A stretch of DNA of 64,000 nt from contig NC_083226.1 in the NCBI RefSeq assembly GCF_032191835.1, forward strand, positions 38,130,001 through 38,194,000. The letters are read 5' to 3'. The stretch is from Heteronotia binoei. Its lineage: Eukaryota. The position numbers and the translations under genes were made by a program. The notes below the pieces were generated by a model that did not search any database, had not been told where the DNA came from, and worked only from the letters and a program-made list of their open reading frames with translations. Below are positions 1 to 64,000 of this stretch, piece by piece (position 1 is the stretch's first letter; every line of letters begins with the position of its first letter).

Positions 1-183
1 ATATATATATACACATAGGCACTTATACTAGGAATGAAGGAATACAGAGAAAATAACTCTTGAGCAGCCCAAAAAAAATTGGGGTACATAGCACACTCAT
101 CATTTTTTAAAAACTCCACTCCCTCCCATAAATATATTTTTTTAAAGACTTCATTACCAAAACTAAGGGTTGGTCAACTGGCA

Positions 184-381
184 TAGGGTTGCCTATCCCC
201 AGTTGGGGGCAGGGGATTCCCTGATTTGGAGACCTCTCCCTCCCATCCAGGGGAGGAAACGTCTGCCGGGTACTCCATTATACCCTATGGAGACTGGTTT
301 CCATAGGGTATAATAGAGAATCGATCCATGGGTATCTGGGGCTGTGGGGGGAGCTGTTTTTTGAGGTAGAGGCACCAACTT
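184..381 (+). mobile_element. Truncated TAGGGTTGCC-terminus hAT-type non-autonomous element (left arm only)
   Basis: Begins TAGGGTTGCC. Internal 'ccattataccctatggagactggtttccatagggtataat' and 'ttttttgaggtagaggcacc' are shared with the copies at 5007-5459 and 33556-34343. No right TIR. Confidence 0.65.
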
Positions 382-498
382 TTTGTTGCACTAATGGAAA
401 ATTCAGCATGAATCCTACTCCAGATATTATAAACACGCAACTGCCACCAAAAGCTACAGCAACCTGTTTAGTTCCTTCTCCTGTTCAATAAGCACTTG

Positions 499-696
499 TA
501 GGGTTGCCAAGCTCCAGGTGAGGTCTGAAGTTACAAATGATCTTCTGACTACAGAGACCTGTTCCCCTGGAGACAATAGCAGGGAGTGAACATAACATGA
601 CATCCCTGCCGAGCTCCCTGCCCTCCCGAGACTCTACTTTTCCCAGGTTCTACCCAAAATCTTTAAGAATTTCCCAAACCAGGACTAGCAGACTTA
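499..696 (+). mobile_element. Diverged short TAGGGTTGCC-family MITE
   Basis: TAGGGTTGCC start and the core 'agagacctgttcccctggaga...tttcccaaacc', which recurs many times in the window. Confidence 0.6.
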
Positions 697-1332
697 TTTA
701 TGCCCTGGCATCATGATGTTATTTGATTCTATACCTCTGTGCCACATCAGTGGCTGCTGGTGGTAGACGGCAGGAAACATCATGACATAAGGTGATGAAT
801 ATGTTTAACTATGTGTTACAATGAGGGAAGGGTTGGCTAAATACATTCTTGCCTTTTTTGGCAGAAGCTGTGTGTATATTGTAATACACTAACAGTGAGT
901 GTTGGCAAGTCAGCACTCTGTAAAGGGTTTCTGAATTCACACATACAATATTGCATGTTACTCCTGGGTAAGCGAGACATTGATAAATTCTTGCCATAAC
1001 GTATCAGAGCCTTGGGATACCTGCTCTGAAATCTACAGAAGCCTTAAAGCAAAAATCTTCTCCCCATTTTGCAAAATGCTACATACTAATGGTTTACTAA
1101 GGGAAGACATGCAACTATAATATATAGAAATTAAGTAAATGGTTGCCTGTATCTGCCTTTGGCAAGCTGGTCACCCAATGTCTTGCTGAGTGAGGAGAAA
1201 CTTCACCATGTATCTGTCTAGAATCAGAAATCTGGGGAACTAGAGAGAATGGGCATCCTTCTCCTCATGACATGACCAGGTGAGTGATTAAATGGTTCAA
1301 TGTAATTGCCCCATGTTTCCCTTAGATGAAAG

Positions 1333-1555
1333 ATCTGCAGTTGGAGATGCCAGCTTCCAGGTGGAACCCGGGGATTCCCCAGAATTACAGGTCCTCTCCA
1401 GACTACAAAGATAAGTTCCCCTGGAGAAAATGGCTGCTTTGGAAGGTCTACTGCATGGCATTATACCCTATTGAAGTCCCTCCCCTCCTCAAAACCCTCC
1501 TTCTTCAGGCTGCCCCCCCAAAATCTCTTAAGTGTATTTCCCAGCCCAGAGCTAT
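1333..1555 (+). mobile_element. Core of short TAGGGTTGCC-family MITE
   Basis: 'ttcccctggagaaaatggctgctttggaaggt...atggcattataccct...ccctcccctc...tatttcccagcccagagct' matches the copies at 5660, 36809 and 45810. Confidence 0.65.
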
Positions 1556-1599
1556 ATGCAGTGCAATCCTAAACAGAGTTAATGCCCTTCTAAGTGCGA

Positions 1600-1821
1600 G
1601 CTGGTGTGGTGCAGTGGTTAGTGCACCAGATATAGGACCCAGTTTAAAATCCCCACTCTGTTATGAAAGCTTGCTTGTGAGGTAGGTTATGAAAGCAAGC
1701 TTTCATAGCAGAGTGGGTTAGCAGAGGCAGGTTAGGCCTACCTCACAGTGTTGTGAGGATAAAACAGAGGAGAGGAGAACACTGTAAGCTACTTTAGTTC
1801 CCCAACAGAGAGAAAGATGGG
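1600..1821 (+). mobile_element. tRNA-derived SINE with L2-like 3' tail, diverged
   Basis: tRNA-like head (ggtgtggtgcagtggttag) and 'cctacctcacag..gttgtgagga' tail leading into a tetranucleotide microsatellite. Confidence 0.55.
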
Positions 1822-1885
<64 letters not shown>

Positions 1886-1918
1886 TGACTGACTGACTGA
1901 CTGACTGACTGACTGACT
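1822..1918 (+). repeat. Compound microsatellite (AGAT)n(AGAC)n(TGAC)n
   Basis: Directly visible tandem tetranucleotides. Confidence 0.97.
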
Positions 1919-3009
1919 TCAGGGGTCCTACAAGGGTATAACTGTACTTTAGATTTGCTCTGTAAGATAAACATTTTTGTATGAAAGCACTTTCACACAA
2001 AAAAAAAGTGTAAAAGAAACATTGCTACTTCTTTGAATGCATTTTTGGATTAAAGGTCCTTTTTAACAAACACAGAAAAGAATGTTTCCTGGGTTTACAA
2101 AAGCGTTAGAAGCTACCAAATCCATCATGTACCATCCGCATGCCTATCTAGGCCACAAATCTGCAAATGACTACACTGATCAATGTCATTCATTGTTTTA
2201 TTTCTCTTTGGATATGGGGATGGTGCTTCCGGCTCTTTGCCTTCCATAGCTTCACCTCTGGATGTATGAGTGCATAAAATTCTTTAGACTGAGTCCCTAA
2301 GATCAAATCCAATTCCTGGGTTGTCAGAAAATAGATCCTGTCCGCTCTGTTTTCAACAGAATAAAAAATTGAAAGTGCTATCCTTGACAAAAGCTAACTT
2401 CACATGTAGGAAGAAAAGAGAGTCTAATGCAATTTTTTTTAAAATCACACCTTGTATAGAACAGATGGACAAAAATGGGGAAATTTTATTACGGTACAAG
2501 TTTCTTTCAATCTTTCCTCCTCCCAATATATTATTGATTGGGTCCCCTGGTAACAAATCTATGATTTTTTTCTGTTTGCTGAGTTATCATCTTGAGGAAA
2601 GGAAAGGCTGATAAGAATTCCAGCAGTGCTTTCAAAAGCCATCAATGGAAAGGGAAGACTAGGTCTGATCAAGAGGGAGGAAACATCCCATTGTCACTGG
2701 GACCAAGTTTGCCTATCAACAATGGATAACCCAAAAATGAAAGCACTGGATCCAACAGAAGACAACGTGTTCCTTGCATCCACCCTTTAAGGCCATCTTG
2801 GCCCTGTTTGTAGTTTAACAAATGTACAGTAATCTTCACAAACTTGTACAGAAAGTTTCTAGGTCTCTATGGTTGCCAAACTCCAGGTGGGGACTATAAG
2901 TCTCCCAGCATTACAACTGATCTTCAGATGACAGAGATCAGTTCCACCAGAGAAAATTCCAGCTTCAGGGGTAAAGTCCATGGCACCATGGGGGCGTGGG
3001 GGGAGATTG

Positions 3010-3213
3010 GCTGTCAAGATGCAGCCAACTTATGGTGACCCTGTAGGGTTTTCAGGGCAAGAGAACTTCAGAGGTGGTTTGCCATTGCCTGCCTTTGCAT
3101 AGCAATCCCGGCATTCCTTGGTGGTCTCCCATCCAAACCCTGATCAGGGCCAACCCTTCTTAACTTCCAAGATCTAGATGAGATTGGGCTAACCTGGGCT
3201 ATCCAGGTCAAGG
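3010..3213 (-). mobile_element. 5S rRNA-derived SINE, nested in a TAGGGTTGCC-family MITE (about 2868-3304)
   Basis: 'ggtctcccatccaa...cttaacttccaagatctagatgagattgggct' is the reverse complement of the 5S rRNA internal promoter region. It is joined to a 'gtttgccattgcc' Sauria/BovB-like tail. Confidence 0.75.
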
Positions 3214-4374
3214 CTGTAGAGCTCCTCCCCTTCCCAAACTCCACCCTCATCAGGCTCCATGCCCAAATCTCCAGGCATTTCCCAAACAAGAACTGGGAAC
3301 TCTATCAATCCGTCTTTAGGCTATATTTCAGTTATAAAGAAAGCACTGCATTTTCAGCACCTAACACAAACCCCTACCTGACGCCAACTAATCTGCAGCT
3401 CTATTGGAAAACTAGCAAGACAAATCACATGGTCACTTGAACCCTGTAGGAAAGGCATATTTTCATTATTTGCAATGTTATGAGTTCATTTCCCCACAGA
3501 ACCAATTTACATGAACATTTTTAGAGGACCTCCATTTTGTCACATGAGAAAACAGCAACTATCAGCTGGTGGCTTCATTTTGTAAGGTTATTATCCCAGA
3601 CACATTATCATGGATTGCTCTTCCTTATCACATTCCTGTTTGCTTCCTTTCATTTGCCAGCAAGCCAACACAATAAGAATAAAAGGGGGGGGGGGTAGAG
3701 AATGATATATGATAGCAGATTCCACCATGATAACAATTTGACACAATCAAGCAATAAAATGATAGTGGAAGTTTATCATGCAGGGAAAGACAAAATGTCA
3801 TTGCATAAACTGATTTGGTACATAAGCTCTCCATTTCCTGCTAACAAAGACGAAATTGCATTGCCCATTGCACTTTGTCAAGACTATGGCTGAATTCAGA
3901 TAGCCAATTTGGGCAGATACAGGAATGGCCCACATCCAGATTGAAATGGCACATTCAAACACACACATCTGGCTCATGTCTCGCTCCCACCCGTACCTTG
4001 TCCTCTGCTGTCGCTCTGCCACCTCAAAAAGCTACCAGGTAGTAAGTGGTAGCAAATCACTGACACACTTCTGGGTGCCTTTCCCGGCCGTCTGAATGGC
4101 TGGGGAGCACCAGGGAAGCATCGCTCATGCGCTTGAGAGGTGTGACCGCTCCTCTGAGGCATGTGAAGCCCATCCCTGTCCCAGCAGTGGGCAGTGCACT
4201 GTTTGCCCTTCCCCAGGGCACTTTCCATTAAACTGGCTCTCTTCTGAGATGGGAAGCTGCCGTCCCAAGCTGCCCATCTGTACCCAGCCTATACTACCTT
4301 TGTATGCCATAGCCATGGGAATGTAAATACATCAAACTCATTTTCACAGCTATCTATAGTATTTAAGTATGAAA

Positions 4375-4530
4375 ATAATTGCTCCGACTTGGACAACCCA
4401 GGTGAATATTTGGCTAGGAGACCACCAAGGAAGTCCAGAGTTGTTATAGGCAATAGCAAATCATCTCTTTTCATCACTTGCCTTGAAAACCCTACAGAAG
4501 TTGGCTGTGACTTGATGGCACTTTTCACCC
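4375..4530 (+). mobile_element. Diverged 5S-derived SINE
   Basis: 'ggagaccaccaaggaag...ggcaatagcaaa...cacttgccttgaaaaccc' shows the same head and tail as the copies at 3010, 16118 and 36200. Confidence 0.55.
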
Positions 4531-4557
4531 CCACCAAAGGGGCAACATAGTGGCTTT

Positions 4558-4768
4558 CAGGTTTGCCAGCTGAGGGCTGGGAAATTCCTGGAGCTTTTGA
4601 GGTGGATCTTAGGAAAGGTGGCATTTGGGGAAGGGAGAGAGCTCAGCATGGATGTGATACCATCCAATCCAGCTGCCAAAGCAGCCATTTTTCTCCAGGG
4701 GAAGTGATCTCTGTAAACTGGAGTTTTGGGAGAACTACAGCCTCTACCTGGAAACTGGAAACCCTCCT
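4558..4768 (-). mobile_element. Short TAGGGTTGCC-family MITE
   Basis: Reverse complement of the recurrent core (gcagccattttttctccaggggaagtgatctct). Confidence 0.65.
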
Positions 4769-5006
4769 GACTTCTCATCAGCTCTAGATGTATAACATTA
4801 GTGGGTACATTTACTCATTAAATACTGCTGCACTCAGAAGGCACAGCAGCAGCAGCCAGCTGGCTGGCTTTTTCACACAGCAGCCTCTGAGCATGAACAG
4901 ACTACATGAACAGTGAGATTTCTGAATACCATAGCAAAATCCTTTAAATTCACATTGTGGAGTATCAGTGTGATGTAATAGATAGTGTTCTGGACTTGGA
5001 CTGGGG

Positions 5007-5459
5007 TAGAGTTACCAAGTCTGACTCAAGAAATTTCTGGGGACTTTGGGAGTAGAACCAGGAAACTTTGGAGGTGGAGCCGGGAGCAAGATTGTACCTG
5101 GCCATCACATTTAAAGGAACCGAGTTCCTTTTGAATACCCTCCTTCCATTGGAAATAATGGAGGATGGGGGCACCTTCTTTTGGGGCTCATATAATTGGT
5201 CCCCCTAGTCCAATCTTTTTTAAAGGGGAGAGGGGAAGAGGCATTAGATGCCATGCCAAACATTTGGTCCCTCTACCTCAAAAAACACCCCCAGAGCCCC
5301 AGATGTCCACAGATAAATTTTCCAGTTTCCATAGGGTATAATGGAGTGCTCTGTGGACATTTCCCCCTCCCACACACACACTTTCTGATAACTCTGAAGC
5401 GGGGGGAGGGCTCCCAAACCAGGGGATCTCCTGCCCCGAACTGGGGATTGGCAACCCTA
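5007..5459 (-). mobile_element. hAT-type MITE with 8-bp TSD
   Basis: Termini TAGAGTTACC / GGCAACCCTA. Flanks GACTGGGG (4999-5006) and GGCTGGGG (5460-5467) match at 7/8 positions. Confidence 0.8.
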
Positions 5460-5659
5460 GGCTGGGGAGATCCAAGTTCAGATTCTGCTCAACCATGAAG
5501 CTAAATTGAATGGCATTTATTTATTCTGTTAGTTAATTCATTTATGCTCTGTTTTTCTTCCCAATAGGGACAGAAGTGGCTTATCACATCTTTCCCCTTG
5601 CCTCCATTTTATCTTCACAACAACCTTGTGAGGTAGGTTAATTTTAGAGCATGTGACAG

Positions 5660-5847
5660 GCGCAAGGTGGTGGCTGGAGATCTCCCACTATTACAACTGA
5701 TCTCCAGACAACAGAGATCTGTTCCTCTGAAAAGGTGGACTCTATGGCATTATATCCTATTGAAGTCCTTTCCCCTCCCGAAACCATGCCTCCCTCAGGC
5801 TCCACCCCCAAAATATCCAGATATTTCCCAGCCCAGAGCTGACAACT
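5660..5847 (+). mobile_element. Short TAGGGTTGCC-family MITE core
   Basis: 'gatctccagacaacagagatctgttcctctg...ggactctatggcattata...cccagagctgacaactcta'. Confidence 0.65.
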
Positions 5848-7982
5848 CTACCAAGGCGACCCAGCAGTTTCCACAGCCAACAGGGCATTTGAACACGGGT
5901 CTCCCATATTCTACTCCAGCACTAAGCACTACACCATACTGGGCCAAACAGCCTCTCTCAGCCAAAATTACCTCACAGGGTTGTTGTGCGAGTATAAAGT
6001 GATGTGGAGGAGAAGATGTATGCTGACCTGAGCACTTTGGAGGCATAAAATATAATAACATAATTTAAAAAAAAAAACAGGGATGTCAAAAATACCTTCT
6101 TTTTCTGTCCTTGGCTATTCAAAGCTTGGCAGCTAAATTCTTGTCACTGCAGAAAAGCAGGAACATCTTGTTCAAAATTATGAAGGGGCATGGCTTTGGG
6201 AGGAGCACAATATCAAGAATGGATATGTTCCTGGCAATAGGAGCAGCAGCCAAGCTACCAAACTGCAGCCAGTTGAACATTTCCAAAATTACCCCAGCCT
6301 TTCCACAGAACTAACTAGACTTCAAAATGCTCCAAGCTCAGTTTTGTCAGTGGACTTAACTGAAGGCCTTGTGCTTCTTTTTATGCTTTGATAGATAAGG
6401 TGGTAAATTAGATGAAAATAGCTTGCCAGGCTCATCTATGGCTGCTCCCTGGAGTTGCCAGGTCTGTGTTGGAAAATACCTGGAGATTTTGGGGGTTGAT
6501 CCCCTTTGGGGAGGGAAGGGACATCAGTTTTACTGGGTTGCCATAAGTCACCACTAGGTAATGTTTAGCAGCACATTATTCCAGATATGAGGAGGGATGC
6601 TGCCATCCATCAAGGCACCAGAACCAAGTAAAACACATAACAGAAATCTAGATTTGGGCAACAGAACTGGAGAATATAAAGGACAATTTACTTATGCCAC
6701 GGTGACAACCCTTATTTACAGAGTTGCCACGTCCTACCTGGCTACAGGCAGGGGGTCCTCTCTGGGATCTTCTGCAATGCTTGCAAAGCACACAGGGTGC
6801 AATGATGCCACCCAGAAGTCATGTTGTCATGTTGCTGAAATCAGGGGGTGGGGGTTGGCTCTAGTTGTTAGGCCGAACTCTATGGTTTGTAGCTGATTTA
6901 ACCATAGAGTTTTGCCCCAAAACTAGAGCGTCACTGCACATCAGTGATGTGATGACATCACTTCCGAGTAACATCATCACATCACCTTTCAGGCCAGTTG
7001 GGGGCAGGATTTCCTCCACTGACCAGTGCCCCACAAACCTGGAGGTGCTGCTGCCCCAGTGGGGGTCTGGTTACCCAACTTGTTTAGGTACATACCAGAC
7101 ATAGTAACTTGGGACATTTGGAAACTTTTAAAAATATGTAACTTTGTTGCTGTTGTTGGGGGGGAAATTGAAAACAATTCTAGGCAAATTGTCCTTTACT
7201 CCACAGCTACCCAAGCAAGCAATTAAAAGATCAGAGAACCAGTTCTGGGAAGCAGAATAGATTAAATGTGGAATCTGTATAATGAGGTGGCAACAATTTT
7301 TTTTTTTTTAACTCTGGCTGGATAGGCCAGACATATGGAAGTTAGATAGGGTTTCAGGAGACAGATGCATGTTTATGAGTTCATACTGAGTTAACTACAA
7401 AGCTTGAGGTTTTGCCAACATTTTGGAATACACAGGCAAACAATCTGGCTTATACTAAGCAAGACTCGCGATCCATTGAGGTTAGTATTATCCACTCATA
7501 CTGGCAGCAGCTCTCCAGGGTTTTAGGCTGAGGTCTTTCGTATCAACTACTATCTGATCTTTTCAACTGGAGATGTCAGGGGTTGAACCTAGAGCCTTCT
7601 CAGTAACAAGATCCATCACTGAGCTATGATTCCTCCCCATTACTTTTGAGAGAAGCAATGCTTTCCAGAAGAACTGAGGTTTTAAATACATGCTCTCATA
7701 TCACTGGTTAAATAGGCTGTTTTTCTTTGATCAACCACTAAGCCACAGTGTGGCATAATGGTTAAGTGCATGGACTCTTATCTGGGAGAACCAGGTTTGA
7801 TTCCCCACTCCTCCACTTGCAGCTGCTGGACTGGCCTTGGGTCAGCCACAGCTCTCACAGAGCTGTCCTTAGGGTGGCCAGATCGTCCCGCCCACCCGGG
7901 AAAGTCCCGCCCCTGCCCCCAAATTCCCGCCTCACGGGTTGGCTAACCCGGGACCACTGAAATCCCGGGTTCGCCAAAATCC

Positions 7983-8387
7983 CGAGGAGGAGTTGGAGGA
8001 GGAGGAAGATCTGGAAGAGGAGTTGGAGTTGGAGGAGGACTGGAGGAAGATCTGGAGGCGGAGGAGGAGTTGGAGGAGGAGGAAGCCCTGGCGGGGCTCT
8101 TCGGCTGCAGCGCATGCCGGGGCTTCCCGCTGGAGCCGGTGGTGGCGTCGTGCGGCCACGTGTTCTGCCGGCACTGCCTGGTGCATGGGGGCGCTACTGC
8201 AGCGTGTGCCGCACGCGGCTGGTGCGAAGGCCTCCTCCCGCCGTGGCCGTGCAGCTGAGCCGCCTAGCCAAGCGCTGCTTCCCGCGCCACTCCCGCAGGG
8301 CGCCCACCTGGCAGCACCTCCGACGCCTCCTCGACCAGCGCCGCTTCCCCGAAGCCGCCGAGGCAGCCACTCGCGCCCTGCGAGACG
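7983..8387 (+). pseudogene. LONRF1: Captured, frameshifted fragment of a LONRF1-like exon (acidic tract, RING-HC finger and start of the TPR-like helix)
   Basis: Joining frames gives EEELEEEE...ALAGLFGCSACRGFPLEPVVASCGHVFCRHCLVHG/GRYCSVCRTRLVRRPPPAVAVQLSRLAKRCFPRHSRRAPTWQHLRRLLDQRRFPEAAEAATRALRD. This has C3HC4 spacing and resembles LONRF1 as recalled from memory (CRGFLSEPVTVPCGHSYCRRCL...VVLNHLAEKWFP...LGELLHQGRYREALAAACEALR). Apparent 1-bp deletions lie near 8040 and in the G-run 8187-8191. The exact paralogue is uncertain. Confidence 0.65.
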
Positions 8388-8475
8388 TTAAGCCCCCCCC
8401 GAGGAAGGCAGGCAGGCAGGGAGGGAGGGGGCTGAAAGCGGGGGCGGGGCGGCTGGCGGGAGGGGGCAGCCGGCC

Positions 8476-8558
8476 TTCCTTCCTTCCTTCCCTCCCTCCC
8501 TCCCTCCCTCCTTCCTTCCTTCCTTCCTTCCCTCCCTCTTTCCCTCCCTCCCTCCCTC
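8476..8558 (+). repeat. (TTCC)n/(CCCT)n microsatellite inside the element
   Basis: Directly visible. Confidence 0.9.
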
Positions 8559-8670
8559 ATTTGGGGGAAATGATGTCACATGAAGTGATGTCACTTCCTG
8601 CTTCTGGCAGGTGGCACGGGGGAAACGATGTCACAGGAAGTGATGTCACTTCCTGTTTCCGGTGGTGGCA

Positions 8671-8699
8671 TGACGTCACCGGAAGTGACGTCACTTCCT
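8671..8699. promoter_or_regulatory. CRE plus ETS-CRE-ETS palindrome (CCGGAAGTGACGTCA at 8679-8693)
   Basis: TGACGTCA occurs at 8671-8678 and 8686-8693. GGAAGTGACGTCACTTCC (8681-8698) is a perfect 18-bp palindrome. Function not shown. Confidence 0.5.
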
Positions 8700-8851
8700 G
8701 TTTGCGGCGGCGCGCGCTTTGCGCACGCACACACACACATTCATTCCCCTCTCAAGGTGTCCCTGGCTGGCCTGCAGATATTATGGCCACCCTAGCTGTC
8801 CTTGAAAGGGCAGCTTCTGGGAGAGCTCTCTCAGCCTCACCTACCTCACAG

Positions 8852-9020
8852 CTGTGGAGTCTTAAAAGCAAAAATTCTATTTTGGGAGCTACTGGCATTA
8901 AAGTTGTGAGCAACCAATTTGGCTACTACATAAATCAGTTTGCTCTGGAGTCATCCTGAGCTAAGACAGAGGCTAAAAAACTGTGAGCTAGCTCACTAAC
9001 TCAGCTTAGAGGGAGCACTG
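8852..9020 (-). mobile_element. CAGTGTTCCCTCTAA-type MITE with one terminus deleted
   Basis: Ends 'cttagagggagcactg' and is colinear in reverse with 41830-42035. CTCACAG flanks both sides (8845-8851 and 9021-9027). Confidence 0.75.
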
Positions 9021-9369
9021 CTCACAGGGTGTCTGTTGTGGGGGAGAAAGGTAAAGGAGATTGTAAACCACTCTGAGACTCCAATACCACCATCTCCTCC
9101 TCCTTCTCCTTTTACTACTACTACTACCATCACCACCACCACTTCTACTACTGCTACTACTAATGCTTCCCAAAAGTAGTCAAAGGCTTTTTCAACATTT
9201 AAGGGTCAAAGAGAACAGACACTGTGTGGCTATCTTTGCCTTGTGATTGACATTCAAAGTATCCAGCAGACATGGGAACAATACTTGCAATGGACAGAAT
9301 GGACACATCCATATTATTATTCAACTAATAAGTTATTATGGACTGTGAAGATTTTTGCATCGTGATTGA

Positions 9370-9424
9370 ACAAAGCCACCCTGAGCCTGTTCTACAGGAA
9401 GGGTGAGCTAAAAATTGAATAAAA

Positions 9425-9455
<31 letters not shown>
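9370..9455 (+). repeat. L2-like 3' tail ending in an (AAAT)n microsatellite
   Basis: 'aagccaccctgagcct...gggtgagctaaaaattgaataaaataaat...'. Confidence 0.6.
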
Positions 9456-12400
9456 GGTGTTTTAGAATAACCATTATTTTGGCACCATGTTACATGTGTG
9501 AGTCTTCATTCTGAGGCAAAAAATTATGGAAAAGATCAGAGAATGATGTGAGAAGCGGAGCTTAAATTTCTTATAAAACCCTTCGGGGAATCCTTTGAGG
9601 CACATCTTGTTAATTTCCCCAGATCATTCTTAAATCAGCCTGGAGCTGGTTTCAGGAGGGGCAGAATTCTGACCTCGCCCCAGGCATGGAAATAACTAGA
9701 TACAATCCTGAATTACATCAATATATAGAAGGTTGGGTTTTTTTTTTAACACACTATGGTGTTTCACTTCAAGATGTCCCCTAAGAACTGAGTCCAGCCT
9801 CTTCCCTGTCTTAATGCAATGAGTGTCTAGTTTGTTGGGGGGGAGGAAATGATTTTACATGTACAGGATGAGCTCCAATCTACTGCATTTCTCTTCCCTG
9901 ATGCCTTTGTGATATATGCAGATTGCCTGCAATTTTTTACCATCTGGTCTCTGCTCTCCCATCCCACTGCTTCTCTAAGCAGGGAAAGAGGTAGGAGGAA
10001 ATGCTTTTGTCCATCCAGGAGACTTACTTAATACATTATAAAGCAAACTGAATTTTACTTGGAAGGGCGGGGGGGAGGCAGGCTATCAATCTCATGGGCT
10101 CAGGGGAAATACTAAGGAACCTATTCCATTTTTAAAAGATCAAGACCAGCCTCAAGGATCCTTCCTCAGTCTTATCATATCCTGCTGGGAATTCTCCTAT
10201 GATTCTCAGGTCAGATGGGGCAAGGCTGTTGGGAGCAGAAAGCTGAACTTCTAAGACAGCCTGTCCTTTTTGTTCTAATTAAAGAAGAACAATTGAAATC
10301 TTTAAAGAAAGCTAAGCTAGGTTTCTCTACAATTGCACAGTACACGTACTGCAGAAATGGGAGATGCCACTTTTCTGGACCACTAGTCACATTTCTCATT
10401 GCAATGCACATTTAAATGTTTTGCCCCAAAACAGGGGTAAGTTCTTAGATGCAGAAAAGCAATGTAACTGGGAAACAGTCTCTGGGCCAGCTTTCTGAGT
10501 GCAGGAAGTTCCCCACTTCCATGGGATTGTGTTCTGATACAAAATCAGTACACTTGTTTTGCATGAACAAGAACTGAGAATGTCTCTTAATGGACCAGCT
10601 CATTCCTGACCAAGTTGCTAGAAAGTGGTTCCTATGTTCCAGAAGGCACTCAGGGCCTAAAATTATACTGCTCCTAAAGCAGCATTCCCCAATGTGGTGC
10701 CCAACCAAGGTACCCACCAATATTTCCCTTGGCATCCACCATGTTTTTAAGAAACTGAGTGAGGCCACTGTCACACATCCCTCATTCAAACAAAAGAGTT
10801 TTCCACCAGAGGATGGAGAAGAGTGGTAAACAACTGGGCTTTCCTTAGTGTATTGCTTCATTCCTCACAAAGGACTTCCTTCTTCCCAGGAGGTGTGAGG
10901 AAGGAAGATATTCTATTTGAATCCACCTCCTGAGGCAGCCATTTTGGGTATGGCTCCCTGTCTCGTTGCAGCAATTGAGGGGTGGCACTTGCTAAATTGT
11001 TAATCTAGTGTTATTAATATGTTATATTCATTTCCCCCCCCCCCCCATTCATAGAGCCTGTAGCTGTGCACATATAATTCCTAGGCAATCAGTCAATCAG
11101 GTAGTATCTAGGAGCACTTCCCCCATGTTATGTTTTCTGGTTATCACATTGTTTTCTGTGTGAACAATGCAGGAAGGTTGTCTTGTCTTGTCATATAAAG
11201 AGCTGTCTTGTTATATAAAAACCTGGCTGAACTGAAATGTTTTGGCCTGGTACCTAAAGAAAAGCAATGTAGATGGTGAGAGGTGTGCCTCAACAGGAAG
11301 GACATCACATAAGCAAGGTGCCACTACTGAAAAAACCCTATCTCTGGTTGCTACCTACCTCATCTCTGAGGGACTCTCACAGAGAGCTGTGAATGTGAGG
11401 TAGGGCTGAACAACACTGGAGGAAATAGCCCTTCAGGTACCTTGGCCCCAAGCTGTTTAGGACTTTAAATGTAAGAATCTACACTTTCAATTGTACTTGA
11501 AAACGACGGGGCAGCCAGTGCAAGTTTTCTAGCACTAGGATGAAATGATCCCTTTATCTCACCTTGACAATAGCCTGGCTGCTGCATTTGGAAAAGCTAA
11601 ATTTTCCAAACTGTTGTCAAAGGCAGCCCTTCATAAAGTGCCTTATAGTAATCTAACCATGAAGTAATTAGAGCATGGATCTGTGGCCAAATTATGCTTT
11701 TCAAGGAACAGCCATACTTGCTGTCGCAGTTGAAAATGATAAAAGGTACTAAATGTCACAGAGGAGATTGGACCAGGGGGTCCAATTCTATGAATCCCAA
11801 AAGAAGATGCCCCCATCCTTCATTAGCAGACACCCTCTTCCCATTTTCTGATAACCCTGGAGCAGGCAGAGGGCCTCCATACCAGGGGAACCCCTGCCCC
11901 CCCAACCAGGGATTGGCAACCCTATATCACCACTGAGAGCTGCAGTTAACTTATCTAATGAAGTTATCATGAAGACAAAATGGGACAGTCAGAAACCCAT
12001 ATATACTGTCCTGAGCAGTGAAAGGCAGAATATAACTGGAATAAAAATACTAATGTTTGAAAGTAAAGTGGCCCATGATACATGGTTCCTTGAGATCCTG
12101 AGGGAAAGTGGGAACAAAGAATAGAAAGAAACAAAATTTCACTCAAAAGGGACTTAAAAGAAAGTGTTAACTGTATACGTACTGAATTTATGCCACCTTG
12201 ATAAGTCAAAATCCCTGCTGGCTGACTAGGACCAATCAGTGAGCTGCCCATAAAAAAAACAAAAGTGCCCTATTGAGTATGGGGTGGGGGGCTGTACTCT
12301 GCAAACATTTTGGGGCTCCCTAAAGCAGACTTTAGCCACATTTTCTCTCTGGCAACAGCCACATGGGATAATGAGAATCCCCAAAGGAATTCACACGCCT

Positions 12401-13730
12401 GCAGTCTATTCCAACTACTGTCAATTACACACCCTATGCCTAAAACCAGAATGGTGTGTACTCTACTTTCAAAATTCTGTGACACATAACTCTGGGACCT
12501 GAATAAATTATGCAAATCAAATATGCCTTCTTGGACAGAACTTTGTTAAGGACTAGAAACTTGCTTTTTTATATAAAAAATGAAATTTGAGATTGTCAGG
12601 AACTCTGAAACTGGTTTCAATTCCCTTAGGGTCTTTGCAGCTTCCGCTGTACAGAGGTTAACTTATTCTGCAGACTGACTAACCTATAAATACAATTGCA
12701 CTTTTTGCTCCAGCCTGAAGCCCAGTCATATCCCATTCTTGCCACAACAGCCACTACCTTCTGAGCTGCAGGAAATTAAATTTTTATTAAAATCAGTGAA
12801 GGGAACACAGTAGGCTCAGTTTCGCACCAGGGAACTTCAGATAACTCCAGATAATTCGATAACATTCAGGTGGCATGCAGACGTCACATTTAACCACAGT
12901 TAAAGGAAAATATGCAGATACCCTGCTTGTTGCAGGCACCGTATTACTTGTCCCCACTCTTCTTCACAGACTGAGAACTGGTTTATGCATTTTTCTTCTT
13001 CTCACTAACCACAATCCTAAATCAGGGTTTAAGCCAGGCTCAAGAGATCTAGTTTCTTTTATAGTAATATATGTCTATCTTGATCAGATGCATCTTGATA
13101 CATAAATTATTGCCATAATTTTAATTCTACATCAATCCTGACCAGATATATCTTTTATAATTAGTCAGCAGGTTTTGATACATCTATATAGTTTTACGTC
13201 CTTCTATATTTTATTATATGCATGTATTTGTGCTTGTATTAACCTGTTTCCATAAGTTTTTACATGCATATTCATATTTATTTGTATACTTCAAAATTAA
13301 TAAAATATTAAATGAAAAGAGTTCTAGTTACTAAGGGGAAACTATCTCCTGTTAACACATGTGCTTACATTCATACATCACAAGCAAACAAAGTTAGCAT
13401 TTAAGCTACAATTTTTGGTGTGTGGAGAGCCTGGGGAGGAATGAGGTATCCATGTGAGCCCTGCAATAAGCTTGGTTTGTGCATGTTAACTATGTTTAAA
13501 CACAGTCCTATTAAAGTAGACCAGATAATCAAGTTGTTCATGATGAGAAGTGTTACAAGGATGCCAACAGTAAATACAAGCTGGGAGCCCGCAAGGAATT
13601 GTGGGAGCAGAAAGCAATCTCCCAAAGCAAAGCTTTGGAGGGGCTTTTTTGGTTTCTTTTTTTAGTTAATTTACAATGCCTTGTTTTCCTTCCATACCAG
13701 GGAAGTTTACAAAAATGTAGAACTCCTTAC

Positions 13731-13759
13731 CTTGCTTGTGGGAGGCCTGCAGCTCAATC
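13731..13759 (-). other. Candidate 29-nt exon of a minus-strand transcript
   Basis: Minus strand reads 'tgactgtttAG|GATTGAGCTGCAGGCCTCCCACAAGCAAG|GTAAGG', with a strong donor. Unverified. Confidence 0.3.
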
Positions 13760-13953
13760 CTAAACAGTCACACACAAATTATCAAGAAGAACCTCTCTCC
13801 TTGATAATTTACCAAAAAGTAAGACTAGACTCTCCCCATTATGAAAAGGAGGGTGGCATCTTAAATGTGTACACAAGATACAGTTACCGGTATGTAAAGT
13901 ATTTTTCTTTTCTTTTCTTTTTTTTTAAAGTTTTAGCATAAGCTTCTTAGGGG

Positions 13954-14162
13954 AATCATATGAAACTGCCTTATACTGAATGAGACCCTTGGTCCATCAA
14001 AGTCAGTATTGTCTTCTCAGACTGGCAGCGGCTCTCCAGGGTCTCAAGCTGAGGTTTTTCACACCTGTTTGCCTGGACCCTTTTTTTGGAGATGCCGGGG
14101 ATTGAACCTGGGACCTTCTGCTTCCCAAGCAGATGCTCTACCACTGAGCCACCGTCCCTCCC
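13954..14162 (-). mobile_element. tRNA-derived SINE with CR1-like tail
   Basis: A/B boxes (rc GGTGGCTCAGTGGTAGAGC...GGTTCAATCCC). Near-identical to 43932-44149 and 55113-55325. Confidence 0.88.
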
Positions 14163-14913
14163 TCATCTTACATTCAGGGTTGTCTTCCTTTGGGGCATAT
14201 GCAGTAGCATTTGCATCATTCTTCAAAGCCGACCACATCAGGACCTCATTTTAAGATAAAATGTGAATAAATGTTCTAAAGTGGAGTTTGGATTCTATTC
14301 TCAGTTTTCACTTGGTGGCCATCTTTGAAAATTGGCAGAATTTTTCTAAGATTACATCAACACATCATTAAATATTGTGCTATTGTGGGACTGTTAGCTA
14401 CCATTTAATCCCCCAGATTGTCTTATTCACACAGGAAAATCTGGTTGTGAAAAATATGGAAGTCCTGAATTTCAGGCTGCGACCCTGTTCTGGACCTCCA
14501 GTGCTGTCATATCCTTTTAGGGAACCCACACATGATGTCTAAAACACCACAGCTTATTACAGATGGGGCATTCATTCTGATGACCTTTGCTTCGATAGAG
14601 CACTGAACACAACAGAGAATGGTGTTTCACCTTCTAGCCTACTGCCACAGAGGCTCTATTGTGGCTGAAAATTGTTCACATGTATAGTCTGGGCATCAAA
14701 TACCTATACAAAACATACAGTTCTGTGAGACAATGTTAACCTTTATAGAGCAGCAGTCAAATATTCCTTCAATCTTAAACCCAATGGGAGATTTACGAGA
14801 AAAGAAAGATGCTATCCCCTTGCTCATCTATGTGCAATGCTCTTTAATTCAAGCAAATGCTGTATTTCAGATCCAGGGAAGAATATGTCCTGTTAGTGGA
14901 GCATGGTCTACAG

Positions 14914-15471
14914 AGGGCCAGATCTGACATAAATGAGACTTTGTTGGGCCGGACCATGAGCATCATAAAATGTAATGCCAGGTAGCAGAGATATAAACTT
15001 TATAAAAGACAAACACAAACACAATTAAAGGTGTTTAACCAACATTAGCACTGGTTGGTCTTCAAGGCTTCAAAGGAAGCTCTGGCTGTTTCCTTCCATC
15101 CCCAGGGGACCAGGAGGGGGAAGAGCTTCAGCCAACAGAAGGAAGAGAGGCTTGACTCTCTGAACACAACGGAGAATGGTGTTTCACCTTCTAGCCTACT
15201 GCCACAGAGGCTCTATTGCTACGCGAGTGAAAGAGCCTGGTGAAGCAAGCTCTCCCTCCCTCCCCAATGGAGGAGCCTCAGCCAATGGGAAAAATAGAGG
15301 TTTTGCTCTACACCTTCAGTGTGATCAAGCAAGCCTTGCAAAGCAAGCTGATATGCATAAGGAAGCAAGATATTCGGAGAAGGAAGCAGATGACAGCCAG
15401 TTGCTTGGGGACCCAACAGGAGCTCCCGGGGTCCTGATTCAGCTCCCAGGCCACATGTTTGACACCCCTTG
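14914..15471 (-). mobile_element. hAT (Charlie-like) non-autonomous element, truncated
   Basis: Ends 'ggccacatgtttgacacccctt', the rc of a CAGGGGTGTCAAAC-type terminus. Contains a repeated 'gcctcagccaat' module. Confidence 0.6.
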
Positions 15472-16117
15472 TCTACCATGTACACTAAAGGGTACATGGA
15501 AATATGAAAAAGAAAACAGGCAACAGCTAAATTATCTAGAACCCTTCCAAACCACTTTCCCTTCAACAACTTCCCTTGATTCCAGTCCCCTTCTAATTGG
15601 AAGGGTTATCCACATGTCTTCCTTGCCAGGGGTCAGGGGTCAAAGGGCATTGCCCTGGGGGCCCACCTACTGAATGTGTAGTAGGCCCTTTCTGAGGCAC
15701 ACAAGGGATGCAGCCATGCATTCCTAATAAGGTCTAGCCCTAGCCTTAGGGACAAACTACACACTGCTATTTGTAACATGTGGTGTACCCAACCTGATTG
15801 TGACACACCTAAGTTGCCAGGGAACTTTTCCTGAGCATCTAGAGTGTCTCAAGTCAGGAAAAAAGCACAAGTGGAAAAGCTAAAACCCCTTCTTCGCCAG
15901 CACCATGGTCCCAATCCAAATCCAGCCCATTTTGGAAACAAGTTCCCTTACACCTGACATGTGCTGTTGAGTTGGGGGAACCCAGAGACTACACATTACA
16001 AAACATAACATATAGTTTGGCCGTTATATGCTAAAATTGCTGTAATTCACACAGAATCACTTCGGTGACATATATGAAATACTCTCTCCTATCAAAAGTC
16101 AGGGGAGGGAAGGTGAC

Positions 16118-16280
16118 ATGGTATAGCCAGATCCTGCCAGATCTCAGAAGCTAAGCAGGGATGGTACTTGGATGGGAGAGGAAGGCAACGGAAAACCTCC
16201 TCTGCTTCTCACTTGCCTTGAAAGCCCTTTGCTGAGGTGACTATGTCAGCTGTGTCTTGGCAGCACTTTCCAGACACACA
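16118..16280 (+). mobile_element. 5S rRNA-derived SINE
   Basis: 'agatctcagaagctaagcaggg...gtacttggatgggaga' is 5S-like and is followed by a 'ggaaggcaacggaaaacc...cacttgccttgaaagccc' tail. Confidence 0.75.
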
Positions 16281-17899
16281 GGCTAGCAGTTAGAACTCCC
16301 AATTCTCCTCATTCTTTAAAGAGCTTCAGTGTTAACCACTTTCATTCTGTAACACCCACAAAACAGGATTAAAACCGAACCACTCCTTTCTATCCAACAA
16401 TACTGTACTCATTTAAAATGAGGTGTACAGAGCATGCTCTCTTGGCTCTACCAGTTCTTCCTAAAACCTCAGAAATAATTTACTCCACGTCTGGGAACTG
16501 TTCAGATATGAAACACCTCTTTTCCACTATTGGTTGAATCTCACTATGGTAACAAAAATCTAAAGGGATGATTTGCATATTAAGCCTAAAATGTTCTGTG
16601 TGCACAAAAACAAAAGTGTGAACAACATCAGAGCATAACTGTTGCATTTGCAAATGTCCGAATGATACACCAATGCACACAAGGGAAGCCAGGACTGGTT
16701 TCTCCTAAGTCTGCTTCCAGTGGCAACTCCAGGTTTGCTGCTGGGTAATGTATGAAAAGGACCCTAGTTTAAGCAGCGCTGTAAAAGTGAAAACCAGAGA
16801 GAGCTTTCTAGAGATAGAGAGATTATCTAATCTCTAAAACAGACAGATGATCTAATTTTGATCCAGCTATTTTTTTTATCATTCTGAGATCTGAGAACAT
16901 CTAAGAAATAATAATCATATAAATAATAATCATATAATTGTTTATTATAATCTAAGAATACAAAGGTTTGCCAGAGTTTAATATAAACCAAGGTTTAGTT
17001 TACAAAGAAACAAGAGAGTGCTTCTCTCTCACCACTGAGGATCGTAATTAGTTCTCATTCATATGAATTACAAGAGAAAGGGGTTTGCAGGTCAGAGGTT
17101 GTAACTTCCAGACTGCCTTGAACTGTGACACCTCTCATTATAGAAATGACACTCTTGTGCCTGTGGAAAGGCTGGTTGCTTTCTTAGCTCTTTTCCATGG
17201 AAACATTAACAGGATCAATCAGCAGCACAATAGTCTCCCAATATACAACAAGGGGTAGGGGGGGGCAGTGGAATCTTAGAAAATCTGGTGGACATACCAA
17301 TTGCATGTTAAGTGCCTCCACCTAAAATCTCTAATGTATTTATTGCCAGATCTTCAACCTTCACTACAGCGACTCCTTTTCAATGGTCATCCATGCTCCA
17401 AACTTCACCTTGCCTGCCAGTAGCACATGCCTAGTGAAAACGCTTCCGAATGCGCAAGGACGAATCTCTGTTTCTCCCATGCGTTTCTCACAGGGTCACT
17501 TTTAATTTGGTGAAGGTACAAGGTGGAGACAACAGCAGATCAACGGCAACTTGCATGCGGTCTTGCAGCTGCATGCCGGCCACCACACAGAAAACCAGAG
17601 AGAGCAACACACCCACTCACAAGGACACTGATGCGCAACGGCGCCTTAGCAGCGCCCAGCCATAGAATAACTCCAACTCCGGAATTACATACACAGCCAA
17701 ACTTTATTTCTCTGGACCTCTCCTCACTGACAGCGCTTCCCCCCACGTTTCTCATTTTCAGACACAATCTCAGCTGCCTTCTTTTTTCAGCCTTTATATG
17801 GTAGCTGAAAACCGGTCCTCGCTGAAAGATGCAGACAGTTCAAGGGGTCCAACCGTGCACACAAAGAAATCACAAGGAAACCCCAAATGCCTCCAGAAA

Positions 17900-19450
17900 A
17901 CACTCTCACCTCCACCCACGCAGGAAAAGGGAAAGCAGCCCAGGCAGCAGGATCTGACCCTCAAGCACAAGAGAGGGAGCGAGGCACACGAATGTGGGTC
18001 CCCTTTACGAAACGCACCCAGCACTCCAAAGAGACCACCCCACCGCCACATGCAAGCGCATGGCAAACATGTCCATGCGCCCTGCGTGCCGGAGAAGACA
18101 CACACCCACACAATTCCACGCTGCCCCTCGCAAGGAATGCCTCTGCAGACCTCAACATGTGCTCTCGGGGGTTCTCCTGCTTTGATTTCTGCATAGCTAC
18201 GAAAGCGGGGAGGTTACTGCACATTTCCGCGGGACTAACCCACCCACCCCCAAACCCAGCATATCCAGAACTGGCGTTCCAAACCAGCCGCGCAGTTTAC
18301 CCCTCCTCCCCGCCCCCGCAACCTGTCTCCATAAAGCACCCCTCATGTTTCAAAGCCAACCCTCCACATCCCCAGTTCTCCTCAAAGGTGTCCCCCGCCA
18401 CTAAGGGGGGGGGGGAGAGATCCTTCGCCTCACCCCCTCCTGGCTTCCTCCTCCTTCCTGCAGCGAGGCTATCCAAGCTAGGAGTAGCAATATCCACTCA
18501 GGCTGCCGCCGGGGGCCACCATCTCCATCCAGTGCATGATGCGCTCCGTCGAATGGGGGTGGGGAGGGGGTCTGAAAGAGAAAGCGAGAGGAGCGCGAGC
18601 CCACGACGAGCCGCGGCGGCGATCCCCTCCTCCTCCTCCTCCTCGCCTTCCCCCCCAATCCTCGCCTCGACCTCTTCCCTCGTCCACAAGGTCCAGGCTC
18701 GTCTATTTGTTCCGCGGGAAGGAGCGAGGGAAGGGGGTTGCCGCGGCTGACGATGCTGACGAGAGGTGGGGAAGGGAGGGGGAGATCGCGCAGGCGCAGG
18801 GCAGGGGGGACACTCAGCGCCGGCTCCCTCGCGCTTCCCGGCTGGTGTGTCCTGCGAGCAGGCACCGAGCTGCCCTATAGGGGAAGGGGGAGTGGCGTGG
18901 CGAGCCGAGGCTGGAGGGTCTGGGTAGGGGGCTTGGCGCAGCCGTCTCTCTCTCGCTCCCCTTAGCCCCCAGGCTCGGCTTGCATGGATCTCGCTTGGAA
19001 CCTCAGGCGCTGCTCTCCGTCGTGCCAAGCCGAGCAACGCGCTGCTGCTGTCTGTTGCAAGGTGCCCCCCCCCCCCTCCACGCTGGCTCATCCCACCGGT
19101 GCGGCCAGACCAGCGTCCTGTTACACGCCGCTCCCGCCGCCGTCCGGTTTACCGGCTTCTCTCCGGCTGTCTCCTTTGTCCGATATGAAGCGATCGGCCC
19201 TTTCCAGCTCACTTGCCCCTGGGTCTTCCTCCCCAGCAGCCCACATGGACGCGCGGCTTCAAAATACCGTGGCGTTCCCCGCCCCCCTCCCGCGGCAGTG
19301 CCTTTCCCCGGCGTGGAACCGAAATCTCGCTTTCCCTTTGGCTTCCTCTCTCTTTCGGCTCGTAGGATCTTGATCACTGACTCGGCCATCTCTGCGACAT
19401 CACCCACAGCGTGATTCGGCCTAGAAGTTCATTTCGGAGGGGGCCGCCCC
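17900..19450. promoter_or_regulatory. CpG island / probable gene promoter, possibly bidirectional
   Basis: Strong GC and CpG enrichment against the CpG-poor flanks, GGA/CCT runs, no recognisable repeat, and splice signals pointing away on both strands. Confidence 0.8.
18434..18571 (-). other. Candidate 138-nt early exon of a minus-strand gene
   Basis: Acceptor 'ctctcgctttctctttcAG|' (AG at 18573-18572) and donor 'GGGG|GTGAGG' (GT at 18433-18432). Contains the short ORF MHWMEMVAPGGSLSGYCYS*. Confidence 0.35.
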
Positions 19451-20287
19451 CGTTGGCTCGTGGCAGCAAAATTACTCAGGGGTCCACCTTAAAGACCGAG
19501 GGATTGCACTGGAACAGAATTTATTCCAGCATAAGCTTTCCGGTGAAAGACCTCAGCTACGCTGACAAACTCTGTTCCTCCCTGTTTAATTTGGCCAGAA
19601 GGATTTCTGAGCTGGGGGGTGGGTGGGGAGACCAAACACTGGGAGAACATAGGAGAAACGAGTAGAACTGGATAAATGCTTCCAAGGGCTTCCGAATTAA
19701 CCAGAAGCCCAAAGTAAGTTCATCATGGCTGCTTCCACATGGTGGTTTTGCTCTGCCATTGGCTGCCAAATGAGAGCAGTCTTTTCCAGAGGCATCTCCA
19801 CAGTGGAGTCCGTTCCTGCACTTTTCAGCTTTTCCCTTGCTGTGGTGCAGTCTTTCTCACATGTTATAGTGTGGATGCACTCCCTCCTGCTTTTACTTGC
19901 TGTCATGTGATGGGACCCACCCCAGACTTCAAAGGTCAACTGATGGCCTGAGACAAGCCATACATAGCTGGCAGCTGCAGCAAGCAGGCCAGAAGGCACC
20001 CAGAACAGGCAGGGCTGGCTCACCAACTAGACAAATTAGGCATTTGCCTAGGGCAGGGGCGGGGGTGCCGAATTGGGTTCTCCCCCCCTCTGGCACCCAA
20101 GACAAATGCCTAATTGCCCTTGGGCAGTTAGGAGGTGGCAGCGGGCAGGCCACCTCCATCCGCCCGCTCCCCCACTGGCACGCTCAGACACCAGCCTCGT
20201 GCTTACCAGCTTTGAGGGGCATCAGAACAGTGCTCTCTTAATAGAGAGCAGAATGAAGCTTTGCTCCCCGCTGCCTTCCTGTTCCAG

Positions 20288-20352
20288 AAGGGAGGGGTGA
20301 GATCGAAGCCTCTTCCTGAAAGAAGGGTCTATTACGATGCCAGCCGAAGTGG
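20288..20352 (+). other. Candidate ATG-containing exon of a plus-strand gene (encodes MPAEV, then a phase-1 intron)
   Basis: Acceptor 'ccttcctgttccAG|', ATG at 20337 with A at -3, donor 'GTGG|GTAAGC'. Protein not recognised. Confidence 0.35.
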
Positions 20353-21831
20353 GTAAGCACGAGGCTGGTGTCGCTACTCTGAGTGTGCTGGGGGTGGGGA
20401 GGGGGCGGCACTCACAATTGTGCAACACACATATAAGAATTGTACAACGCACATAAAAAGAAACACAAAATGTACACTGTACATGGACTGTACAAACTTT
20501 CATTGCAGCTTGTAACTTTCTGTAAACATTACCATTGAAGTTAATTCACATTCCATGTGGACAGGAATGGGAAGATGTGGATATGCCAATTTTGCCCTCC
20601 TTCGTAGGATTTCCCTTTTATCTTCTTTTTTGGCTGAGCAGCTCCTTTCCACATTTTCTTGGTTTTTTCTCCCCCGCCGGATGTCCCACTCAGTTATTTT
20701 GAATGCATATTGTGAGATGCTGACCTAGCACAAGGAGTTGAGAGACTAAAATCCTTCTTTTTGTCCTGGGCTGTGGTCAGACAACAGATTTCGTGCAATC
20801 TAGCCCCATCTCTAAGTAATCCAGGCTTTTTTTCAACTGAAAGTTTTTATCATACCCCACCATAAACCACTTCAGTGCACACTCACTCCATGATTGACCA
20901 GATTATGGCTGTGTGGCAACCATGGAGTGGGTGGTCAGGCAGCTTTGTTTTTTCTTCATTTGTTTTCTGAGCATGCAAACATGTGCTTATGGGAAGCAGC
21001 GCTTCAAACTCCTGGCAGGATAAGGGTGACTGATGGCCAATGGGATCACTAGAGGAGGCTGCTGGATTATGCAGTTCAGCATGGGGGAAGTGTTTTTGAA
21101 ACTATGCCTTGAAGGTTTTCTTAAGAAAAAACATAGACTTGAGAAGCTCCCATGAGAGAGAGAGGTCTTTAAACTGTAAATAATAAATGCACAAGTGGTG
21201 ATTGACCACCCAGGAACAATTATGCACTTATGCGCATGCCCCTACCTGATTTAAAGGGGGGGGGGTGGACTGGTGGGAAGGTTCACACTTCTCAACCGGC
21301 TTCTGTTTGCAATAAGGGAGTTCAGGCATCCAGAAATGCAGGATGAATATGCTGTCATTCATAAGGACTGGACTTTCCCCAGTGTCTAATAACTCCATTT
21401 GAAGTTGGATCAGAATGGGGTGTTAACAACAGGGGAATGGGAGGCAGATGTCACTTTCTAATTATGCTCTTTAAATCCAGAAGAGAACAGCAACAACTTT
21501 GGATCAACTGACTGCATCCCTGGTTCAATAATGGCACACAAAAGGCTGATGGTGGTTCAAAAATAATAAACTGGTTTATTTAATTTTGAGAGAAAATGGT
21601 TAGGTTGGAATCAGGTGTAGGACTTATGTGGTTAACAGGCAACAGGAATGAGGTAGCTTTGTATATAAATAATCACCAGATATTTTGGTAAATATATTAT
21701 TTAAACAAATACATAGAAACAAAAGAGAGGCCAGACCAAGCTGGCTTAAAAACAACTACATAGCAAGCCTGACATATCTCATAAAAAGAGCATTGACTCT
21801 TGAACATTTATACCCTGAAAATCTTAATTAG

Positions 21832-21990
21832 AATTATAGAATCACAGAGTTAGAAGCCCCCTGCTGAATGTGGGATCAGCCTAGAGCATCCCTTACAAGT
21901 GTTTGTCCACACACAGAGAACTGCACACAATATTCCAGATGTGGCCTGACCAATGTAGTATACAGCAGGGCTATGACATCTTGTGATTTG
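21832..21990 (-). mobile_element. CR1 LINE fragments
   Basis: Translates QDVIALLYTTLVRPHLEYCVQF, a CR1 ORF2 C-terminal motif, next to a 'atagaatcacagagtt' 3'-end repeat. Confidence 0.8.
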
Positions 21991-22631
21991 GTCTCTAAGT
22001 TGCTACTGGACTGAAATCTAGCTGTTCTCCTGCAGATTGTCATGGCTGCTCTCTGACACATGCCTGTTGCCCATTCACAGGTACTATAGGAGTCCTTTGA
22101 GTATGAAGATTAAAGCAGGTGCTGTGTGCAGAGAGAGTGAGCTGAACCCCATGCCCTGCCAGAGATAAAGAATGCAAACCGTAGCCAGTGCTGGCAATAA
22201 AAATGGATTTATCAAATTTCTGGGGATTTGGCATACATAGGCTGTATTCAGCTTTGTCTGTCATAAGTTATGTGAAACAATTTGATCACTTCCTATGTGC
22301 TGCATTTATCATGATGATTGTGATTTCTTCCATTTTCTGCTGCAATATTATTGCTATAATTTTAGTATTATATTCATCTAAACATTTCAAAGTGCGTAAG
22401 GACTTCTTCATTCAAGACCCTTCCCCTAGTCCTGCATATTTTTTCCTTGTTTGATTTTTTAATATAAAATAAAATAATATTTTTGTTAATAACAAAGGAG
22501 TTTGTACTGATCAATAAGGGCAAGAGTTGGCCATAGATTTAGCATTTCTCTCACAAATAATGTATAGGCCTGAAGCATATGGGAGATGTTTACCTATCTG
22601 CATGGCAGATTCAAGTCAGCCTCCATCCCAC

Positions 22632-23631
22632 TTATTCATTCATTCATTCCATTTATAGCCCACCATTCCCATAGAATAAGCTCAGAGCAGGTTACATCAT
22701 AGAAGAAGACAATCAACCAAATTAAAACCAAGTGAGTTAGAACCAAATTAAAATATATAAAATCTAAAATTACAGATTAAACATTGGAAGCTAAGTGACA
22801 AATGACAAATTCTGCCTCACAGGCATGGCCTATTGTCCAGGTCCAGCAGGTGCTACAGCACTGGTGTGGAATGGAAGGGGGGAGCCAATAACAAATGACA
22901 TCCGCTGCCTCAGCTGAAAGCCTGGTGAAAGAGCTCTGTTTTACAGTCCCTGCAGAATTGGACTAGGTCCCAGATCTCCAGGGGGAGCTCATTCCACCAG
23001 GCAGGCAAGTCAGACATCTTTGTGACTAGGTACCCCAAAAAGGTGTTGGGTCACTGATTGTAAAGACCTATAGGGCTCATACAACAAGAGACGGTCCCAA
23101 AGGTATGCTGGCCCCTGGCCATATAGGACTTTGAAAGTACCGGTAAGTACCAGCTCTTTGAACTGGATATGGTACTCAATAGGTGCCAGTGCCGTTCATA
23201 CAGCACAGAATGGATCCATGCCTGTACAGACAATGTCAACATCCATACAGCAGCATTCTGCAGCAGCTGGAGTTTCTGGAGCAGGTTAAAGGCAGCCTCA
23301 TTACAATAATCTAGCCTAGAAATGACCCTTATATGGGTCACTGTGGCCAGATCGTGGAGGGTGACATACAGGATGAACTGTCTGACCCACCTCAGATGGA
23401 AAAAAGCAGATTTGGCAGTAGTAGTAACTTGAGCTTCCACGGTTAGAGAAGCATTGAGGAGTACCCCCAAGCTCTTCACCACTGACATGGGCACCAATGG
23501 AGCCCCATCAAAGATTGGGAGCCTGATCTCTGATCCCAGCCCCCCACAACCAAGGCACAGAACCTTTGTCTTCAGTGGGTTCAATTTCAGTTGGCTCTTT
23601 TGCAACCATCCAGCCACAGCTTGCAATGCAC
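22632..23631 (-). mobile_element. Old degenerate L2 LINE, 3' part
   Basis: ORF 23051-23626 (LKLNPLKTKVL...SRLDYCN...KLQLLQNAA) is paralogous to the young L2, with frameshifts further 3' and an (ATTC)n tail. Confidence 0.85.
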
Positions 23632-23690
<59 letters not shown>

Positions 23691-23695
23691 TAATA
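23632..23695 (+). repeat. (AAT)n microsatellite forming the 3' tail of the young L2
   Basis: Directly visible and abuts the L2 3' UTR. Confidence 0.95.
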
Positions 23696-25908
23696 AATTT
23701 ATTTTTATATCCCGCCCTCCCCCGCCAGAGGCGGGCTCAGGGCGGCTCACAGACATGGAAATTCCATGAATTAGATAAAACAATATAAATAACAATTATT
23801 AGATATAGTTAATTACATAATAATTTAAAATGAATAAAATAGATAAAAATAGGTGCTATAAAAATACTGTAAGTTGTAATATCCACAAGATGGCTAAATA
23901 GCTACACATCAGATTAGTCAGGTTCTGTCTCAAAGGCCAGCTGGAAAAGAAATGTTTTACAAGCCCTGCGGAATTGATTCAAGTCCCGCAGGGCTCGTAC
24001 CATCTCTGGAAGATGATTCCACCATCGAGGGGCCATTACCGAGAAGGCTTGCTCCCTGGTTGTCTTCAGTCTAGCCTCTCTTGGCCCAGGGATTGTTAGA
24101 AGATTCTGAGAGCTAGATCTCAGTGCTCTCTGGGGAACATATGGGGAGAGGCGGTCCCTTAGGTAGGCAGGTCCTCGGCCATATAGGGCTTTAAAGGTGA
24201 TAACCAGCACTTTATAGCGAACACGGTACACAACAGGTAGCCAATGCAGATCCCGCAGCCCAGGCCGCGCATGTTCCCACCGTGGTAGTCCCATTAGCAG
24301 CCTGGCTGCTGCGTTCTGGACTACCTGGAGTTTCCGTGTTCGGTATAAGGGCAGCCCCATGTAGAGGGCATTGCAGTAGTCTAGTCTCGAGGTGACCGTT
24401 GCGTGGATCACATTTGCTAGGTCGCTGCACTCCAAGAAGGGAGCCAACTGCCTCGCCCTCTTGAGATGAAAGAAGGCGGACCTAGCAGTGGCAGCTACCT
24501 GGGCCTCCATTGATAAAGAGGATTCCAGCAGCACTCCCAGGCTCTTGACTTTACGCACTGGTATCAGTGGCGCACCGTCGAAAGCTGGTAGGGTAATCTC
24601 CCCTCCCGGTCCGCAGCGGCCCACACAAAGGACCTCAGTCTTCGCCGGATTCAACTTCAGCCCGCTCAGCCTGAGCCAGTCAGCCACGGCTTGTAATGCT
24701 CGGTCCAGATTTACAGGGACATCGCCAGCCCGGCCGTCCATCAATAGATAGAGCTGGGTGTCATCTGCATATTGATGACAACCCAGCCCATACCTCCGTG
24801 CAATCTGGGCAAGGGGGCGCATAAAGATGTTAAACAACATCGGGGAGAGAACTGCCTCCTGAGGCACACCACAATGAAGTGGGTGTCTCTGAGACAGCTC
24901 CCCCCCAATTGCCACCCTTTGTCCCCGGCCTTCAAGAAAGGAGGAGAGCCACTGTAAGGCTAGCCCCCGAATTCCTGCGTCGGCGAGGCGGCGGGTCAGC
25001 AGCTGATGGTCGACCATATCGAACGCAGCCGATAGGTCTAGCAGCAGCAATACTGCCGAGCCGCCTCGATCCAGTTGCCGTCGGAGGTCATCCATGAGGG
25101 CGACCAAGACTGTTTCCGTCCCATGGCCCGGGCGAAAGCCGGACTGGCATGGGTCCAAGGTGGAGGCGTCCTCCAAAAAATCCTGTAACTGCGATGCCAC
25201 AGCCCTCTCAATAATTTTGCCCAAAAAGGGCAAATTTGAGACCGGCCGGTAATGTGCCAATTCGGCCGGGTCTGATGAAGGTTTTTTCAAGAGAGGGCAG
25301 ACCAATGCCTCTTTCAGGGGTGTTGGAAAAACACCCTCTGAAAGAGATCGATTTATAATATCCCATATAGGATATCTTAGTTCCTCCTGGCAGGCCTTAA
25401 TTAGCCAGGAGGGGCATGGGTCCAGATCACAAGTTGTGGATCGTGCAGTGCCAAGAATTCTGTCGACCTCCTCCAAGCTGAGCGGGTCGAAGCAATCCAG
25501 AGTTAAATCAGAAGACACGCATTGGGCCTCGAGTTCGCTTACTGCATCCAAATTGGCAGGGCAGTCGTGGCGGAGCGATTGGACCTTATCAGCAAAAAAT
25601 TTCGCGAAAGCCTCACAGCCAATCTCCTATTCCTTAGCTTTTAAATTGCCCTGTGGCAATGTAGTAAGGTTCCGAATTATTCTAAATAATTGGGCCGGGC
25701 GCGAATTTGCAGATGCAATCTTAGCCGCAAAGTATGTTTTCTTTGCGGCCTTGATTGCCATCTCATAGGACTTCATAAACTTCCTATAAGATGTTCTAGT
25801 CGCTTCGTCATGAGTACGCCGCCATTGCCTCTCTTGCTGTCTAAGGCCTTGTTTCAGCTGGCGTAATTCCGGGATATACCACGGAGCCAGCTTAGTCCGA
25901 GGTCCGGA
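23696..25908 (-). mobile_element. Young 5'-truncated L2 LINE
   Basis: CpG-rich, with a near-intact ORF2 and a 3' UTR ending 'tgagccgccctgagcccgcc...gggcgggatataaa' before the (ATT)n tail. Confidence 0.93.
23914..25908 (-). CDS. L2 ORF2 reverse transcriptase, 5'-truncated, with one in-frame TAG at 25629-25627
   Basis: The 545-aa ORF has the non-LTR RT motifs YRPVSNLPFLGKIIE, QSGFRPGHGTET, LLLLDLSAAFD, GVPQ..VLSP, YADD and RLDYCNALY. The same frame continues upstream (APWYIPELRQLK...YFAAKIASA...) across a single stop. Confidence 0.92.
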
Positions 25909-25911
25909 GCC

Positions 25912-25996
25912 ACCTTAGTTCCTCCAGGGCCAAATCTGGGCAGCCATTCATCAACAGATAGACTGAGCTGGGTGTCATCCGCATATTGATCATCCA
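25912..25996 (-). mobile_element. Continuation of the old L2 (YADD region)
   Basis: 'ccattcatcaacagataga..gctgggtgtcatccgcatattgat' is the segment expected directly 5' of 23631. Confidence 0.75.
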
Positions 25997-26432
25997 CAGG
26001 CCTCAATTTGGGGAGGAGCTCACAGAAGCAGAGCTCTGGAGCTTCTAAATTTTATTGTGCTCTTTCCACACACCCCATACTTGCTTCTGGCTCCGTTGTT
26101 CAAAACCTTTGTGAGAATTTTGCTGAACTCTAAGATCTGACAAACTTTCTAATATTTTTCTCCACAAAAAAAGAGGAAAATAACCAAAACATATAAAACA
26201 GACAGATGGAAATCTTCATCATGCCTCTGTGGCCACATAGGAGAAAGCAATTTTAAAAGTATGATGGGACGTAAGGTTTTATTATGACAATTATAATTCA
26301 GAAAGCATTTTAAGGTAGATGCTGAGCTGATATAATTTAGTGCACCTTCCAGTGATGTCAGGGGTGTGTGGTTTGTGCAAATGAATTGTGCTAATGAGCT
26401 CCAGCACCTCTTTTTCTATTAAAAGACCCCTG
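25997..26432 (-). mobile_element. hAT-type MITE (CAGGGGTC/CAGGCCTC termini) with 8-bp TSD
   Basis: Flanks ATCATCCA (25989-25996) and GTCATCCA (26433-26440) match at 7/8 positions. Same family as 29579-29747. Confidence 0.8.
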
Positions 26433-27233
26433 GTCATCCACATACAACCTCACTATTATGTGGCAACTAATCAATTGCCTCAAGAGACCAATGTCATCAT
26501 AACCAATCACTGAACGATTTTGTAGAACCCTGACTCTAGATGCTAATCTGTATGGAGCATCTGAAAGATACATGGTTAAACAAACAGCTCTGTAATGTTT
26601 TACACACAGCCTCCAGTCAACTCTCATCCCAGTTCCCCCCCATATTTGGAACATGCCTGTTCAGGAATGGATAATGGAATATCCCTGAAGGAAATAGTGC
26701 CTAACAGTCCACTTGCTCCAGTCTTAGCAACTAATGAGATGTTTTTATTTGCTTGACCAGGAAAACAATAAGTCACATCTAGATTGCCTGGCTTGACCAC
26801 ATAACCAATATTCATATCTAGATGTCAGCTTTACCTCAGCTCGCCAAGTGATGTCTTTGACTTGCCAAATTTTTCCCCTGATCTGGCGGTTTCTGCCCTA
26901 ATTCTACCTGTCTCTGCCTTGTTGCCCCAACCAACAGATCAGTTATTTTTTAAAAAGATGACAACCACAGATATGTCTACTGCCTTCTCTGACCATTGTT
27001 TATTTGTGCCTTACATCGCTCTCCTCTAACCACCTTCCTTCAGTTACATTCCAGTGATGTTACAAAGATTGGTTTTACACAGCTGAGGTAAAAGGCAAGT
27101 ACAAGCTGGCAGGATGTCATGTGGTAATCCCAGTGGTCTTGGAGCCTGTTCGGTTGGTTGCCATTTCAAGGCAACAGACTCATTTCTGAATGTGGGTGGT
27201 CTTGTGTCACTTGCATAAAGAAACAGCAGCAGC

Positions 27234-28536
27234 AAGGGCTATTTTTAGCTTAAAGTAGGCCAGGCAGCCCCAGAAGTTTGAAAAGGAAGATTATTCTTAA
27301 AGGAGAAAATTCCTCCTCAAAAGCAAGAAAGGTAAATTAAAGAGATGACAGACATGTGTTCGTCGCTGATAAATATGTGGAATGGATGGAGGGGGAGAAT
27401 TTCTGGACACAGTGGACTCTGTTTCCTAAGGAGCCTGGTTTCTTTCCTGTAGGTAAATAAAAATTTATCCTGTCTTCAACATGAGACTAGCTCTCAAAAC
27501 CTTAACTTTGACGGAGTAATGCTTTGAACCCTAACCCTAAATGTTAACCCTAACCCCCCCTAAACCCAACCCTAACCCTAATCTTTGAAGGACTATTTTT
27601 AGCTTAAAGTAGGCCAGGCTGCCCCAAAAGCTTCAACGGGAAGACTGTTTTTAAAGGAAAAATCCTCCTCAAAAGCAAGAATGGTAAATAAAAGAGATGA
27701 CAGACATGTTCCTCATCAGTAAATATGCAGAATGAAGGGAGGGGAAGAATTTCTGGACACGCTGGACTCTGATTACTAAGGAGCCTGGATTGCTTCCCAT
27801 AGGTAAACATAAATTTATTCTGTATTCAGCATCACAACAGCTCTCAAAAGCTTTACTTTAGCAAAGAGTGATGCTTTGAATCCTAACCCTAAACCCAAAC
27901 TATAACCCCTAATACTAACCAAACCCTAATTGCCTAACCCTAACAATAATTTAACACTAATCCTAAACCCTAAATACTAACCTTTACCTGGACTCTAACC
28001 CTAACCATAAACTAACCCTAATCTGACTCTAACCCAAATGCTAACCCTAATATAAATCCTAACTCTAATATGAACCCTATCCCTAAAACCTAACCCTATT
28101 CCTGTAACCCAAAACTCTAACAGTAACATAAACCCTACCCCAGCCTTAACCCTAACTCTAAATCCTAGCCCTTATCCTTACTCTAAATCATAATTCTAAC
28201 CCTAAACACTAACCTAACCCTCACCCTAACTCTAAACCCTAATTTAACCCTAACCTTTGAAGGGTTATTTTTATTTTATAGTAGGCCAGGCAATTTGAAT
28301 AGGAAGACTGTTCTTAAAGGAGAAAAATCCTCCTGGAAAGCAAAAAAGGTAGATAAAAGAGATGAGAGACGTGTGTTCCTCATCAGTAAACATGCAGAAT
28401 GGAGAGGGGGGGAGAATTTCCAGACACATTGTTTCCTGAGGAGTTTGATTTCTTTCCTGTAGGTAAATATAAATTTATCCTGTGTTCAATATGGGAATAG
28501 ATCTCAAAAACTTTAACATGAAGTAATGCCTTGAAG
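27234..28536 (+). repeat. Three diverged tandem copies of a ~300-bp unit separated by degenerate (CCCTAA)-like tracts
   Basis: Units start at 27234, 27588 and 28260 ('aaggg(c/t)tatttttagcttaaagtaggccagg'). Telomere-like tracts lie at about 27527-27582 and 27879-28255. Confidence 0.9.
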
Positions 28537-28566
28537 TATGGTCTCACAAAGGAAGATACAAACGTT

Positions 28567-28734
28567 CAGGGCTTCTTTTGTAGCAGGAACTTCTTTGCAT
28601 ATTAGGCCACACATCCCTGATGTAGCCAATCCTCCAAGAGCTTACAGTAAGCCCTGTATTAAGAGCCCTGTAAACTCTTGGCAGATTGGCTATATCAGGG
28701 GTGTGTGGCCTAATATGCAAAGGAGTTCCTGCAA
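28567..28734. mobile_element. Fold-back MITE of the 'tttgtagcaggaa..tttgcatattaggccacac' family
   Basis: Long inverted arms; the right terminus is truncated. Confidence 0.8.
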
Positions 28735-29578
28735 ATGTTAAGTACATTATTCTGTCTCTCTCTCTCACACACACAAACACATTACTGGCCAGCTTCCTGA
28801 TCTAGACATGTACATCAAATTTTCTCAGTAGTTTTATGGAGTCTTTATGGTTTTGCTCTCTTATGGGATTAACTGTATCCCACATGGAACCCAACACTGG
28901 ATTTCCTTGCATTGCTGTATATAGTTTTGTGCCTTATGCTTTTAAAAAAGCACCAAAAAAGGTATTTTAAATAAAAGGGATAAATTCACTGTCAAGGCTT
29001 TTATGATTTATGTGTTGAAAGTTTTGATCCAACAATACATTCTAGAAAAAAAGTACATCTTTGTTTTAATATGCATTATTTTTTAATACACAATCACATC
29101 AAACAATGCTTTCTTCAAAGCTTCAAGACATGAACTGAAGCAGTAGATTGTTGCTCTTGTATTAAAAATAATGTGTATTCCAAATAATGATGTCAGCTGT
29201 ACTGTCTGGTCCATATTAGCTATGAGATTTCCTTGAGTCTCAGTAAGAAAGGCAGACTATAAATGAAGTAACAAGAGTAAACAAATTAATTCCAACTCAT
29301 GCTTGAATTGCAGGGCTTCCAGGTGACAGTTTTTGAGGGTGGACTCAGTGGCATTATAGTCTTTCAAGGTCCTTCCCCTCCCGAAACCCTGGCCTCCTCA
29401 GGCTTCACACACCGCCCCCCCCCCGCAAGTCTGTTGGAATTTCTCAATTCAGAATTGGAAACCTGAGGAATGAAGGGACCAACTTTTTAAAGTTCAAGAA
29501 ATATTTAGGGGAAGATCTGACAGTAATGCATAATTTTCCAAAACACTTAAGTCCTTTGAAACAGTTTATTCTTCTCAT

Positions 29579-29747
29579 CAGGGGTCATTTTGTAGAAAAA
29601 TAGGTGGTGGAGCTCATCCAGGGGTTGTTATGCAGCTGCAATACTATTTGATGGACAAGGAAGTGGAACTCTCAGAAGGAGGAGGTGGAACTCTCAGAAA
29701 GGTTCAGGAGCTGCGCTCCTGTGAGCTCCCACTGAATCTGAGGCCTG
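29579..29747 (+). mobile_element. hAT-type MITE with perfect 8-bp TSD
   Basis: TSD CTTCTCAT (29571-29578 and 29748-29755). Termini CAGGGGTC / AGGCCTG. Confidence 0.85.
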
Positions 29748-29774
29748 CTTCTCATTCTTTTATGTATACCTTGC

Positions 29775-29995
29775 CTTTGTGCCAAGGGAGGGTCCATGGC
29801 TCAGGAGTAAAACATCTGCTTCGTATTAAGAAGGTCCTAGGTTCAATTCCCAGCATCTTCAGTTAAAGGGATCAGGTAGTAGGTGAGATGAAAAACCTCT
29901 GCCAGAGTCCATGGAGGTCCATTAGCAGTCTGAGTAGACAGTATTGACAATGATGGACCAATAGTCTGATTCAATTTATGGCAAGTTCATGTATT
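29775..29995 (+). mobile_element. Diverged tRNA-derived SINE with CR1-like tail
   Basis: 'ggctcaggagtaaaacatctgctt...ggttcaattcccagcatc...tctgagtagacagtattgac...gattcaattt'. Confidence 0.7.
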
Positions 29996-32900
29996 CATGA
30001 TGTCTCACTGATGTGTGTGTAATTATCCCATTTTATTTTCATAGCCACCCTGTGAAGCAAGGCATGACACTGCCTTAGTCAACTCTTTTTTTCCAGTCCT
30101 ATTATATGCAAGCTTTGCAGACTTTTTTTTAATTAAAAAACCAACTATTCCACCATACTAATGTAGAGTAAAAAAGATCTTAGTGAAATCCTTTCTAAAT
30201 TATTAATCAATATTAGTTAGCAGTGATCCCCACCCCCTGATTTCCTTATGAATAATAGCACAGCCGCAAAACAAGTCAAGAATTTGATGTTTTCTCCTGA
30301 GGGTCTTGGAAAAGAAATAAAATGTTATTACCTGATTACAGCAAATTTGATATTTGCACATTTTGCCAATATTATCAAAGAACACCAATATATAACTTCA
30401 GACAGATTACCCATTGGTTTCATATTAGTTGTTTATTGCTTTTTACTAGTCGCTTATCGACTGAATATGCATTTGTCCTCTTAGTATGCTGTGCATGACT
30501 TCTAGTCTTTCTTTAAGCGAGCACTGGCTTGATAACCCACACTTTGCTACAGTATGTAAGTACTATTTGCGAATTGCTTTGCTGCATCTCTAAGTTGCTT
30601 CCTTCTTGTAGCTTTGGTGTATCTTACACATCTGCCAGGAGTTTTCTTGAGGGCAGTAAGAGGTGATGCCTGTGAGGGGTGTGTGGGGGAGTTGGACTGA
30701 GGGAGCACTGGTGTGGTGAACACTTTGACTTTGTGAGAGGTTCACTTCCAAACAGGCCCTCAAAAGATTGTGCACCATCTCCCCCTTATCATCCGAAAGC
30801 TCAGTTTCCATACTGGCTTTTATGTAAAATCCCTAGTGAATTTTTAGAGAAGGACTGGCATTTTATCTCAGGGCACATTCAATTACTCCCAATAGGAAAT
30901 GCATACTGTTTGGAATGTTGAGGGTGAGGACCCATCAGGTTGCATATATGCAAATGGTTTCTGGTTCCAACTGTTTTGGGGGTGGGGTGGGGGTGGGGAT
31001 GAGGTATGGAATGTTGTCAACAGTTTCCTGTAACTGTAACTCAGACCAGCCAGGCTTCACAGGAAGATTGGCAAGACTAGTGAGATTTGGAATGTTGAGG
31101 GTGATGTCCAATCAGGTGGTTTATGCAAATAACCTTTTGTTCTAACTGTCTCTGTGAGCGGAAAAGCAGCCTCCAAGCCACATTGTATACTTAAGGGGAA
31201 ACAGATTTTACTCTTTTTTTACCTCCTTAGATGGTGAATTTCTTAAAATCCTTTCTTAGTTGCTGTCTACATCATGAAAGGAATGTTCTCCCCAAATTTC
31301 AAGTTTCTAAGTCCAGAGGTTTTGGCTGGGGCTTGATTTGTAGGTCAGGAGACTTGTCTTTATAGTTAACAAATTAAATGCAGCTCTACACATTCAGTAT
31401 AAGTATATCAATTATTTTGTTGATGGCACTAGTCATGAATTCCCTTGTCTTTCTGTGACTTGCTCACCAGAGCTAAGCACCCAAGAACTACAGGTTTCCT
31501 CCTGAGAGAATTCTTTTTCACTCTGTTTTATTGCTTTCCACAATCTTGAAGAGATATTACCCATAATTCATCAGTAGCATCACCATGTAAGAACAATCTC
31601 TGGAGATTAGTTTTAGAAGAAATTCCTTTCTATATGTTGACAAGCACGTTAATCTTGCTGCCTTCTCAGTAGCTAGATTAAACACAATGGGCAGCTCTGG
31701 TAACCACTGGAAGCCTGAGGTGTTTTCTAGGTTTCAGGGCCTTTTCCTTCAAAATTATTTGATTTTTTAAGCATTTGGAAATACTTCTAAAATGACAGAG
31801 AATGGAGGGATATTTTAATGGACGCTGATTTATTTCAGTGGCACATTCTGCATCATTTCAATCGTGAAACCATCATTAGTGGCAACAGACCTGTCAGAGA
31901 CCAGATGGTGTTTGAACCCCCACAGCTCCTGTATGTGTTGTATTATGAGGCTGATCTCTTATCATGTTTAGATCACAGGATGTAGAGACTGAGCCTACAT
32001 CAGGCTTGTCTATAGAAATCCCTTTTAGCTTTGTTCACAGCTGGCCATCTTTTCTGTTCACCCCAGTGAGCTATAAATTAGACCAGAAACAAGTATCTAT
32101 ATCACACAAAAGATGAGGAAGGATTGATAGATGAGACATTGCAAGACAAGTCAGCAGGTGTGAGAAAGATTAGCTCTTCTTCCCTTTTCAGAATGCACAT
32201 GTGTGAATATTTACAGCCCTTTCACACAGCCGACTAAAATACAATGCATTTAGCTGGAAAAGGAAATGAGATCATCAGCCTATGAAACAATAGTCAACAC
32301 CAATAGATATATGTCCCATTGCCAAGATGGCCTCTGATCTCAACCTTGGGGAGGGAGAGTCATATGAGACATTCCTTGAAGTACTTTTGTTTAGTGCTGC
32401 AATTCTGGTGAAATACCTGGGTCTGGGCAGCACTATTTCAGGCTCAAATTACATACATGGAATTCCATTTCTCCCCATCCTCACAGTTTTAAAAAATGAG
32501 CCTGAGCAAACCATGAGTACAACTGGAGAGGCAGAGAGATGCTGTTGAACTCTTTCCCTTGTGGTCATCTGTCAAGCTCAAAATCACCCTCCCTCCCCAG
32601 ATGCTCTTTTACCCACCCTGAAACAGCTATGGAACCCTACTTATCTTTTTGTTGCCATCACACATACCCAATGTGTAGAAAAATGGTTGAGAGAGTTGAT
32701 TTTCAATGTGAATTTCCCAAGCTGGAGTTGGCAGCCCTAGTTAAGCATCTCCATCTGTCCAATTTGCAATCTACCCAGGCTCATTTTTTGTTTTGTTTTT
32801 AAATTCAGAGACAAAGCAAACAGGACTGGGAATGCAGAGATATCCATGCCTGTTGGATCTTTGGGTACTTCTGGAATTTTAAGAACAGGTAGTGGTAGGG

Positions 32901-33292
32901 TTGCCAGATGCCTACTACAAGCAAGGGATTCCCTGCTGGCACTCATTGAAGAACCAGGGGGACAATGAGGTGGAAAGGCATCGCACAGCACCACAATAAG
33001 CCTTCTGATTAGGAACCTGGTAGTTCCCCAACCTGTTTGAGCCTTTGGGATTTTGAGAGTGGATGATGAGCACCACTCCAAAATGGTTGCTGCAGGAGAA
33101 TATCTCTCTTCTCTTACTTCCTGGGAAGAAGAAAAGCCTGAAGGGGGAATGGAACCACAAGCTAAGGAAAGTCTGGGTTCTTACCAGTCCTCCAGATCTT
33201 CCTGTGGCTACAACTAATATTGCAGCCATTGAAAGCCCATTCATTTGAAAGAGAGCAACCAATAATGTGCCCTGCCTTACAGTGGCTCCACC

Positions 33293-33463
33293 CAGGTGTT
33301 GAATTTTAGCAGGAGCTCTTTTACATAATAGTCCACATACCCCTGATGTAGCCAATCCTTCAAAAGCTTACAAAAACGAGCCTTGTAAGCTCTTGGAGGA
33401 TTGGCTACATCAAGGGTGTGTGGCCTAATATGTAAAGGAGCTCCTGCTAAAATTCCACCCCTG
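33293..33463. mobile_element. Fold-back hAT-type MITE with perfect 8-bp TSD
   Basis: TSD GCTCCACC (33285-33292 and 33464-33471). Inverted arms 'aattttagcaggagctc' / 'gagctcctgctaaaatt'. Confidence 0.88.
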
Positions 33464-33555
33464 GCTCCACCCAGTTCTGAAAATCTCAGTGGGCATCAAG
33501 GGAAGTTTTTGGGAAATTCTAGAGAATCATGCAACGTGGGTATGTCACTTCTGGT

Positions 33556-34343
33556 TAGGGTTCCCAACCCTCCCGCCCTGCTGGGGGACCCCTGGATTAG
33601 GAGCCTTTCCCCCCCGATCTCCAAGAACGTGGAAGTGGGAGGGGTGGGGTGGGGAAACGGCGCGGCCTCCCTTCGGGAGGTGCATGCTGGGACTCGTAGT
33701 CCTTGCATCCTCTCTGGCTGCTACAGGCGTCTCCTCGGGAAGTCTGGCCGGCAGAGGGGGGGAGCTTCGCTCCCAGAGGACCATGTGCGTTTCTACCTCT
33801 GGAGGCTTCAGTCGCTGATTGAAAGGCTTCCTCTTGGGATGGGGTGTCTGTGTTACTTTGAAAAAGTTGGCAGCAACTCGTGAGTAGAGAGGCCGATCCC
33901 CCTTCAGTGTTGCCAGAAATGGGGGGGGGGGAAGTCTGCTGAGCACTTCATTATTCTCTATGTGGAGATTGATTCTCATAGGGTATAATGGGGAATTAAT
34001 CTGGAGGTTTTGAGGGCTCTGTGGGTGCTGTTTTTTGAGGTAGAGGCACCATACTTTCAGTATAGTATCTAGTGACTCTCTCCAAAGTATCCGCCAAGTT
34101 TCAAAACGATTGGACCATGGGGTCCAATTCTATGAGCCCCAAAAGAAGGTGCCCCTATCCTTCATTATTTCCTATGGAACGAAGACATTTAAAAAGGTGT
34201 GCAGTCCCTTTAAATGTGATGGCCAGAACTCCCTTGGAGTTCAATTATGCTTGTCACACCCTTGTTCCTGGCTCCGCCCCGATGTCTCCTGGCTCCACCC
34301 CCAAAGTCCCCAGATATTTCTTGAATTGGACTTGGCAAGCCTA
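33556..34343 (+). mobile_element. 788-bp TAGGGTTGCC-family non-autonomous hAT element with perfect 8-bp TSD
   Basis: Termini TAGGGTTCCCAA / TTGGCAAGCCTA. TSD CTTCTGGT (33548-33555 and 34344-34351). Confidence 0.9.
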
Positions 34344-36199
34344 CTTCTGGTTACAGAGCTTCAAGTGATGTTGCAGTGTCACACAACACCATTTTATCAG
34401 GCCTTCATCCCCCATGTCCTATTGTTTGCTAATGCTGGGCCAGCAACCGTAGGTAGTGGTATCATCACAAAATGGCTGCCATTAAGGGTGACGCTAACAA
34501 CAAAATGACTGGATGGTGCCTGGTGCCAATCTTGGGAGTTCCAACCCAGGCTTCAAATATGGAGGCAGCTGTTTCTACATGGATGCATCCTAACGACACA
34601 AACACAATGCCTTTTGAGCTGTACTGAAGCATCTGCTTCATGAGAAAAGTAGAGGAAAGGCAGAATTGGCCTTCCCTTTGGGAAAGAAGAAAGTGAATAT
34701 TAAGAAACACATTGGTGGGCACCATAGCGCCCATGGGTCACTGGTGATGTGTCTATTGAGCCTACTTCAGCAGCATAAGTGACCGGCTGCTCTTCTGTAC
34801 TAAAAATCATAACCTTGTACATAGAACATTAGAAAAGGACACTAAAATACCTTTCCTTAACATCTATTTTATATGTGACAGCAACTTTGAAGGTGTATGA
34901 AGGAATAGCTAATCACCTATCTGCAATCTGGGTGAAGGTTGGGACAAGCATAAGTTTACTATCTCAGTGAATATGAAATCTGTCTTAGTATCTACTATTC
35001 TGTTTTTATGTATAGGTTTTTGCTTCTTTTATACTCTTTGTATTAATTTTTCTTATGCTGACAAACTGGATGATGAAGCAAGGTGAAAATACTTATCTGC
35101 CTCTATATATCCATCATCTAATGGTGGCAGATTGTGTGAAATACTGTCTGGTACAGAGACATGCCTTATGGTTCGATGTGTTTTTTTGAGAACCAGGCTC
35201 ACCACAGCATGTCCAGTGCGCAGTGACAAGCCAGGTTTTACATTTTTCAGTAGGATGCATGATACAACCTTTCTTCAAATATCATTCAATGGCGCAGCCA
35301 TCTCATTAGAAGACAGGTTGAGCAGTGCATCCCATGGAGTCTGATCAATGGTGGGGACTGAATGGCAGTATGATCGAAAGCTTTGTGTCTGTAAAATACT
35401 ATGATGGCAATCAGATAGAAAAGACCAGCTGCCAAAAGACATGCTAGAACAGGTGCTTAAGTGCACATTTGGGAACAAAATTCACCTGAGCACGAGCATG
35501 AGAAAATGAAGTGCACAAAGGATGAGGGCAGATCTGAGGAGAAGAGAGAGATGGCAAACATTCACTTTGTTTGTAGGGGGCTTGTTAGACTGTGATACTA
35601 AAAATACCAAAGGTCAGAACCAGGGCCCAGTACTGGAAGAGGGTCAATGGATCTCCTTTCTAGAAAAAGGTGGGAAAGGCAGTTGCCTGTGGCAAACATA
35701 CAAACGCTTTTTGGAACTGACACTCAGTTTGCTGGGGTGCTCCTACAATGGAGTTATGGGATTGGTCTGCTTGTGTGCACATCAAACACACACACACCCC
35801 TTATGCTCACTGCCTATTGTACAGCTCCTTTTATTCTGCTGGGTTGCTGGGATATGCCATGGCTTTTGAAAAACATGTAAATCCTACAATGGTGCTGTAA
35901 TGTTTCAACTGTCGGTTGCCATTCTGTTCTGGTGTCCGTGGGTTGTTTGTATTTTAAACCCTTAGCAACGTGCTGAAAGATCACAACATCACTTGACTAG
36001 ATTTCTCTGCCGAAGACCTCGCTGTGTAAGAATGTATAAATAAACAGACACTGTCAGAGTTCTTCTGATGAACTAATCACAGTTGGCATGTTAATTCTGC
36101 TATAAGGGTGCCTTCTATATTGGAATTTTTAAATTGCAAAGTGTCTTATTTGATACTAGCTTCAAGGGGGCTAACAAGCACACTCCTTCCTCTAGATTG

Positions 36200-36385
36200 G
36201 TGGTGGAAAGTGCTGTCAATGGCAACCCCATAGAATTTTCAAGGTGAGAGACATTCAGAGGTAGTTTGCTATTGTTTGGTTCTGCATAGCAACCAAAGAC
36301 TCCCTCAGTAGTCTCCCATCCAAGTAATAACCAGGACCAACCCTGCTTAGCTTCTGAGATCTGACAAGATTTGGTTAGCCTGGGA
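36200..36385 (-). mobile_element. 5S rRNA-derived SINE
   Basis: 'gtctcccatccaagtaataaccaggaccaaccctgcttagcttctgagatctgacaagat' is rc 5S-like and is joined to a Sauria-like tail. Confidence 0.8.
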
Positions 36386-36808
36386 TTGCACCCCTTTTAT
36401 TTCTTGAGAACATGAAGAACCACTTCATAACCAAAATCCCTGAGGTGGTTCACAAAAATAGAAACAGTACAACCAAATCAGTAAAACCCTAATTATCAAA
36501 TTTTGGATAATTCTCAATAGTCACAAGAGTATAAAAGCTGAAATCTTAATAGCAGCTATTCAAAAGAATAATCAATAAAGAGCAGGTAGAAAGAAAAGCA
36601 ACAGGTAACAGTAAAGATGTGAAAATTAATAGAGTCAGCTTAATTATTAGCTGCCTCCAAATACCTGGTCTACATCTTACCTGGTTCCAGTTTTGGAAAT
36701 GTGATTATATAGACTTCAAAAGATATAGGTTTGGGTCTTTATTACTGGCAGAGTGAAGGCCACAGAATGGGACTTCCCTACAACCCTCCTTCTACTGTAG
36801 TCCATAGA

Positions 36809-37017
36809 TAGGGTTGTAAACCTTCAGGAGTTCTCCCACAACTACAGTTGATCTCCAGATGACCAAGATCACTTCCCCCAGAGAAAATGGCTGCCTTGGA
36901 GAGTGGGTTGTATGGCATTATACCTTCTTGAGGTCCCTCTCATCCCCAAAACCACTCTTCTTCAGGTTCGACCCTCAAAGTCTCCTGGAATTTCCCATTC
37001 CAGATCTGGCAACCCTA
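36809..37017 (+). mobile_element. Short TAGGGTTGCC-family MITE
   Basis: TAGGGTTG...GGCAACCCTA termini and the recurrent core. Confidence 0.75.
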
Positions 37018-39671
37018 CTCACAGAGCTTCCAAATTCTTTTCCTGGGGAGCTATTGAGCCCTGAGGAAAAGCAGGGGAGCATAGAAATGTGCAAACAGAA
37101 GTATTGTTTCAACTGGCCTAAATACCGCTTTGTTGGCAGAGCTGAAACTAAGAATCCAAGTATATAAAAATGTGTATGTTTCTGTGTATATATGTACCTT
37201 TTAAAATGCTGTATTTTATGGAAATACATGACACATCCAGTTACAACATATCATGCGCTCCACTAAAATGGTCCTTGCCTTTTCCAGGCGATTGCATATG
37301 AGGGGATATTGATCATGATGCTTCTACAAACAAATATGCTCTAAAACAACCACCTTTTAAATGAAACAAAATTAGTTTTTATAAATATGTTGATGATAAA
37401 GGGAGCATATTGTGTTATGAAGATTATCTTCCTTTATTTACATACTTATTGTGCATAGCCAATGTCCTTCTTCAGGCCAAACTATCCTATGAGATCCATA
37501 ATTTTAATTTTTTGCTTTGTTTCTGAAGACTTCAAGGAAGCTTCAGGGAAGGAGAAAATTGATTCAGGGCTGAAGTACAGGGGGAAGGTGTTTAAGCCTT
37601 GGCCTCATGCTGTTCCTCTCAATGAAATTGCCCCCTGAAGCTACTAGTGCCCATGGTGGGGAAAACAACTTCCTTTTACTCTGCATATCCTCCAAAATTT
37701 TGAAGAAGTGTGCATGAAAGCTTATATCTTGAATAAAACTTTGTTGGTCTTATAGGTGCCATTGGATTCAAACTTTGTTCTTTCCTTCAAAAAGTATGAG
37801 AATTTCTTGATTCCTTTGGAGCTGCCCTCACTTAATGGTAAGGTACATGGCTCAAGTACAGAAAGATGTGACCAGGAACCCTTGGTGCATCCTGTTACAA
37901 GAATCACGGTAGCTCAAGGGCTACCAACCTCCAGTTGGAGGCTGAAGCTCTCCTGCAATTATAACTGATCTACCCAGATCAGTTCCCATGGAGGGACTGG
38001 GAGTTTTGGAGGACAGACTTGATGGCATATCCCGGTTGAGCTCCTTTCCCTCCCTTACCAGGCAATACTCCCAAGTCTCTAGGAATTTCCCAATATTGAA
38101 ACTTTGGAGAGTCAACTGAAGTCAAATAGTGGGCTAGTTAGACCATTTGCCAGATTCAATGTTTCCAATGGGAGATAAATGGCAAAAGTCTGCTTTGGCA
38201 TTATTGTTTGAGCAATTGCCTCATTTTATATAGAAGGGATGTGCCTAGAGTGGGAGGAATTTGAGCAGTCCCCCAACAATCTCTTGTGCCTGTTGATAGA
38301 AGAACAATACAACCTGCTGTCATAGAGTTGTCTGTGACAACTATACAATCTTATTGAATTCTTCATGGTTTCATTTTTTCCCAAGGGAATACTGTTTCTG
38401 TGCAGTGAGCCACAACTTTCAGTTCCTTCATAGGCACCTTTTGTGTAATCAGAATGGACACGTGCATTGGTAAAATAGGATCCAAACAATTTATGCTATG
38501 ATTGCAATGCAGTTGTATAAAAATACTCTGTGTGTGGTATTTTTAACCAATGCACATGAACATTCAGTACCAGACAAAAGTCAGTGCAAACATAAATATT
38601 ATCATGTAGTAGCAGATATATTCATAAAATTAATACATTGTTTTAGAAATTTATGTGGAGTTCTTTATCACCTCGGATCTCTTTAAAGAGGATGCAATTT
38701 CCAATTCAGTGAAGAAGGATTTGATTTTCCTGATCTTAGTTCGTATCATCACCAGGCATACTTGTTAGCTTGTACTGCTAATTATTGGGATCCCTCCTTA
38801 CAATTGTACTATCCATCTTGGACTCTTCTGGAGGCATCTTGTCTGGTGCCCCTCTCTAAGTGGAATATATTAGGGTCTACATATGCAGTTTTTGCAGTTA
38901 AGAAACAACGGCCCATAAATGTCACAACAATATCAATTTGATACATTTTCACATGCTAAATTAACATCATGGGCCAATCCAGACCTAAAAAATGGGAATA
39001 AATCTTTTGTATGGAAGGCTTGAACTAATAGGAGGTTTTTACATTGGACTGACTGATAGACTATGATGATGAGTTTTCGTCATTTCTTCAGCAACTTCTG
39101 TTAATTGGCAATAATTACAATTGCAACATCTGTTGGTATCTAAATGTAACCCTGTGGCATTAAGTATCTCCTTAAAAGTCCCTTTTTCTCTTAGAAACTC
39201 TAATTGAAGTGATGCAGAAAACAAAACTTACATTTTAAAAATAAATATTTGGTGTTGATTAATAAATATGAAATGAATTCTCAGAAATGAATGAAACAAG
39301 GAGCTAGATCACCCCTATTTTGTCAAAGCAATGGAATGTGGTTTTAAAATTTGTACTTGCTCTCTCTATAGTTCCTGTTGTGACTTACTGAGCAAAAAAA
39401 TTATGCTTAGGATATACTTAACACCACAGACCCTCTTAAGCAAAATATTAAGTGTCTAATTGTTGGCATCATAACTCGCAGGACATGTCCCTTAGACATA
39501 TGCTTTGGGTCCCTTTTGCTTTTTCTGGGAAGAAGTGATGACTGATATCAATTTTGTATTAGAACATTCAGTTTTGAGGATGCTTAACTAAGTTTTAGCT
39601 ATCTGCCCATCTCTTGGGGGCTAACTGATGATCAACAAAATGAACCCTCTGTGCCCTCACTACATCTAAAA

Positions 39672-39968
39672 GACTTGGCACAGAGTGGTAAAGCTGCAGT
39701 ACTGCAGTCGGAGCCCTCTGCTCACAACCTGAGTTCGATCCCAGTGGAAGCTGGTTCAGGTAGCCAACTCCAGGTTGACTCAGCCTTCCATCCTTCCAAG
39801 GTTGGTAAAATGAGTACCCAGCTTGCTGGGGGGGGGGGGAGTGTAGATGACTGGGGAAGGCAATGGCAAACCACCCCGTAGAAAGTCTGTCGTGAAAATG
39901 TTGTGAAAGCAATGTCACCCCAGAGTCGAAAATGACTGGTGCTTGCAAAAGGGACTATCTTTACCTTT
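39672..39968 (+). mobile_element. Sauria SINE
   Basis: tRNA-like head, central 'caggttgactcagccttccatccttccaaggttggtaaaatgagtacc', and BovB-like tail 'ggaaggcaatggcaaaccacccc'. Confidence 0.85.
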
Positions 39969-41829
39969 TTTATTACAACATTGGATAAATAAATGCCCAT
40001 GTCCAGTAAATCAATGGAGTGAGGACCTTAGAACTCTTAGTATTTGAATGCATAAAATCAACTTATGTCTAGATCTGTTACAACTGTTGTTACATTTTTG
40101 TCTCTACTTTATATATACCTTATTTGTTTGTTTTATTTACTTGCTGGATTTTGAGTCCCCCCCCCCACCAATTTAAAAAGATTTTTTGTCTATTAGGTTA
40201 ATGATACTACTTTTCCTTTTTGAAATTCCTTTATCAATGCAGCATACACTGTAACATAAGCGGGAAGTATAAAACAAAAGAAAGATCTGGGAGCAACAAC
40301 AAACTGGGAATTATCCAGTTCTGGATTAATGTTATAAATGTTACTTGTTAAACCAGAATTAAGATGGTGTGAAATGAAGCACAGAGTGAAACCTTGTAAC
40401 AGTAAAGAAACTAAACAGGGGAATTCTGCTCATCCCAACTCATACGTCATTCCTGTGAGTGAAGCAGGTCACCCAAGTATAAGTATGACCCAGTTCCTAC
40501 AGTACAGTCCTTACATACGTGTACATAACAGCCTTGTACATCTATCAAAGTCAGTGGCCTCAGGAGAGTGTAAACCTTCTTAGGGTGGCACTATTAGGCC
40601 CTTAGGCTTTCTATATTTAAATACCTCTGTGATGGGGGTAACAACATTAAAATACAAACTGGGATCCCAGTGGTGTTTTGTCAATTGAATCAAATCTTAA
40701 TGAAAGTTCCCAACTATTCCTCAAAGAGTATTCAATAATCTGAAGACAGAATGTTGTTAAAAACCAGGAGAAAATACAATGAAAAAACAAACAAACAGGG
40801 TTTGTTAAGATATTTTCTTGACAGTAGATCTGCAAAAGTCTACACAGGGCAATCTCAAATCTCCTAATAATACACCTTCAACACAACAAAACAGAGATGA
40901 TTGACAGTTCCTATTTAGTAATTTCCAATGTCATTTTAGTACGGGAAAATGTTACCACTCATCTCACTTTGGTTGGTGCTCCTTACTGTTCAGATTCTTA
41001 TTATGTGCCAATGGAAATTAAGACCAGGGAAGGAAGCACTCCCCCCTGCCTCCATTTTTAACTAAAAATCATTCCAGGGATATTCCTGGAGATAAAATAT
41101 ACAGTATTAACCATGTTTACTCTCCTCTAGTAGTGCTCAATTAGATGATTGCTGTGTTTGTTTTCCCTCATAAAATATAAAGGTATAATCATATCAGTGG
41201 TTTCTCTTTTCTTCTGTTTGGGAAGGAGCCCCTGTGAAAACTTCTGCTTTGACTCCCTGACAATAGATTATTTGTGGGAACGGCAAAGAAAAAAGGCAAC
41301 AGCTGGTAGCTATCCCCCCACCCCCCCATTCTGCTCATGTTTACCAAACAAGCAGTGTCTAGCAAAACACGGGAGTCTTTATAGGGGAGATGGGATGTTA
41401 TGTTCTAAACCTACCTGAGTTGTGCAGCCTCATGGTACAGGGTCCCAATCCATTCTTTGTCTCGTAATACTATTGTAGAAATGTGGGGGCATTTGCAAAT
41501 AAGAATCAGGAAGTGCAAGAGTTAGGTTCTGCCACTAGGGTCTTCCATTTAATAATTCCATGTGTTACCAAATTACACTAATATTCAATTCATTCCATTT
41601 TTTAAAAAAGTCATTTCAGTCTCTTTTGTTTTTAACTTTCACTGTATATTTTTGGTATCACAAATTCACAATAAATATTGTTTCCATTCCAAAATACAAA
41701 TTACAGCAATCACCAGCCTGCTAAAACACACCATGTTGATTGCAACTAGTTGCTGTCAATTTCAAGTAATCCAAGTGAAGCCAAAGATAACTTGTCAATT
41801 TCATTCATTCATATTTGTGACTAACAATC

Positions 41830-42035
41830 AATGTTCCCTCTAAACTGAGTTAGCATGAGCTAGCTCACAGTATTTTAGCCTCCAGCTCACACATTTTTTG
41901 TTTTAGCTCAGGAAGGATAGCCTCAGAGCAAATTAATTTATGAAGAAGCCAAATCTCTCACTCACAATTTTAATGCCATTAGCTCATGAAGTAGAATTGT
42001 TGCTCACAATACCCCATAGCTTAGAGGGAGTATTG
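41830..42035 (+). mobile_element. CAGTGTTCCCTCTAA-type MITE
   Basis: Inverted termini 'caatgttccctctaa' / 'ttagagggagtattg'. Confidence 0.78.
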
Positions 42036-42478
42036 GTGACAACATGCACCCAGGTTCAAAAGCATGTTTCTATTAAAGAATCTTCTTCTGGTCGCAATTA
42101 ATATAGGAACCAGTGGTCTTTGCAATTGCTCTCACATTACAATCTGTTCATACATTTTCCATGGCACAAAAGGTTCTCATGGCAAATGCCCGCTTCCCAC
42201 CCCATTCACTCATATTTTTTATGTCCCCTTGCCAGGTGGATTCTGAGTTAAAAATATATGTGGTTATGAGATGAGGGCTGGTTCATAAGAGAATTTTCAG
42301 GAGATAATCTGGGAGCCCAAAAAGAGTTGTAACATCCTGTTGCTTTTCACTGAATCTTATTAATTGGGCCCTGCTCTCTGGTTTGAGAACATGCAATTGC
42401 TGAGATAATTCCAAGCACAGCCCAGAGTTTGAAGCTATGAGTTAATGTCAATGTGCTCAGAGTCTGAAGTGTATGTAG

Positions 42479-42701
42479 CAGGGCTTGCTTTTTCCCCTCC
42501 CCCCCCCTTTTTAGCAGGAATGCACAGAAATTCAGTTCTGGCTGGTTTGGCATCAAGGGGTGTGGCCTAATATGCAAATGAGTTCCTGCTGGGCTTTTCC
42601 CACAAAAAGCTCTGTGTGAAACAATGGTGATGCCAGGGTGTGTGGCCTAATAGGCAAATGAGTCCTCGCTGGGCTTTTTCTACAAAAAAAAAGAAGCCCT
42701 G
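42479..42701 (+). mobile_element. hAT-type MITE carrying an octamer motif
   Basis: CAGGGCTT...AAGCCCTG termini. Flanks GTATGTAG / GTATATAG match at 7/8 positions. ATGCAAAT at 42572-42579. Confidence 0.8.
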
Positions 42702-42789
42702 GTATATAGTCACTTTTCAGTCAGATCATTGGCGAAACTGCTGATTAGGGAATGAGTCCAGGTCCTTACTTTCTTAATCAGATATTTCA

Positions 42790-42975
42790 GAGGATAGCTG
42801 TGTTGTGTGCCATAGAACAGCTAGAATTGGGTCCAGTAGCATCTTGCAGACTAACGTTTTCAGGCATAATCTTTTGAGAGTCTAAGTCCCTTCTCATGAA
42901 GGGAGTTTTGAACCTTGAAAGCTTATACCCTGAAAAACTTTGTGGGTCTCTTAGGGGCTACTGGACTCAAATCTA
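42790..42975. mobile_element. Penelope-like inverted terminal fragment
   Basis: Inverted pair 'gtccagtagcatctt...' / '...gctactggactc' with 'aaagcttataccctgaaaa'. Family assignment is from recall of squamate Penelope ends. Confidence 0.5.
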
Positions 42976-43931
42976 GATAAAGATGAATTACCCAGATCAG
43001 TTACTATGTCAAGCCTGTTGCATGTAGATTGGCTTCTGCACATGGAAAACCTCATGCTAGTTCTCCAGGATGATTATTTGGGACAGATCCTTTCTGTTGT
43101 ATACACAGATTCCTTTCTAGAACAATACTCTTGGAACGATGAGACGAGAGAGAGAATCTCAAACAAGTAAATCCTTATTCCCCTAACAAGACGTAACACT
43201 AGGAAATGAAATGCAAGGGGGAAAGCAAAAGCATAAAACAACGCTTAAATACAGCAACACAGTCCTAGCAACGCTACCCTCGGTTGTTGTTTCCTAATCA
43301 GGGTACAAATAGGGAGTCGAGGGGAAGGTGGTACGTATCCTGTCCTGGAGATAACAGGATGTTGTGCTGTGGTCTGGGGAGAAGAAGGAAAAGCTGATCC
43401 TGGGCTGGGGAGGGGGGAGAGCCAAAACTGGATCCCAGTAGGGGCAGAGGTTCATAAGTGTAAGTATTCATTGATTCAGCAGGTCAGCTGCAGAGCTGAA
43501 GAAGTTGGTACTGAACCAGTTACAAAGTTGGGGAGGTTTGAAAGGAGGAGATGCAGGAGGATGCAAGAGGGATATGGAAATGGGCATGAGGGAGCTTCTG
43601 GAGGTTTGTAAATAAGAGGCTTTTAATCAGTGTCCTCTTTAGAGCATTCCAGCAGGTGGGCTACTTCCAGGGAAATTCCTGCTACTTCAGGGGTCCTTAC
43701 TTTTCTATCTACCTGAATAATATATCCAGACCTCTGGCAGTGAATCCAGAGGGTCTTTCTTGGGGTGAGCAGATATAAAGGTCCCTGTGCAGGGGGTTCA
43801 TTAGCAACAGATGATTAGAGCTCTTGCAGAATATTAACAGCTCCACCCCATGGTTTGAAAGACCTTGCTGAAGCATTACTGAAGCCAAGCAGCTCTGAGT
43901 CAAGTCAATGCCTGGGAACTCTGAGAACTCT

Positions 43932-44149
43932 GGGGAGGGACGGTGGCTCAGTGGTAGAGCATCTGCTTGGGAAGCAGAAGGTCCCAGGTTCAATCCCTGG
44001 CATCTCCAAAAAAGAGTACAGGCAAATAGGTGTGAAAAACCTCTGCTTGAGACCCTGGAGAGCCGCTGCCAGTCTGAGAAGACAATACTGACTTTGATGG
44101 ACCAAGGGTCTGATTCAGTATAAGGCAGCTTCATATGTTCATATGTTCA
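43932..44149 (+). mobile_element. tRNA-derived SINE with CR1-like tail
   Basis: Intact A/B boxes and a (CATATGTT)n tail. Near-identical to 13954-14162. Confidence 0.9.
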
Positions 44150-45809
44150 ACATCATGCTAAACACTGTGGGGGGAAAGGCAGGATAAAATGCAATACAGC
44201 TGGTGTGCAGCTCAAGCTATTAGAATGGACCAGAAGCAGGGCACAGCATTCATTTGCATTCTATCTGTCTCTCCAGTCTGTCATCTTCTTCCAAGAAACT
44301 CAGAGCATAATGCATTATTCCCCTTTCTTCTTCACAACAATCATAGGCTAGGTAGGCTAAGTTAAGAGATAGTAACTGGGCTAAAGTCACCCAGCAAACT
44401 CCACAACTGAGTGGAGATCTAAAGCCAGGCCTTCCTTTTATACCACACTGGCTCTCACTAGAGTTAGCCAGACAAAGGCATTTATTTTGCACTTTTCTAC
44501 ATAGCCAGGCTATTATCTATGGATACCTGTACTGTTGGGTTGGTTGATGGGGAAGATCATGCTGCTGGATATGAGGCAGAAAAGAAAGGTGAGAGATATA
44601 GATATCAAGAATATAATAGCTTTCCCTAGATGCCTAAAAATCTTAAACTTGAACAGTTTCTTGTACTTAAAAGGTTAATATTGTATTACAGCATTAATAC
44701 ATGTTAATATTGGCCTCAGAATGAACAAAATCCAATGCAGGACAAAGAGTATCTTTGCATAACAAGACATCCTGCTTACCTTTATATAGGATTAAAAATT
44801 GCACATTTATTGCACATTTAAAGATGTAGAGTCCCTTAGCTGTTTGTGTAAAATATGATTCATCATCCTGTCCACGGATTATGAAAGGTGTTTTAAATGC
44901 ATCCAACCATTTTCTTCCTCCATTTGCAATGTACTTTATTGGAAAGGGAAAGTAATGGAGTGTATGCAGTGGGGAGGCACCCAGCAGGATGGAAAGGCAG
45001 TATTCAGCCCGTGAAACCAACAGAGTGGATATTTTATTCAATATAAGGCAGAAAATTTAATTGGTTTTTCAACTTAATAAAAAGGAAATAAAAATTATGA
45101 TCCAGATCCCCCCAAATCATCATGCAGCAAACTTTTGGCTCATAAAAATAACTGTAAGGATAACATGAAATATATATATTTTTAAAAGTGCCCAGTGAAA
45201 TGATTCGCAATGCGGTTCCAGTTTAAAGGCACGTCCCCTGCAGCTTGCTTTGTGATTTAATGCAGACAAATTAGTCAGTGTGTGACCAATCCTATGGCTT
45301 CTTTTGGAAACTTAAAATGTGGCTCATTTGAAAGTCTCCTCCTGGGTTTCTTATCTAAAGACTGCAGCTCAACCCAATTAGGTGGATTGTACAAGACTGT
45401 GCAGATGTACACCTCGTTTTTCTTCATTTCCACCACAACAGTTCCTGCTTCACATTTGACGCACACCACTTACATAGGAACTAGTGCTGATATTTTAAAA
45501 CATATTAGCCTGTACAATAGACACTAGGACACTTTCTTTTCAGAAGTTACTCCCAAAGCATTGTAGGTGGGAGAGCTCAGAAGCCCTGCTCTGTTAGGAG
45601 CTGAAGTATGAAGCTGGTCGTGTTTGTGAGGTACTCCAGAGTCAGGCCAAAGTTCAAATAGCTGGTGGGATAGGATTGGGTTGCGGGGGGTGGGGGAGAG
45701 AAAAAACAGTTCACCAGGGCACAAAATCAGGGCTGGGTTGGGACAGGATCCATGGGAAAAAATTGAAAACTTGAGCAAGAGCAAGAGCAAGGGCAAGGTC
45801 TGATAGAGA

Positions 45810-46040
45810 TACTAGCCTCCAGTGGAACCTGAGAATCTCCTAGAATTACAGCTCCTTTCCAGATTACAGAGATCAATTCCCCTGGAGAAAATGGATGCTT
45901 TGGAGAGTGGACTCCATGGCGTTGTGCCCTGCTGAAGTCCCTGTCCTCCCCAGGCTCTACCCCCAAATCTCCAGGAGTTTCCCAACCTGGATCTGGCAAC
46001 CCAACTCCTGCTAGTGGCCAGAAAGGACCTGGCAACCCTA
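45810..46040 (+). mobile_element. Short TAGGGTTGCC-family MITE
   Basis: Recurrent core with two consecutive GGCAACCC termini. Confidence 0.7.
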
Positions 46041-46914
46041 GAGTTTGGCATCTAAACAATGGATCATGCCATGGTGCAGCATCCAAAATTTAGCAAGGAC
46101 CAAGAATGACAGGCTAGTAGAGTCTGTCTCCTCACCACCCCAACAAGTTGTTCAGAGTGGAGATTTCAGTCTGTTGGTAGCAGCTTTGTTGTACCTCTAA
46201 GGCAGATCATACTGGGTACTCTATTCAGTTGTTCTCAGGTCTTGTTGAGATTTCCTCCAGTCTAAGCACAGTTCCTCTGTTGTTGGCCATTTTAAGAGTG
46301 GTGTTGTGGGCTGGAGAAGACTGAGCCATCAGCTCTCTCTTTCTCCTAGGCTGCACACAGAACAAGGCCTTGAATGACATTCCACTTGGTAGTTTGCTGG
46401 TTCCAGGTTTCAAGAGGCCCTGGGCAGAGAGTGCTGTGGCCCATTTCTCCCCATCACCAGCCCCTCTCATTGCCTCTCTTTTCACTCATCCACCTGTGTG
46501 TGTTGTCAGCTGACTTGTGAATCCTTTCCCTTCTTACAAGTCTTTGCACCACTTGCATTCACAGCTTCCTGCAGCACATTCATGCCCTTTACCCTCACAG
46601 CACTGACTGGTGTGGACAACTGATGCTGCTGCTGCCATGTATCACCTGCATGCACTTCCCCTTTAACGCCAGAAACCTGGGAGCATGGGAGATGGTTTGT
46701 TTGCAAGCAAATTGGCAGGGAAAGGCACATGGATAGGTGGCAGCAGGGGAGATAAACAGGTGGAAGGTCTGTGCCCCACCAGAAACCCTGGGGACCCTAG
46801 GACTGCCAGCTTCCAGGTGGGGTCTGGAGATCTCCAGCTTTTACATCTGATCTCCTGCTGGCAGAGATCAGCTCCCCTCGATCAAATGGCTGCTTTGAAG
46901 GGTGAACTCTATGG

Positions 46915-47081
46915 CAGGGGTGGCCAACGGTAGCTCTCCAGATGTTTTTTGCCTACAACTCCCATCAGCCCCAGCCAGCATGGCCAATTGTTGGCTGATG
47001 GGAGTTGTAGGCAAAAACATCTGTTGGCTGATGGGAGTTGTAGGCAAAAAACATCTGGAGAGCTACCGTTGGCCACCCCTG
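46915..47081. mobile_element. Palindromic hAT-type MITE with perfect TSD and internal duplication
   Basis: TIR CAGGGGTGGCCAACGGTAGCTCTCCAGATGTTTTT. TSD CTCTATGG (46907-46914 and 47082-47089). Inserted in another MITE core. Confidence 0.92.
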
Positions 47082-47613
47082 CTCTATGGCAAAATCCAAA
47101 GATCCAAAGGACCATGTAGAATAAGTGCCTCGTGATGCAATCCTGTGTACCCTTACCAGAGAGTGTGCCTCACTGAATGCAGTGGTGCAGAGTCTGTGGG
47201 AATCCAAAGATAATTTTAGTCAGTGGCTTTTATTTTTCATTACTCCATAGAGCCTTTGCAGTCAAGGCAAGTAGTTGGGGGAGTGGGGTGGGGGGGTGGG
47301 GGACACAACCAGAAAATAAATCACATATTAATAATTGGAAAAGCTGATGATAAAAATATCAAGGAAAAGAGGGATGGGCGAAATGAAAATGCCAACACAA
47401 CACTAAGTAAATTGGATTTAGAATAAGGTTCTGCTATTTGAAGTGAAACAAAATTTGCAGTCTCTGTGAGCAAAGTATGTGTATATTTATGTCGGTACGC
47501 CTGTATGGATGTATTTTTAAACATCCCTGTGTTTTCCCTGTGACCTGCTGCTGGTCCTACGCAGGCACAAATGCTTTTCAACTACCTTCCTTGCTTTTTC
47601 CTTTGTTCTCCAG

Positions 47614-47632
47614 TGCTGTTGTCTGTGCAGAG
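47614..47632 (+). other. Candidate 19-nt microexon
   Basis: Long polypyrimidine tract 'ccttccttgctttttcctttgttctccAG|TGCTGTTGTCTGTGCAGAG|GTGAGA'. Confidence 0.3.
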
Positions 47633-49599
47633 GTGAGAAACTATTCCGCTGAATGCACAACCTGTCACACTGTAATGTTTAATGCTAAGTCAGGTCCTAG
47701 GCAGAGCAATTTATACTCCAGCATGTGGGAAAACATTCAAATAGGTTTCTCCCCCCCCCCGCCCCTCCCAAACTACTGTGTTTAAAAAAAAATTCTCCTG
47801 TCTTATCGTTCCTTGGGAAAGGATTATGAAGATGTATAATTAAGAAACTGCATCTGACAAGATGAATAATTCTCAACCTGTTGTGTGTGCGCTGGCCTGG
47901 AGCAGCAGAAGAAAAGAGATTTAAGCCTTCGAGGCAAGGGGCTTCCATCAGGAACCCTCCGCTCTCTTCATGATTGCAGGTCAGAGACTGGAATAATCAC
48001 AATCCAGAATCTTCCTTGTGAGAATCCAGTGACACTGACTGGCTTCTTTCTGCTAATACCAGAGTGAAACTGATTGATACATTATGGAGCAAATAGCTGG
48101 GTTTGGGGTCGAAACTCCACATCACATTTGAGTTGCGGGTCTCCAGTTCCTGTGCATGGAATTCCCAGGTCAAAGTGTGACTGTGGCACATGTGGAGAAA
48201 GTGTCCCTCCTGCACACCCCACTTCCCCATCTTAAAATGGTCTTGGGATGTGCCCTGTTGGGGAAACCCTCACAAATCCTCAAAAGACTCCCCCTGTCCC
48301 CAGCACACAAATCATTTCACATGAGGAAAATCTGTGTGTGTACAAGGCCAGCACCAGGAGTTCTGGCACGCTAGGCCGCACCCCCACCGGACCTGGGAAA
48401 GTAAGGGTAGCAGGACAGGAAGGAGGAGCACATATGCCGCTGCCCCACTGCTCTCGCCTTTCTAGATCTATGTAAACCCAGGAAGGTGAGAGCAACGGGG
48501 CAGCACATATGTTCTTTGGAGCCTGCCTGCCCTTGAAATGCAAGGGAAAGTAGGAATTGCATTGTTGCTCTGAAATATCTATGAACCAGTGGGTGAAAAC
48601 TGGTTAGTGAATAAGAATGATGACTTGTAACTGTATATTTTTAACAGAGTTATGAATGTTGCTACAAAAACTGAAGACTGTAGATAATTTATACAAATCT
48701 TTGAAGAGGTCCTTCTGAGAAGAAGTGAAATACAAAACAATCTCTTAGTAGATTCCTTGTTTGGGAAGATATCTGTATATTCTTTGGAGGAGGTCTTGGA
48801 TCCTCGAAGTGAAGACAAAATACTTTTGGTGACATTCTAATTTAACTTGTATAGAGACTTTGGATTTATGAATGCATTGGCTTCTGGCACAACTGTAAGA
48901 CTTGATTAATTTTGTATAAGAAGGATACTGAGACCAGTAGTAACACTTACAGTTTTGGACATTTGTATTTCGTTATTTGGGGTTATGATACTGGTGGTAT
49001 TGCTCTTGAGCTGAATATCTATGGGCCTACAGAAATAGCTGCTTCTTATAAGGGAGGGGGGCCAGAGGAGCTGTGCATTGGCCCTATGCCATTGCTGCCC
49101 TAATCAGATATAAAACTTCTATTCTATAAATTGAGAAGTTGCCTACCCAATTTAAGAATACTTGTTTCTCAGTCAGTTTTCTCCAAACTTTATATCCTTC
49201 TTCTATTTCAAGCCTTCTCATAAAGCATTTTATTTTTCTCAGAGCCATCTATGATTGTTGTGTTTGCCTGAGGACAGAGATGGTTTTTATCCTTTAGCTC
49301 TGTGATGCATGAAATGTTGGAAGCCTACCTGAAATGACATTTCTTCTCCCAATGGACAGCCCCTCCCCCTGGTAGGCACCAATGAAAACTTGCTGCTTCT
49401 AAAAAGGAGGGGGGGTTTTAAAAAATCAAAGCAGTGCTGAGCAGGGATTTCTAAAAGAATGATTTCCTACCAAAAAGGTAATCCACTTCACTTGCTCTGA
49501 TGCTCAGACACCTGCTGATTTGGCTCTTACAGTTTGCCAGTTGCAAACAGGGAACCAGTTTTTTCAGTTGGCTATTTGTCTATTTGTTGACTTTTCTAT

Positions 49600-50645
49600 G
49601 ACTGTTTGATCGGCCCCTTCCCAGCTGCACCGGCATTGCCGACTAGAGGCTGGGGGCCACTGTTGCCTTCCCGGAAGGAGGGAAGGCTGGCCCCACCTCA
49701 AACAGCTGCCGGGAAGGCTCATTGGGCGTGGTGTCGGGGCTATAAAGGCCCCAGCCCCGCCCAGCATGTCGCAGTTGCCTTTCGGCTCTCAGAAGGAGAG
49801 CATCTGCAGAGCTCTTGGGATCTCACATTTCAGCCAGGCACGGCGGTGCGTGCAAGGGGCAATGACGAGGTGTGCTTGCGAGGCGTCATAGACTCCTTCG
49901 CACGAGCGGCGGCTGTGTTTGGTTTTTCTTGTTCTTTTTTCAGTAAAGCGAGGGGTGAAGTTAAGAAGGGAAAAGGGGGGCTCGAGGATCACGGGGGCCA
50001 GGCCGATGGCCAGTCATCCCTCCCCCCCCCCCGTTTTTGTGGTTGCCTGAGTTGGCCTTACACCCCCCACACACACCCCTTTGCGCAAGCGACTGCGGGC
50101 GCTTGGGTTTTCGTCAGCTGATTGGAGGGAGTGGTGCAGCTGAGAAGGGGATAAGTGGGGGCTCGTAGGACGCAGGGGCCAGGTCGGCGGCCTATTCACC
50201 ACCCCTTTTTTGTTTGTGGGTGCCGGAGTTTGCCTCACACATGCACACCCCTACTTGTCTGTTAAGTGGGTGGTGGGTTTTTAGGCTTGGTGGCTGGCAA
50301 CTCTCCACTTGCCCCCCAAAAAACACATAGCATATATTACAGCCCCCGTGTGGTGGAGGAAGGAAAAAAACCCAGGGGGAGATAAGTTACCGTGTATGGC
50401 TGTGTTTAATAGGGGCATGGATAGGTTAGGCGATGGCTCCCAAGAAGGGTCAGGGCCCCTCTAAGGGAAAGCAGCCTGCGAAAAAGAGGGTGCAGCAATC
50501 CAGGTCACCTGGTGACTTGGGTGAGGAGGCCCAGTTACGGCAGGCCATCATTAGCCAGCTAGGTGTCTTGGAACAACAGCGAGGTGCTGTCAGGGCTCCT
50601 ACATGGGAGGGGCGACATAGGGTGACAGGCCGGTCATCAAGGTTA
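49600..50645 (+). mobile_element. Probable DIRS/Ngaro-like retroelement 5' end (CpG-rich leader and start of ORF1)
   Basis: TATAAA at 49741 after a GC box. ORF from 50433 (MAPKKGQGPSKGKQPAKKR...AIISQLGVLEQQRG) resembles squamate DIRS-type ORF1 N-termini as recalled. No RT or recombinase seen. Confidence 0.4.
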
Positions 50646-53394
50646 ACAATACAGACATTTTCTTTTAGCTCTGAATGGCTCATGTACCCACAGAATTTCC
50701 AGTGTTGTCTGTGATGTGTCATGGCTCATTCATGAGTCACTTGTGTAAGCCAAAATGCCCTCAAAACGAGGTTGGGGAATTGTCAGGTGGGCACCTGGCT
50801 TAATCAGGATCTTTTACCTGTGTATGCAGGATTCCACGTCCAGAAATTAATGCTTAAAAATATTAGGGACTCTAATTAAGTAAAACAATTAAAAATTTAT
50901 TCCAGAAAAATATAGGCTTCCATAAAAGATAAAATGCTCATAAAATCATACACACAGTCCTAAGAAAAATAGAGAGAGGTATAGAGAAACACATGGGTAG
51001 ATGAACAGGGTGATATTTACCGATTGTAGTCTTAAAGGAAGGCTCCAATAGTGACGAGCGAGGAAGTGGGAGAGGGGACCCGAAACTTGGCCTTAGAATT
51101 GGGGATGGATCTAGACAGCGGAATTGGGATACTGCTAGAAGCACACATGTGGGGAGCTGTGTTACAGGTTATATAGACTACCTTGAGCCCTTAGGGGACG
51201 GGAGGCACAGGGGTGGATGACAGGTGGTCAGCTGGTACATGACCTCAGAAAAAGGGAGGCTCTGCAGTGACCATAAGGGCTGGACTTCTGCAGTAGCCAA
51301 TAGCAAGTTAATTGGTGGCACCTAATTGGGTGTCCATGACTGACCAATGAACAAGCTTGGTCCAGGGGTACCTGGTTGGACTTTCAGGTTGCAATGGACC
51401 AGGGTGAGGCTCCAAAATGGGGAAAAGAATGGGGGAAATGACTGGGTGGAAGTGTGCTTGAATTTACCAAACTTATCTAAAAAGGTGACAATAGATGGCC
51501 AAATTGCTACCTAAGGTAACACCCAGTTTACACAAAGGAACTTGGCTCTGGCTGAAGATGGTCTTCCTCTTGTTCAGTCTTCTTCTTGGCACCAGTCTTT
51601 GTCTTGAGTTCCGTTAGACAAAGGCTTAGGTGGTCTGGCAGGATCCATGCCTAAGATAAGCTTGATTGCCTTATGCAGAAGTTGAAGCAGCTGTTGGATA
51701 CGTGAGTCTCTTGCTTTGCTATAATGGAGTCAGGAAAACAAGATGGATTCTGGTGGTGTTAGCCTTTGGTTCATGTAAACAGGCTGGAAACTGTTTGCCT
51801 GTACAGTTCATGGTGGTGTGGCTTCTTCCACTGCAGTGGCCAAGACTGGGCACACAAGGAGCAGCTGGAAGCTTGTCTGTAGTTCTGGCTAACATCCATC
51901 CAGAGATGTAGAATGCTGCTGCAAAGCTGAGGCTTATAGTATCCACATAAGCCTTAGAAACTGTGGGCAAAATTCACTTCTTAGAGCAGATGTGTGTGAG
52001 TCAAAACTCCCGGCACCCTGGCAACCATACTGGTGATCACAATGTCCATGTGCATGAAAAGTAGGGGGCTTTTTCTTACACTTGAGCTTGTCTCTGTTGC
52101 AGAAATTCTGCCTCTTGTACAGGCTGCTGATCAAGTGGAAAGGATCCGTGAAGTTAACTTCACCCATGTAGCTGGAATATGCCTTCATACTCCTTAGCTA
52201 GTGATGAATGGAGTCTGAAGTTTTGATTCAGAATTGATAAGTTAGCAGTGGACTAACTAAGAAGATTGCAGTGGACATCTGAAAATGATCTCCTTAAAAA
52301 ACAACCACAGATCAATTCTAAATCAATGATGCCTCAAGACACAGCATGTACTTTATGAAATCATCAGGAGGACACAGGAGTTTCTTCCCTATTTCACATT
52401 ACTTACCAGGGTGGGATTGGTGGAGACAGTCAAATCCACGCCTAGAGGAACTTTAGGTAGCTGAGAGGTCTCTTATAGCTCTAGCGTTCTGAGCATCTAG
52501 GCCTCTGGCAATGCAATTTCTTAAGAAGACTCAACTAGGATTTGGGGTAGACCTGTTTAGGATTGCTACGGGGGGGGGGGGCACTGCATTGTATCGAATG
52601 TAATTCACATTTGGTATCCAAAGACTACCCATTTGGTATCCAAAGACTACATCAAAACCCAGACAGGAGCAGGTATTGTGTGACAATCTGGCAGCAGTTC
52701 TCCCAGCTCATTGGTGTCAAACTAGGTGTGATTAGCAAATTTGAACACGAGGTATCCAGGAGATAACTGTCAACTGGGATGTAAGCGTGGTGACACATTT
52801 GAGGCTTGCAAATCAAAACTTGCCCTGTTAAGTGTCAACACATTTGCAATTTTATTTAATTTGTATTTAGCGCCGTGACAATGATGACCTGCATATATTT
52901 TCACTCTTTCTTCTCCATTTTGGTGGGTCTAAATAAATCATTATGATAAGTGCATTTTATGAATATTAATGTCTATGAATGTTAATTCAGTTCCCTTAAG
53001 CAATGGGCCTCTCTTTTTCATAGGTTCTCACCCTGATGGGTTTGTGACTGTCAGTAGGAAGCCACAGACTCCAAAGTGTTGCTGATATGAATTACATGGT
53101 TTATTGGAAGGCTTTACTGTGCAATAAACTACAAACGCAAATTGCAAACTGAATCAGATGCATGAGACAGGAATGCAGATGAAAAAGACATGGATGCAAA
53201 AGCATCATAGCGATGCACATAGTTAAAGAAGATTAATACGAACAGATTTAACAGGCATGAGCAAATGAAACAAAATTCCAAATCTTTAGAGAGCACACTA
53301 GATAGTGGAGCACTAAACCTTGCAAATACACTTGGAACAAAACACTGCAAACATACCAGCAATCAATGCATATTTGGGGTGTGTGTGTGTGTGT

Positions 53395-53620
53395 GTTAAG
53401 TATGGTAATGTCCCTTCTGACTTATGGAGGCCTTATGAATTAACATTCTCCAAAAAGTCCTATCAATTATTTAGCAGCCATTCTTGGGTCCTGCAAACTG
53501 AGGGCTGTTGCTTCTTTTATTAAGTCCATCCATCTCACGTTGGGTCTTCCTCTTTTCCTGCTGCCTTCAGCTTTCTCCAGCATTATTGTTTTGTCCAGGG
53601 ACTCTTGTCCCATTTTAGCT
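53395..53620 (-). mobile_element. RTE/BovB-like 3' fragment
   Basis: 'aagtccatccatctcacgttgggtcttcctcttttcctgctgccttcagctttctccagcattattg' is the rc of the BovB C-terminal MLGK.EG.RKRGRP..RWMD region. Confidence 0.75.
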
Positions 53621-54017
53621 TCCAGGAAAATTTCAGGCTTGATTTGGTCTTAGGATCCACTTATTTGTCTTTCTGGTGGGCCATAGTTTGTGTAAAACTG
53701 TCATCCAATGCCACATTTCAAAGGAAAGCTGCTATCAAAGAAAAACTGCTGCCAAAACTTGCCTCCCTCTTGGACTTTTCTACAGTTCGCTTGGGCAAAG
53801 GTGGTGCCACTTTGCCATGACACCCCTAAGAGGTGGAGAAAGAGGCATGTGGCTCAGTCTTCTCCACATTCAATGGCAAACAGGGTGCAGCAAAACCCCA
53901 GACCCATAACACCTTCCCAATATCCCTAAAAGAAAATGCTGGTCAGAGCTCTTCTTATTAGTTCTGAGACTGGTGTTTTTGTTCATCAGAGCTGGAAGGG
54001 TTAACTTGTGTCTTGGA

Positions 54018-54294
54018 TAGGGTTCCCAGCCTCCTGCTGGGGGCAGGGTTTCCCCAATGTTGGGGTCTCCAACCCACCATTACAGGATTGGCAAGCAGGG
54101 AAACCCCACAAAGAGCTCTGTCAGCCCTCAATGTACCCAGCATGATGACATCACCAGGAAGCAATGTAATCACACTGGGCACATTGTGCAGGGACACTTT
54201 AGCATTTTGGTAAACCCCCCCCCCATGGCACCATAGAGACCCCCCACACACACACACACAAAAAAGAATGCTAGAGTGAGACCTCGCAACCCTA
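54018..54294 (+). mobile_element. TAGGGTTGCC-family MITE
   Basis: TAGGGTTCCC / GCAACCCTA termini. Flanks GTCTTGGA / GTCCTGGG match at 6/8 positions. Confidence 0.72.
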
Positions 54295-55112
54295 GTCCTG
54301 GGGTCTTTTTGTTTCACAGTAACGAGCAGTAAATTATGGGGACTTCCAATGATGAGTTTCAGGCTAGAGTTCAAGGAAAGTACTCCTGTATAATATGACA
54401 GTCAGGGTGGAGATCTTTCCCCCCTTATATGTGGAACCCAGTCCTGTGCACTCTGGTTCTCATGGCATCTCAACAGCTGCTTGTCTTAGCTTATTTGACA
54501 AAGAAAATATCCCAGTTGTACTAGTTTCTGGGCTCATTTAGCTAAATCCACAAATTTTCTCAAAGCAATTAAAACAATCATACAAAATAAGATTTTTAAA
54601 AATCCAGTAATCCATACTTTTCTCCACCCCACAATATCATAGGGTCAAACATCATAGGGGTCATGTGGATGAAGGGATTTTCCATTATAAAAATCCATTT
54701 GGACAAAGCTTTAGACAAGCTGCCACCTGAAATTAAAGTTTTCTCTCAGTATTTAGAGATGTTTTCTCAGTCTTTACAGCTACTTATGGTTAGATGTTCC
54801 TCATGGAATGCGTAACGATCACTTGGTGCTGTACCCTTACAGCATTAACAAAAGTAACAATTTTTTGATGGAAAACTACATAGTCAGGGTTTGATTTTTT
54901 TAAATAGATGGAGGCAATAACTGTGCCAATTCATGCCAAAGAAGGTGCCAGATTAACATTTAATGTGCAGCTAGATCTTATATTGTTTTAAGGTTGTCAG
55001 TGGCAGCCTAAGCAGAGACCCTTCTAAGTACAGTAAAGTCAATAGGTTTAGAAAGATGTAGCTCTGTTTGGGAATGCACCGTTAGCATCATGGTGTCTAA
55101 ATGCAACTTCTA

Positions 55113-55325
55113 GGGAAGGGATGGTGGCTCAGTGGTAGAGCATCTGCTTGGTAAATAGAAGTTCCCAGGTTCAATCCCTGGCATCTCCAACTAAAAAGGG
55201 TCCAGGCAAAGAGGGTGAAAAACCTCAGTTTAAGACTGTGGAGAGCCGCTTCCAGTCTGAGTAGACAATACTGACTTTGATGGACCAAGGGTCTGAGTCA
55301 GTATAAGGCAGCTTCATATGTTCAT
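55113..55325 (+). mobile_element. tRNA-derived SINE with CR1-like tail
   Basis: Same family as 43932-44149. Confidence 0.88.
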
Positions 55326-55489
55326 AAATGTATATAGTATAGATGTTTTGGTGTTCAGGAGATAATCTGCATGTGTGATAATCTGTATATGATCATCATT
55401 GCAAGACTGATGTCAACCTATAGCCTCATTCTCGTGGAGCCTAAATGCAGAGGAATTCATGTTTCTAGCTCAAGGTGAAGGACTTTGGG

Positions 55490-55675
55490 TCATTTTTGGA
55501 GCATCACCATTGTATGGAGAATGTCCCAGGTTCAATCCCCAGGGTCTCTAGCTAAAAGAATCAAGTGATAGGTGATGTAAATGACCTCTGTTGGAGAACC
55601 TGGAGAGCTGCTGTCAGTTAAGAGCAGACAATACAGACCAATTGCTTGATTCAGTATAAGGAGTTTCATGTATCT
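55490..55675 (+). mobile_element. Diverged tRNA-derived SINE with CR1-like tail
   Basis: B box 'ggttcaatcccc' and 'cctggagagctgctgtcagt...gattcagtataagg'. Confidence 0.65.
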
Positions 55676-56452
55676 GCATATAGTTTGTAAAGGAACAAGC
55701 CAGCATTGTAATTCAGCTTTTTTGTCAAGACATTTCAGCTAGGGAAAATAAAGCCATGTGCAGAAACAAAGCTTGCAACAGTAGAAACAGGATGGTCCAA
55801 AGAGTCAGTAAACATTACGCCTACAATTTCAGTCTGTGCGGATGAAGACTTAGTATCTTCTGTTTCCTAAAAGCATTCTCTTGCCATTTCTGAAGAATAC
55901 CTAGAAAAGATGTCAGCTCCCCCACCACCAGATTCTCTTTGAATCTCTTTCCGTTCTTAAAGGGGATCAGGTGGGTTTCAGACTCATCATCATTCCAAAC
56001 CAACATCAGACAAAACCAGTTCTACAGCACAAGCACCTTTTTCACTCAGTCAATGGCTCTGTTTCATTTCAGCACAACCCAACCATAGCACTTCACAGGT
56101 GGATGACACTATGTGAGTGTTACCGAAGCAACAGAAAAAGTTCGGCTTTTAAACATTTTCAAAACGTATCATTTGTCGTGCATTTTTGCAATTTGCATTG
56201 AACATTTGCCTGATCTGTATTGATTTTTGGATTGTTCAGTCAGAGAAAGGGCACATTCTCTAATCTGTATAAAAGAGCAGCCACAAATATATTTATAAAC
56301 CACTGACAAATACACAAGGGAATGTTAAGGTTTATTTATTTGAACAAGAAGTTGCATTAATCGACTGATACCACCAGAGGCAGGGGAAAGTACTCTCTAA
56401 ATGAACACATATTCATGTATTTATACTGAGCCAGGCCATTGATATGTCTAAC

Positions 56453-56631
56453 CTGGGCTTTTTTTGTAGCAGGAATTCCTTTGCATATTAGGCCACACAC
56501 CCCTGATGTAGCCAATCCTCCTGGAGCTTACAGTAGGCCCTGTACTAAGAGCCCTGTAAGCTCTTGGAAGATTGGCTACATTGCGGGAGTGGCTTAATAT
56601 GCAAAGGAGTTTCTGCTACAAAAAAGCCTTG
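56453..56631. mobile_element. Fold-back MITE of the 'tttgtagcaggaa' family
   Basis: Inverted arms. Flanks TGTCTAAC / CATCTAAC match at 6/8 positions. Confidence 0.8.
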
Positions 56632-56659
56632 CATCTAACCAATATGGTCCATTTCAATG

Positions 56660-56820
56660 AGCACATGCAGCTGCCTTATACTGAGTCAGGCCACTGATTT
56701 ATCAAAAGTATTGTCTACTCTGACTGACAGCAGGATCTCAGGCAGAGGTCTTTCCCATCACCAGCTACCTGACCATTTTCACTAGAAATGTCAGGGATGA
56801 AACTTGGGAGCTTCTATATA
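56660..56820 (-). mobile_element. Diverged tRNA-derived SINE with CR1-like tail
   Basis: 'gctgccttatactgagtcagg...gtattgtctactctgactg...gatgaaacttgggagc' is the rc of the family. Confidence 0.65.
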
Positions 56821-57457
56821 CAAAACAGGAGGTCTACCAGCAAGCTATCAGGTGACCCCTTGAACCCACAGATAAGAACCCTAAGAGTTCTCCTTTACCA
56901 GCTCCTTCACTTCTGTTCCAGCTCCCCCATTCAGTCCATCATCTTGATGGGCTTTTGTCTTGAACAATGCAGATGGAAAGGATCGATGGGCAATTCAGTT
57001 GTCTTCTCAGGAGAGCTGAGAAATTATGCACACACAGCATGAACCTGCTACATCCAAGGGCTATTAAGTAGTATTAACTGATACAAAGAGTAATATGACA
57101 ACTTCACTTCTAATATCCACTAGTTCTATATGCTGAAGGATATTTCTATTTGCATCCCTCGCTTTAACCTTTCTGTTTGCTGCCATTATCCTAAAGCACA
57201 CCTAATGTCACAAGCAATATTTCATTCTGATCATATTGCAGTTAGGATTAAGATTTATACCTTTGCATACCATTTCAGGCACACACATTGTGCTTTCATT
57301 TGCATTCCTCGCTTTAACCTTTCTGTTTGCTGCCATTAGTTTCTTATCTGTGCTACAAGATTGACAAGGTTCAAATACTTGACACCAGTATTTTTCCCTT
57401 ATTTCCCATCGATCTCATCTCTGATTAAATTTAGGGTTTTAAAATAAAAGTACAGGT

Positions 57458-57555
57458 TAAGAACATAAGAAGAGCCCTGCTGGGTCAGGCCAATAGTCCA
57501 TCTAGTCCATCATCCTGTCTCACGCAGTGGCCAACCAGTTCCTCTGGACATGCAT
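57458..57555 (-). mobile_element. CR1 3' end
   Basis: 'aagaacataagaagagccctgctgggtcaggccaatagtccatctagtcc'. Confidence 0.75.
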
Positions 57556-57589
57556 AGAGTCCTGAATTATTTTGTGTCATCTGCAGACT

Positions 57590-58197
57590 TGGACAGTACA
57601 CTATTCATCCCTAGTTCACGATCTGAGTGAGTGGATAACAATGTGGCAAATGAAGTCCAATGTTAGTAAGTGTAAGATAATGCACATTGGGACAAAAATC
57701 TCAGCTTCAAGTATAGGCTAATGGATTCTGAACTTGCTGAGACTGAGACAGAAAAAGGTCTTGGCTTTGTAGTTCAATGAAAGTATCAACGCAGTGTGCT
57801 ACAGCAGTGAAAAAGGCAAACTCTCTGTTAACAGATTATTAGGAAGGGGACTGAGAATAAACAGTCAGTATAGTAATGCCTCTATATAAATCTATGGTGC
57901 AGATAGATTTGGAATACCAGTATCCTTATCTCAAAAAGGACACTGCAGAACAGGAAAAATTAGAAGGAAACTAAGATAATGAGGGGGTTGGAGTACCTTC
58001 CCTATGAGGGAAGGCTGAAGAGTCTGGGACTTTTCAGTTTAAAAAATAGATGACTGGAGGGGTGTGATAGAGGTTTATAAAATTATGCATGGGGCGAAGA
58101 GAATTAACAAAGATAATTATTTCTCCCTCTCCCAAAATACCAGGACTCAAGGGAATTCAATGATGCTGGTGGGCAACAGATTCAGGACAGAAAGGAA
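57590..58197 (+). mobile_element. CR1 LINE 3' ORF2 fragment, degenerate
   Basis: Decayed motifs W.MK.NV.KCK.MH.G, LPYEGRLK.LGLFSL and MIEVYKIMHG...TRTQG. Confidence 0.85.
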
Positions 58198-58759
58198 TAC
58201 TACCATGGACCTCTTCAAGATAGGTAATTATCAACCATCCCTACAATGTATTCTCCTTTCCTCTCTGATCTGCTCAGTTAGCTCTTGTATGTGTTTGCTG
58301 TGCAAACCCTTGTTTATCCTGTTTTCTTTTGCTGAAATTAAAAATGTTTCCTGTAAATAACTGCCTGGTTATTTTCGAGAGCTCTCATAGAAATAATCCC
58401 TGTATACAAGGTGGAGATCTCATGTCTGCCTCTCACTCTGTCTCCAAGCTAATTTCCCTAAACTAAGTGGAGACTGCCTACTTTGGGTAACAGTTTCTCA
58501 TGCTGGTATTTTGGTATTCAAGGATTGTCCTCATCTCTTCTCAAGAGCAAGGCGAAGAGATGGCCAGTGTGGGCAAACTGAGACAACATTACATTTGTAA
58601 GCTTAGAAAATTGGAAGGAACTATTAGATGATCTTCCCTGACTTGACTGGGAATAATTAAGAGGTAGAAGCCTAAACATATAGCCAAAAGGCACTTGATA
58701 CAGTCATCATTCTCTTCATGTATAAAGTTAGTAGTGGGGCATCAGTCAGCAATTTCTCT

Positions 58760-58935
58760 CCAGGCCAGTTTGTCAAGGGATCCTGGAGGTTTTTGCCATC
58801 TTCTGGGCATGGAGCAAATCTTCTGGGCATGGAGGATGTATGCATGGGGAGGAGGTATTTGTGAATTTCCTGCATTGCACAAAGGGGTGGACTACATGAC
58901 CCTGGAGGTCCCTTCCAACTCTATGATTCTATGCT
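58760..58935 (+). mobile_element. CR1 3' UTR end
   Basis: 'gtgaatttcctgcattgcac...gaccctggaggtcccttccaactctatgattctatg'. Confidence 0.82.
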
Positions 58936-59401
58936 TCCTAATTTATAGGAGAGTGCAGGAGAAATACCAACCTCTACTTCACTTATCTATCTAATGAAGT
59001 ATGTTTCTATCCAAAGAGTTCAGGGTCCTAGACACAAGGATTAGTGGTCTACAAGGAGCAGAGGCTTTTCTTTATGACAAGCTGGTGGGTTAAGCTGGGC
59101 TAAAAGAACTGGCTGACGGACCTAAGGTCATTGAAGGAGTTTCATGACAATGTTGGGATCTGAAGCCAAGAATCACATATCCTTATTTAACAATCTAACC
59201 ACTAAACAACACTATCTCTTTGCCTTCTTAGAGTCTGTTGTTTCAGGCACTTTTGACCCTTTCTGGTTGGTGCCAGTAGGAAAAGGAGAAAAATGCTGAG
59301 AACAGTGGCTGGAGCAGAGCTGCTAAAAGGTGGGAAGCTAGTGGAACAAAATGCCTGGGGCTATAGGTATTCTGAGTTGCCTTTCCAGTTTGGTGTAGTG
59401 A

Positions 59402-59675
59402 GAGCCAGTTTGGTGTAGTGGTTAAGTGCACGGACTCATATCTGGAAGATCCGGGTTTGATTCCCCACTCCTCCACTTGCACCTGCTGGAATAGCCTTGG
59501 GTCAGCCATAGCTCTCGTAGGAGTTGTCCTTGAAAGGGCAGCTGCTGTAAGAGCTCTCTCAGCCTCACCTACCTTACAGGGTGTCTGTTTTGGGGGGGGG
59601 GAAGGAGATTGTGAGAGCTCTGAGACTCTGAGATTCAGAGTATAGGGCAGGATATAAATCCAATAAATCCAATCC
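59402..59675 (+). mobile_element. Uninterrupted tRNA-derived SINE with L2-like tail
   Basis: A/B boxes 'ggtgtagtggttaag...gtttgattcccc'. Serves as the empty-site reference for 7741-9083. Confidence 0.87.
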
Positions 59676-60849
59676 AATATCTACTTTCAGTGCCCTTGCC
59701 TGAGTTGATCAGGTATCATGGATGGTTCACAAACCCTCAAAGAGCAAAAGAAAGATCAGACATCTGGATAAAACCTACGTAGTTTATTTGCCCGTTTGTT
59801 TATTTGATTTGCATATTATGCGATTAGCTTTCATACAACATTTGTTATAACAGATGTTTCATATAACATCTAGGTGGCATGATAGGGATCTTTGCCTCTT
59901 ATGGTGGTTCTCAGCATCTCTAGGTCTGAGTTGGGCATATGATAGTAATTGTGAGAAGCACAGTGGCCCTCACCTGAATACTCTTTACTCTTACTCTGGC
60001 TTGCATTGTACAGCAATGGTGTAGGGAAGTGTTAAAGAAATGTGTCTGCCGATGTCGTGTCTTGTTTGGCCTATACACATGGCCAATTGTAATAGAGTCA
60101 GACAATGAAGAATGCCACTCTATCAGGCTCTCAATTTCCTCTTGGCACAGTTGGCTAAAACAACAGTTTAGCAGAGGTGGGAGAGAGCTATAGCCATTAG
60201 CACTCCATTAAATTATCCCATTATGTTAAAGCGTGAAAAACATGACCTCTTACACTCTCCTCTTTATTATCCTTTTCTTCTTCTAGTTGAATGTTACATG
60301 AACCAAGCAGAGGGTTGGTCCCAGCTGTTCTGGACTAATGGACCAAATGAAGGGACTCCTGGTAAAGGAGAGGAGGAAAAACACCATGCTGAATTTGTCC
60401 ACAACTGGGTGAGCAGCAGGTTTACTAAACTCCTACAAGGGATAGCTTTATATATTGTCTGCACTTGAAAGCACATATTTGGAAAGTAGCTTTATTTTAA
60501 ATGTCACAAGGGAACAGCCAAAGATGATATTACAGAGTCTGAGGTTGGCATAGTGTATCAGGATTTCTCCAGGCACTGTGTTTGGATTAAGAAATGTTAT
60601 CACCCCTGTTGTATTTTATTTCAGCTTTTCCCCAGAAGTATGGGAGGTGGTTGGATGGTTGATTTTTGTGGGTGAAAATTTCTCAGAAATAAACAAAATG
60701 AAACCTAGCTGTTTTTACCCTGTAAGCTGATAATAAACTCTTTCATTGCCCCAGCTGTTGACTGAGGTGAAGTCACAGAATGGTCACAGACATTCAACAG
60801 GAAGGTTAGGTTAGTTGGGTAAAACTTCTCTCGCGTGCACACACACAAA

Positions 60850-61046
60850 CAGGGCTTTTTTTTTTTACAGAACTCACTTGTAGAACTCATTAAGCCACAC
60901 CCCCAATGTCACCATTGTTTCACACAGCACTTTTTTGGTATAAAAAGCCCAGCATGAACTCATTTGCATATTAGGCTATATCCCCTGATGCCAAATCAGC
61001 CAAAACTGTGTTCCTGTGCATTCCTGATCAAAAAAAGGCCCCCCTG
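60850..61046 (-). mobile_element. Octamer-carrying MITE, same family as 42479-42701
   Basis: CAGGGCTTTT start and ATTTGCAT at 60962-60969. Confidence 0.72.
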
Positions 61047-61321
61047 CCTGTATATAGTTTCCTTAAAATGGCTGAAGTGGCTAATAGAAATTAAAGTTGT
61101 ACTTTCAGTGAGGATAACTAACAGAGGGCTGTCTCCAGACTTGTCTCTGTGCTACAGCAGTCGCTGTTCTCATAGCCAGCAGTAGGGATATTAGCTGATG
61201 GATAAAAAAAAGGTATACACTATAGATAGGCATGCAGAAGGGCTTATTCATTTGCACCGACCTTAGACCCACAATCTGTTTTAATAGAAGGGCTGAGAAC
61301 TGGAATTGTGTAGCTCTGTGA

Positions 61322-61953
61322 AGGGGAAGACATGGAAGTAGTGACAGACTTCACATTTCTGGGATCCAAGTTCACTGCAGATGGTGACTGTAGCCATGAA
61401 ATTAAAAGACATTTGCTCCTTGGGAAGACAGTTATGGTGAACTTGGGCAGTATAATAAAAAGTAGAGACATCACCCTGCAAACAAAAGTACCGTACATAT
61501 AGTCAAAGCAATGATATTCCCAGTAGTAATGTATGGGTGTGAGAGTTGGACCATAAGGAAGGCCGAACGCAGAAGAATAGATGCTTTTGAGCTGTGGTGC
61601 TGGAGAAGAATCTTGAGAGTCCCTTGGACTGTAAGAAGATCAATCAGTCAATCCTAAGGGAAATCAACCCTGACTGTTCCCTGGAAGGTCAGATGCTGAA
61701 GCTGAACCTCAAATACTTTGGCCACCAAATGAGAAGGGAGCACTCACTGGCGATGAGCCTGATGCTGGGAAAGACAGAAGGCAAAAGAAGAAGAGGACAG
61801 CAAAAGATGAGATGGCTGAACAGCATTACTGATGAAACTAACACAAGTTTTAGCAGAGTTGGGAGGATGGTGGAAGACAGGAGGACCTGGCGTGACTTTG
61901 TCCATGGAGTCGCAAAGAGTCGGACTCGATTGTGCAACTGAACAACAACAACA
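61322..61953 (+). mobile_element. BovB (RTE) LINE 3' fragment
   Basis: Classic BovB 3' sequence 'gatggtgactgtagccatgaaattaaaagac...tgagagttggaccataaggaagg...catggagtcgcaaagagtcggactcga' with a (CAA)n tail. Confidence 0.93.
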
Positions 61954-62477
61954 AAAAAATATTTTAATTCTTCTTTACCCTGGTTTCTCCTGAAACCCAA
62001 CAATTCTTTTCTTTTCCTGTTTTTATTTATTCATTTGGGGGGGGGGGATTGAAGTCAGTTTCTAATCAATTCCATTTTTATTGAAGAGGAATCCCAAGAG
62101 AGGGAAGAGAAGTTTTGCCAATTTTCAGAATTTACTCTGTAAGATGCTCAAAGGCAAGCAATGTCATCCCAAACCTTCCTGTCTTCCTGCTGCAGCACCA
62201 GCCTGTGTTATGTAACACAATGCAACTGCAAGGGCTGAAGGCACAAAGGGGTGCATTGATTTCTTTACAAAGAGAAATCAAGAGAAATTCCATTTTTTTT
62301 AAAAAAAGGAGAAAAAAAGAGAATAAGAGGAATCAATGACTATTTCTAAAAAAGCAACTGGAAAGAGAAATTCCCCTCCCCATAACAACACTAGCTGTGA
62401 AGGAACTTGCTGACATGGCAGGAAAAAATTGCATTCAATGGTTACTACAAAGAGTTAATAATAATCCTAAATATGCT

Positions 62478-62641
62478 CAGGGCTGGCCCTGCCACTAGGC
62501 AAACTAGGCAGTTGCCTAGGGCGCTGCCTTCTTGGGGTACCGAATTGGGCACCCTCCATGTGACTTGGTTACATTATCAGTGCAGGGGGGCACCAGAAGT
62601 TAGCCTTGCCTAGGGTCCCAGACAGTCTGGGGCCAGCCCTG
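62478..62641. mobile_element. hAT-type MITE (CAGGGCTGGCCC termini)
   Basis: TIR CAGGGCTGGCCC / GGGCCAGCCCTG. Flanks AATATGCT / AGTATGCC match at 6/8 positions. A related fragment lies at about 20008-20130. Confidence 0.75.
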
Positions 62642-64000
62642 AGTATGCCACAAGGGATTTAGTTGGTATTTTATTTTATGATAGTTTTTAAAAAGAGGCA
62701 CTGAACTGGGGAGATTAAGACTATAATCTTCTCTAGCCACCTAAGAAACATCTATTGAATTATTCCACAGATTCATGTGGGCAGACCATCATATGCGTGA
62801 CAAAGTTTTCACAAGGTTCTGCTCTGCAGACAAAATGTGTGCTTCTAAGATCTCAAGAGAGATGGGTAAAGAGCTGTGAAATCATGCTACATCAAGGAAC
62901 GAAGAGGCTGGTGATGGTTTATAGTAATTACATTGGGAAGGGAAGCTGAAAGGAGGTTGCTTTGGTTACTCAATTACTATTTTTGGCTTCCTCAATAAGG
63001 AAACATTGTAAAGATGGAGGCAGTTGTTTATGTAACCATTTACACCTTCTGACAGATATCACAGAAGAGGTGAATACAGTTTTTCTCTAGAATGAAGAAC
63101 TTTGAATAATTTCCACTTATTCAGGCATTGCCTGGGGAAGAGAAACATACACATAAACACCCTTTTGACCTTCAGACATTTTACACCATACTGCCAATTC
63201 ACACTTTTGGGGCTTGTTTTAGCTTAGGCACCCAGGGTTTTTTTATTGCACAGATTTAATATGCACATGGTGAATCACTTGTGTGAGTCACCCATGATGT
63301 GCTCAAATGGCCTGTTTGTACGCCCTAGTCAGCATGAGAAAATCTGTACAGCCATTGGGACACAAACTACCCATTTATGCTTAAAGCCAACACATCAGTG
63401 GACAGGTTTTCACCAACTCTTCAACAAAAACAAGATTGACAAAAGAAGCCCTGAAAGGGGTTGTGATCACTGGCCAACACTTCCTTGCAAACAGTAAGAT
63501 TTGCTTATAAGGAGCACATCTAGAACCAGACCAGCAAAAACAAGATATTATGTTAGTACTAGTGTGACTCTGTCTCATTCAGAGCTGTGCATGAATTGTC
63601 ATCCATAAACAGTGATGGGTGAGCTCACATTGTTATCTGATTGGAAATGGCAAGCAGGATCCTTGAATACGAAAAAAACCACGCCCCCCCCTTTTTTATC
63701 AGGTCTTCTATATTGGATTGAAAATGTTCTGCATGCATGCATTTTTGCCCCATCACTTGGGGACAGTGGTTCATGTGTGGTTCACTGTATTTCTTAGGCA
63801 ACCGTGTATGTTGTTCTATGTACATCTGGTGAAGTTATAAAATAGCTGGTGATGTTGATCAGGAAGAAGTTCTTAATTGCAAAAAATAACAATGGAAAAG
63901 AAATAGTTCTTCCAATTGGTTTTGGTTTTATAAGGCCACCTGTTTCAATGATGCATTCTCTTGATATGTGCATAACTTTGCCAGCAATCTAGTAAGCTCT

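Follow-up and report, generated by a model that had tools for sequence, protein, structure and literature searches.

The question raised by this locus is how a CpG-rich stretch that reads as a RING finger came to lie within a short DNA transposon: as a captured piece of a gene, as a regular part of the transposon, or as an artefact of assembly. We assign a probability of about 0.78 to the first answer, namely that this is a Pack-type non-autonomous hAT element in which the ends of a MITE family enclose a genomic fragment of LONRF1 type. The window, i.e. the whole 64-kb stretch of DNA that was analysed, was compared with the runs X1 and X5, which are low-coverage DNA contigs from other samples of related organisms.

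The element has a length of 925 bp (7870-8794) and was inserted as a unit into a lizard-type SINE with duplication of 8 bp. The insertion and its host are delimited by the following features:

7745-9080, plus strand: SINE copy holding the element (alignment to 59402-59675; contig joints)
7862-7869, no strand: left TSD, GCTGTCCT (repeat search)
7870-7880, plus strand: 5' TIR, TAGGGTGGCCA (repeat search; contigs of run X1 match from exactly 7870, with another upstream flank)
8784-8794, minus strand: 3' TIR (repeat search)
8795-8802, no strand: right TSD, GCTGTCCT (repeat search)
59402-59675, plus strand: uninterrupted, paralogous SINE copy used as the "empty site" reference (alignment)

The TIRs form a perfect inverted repeat of 11 nt, and the direct repeat AGCTGTCCTT borders the element at 7861-7870 and 8794-8803. 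The TSD can be read as 8 to 10 bp, because the terminal T and A are assignable either to the TIR or to the SINE. As the other MITEs in the window have the ends TAGGGTTGCCA, the terminus of the element is placed at the T, and the TSD is therefore the 8-bp GCTGTCCT. The repeat search and this comparison of MITE termini confirm the perfect 11-bp TIRs, the perfect 8-bp TSD and the 925-bp length given in the original prediction. Its location inside a SINE with an empty site at 59402-59675 is equally borne out: alignment to the uninterrupted copy shows the two flanks to be parts of one SINE, and many SINE contigs of X1 and X5 jump from ~7855 to ~8797. All of these empty sites are paralogous, not allelic. 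Also nested in the recipient SINE is another repeat, ~165 bp long (~8851-9015).

The 8-bp TSD, the TAGGG... terminus and the recurrence of the same termini in other flanks of other runs support the assignment of the element to a non-autonomous hAT type, as had been proposed. Short hAT TIRs start with 5'-YARNG, and the perfect 11-nt TIR fits this start. The hAT target consensus nTnnnnAn is a preference rather than a rule; GCTGTCCT and its complement AGGACAGC lack the T at position 2 and the A at position 7. No ORF with a hAT dimerisation domain, as expected of an autonomous partner, was found in the window, where the only long TE ORF is that of a reverse transcriptase. Termini of hAT MITEs are abundant in the window (18, versus 3.5 expected). 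Its other MITEs were considered as an "empty" reference for the family and discarded, since only the terminal 15 bp are common, which indicates different families. A second TSD-bounded hAT element is present at 33556-34343, with an interior that resembles a promoter or first exon.

Within the TIRs, the element is divided into family backbone and cargo as follows:

7870-7981, plus strand: 5' family backbone, which includes short subterminal repeats, TCCCGCC/TCCCGGG (X1 contigs match at 87-96% identity)
7982-8083, plus strand: low-complexity tract, GAG-rich and "acidic", containing a tandem duplication of 41 bp at 8001-8080 (tandem repeat search and alignment)
8084-8189, plus strand: LONRF1 exon-1-derived segment in the frame of 8040, first half of RING1, CSAC...CGHVFCRHC (Pfam zf-C3HC4 and 82% DNA identity to locus L003)
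8187-8191, plus strand: G5 run that breaks the frame, after the sixth zinc ligand and ahead of the last CxxC (in the assembly; translation and orthologue alignment)
8192-8387, plus strand: LONRF1 exon-1-derived segment in the next frame, with the last CxxC, the linker, the L..LA...FP motif and the TPR start, to the exon end (phmmer)
8388-8562, plus strand: exon 1/intron 1 junction in degenerate form, followed by G-rich, intron-like DNA and the microsatellites (AGGC)n and (TCCC)n (alignment and repeat search)
8563-8794, plus strand: 3' family backbone (recurs in X1/X5 contigs, with depth in bins 8573-8773)

The division rests on the contigs of the related organisms. The match of X1 contigs begins at 7870 and ends at 8794, their flanks being unrelated, and one of them enters a different flank past 8794. 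Only the ends of the element (7870-7981 and ~8571-8794) recur in X1/X5 contigs, in other flanks. Both backbones are covered, and the depth is zero over 8104-8304, a value that excludes high copy number only. The RING part does not recur in these family copies and is therefore cargo rather than family consensus. This bears on whether the cargo could be a standard part of a transposon, a possibility raised with the original prediction: it is absent from the abundant X1/X5 copies of the family. In the assembly, the junctions between backbone and cargo fall at ~7981/7982 and ~8562/8563. The 3' backbone contains three repeats of 45-55 bp, followed by (CA)n and the terminus, and each repeat includes the palindrome GGAAGTGA(C/T)GTCACTTCC. 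These palindromes are ETS/CRE-like.

In order to identify the source of the cargo, protein and DNA comparisons were combined. With the 8192-8389 piece, phmmer matched LONRF1 exon-1 ORFs alone among 1.84 billion representatives, low-complexity TPR matches aside, which makes a host-type RING gene the best match of the cargo in this check. The matches P0004 and P0005 have 48% identity over residues 3-65, and the matched exon-1 ORFs tie to named LONRF1 proteins from five squamates as well as from mammals, birds and turtles. The alignment shows the cargo to be colinear with LONRF1 from ahead of RING1 to the exon end, and its DNA identity to a gecko-type LONRF1 locus (L003) is 82% over the best 91 bp. 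At the exon 1/intron 1 junction the cargo has GTTAAGCC, where the gecko and skink loci have GGTAAGCC. Since this junction is kept, genomic DNA was copied and not cDNA, and a retrocopy origin is ruled out. The likeness to the N-terminal RING of LONRF1 given in the original prediction thus holds in the phmmer search, the LONRF1 alignment, the DNA match and the exon junction. LONRF2 and LONRF3 were rejected as parents, as only LONRF1-type exon-1 ORFs were matched and, in the ML tree, a 99/99 split has the cargo on the side of the squamate LONRF1s.

An artefact is very improbable. The interior would have to be an assembly chimera, or the RING segment a normal part of the family consensus; the element lies exactly between its TSDs in a continuous SINE, the interior runs colinear with LONRF1 exon 1 and the intron junction, and the family copies in X1/X5 are without 8104-8304.

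Neither a parental copy nor other LONRF1 exons were found in the 64-kb window (blastn and tblastn). The 8192-8391 piece had no meaningful match in the PDB, where the RING half gave generic RING/TRIM matches only, and the ESM Atlas feature search with 8192-8391 gave weak bacterial leads that are uninformative. Exact look-up of five ORFs of the element in a collection of 15 billion proteins gave none, and no other copy of the element appeared in the exact ORF look-ups and protein searches, in collections that need not include the source genome.

The ML tree gives the cargo a very long branch (1.32) and a weak grouping with geckos (78/71), and EPVVA is common only to the cargo and two gecko sequences in the LONRF1 alignment. 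Judged from this squamate and gecko affinity only, we infer that the parent would be a host gene of this species. The same affinity would also fit a horizontal arrival, in which the loaded element was acquired in another squamate lineage and then transferred, so that the cargo would not come from the host; horizontal movement among squamates is known for hAT families. Given the weak tree support and the length of the cargo branch, we regard such a transfer as very improbable.

The interior was described as CpG-rich, and its CpG observed/expected ratio is indeed 0.90 for 8084-8387, versus 0.10-0.13 in the flanks and 0.23 in the whole window. The complete C3HC4 RING motif is also found, with the layout C-x2-C-x11-C-x-H-x2-C-x2-C, the frame break, and C-x2-C. 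All eight zinc ligands (8/8) are kept, the first half of RING1 scores 25.5 bits against Pfam zf-C3HC4 (cut-off 21), and the spacing ahead of the last CxxC is one residue less than in LONRF1 orthologues. The piece at 8192-8387 has the conserved L..LA...FP motif and a weak Pfam match to TPR_16. Two 1-bp deletions had been proposed. The one in the G5 run at 8187-8191 stands, as a frame break present in the assembly. The one near 8040 is unneeded, because the tandem duplication at 8001-8080 (period 41, two copies, 89% match) shifts the acidic frame by itself, 41 not being a multiple of 3. The GAG-rich tract possibly corresponds, in expanded form, to the Glu-rich stretch found ahead of RING1 in squamate LONRF1; at the same alignment position Sceloporus has LEEDEE and Hemicordylus GEGEEDDEEE. 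This tract could also be part of the family rather than of the cargo, as the end of the contigs at 7981 may be due to no more than the simple repeat that follows.

The cargo holds about 115 of the ~720-760 LONRF1 codons, and is an internal non-TE segment with a recognisable source gene (LONRF1 exon 1 and the intron junction), as is typical of Pack-TIRs. There is no open frame with the full LONRF1 architecture (RING1-TPR-RING2-LON substrate-binding domain); RING1 and the first TPR helix are the only parts present, and the RING frame has no ATG. Without a start codon in this frame, with the rest of the gene missing and the frame broken, the cargo is a dead gene piece and not a ligase. Its sole plausible activity would be that of a CpG-rich, promoter-like block.

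The structure suggests how the element may have been assembled. About 0.5-0.6 kb of LONRF1-type genomic DNA would lie between the ends (5' ~112 bp, 3' ~230 bp) of a hAT MITE family of moderate abundance. The copied segment would comprise the 3' part of exon 1 (the Glu-rich stretch, first RING finger, linker and TPR start), the junction of exon 1 with intron 1, and some 100 bp of intronic DNA, since expanded into microsatellites. Template switching, in the course of replication or of double-strand-break repair, could have brought the fragment in, a mechanism put forward for animal Pack-TIRs. Because the divergence between cargo and LONRF1 exceeds what could build up since the insertion, the source would be a diverged LONRF1-like paralogue, or the cargo a long passenger of the element lineage.

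A recent event, which the original prediction had read from the perfect termini and retained CpGs, is not supported where the capture is concerned. Protein identity of the cargo to every LONRF1 is 45-50%, versus 70-89% among squamate LONRF1s, dS is 0.72 between the cargo and gecko LONRF1 versus 0.43 between gecko and skink, and the 3' backbone shows CpG decay, with at least five CpG-to-TpG/CpA changes relative to copies elsewhere in X1/X5 contigs.

Two histories can account for the cargo in the SINE. In the first, the element gained the LONRF1 fragment at a different locus and then moved with it, possibly repeatedly, into the SINE. The divergence of the cargo is far greater than the apparent age of the insertion, with its perfect TSD and TIRs and an element CpG observed/expected ratio of 0.7-0.9; the site is distal from any parent, as in all multicopy Pack-TIRs (Tan et al. 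2021, Nat Commun, PMC8277862); and the abundance of hAT MITE termini in the window points the same way. However, just one copy is known, and multicopy Pack-TIRs are rare in animals, with 4/281 (PMC8277862). The retention of 8/8 zinc ligands, together with 23/31 invariant LONRF1 positions versus 24/54 (p = 0.012), points to a gene under selection and not to drift inside a transposon. We place this history just short of even odds.

In the second, the MITE entered the SINE first and a later break was repaired with a LONRF1-like copy, so that the cargo never transposed and the TSD is uninformative on it. Approximately 98.6% of the Pack-TIRs in 100 animal genomes are single-copy and are best explained by such transposition-independent gap filling (PMC8277862); the claim that a family is mobilising the exon is not supported. 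Here also only one cargo copy is known, and the cargo region has zero depth in X1/X5. Against this stands the strong cis bias of the process, with 57% of parents ≤15 kb away (PMC8277862), while neither the 8 kb upstream nor the 55 kb downstream contains parental sequence. Filling in place also makes the cargo younger than an insertion with perfect TSD and TIRs, and the 45-50% protein identity to LONRF1 then needs a strongly diverged paralogue as donor. We consider this history nearly as probable as the first. Transposition of an already loaded element into the SINE is thus the most likely course, although only slightly favoured over filling in place.

On its own, the locus amounts to a dead gene fragment within a repeat, a further case of the gene-fragment capture by TIR elements that is already documented and catalogued in animals. 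Squamates, however, have no documented Pack-TIR in the survey of PMC8277862, in which the only squamate, anoCar2, had 0 and an unambiguous parental copy was demanded; the element offers a clean example with all its boundaries defined, from a lineage in which DNA transposons seem to have had recent activity. The puzzle is that a young-looking insertion carries a cargo that looks old and yet is still "RING-shaped". An active, genome-wide squamate Pack-hAT system favouring CpG-island first exons and promoters, with RING cargo under purifying selection in a LONRF1-like paralogue or in the element lineage, would draw support from the element at 33556-34343 and from the eight zinc ligands and 23/31 invariant positions kept despite ~50% divergence, but we consider it unlikely. 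If true, it would be a vertebrate counterpart of the rice Pack-MULEs. Should further cases in this genome hold, they would reveal a capture bias towards open, GC-rich 5' ends of genes, as in the plant Pack-MULEs, and the mechanism of capture would become testable in a vertebrate.

Comparison with known systems places the element as follows. LONRF1 exon 1 has, like the cargo, a Glu-rich stretch, a C3HC4 RING1, a linker, an L..LAEKWFP-type motif, the first TPR helix and the exon end, followed by GTAAGC; the cargo keeps this order with a degenerate splice donor. Unlike LONRF1, the cargo is without a start codon, has one frame break and reaches only 45-50% identity, below the range of squamate orthologues. 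Rice Pack-MULEs also capture gene fragments; their parental genes are rich in GC, have low methylation and lie in open chromatin (PMC5861414), and the filler of our element is a CpG-island first exon. They differ in belonging to the MULE superfamily, with a TSD of 9-10 bp and long TIRs, and number in the thousands, many of them expressed, whereas here a single element is known from DNA. Capture had been called best documented in plants, a statement now out of date, as 370 Pack-TIRs were found in the 100 animal genomes, with hAT the commonest carrier (208/370), as in our element (PMC8277862). That set was chosen young, in contrast to the filler described here, which is unusually diverged from its gene family. 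In both, the filler is GC-rich relative to the genome, a feature stated in the survey for multicopy cases (PMC8277862). The animal Pack-hATs are, like this element, non-autonomous TIR elements with intact termini and a TSD, in which a short, contiguous stretch of genomic DNA of the host has taken the place of the interior.

The 925-bp element (7870-8794) lies inside a SINE and has perfect 11-nt TIRs, TAGGGTGGCCA, at 7870-7880 and 8784-8794. A 10-nt direct repeat, AGCTGTCCTT, adjoins both element ends, and its outer A and T can be assigned to the SINE or to the element. Since several MITEs elsewhere in the window share the terminus TAGGGTTGCCA(GATC), observed 18 times in the 64 kb where chance would give 3.5, the element starts with T and the TSD is the 8-bp GCTGTCCT:

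7862-7869 and 8795-8802: TSD GCTGTCCT, 8 bp
499, 5449, 11914, 32896, 36790-37017, 45815-46040 and 54011-54296: TAGGGTTGCCA(GATC) termini of hAT-type MITE families, sharing only the terminal 15 bp with the element

The element agrees with a non-autonomous hAT in the length of its TSD, its terminal motif and the recurrence of its termini; the loose hAT target-site preference is the only structural characteristic that it lacks. Both flanks combine into one SINE copy in the alignment to the uninterrupted copy at 59402-59675, and in two other DNA runs many contigs of the SINE skip from ~7855 to ~8797. The 925 bp are therefore an insertion into the SINE, and the "empty site" is that of a paralogous copy, not of an allele. 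The repeat analysis and the SINE alignment thus bear out the original prediction of a hAT element with perfect 11-bp TIRs and an 8-bp TSD within a SINE, and we regard an artefact as very improbable. The same SINE copy holds, downstream of the element, a second nested repeat of ~165 bp (8851-9015), unclassified, which is itself repeated in contigs of X1 and X5 (low-coverage DNA runs of related organisms); SINE copies lacking it appear as contig joints from ~8836-8850 to ~9021-9028.

In the frame of 8040 the cargo translates as ...LEEDLEAEEELEEEEALAGLFGCSACRGFPLEPVVASCGHVFCRHCLVHG and, past the frame break, as RYCSVCRTRL...LSRLAKRCFP...EAAEAATRALRDV. The first half of the RING matches Pfam zf-C3HC4 (25.5 bits; cut-off 21), and the second piece gives a weak TPR hint in Pfam. 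Among 1.84 billion cluster representatives, phmmer returned six matches to 8192-8389. Two short unnamed ORFs (P0004 and P0005, 48% identity over residues 3-65) fall in a family of exon-1 ORFs and, via the protein match P0033, link to dozens of proteins named "LON peptidase N-terminal domain and RING finger protein 1" (NCBI/UniRef), including those of Lerista, Hemicordylus, Gekko kuhli, Sceloporus and Varanus. P0001 and P0003 match in six to eight short stretches, the pattern of low-complexity hits; P0002 and P0006 are microbial proteins named TPR-repeat proteins. The alignment is colinear with LONRF1 proteins from just upstream of RING1 to the final residue of exon 1, and in the best DNA block (8090-8180) its identity is 82% to the gecko-type locus L003 and 77-79% to two other loci. 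The end of exon 1 and the first intron bases are still recognisable (GAGACGTTAAGCC in the cargo, GAGGGTAAGCC in L003, GAGGGTAAGC in L001, another LONRF1 locus), followed by a G-rich stretch similar to the L003 intron. Because this junction is kept, the fragment was copied from genomic DNA, and an mRNA-derived copy is ruled out. Together, the protein links, colinearity, DNA identity and intron junction confirm the proposed LONRF1-like cargo.

The fragment is not a LONRF1 gene: the element has no ATG in the RING frame, and the 64-kb window holds no other LONRF1 exons. Two 1-bp deletions had been proposed. The first falls inside the GAG-rich tract, where a 41-bp tandem duplication (8001-8080) by itself shifts the Glu-rich reading to the next frame; the second stands as a break in the assembly, in a homopolymer G5 at 8187-8191. 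In the alignment, squamate LONRF1 proteins carry a Glu-rich stretch at the position of the GAG-rich tract, which may therefore be parental in part.

No public run carries the locus, the best word share being 0.18; contigs of four DNA runs were compared with 7300-9300. X1 contigs match the 5' end (7870-7981) with 87-96% identity, starting exactly at 7870 behind unrelated flank. Further X1 and X5 contigs match ~8571-8709 at the 3' end, depth extends to 8794, and one contig exits after 8794 into a different flank. Depth is zero in bins 8104-8304 in every run compared. Consequently, both ends belong to a moderately repeated family, with roughly 0.2-1% of the SINE depth in contigs of other runs, and the RING-encoding centre lies outside this abundant family. 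Simple repeats at 7982-8044 and 8393-8565, where contigs tend to end, were skipped, so the breakpoints between backbone and cargo are approximate only and the GAG-rich tract may be family or cargo. The 3' backbone contains:

8563-8707: three 45-55-bp repeats, each with the palindrome GGAAGTGA(C/T)GTCACTTCC (ETS-like and CRE-like motif)

Compared with the third unit and with the copies in other runs, CpG has decayed to TpG in the two units upstream.

Regarding age, the cargo has 45-50% identity to every LONRF1, compared with 70-89% among squamate LONRF1s over the same columns. In the ML tree a 99/99 split puts it with the squamates, where it joins the two gecko sequences weakly (78/71), on a terminal branch of 1.32 against a median of 0.12. 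Its synonymous distance to the gecko locus (0.72) exceeds that between gecko and skink (0.43), and its dN/dS is 0.53. Of the 31 columns that do not vary among 14 orthologues the cargo keeps 23, and of the 54 variable columns 24 (Fisher p = 0.012); it also keeps all eight zinc ligands. This non-random divergence suggests that much of the change occurred under selection for the RING fold. At 8599, 8605, 8616, 8663 and 8670 the X1/X5 copies have CpG where the window copy has TpG or CpA, so the element is not brand new. Its CpG o/e of 0.7-0.9, against 0.10-0.13 in the flanks, indicates modest age or absence of methylation, and the perfect 8-bp TSD is a weak clock. The recent capture originally suggested fits poorly with the cargo divergence, its non-random retention and the CpG decay at the five backbone sites. 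These observations are most simply reconciled if the donor was a LONRF1-like paralogue that had already diverged, or if the cargo was long carried in the element lineage before the present insertion.

A search of the 8 kb upstream and the 55 kb downstream of the element gave no parental LONRF1 copy. This mildly favours arrival at the SINE with the cargo already loaded, to which we assign a probability of roughly 0.45. The cargo may instead have been copied into a MITE already resident in the SINE, a reading only slightly less probable; a horizontal origin of the loaded element is highly unlikely. Animal Pack-TIRs are nearly all single-copy and ascribed to transposition-independent gap filling (PMC8277862), yet this process is strongly cis-biased, with 57% of parents within 15 kb (PMC8277862), and no parent lies that near. 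Multicopy Pack-TIRs, rare, found in frog and alligator and always distal, are ascribed to template switching followed by transposition (PMC8277862).

Other features of the window are:

33556-34343: second hAT-type element, 788 bp, perfect 8-bp TSD CTTCTGGT, termini TAGGGTTCCCAACCC / TAGGCTTGCCAAGTC
~18000-19500: native-looking CpG island, GC 0.57-0.64, without bounding hAT termini
23914-25551, minus strand: 545-aa open frame with a reverse-transcriptase domain (RVT_1, E = 3e-35)

The open frame is a LINE-type retroelement remnant. The CpG island shows no similarity to LONRF1; it lies ~10 kb from the 925-bp element and probably represents the promoter or first exon of a host gene. In the 788-bp element, the 5' third (~33600-33890) has the look of a promoter and first exon and combines high GC content with a ZNF143-like promoter motif and a donor-like GTGAGT; the remainder resembles a MITE backbone. 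This candidate second Pack-type hAT gives some independent, weak support to a hypothetical genome-wide Pack-hAT system preferentially capturing CpG-island first exons or promoters.

A survey of 100 animal genomes reported 370 Pack-TIRs, 208 of them hAT, and none in its only lizard genome (Tan et al., PMC8277862); our literature search with Pack-TIR terms returned no link to squamates. The element shows the Pack-TIR features that can be recognised without a whole genome, and adds one case to this documented type. In rice, the parents of Pack-MULEs combine high GC content, low methylation and open chromatin (PMC5861414), a suggestive, not demonstrated, parallel to the CpG-island nature of the cargo.
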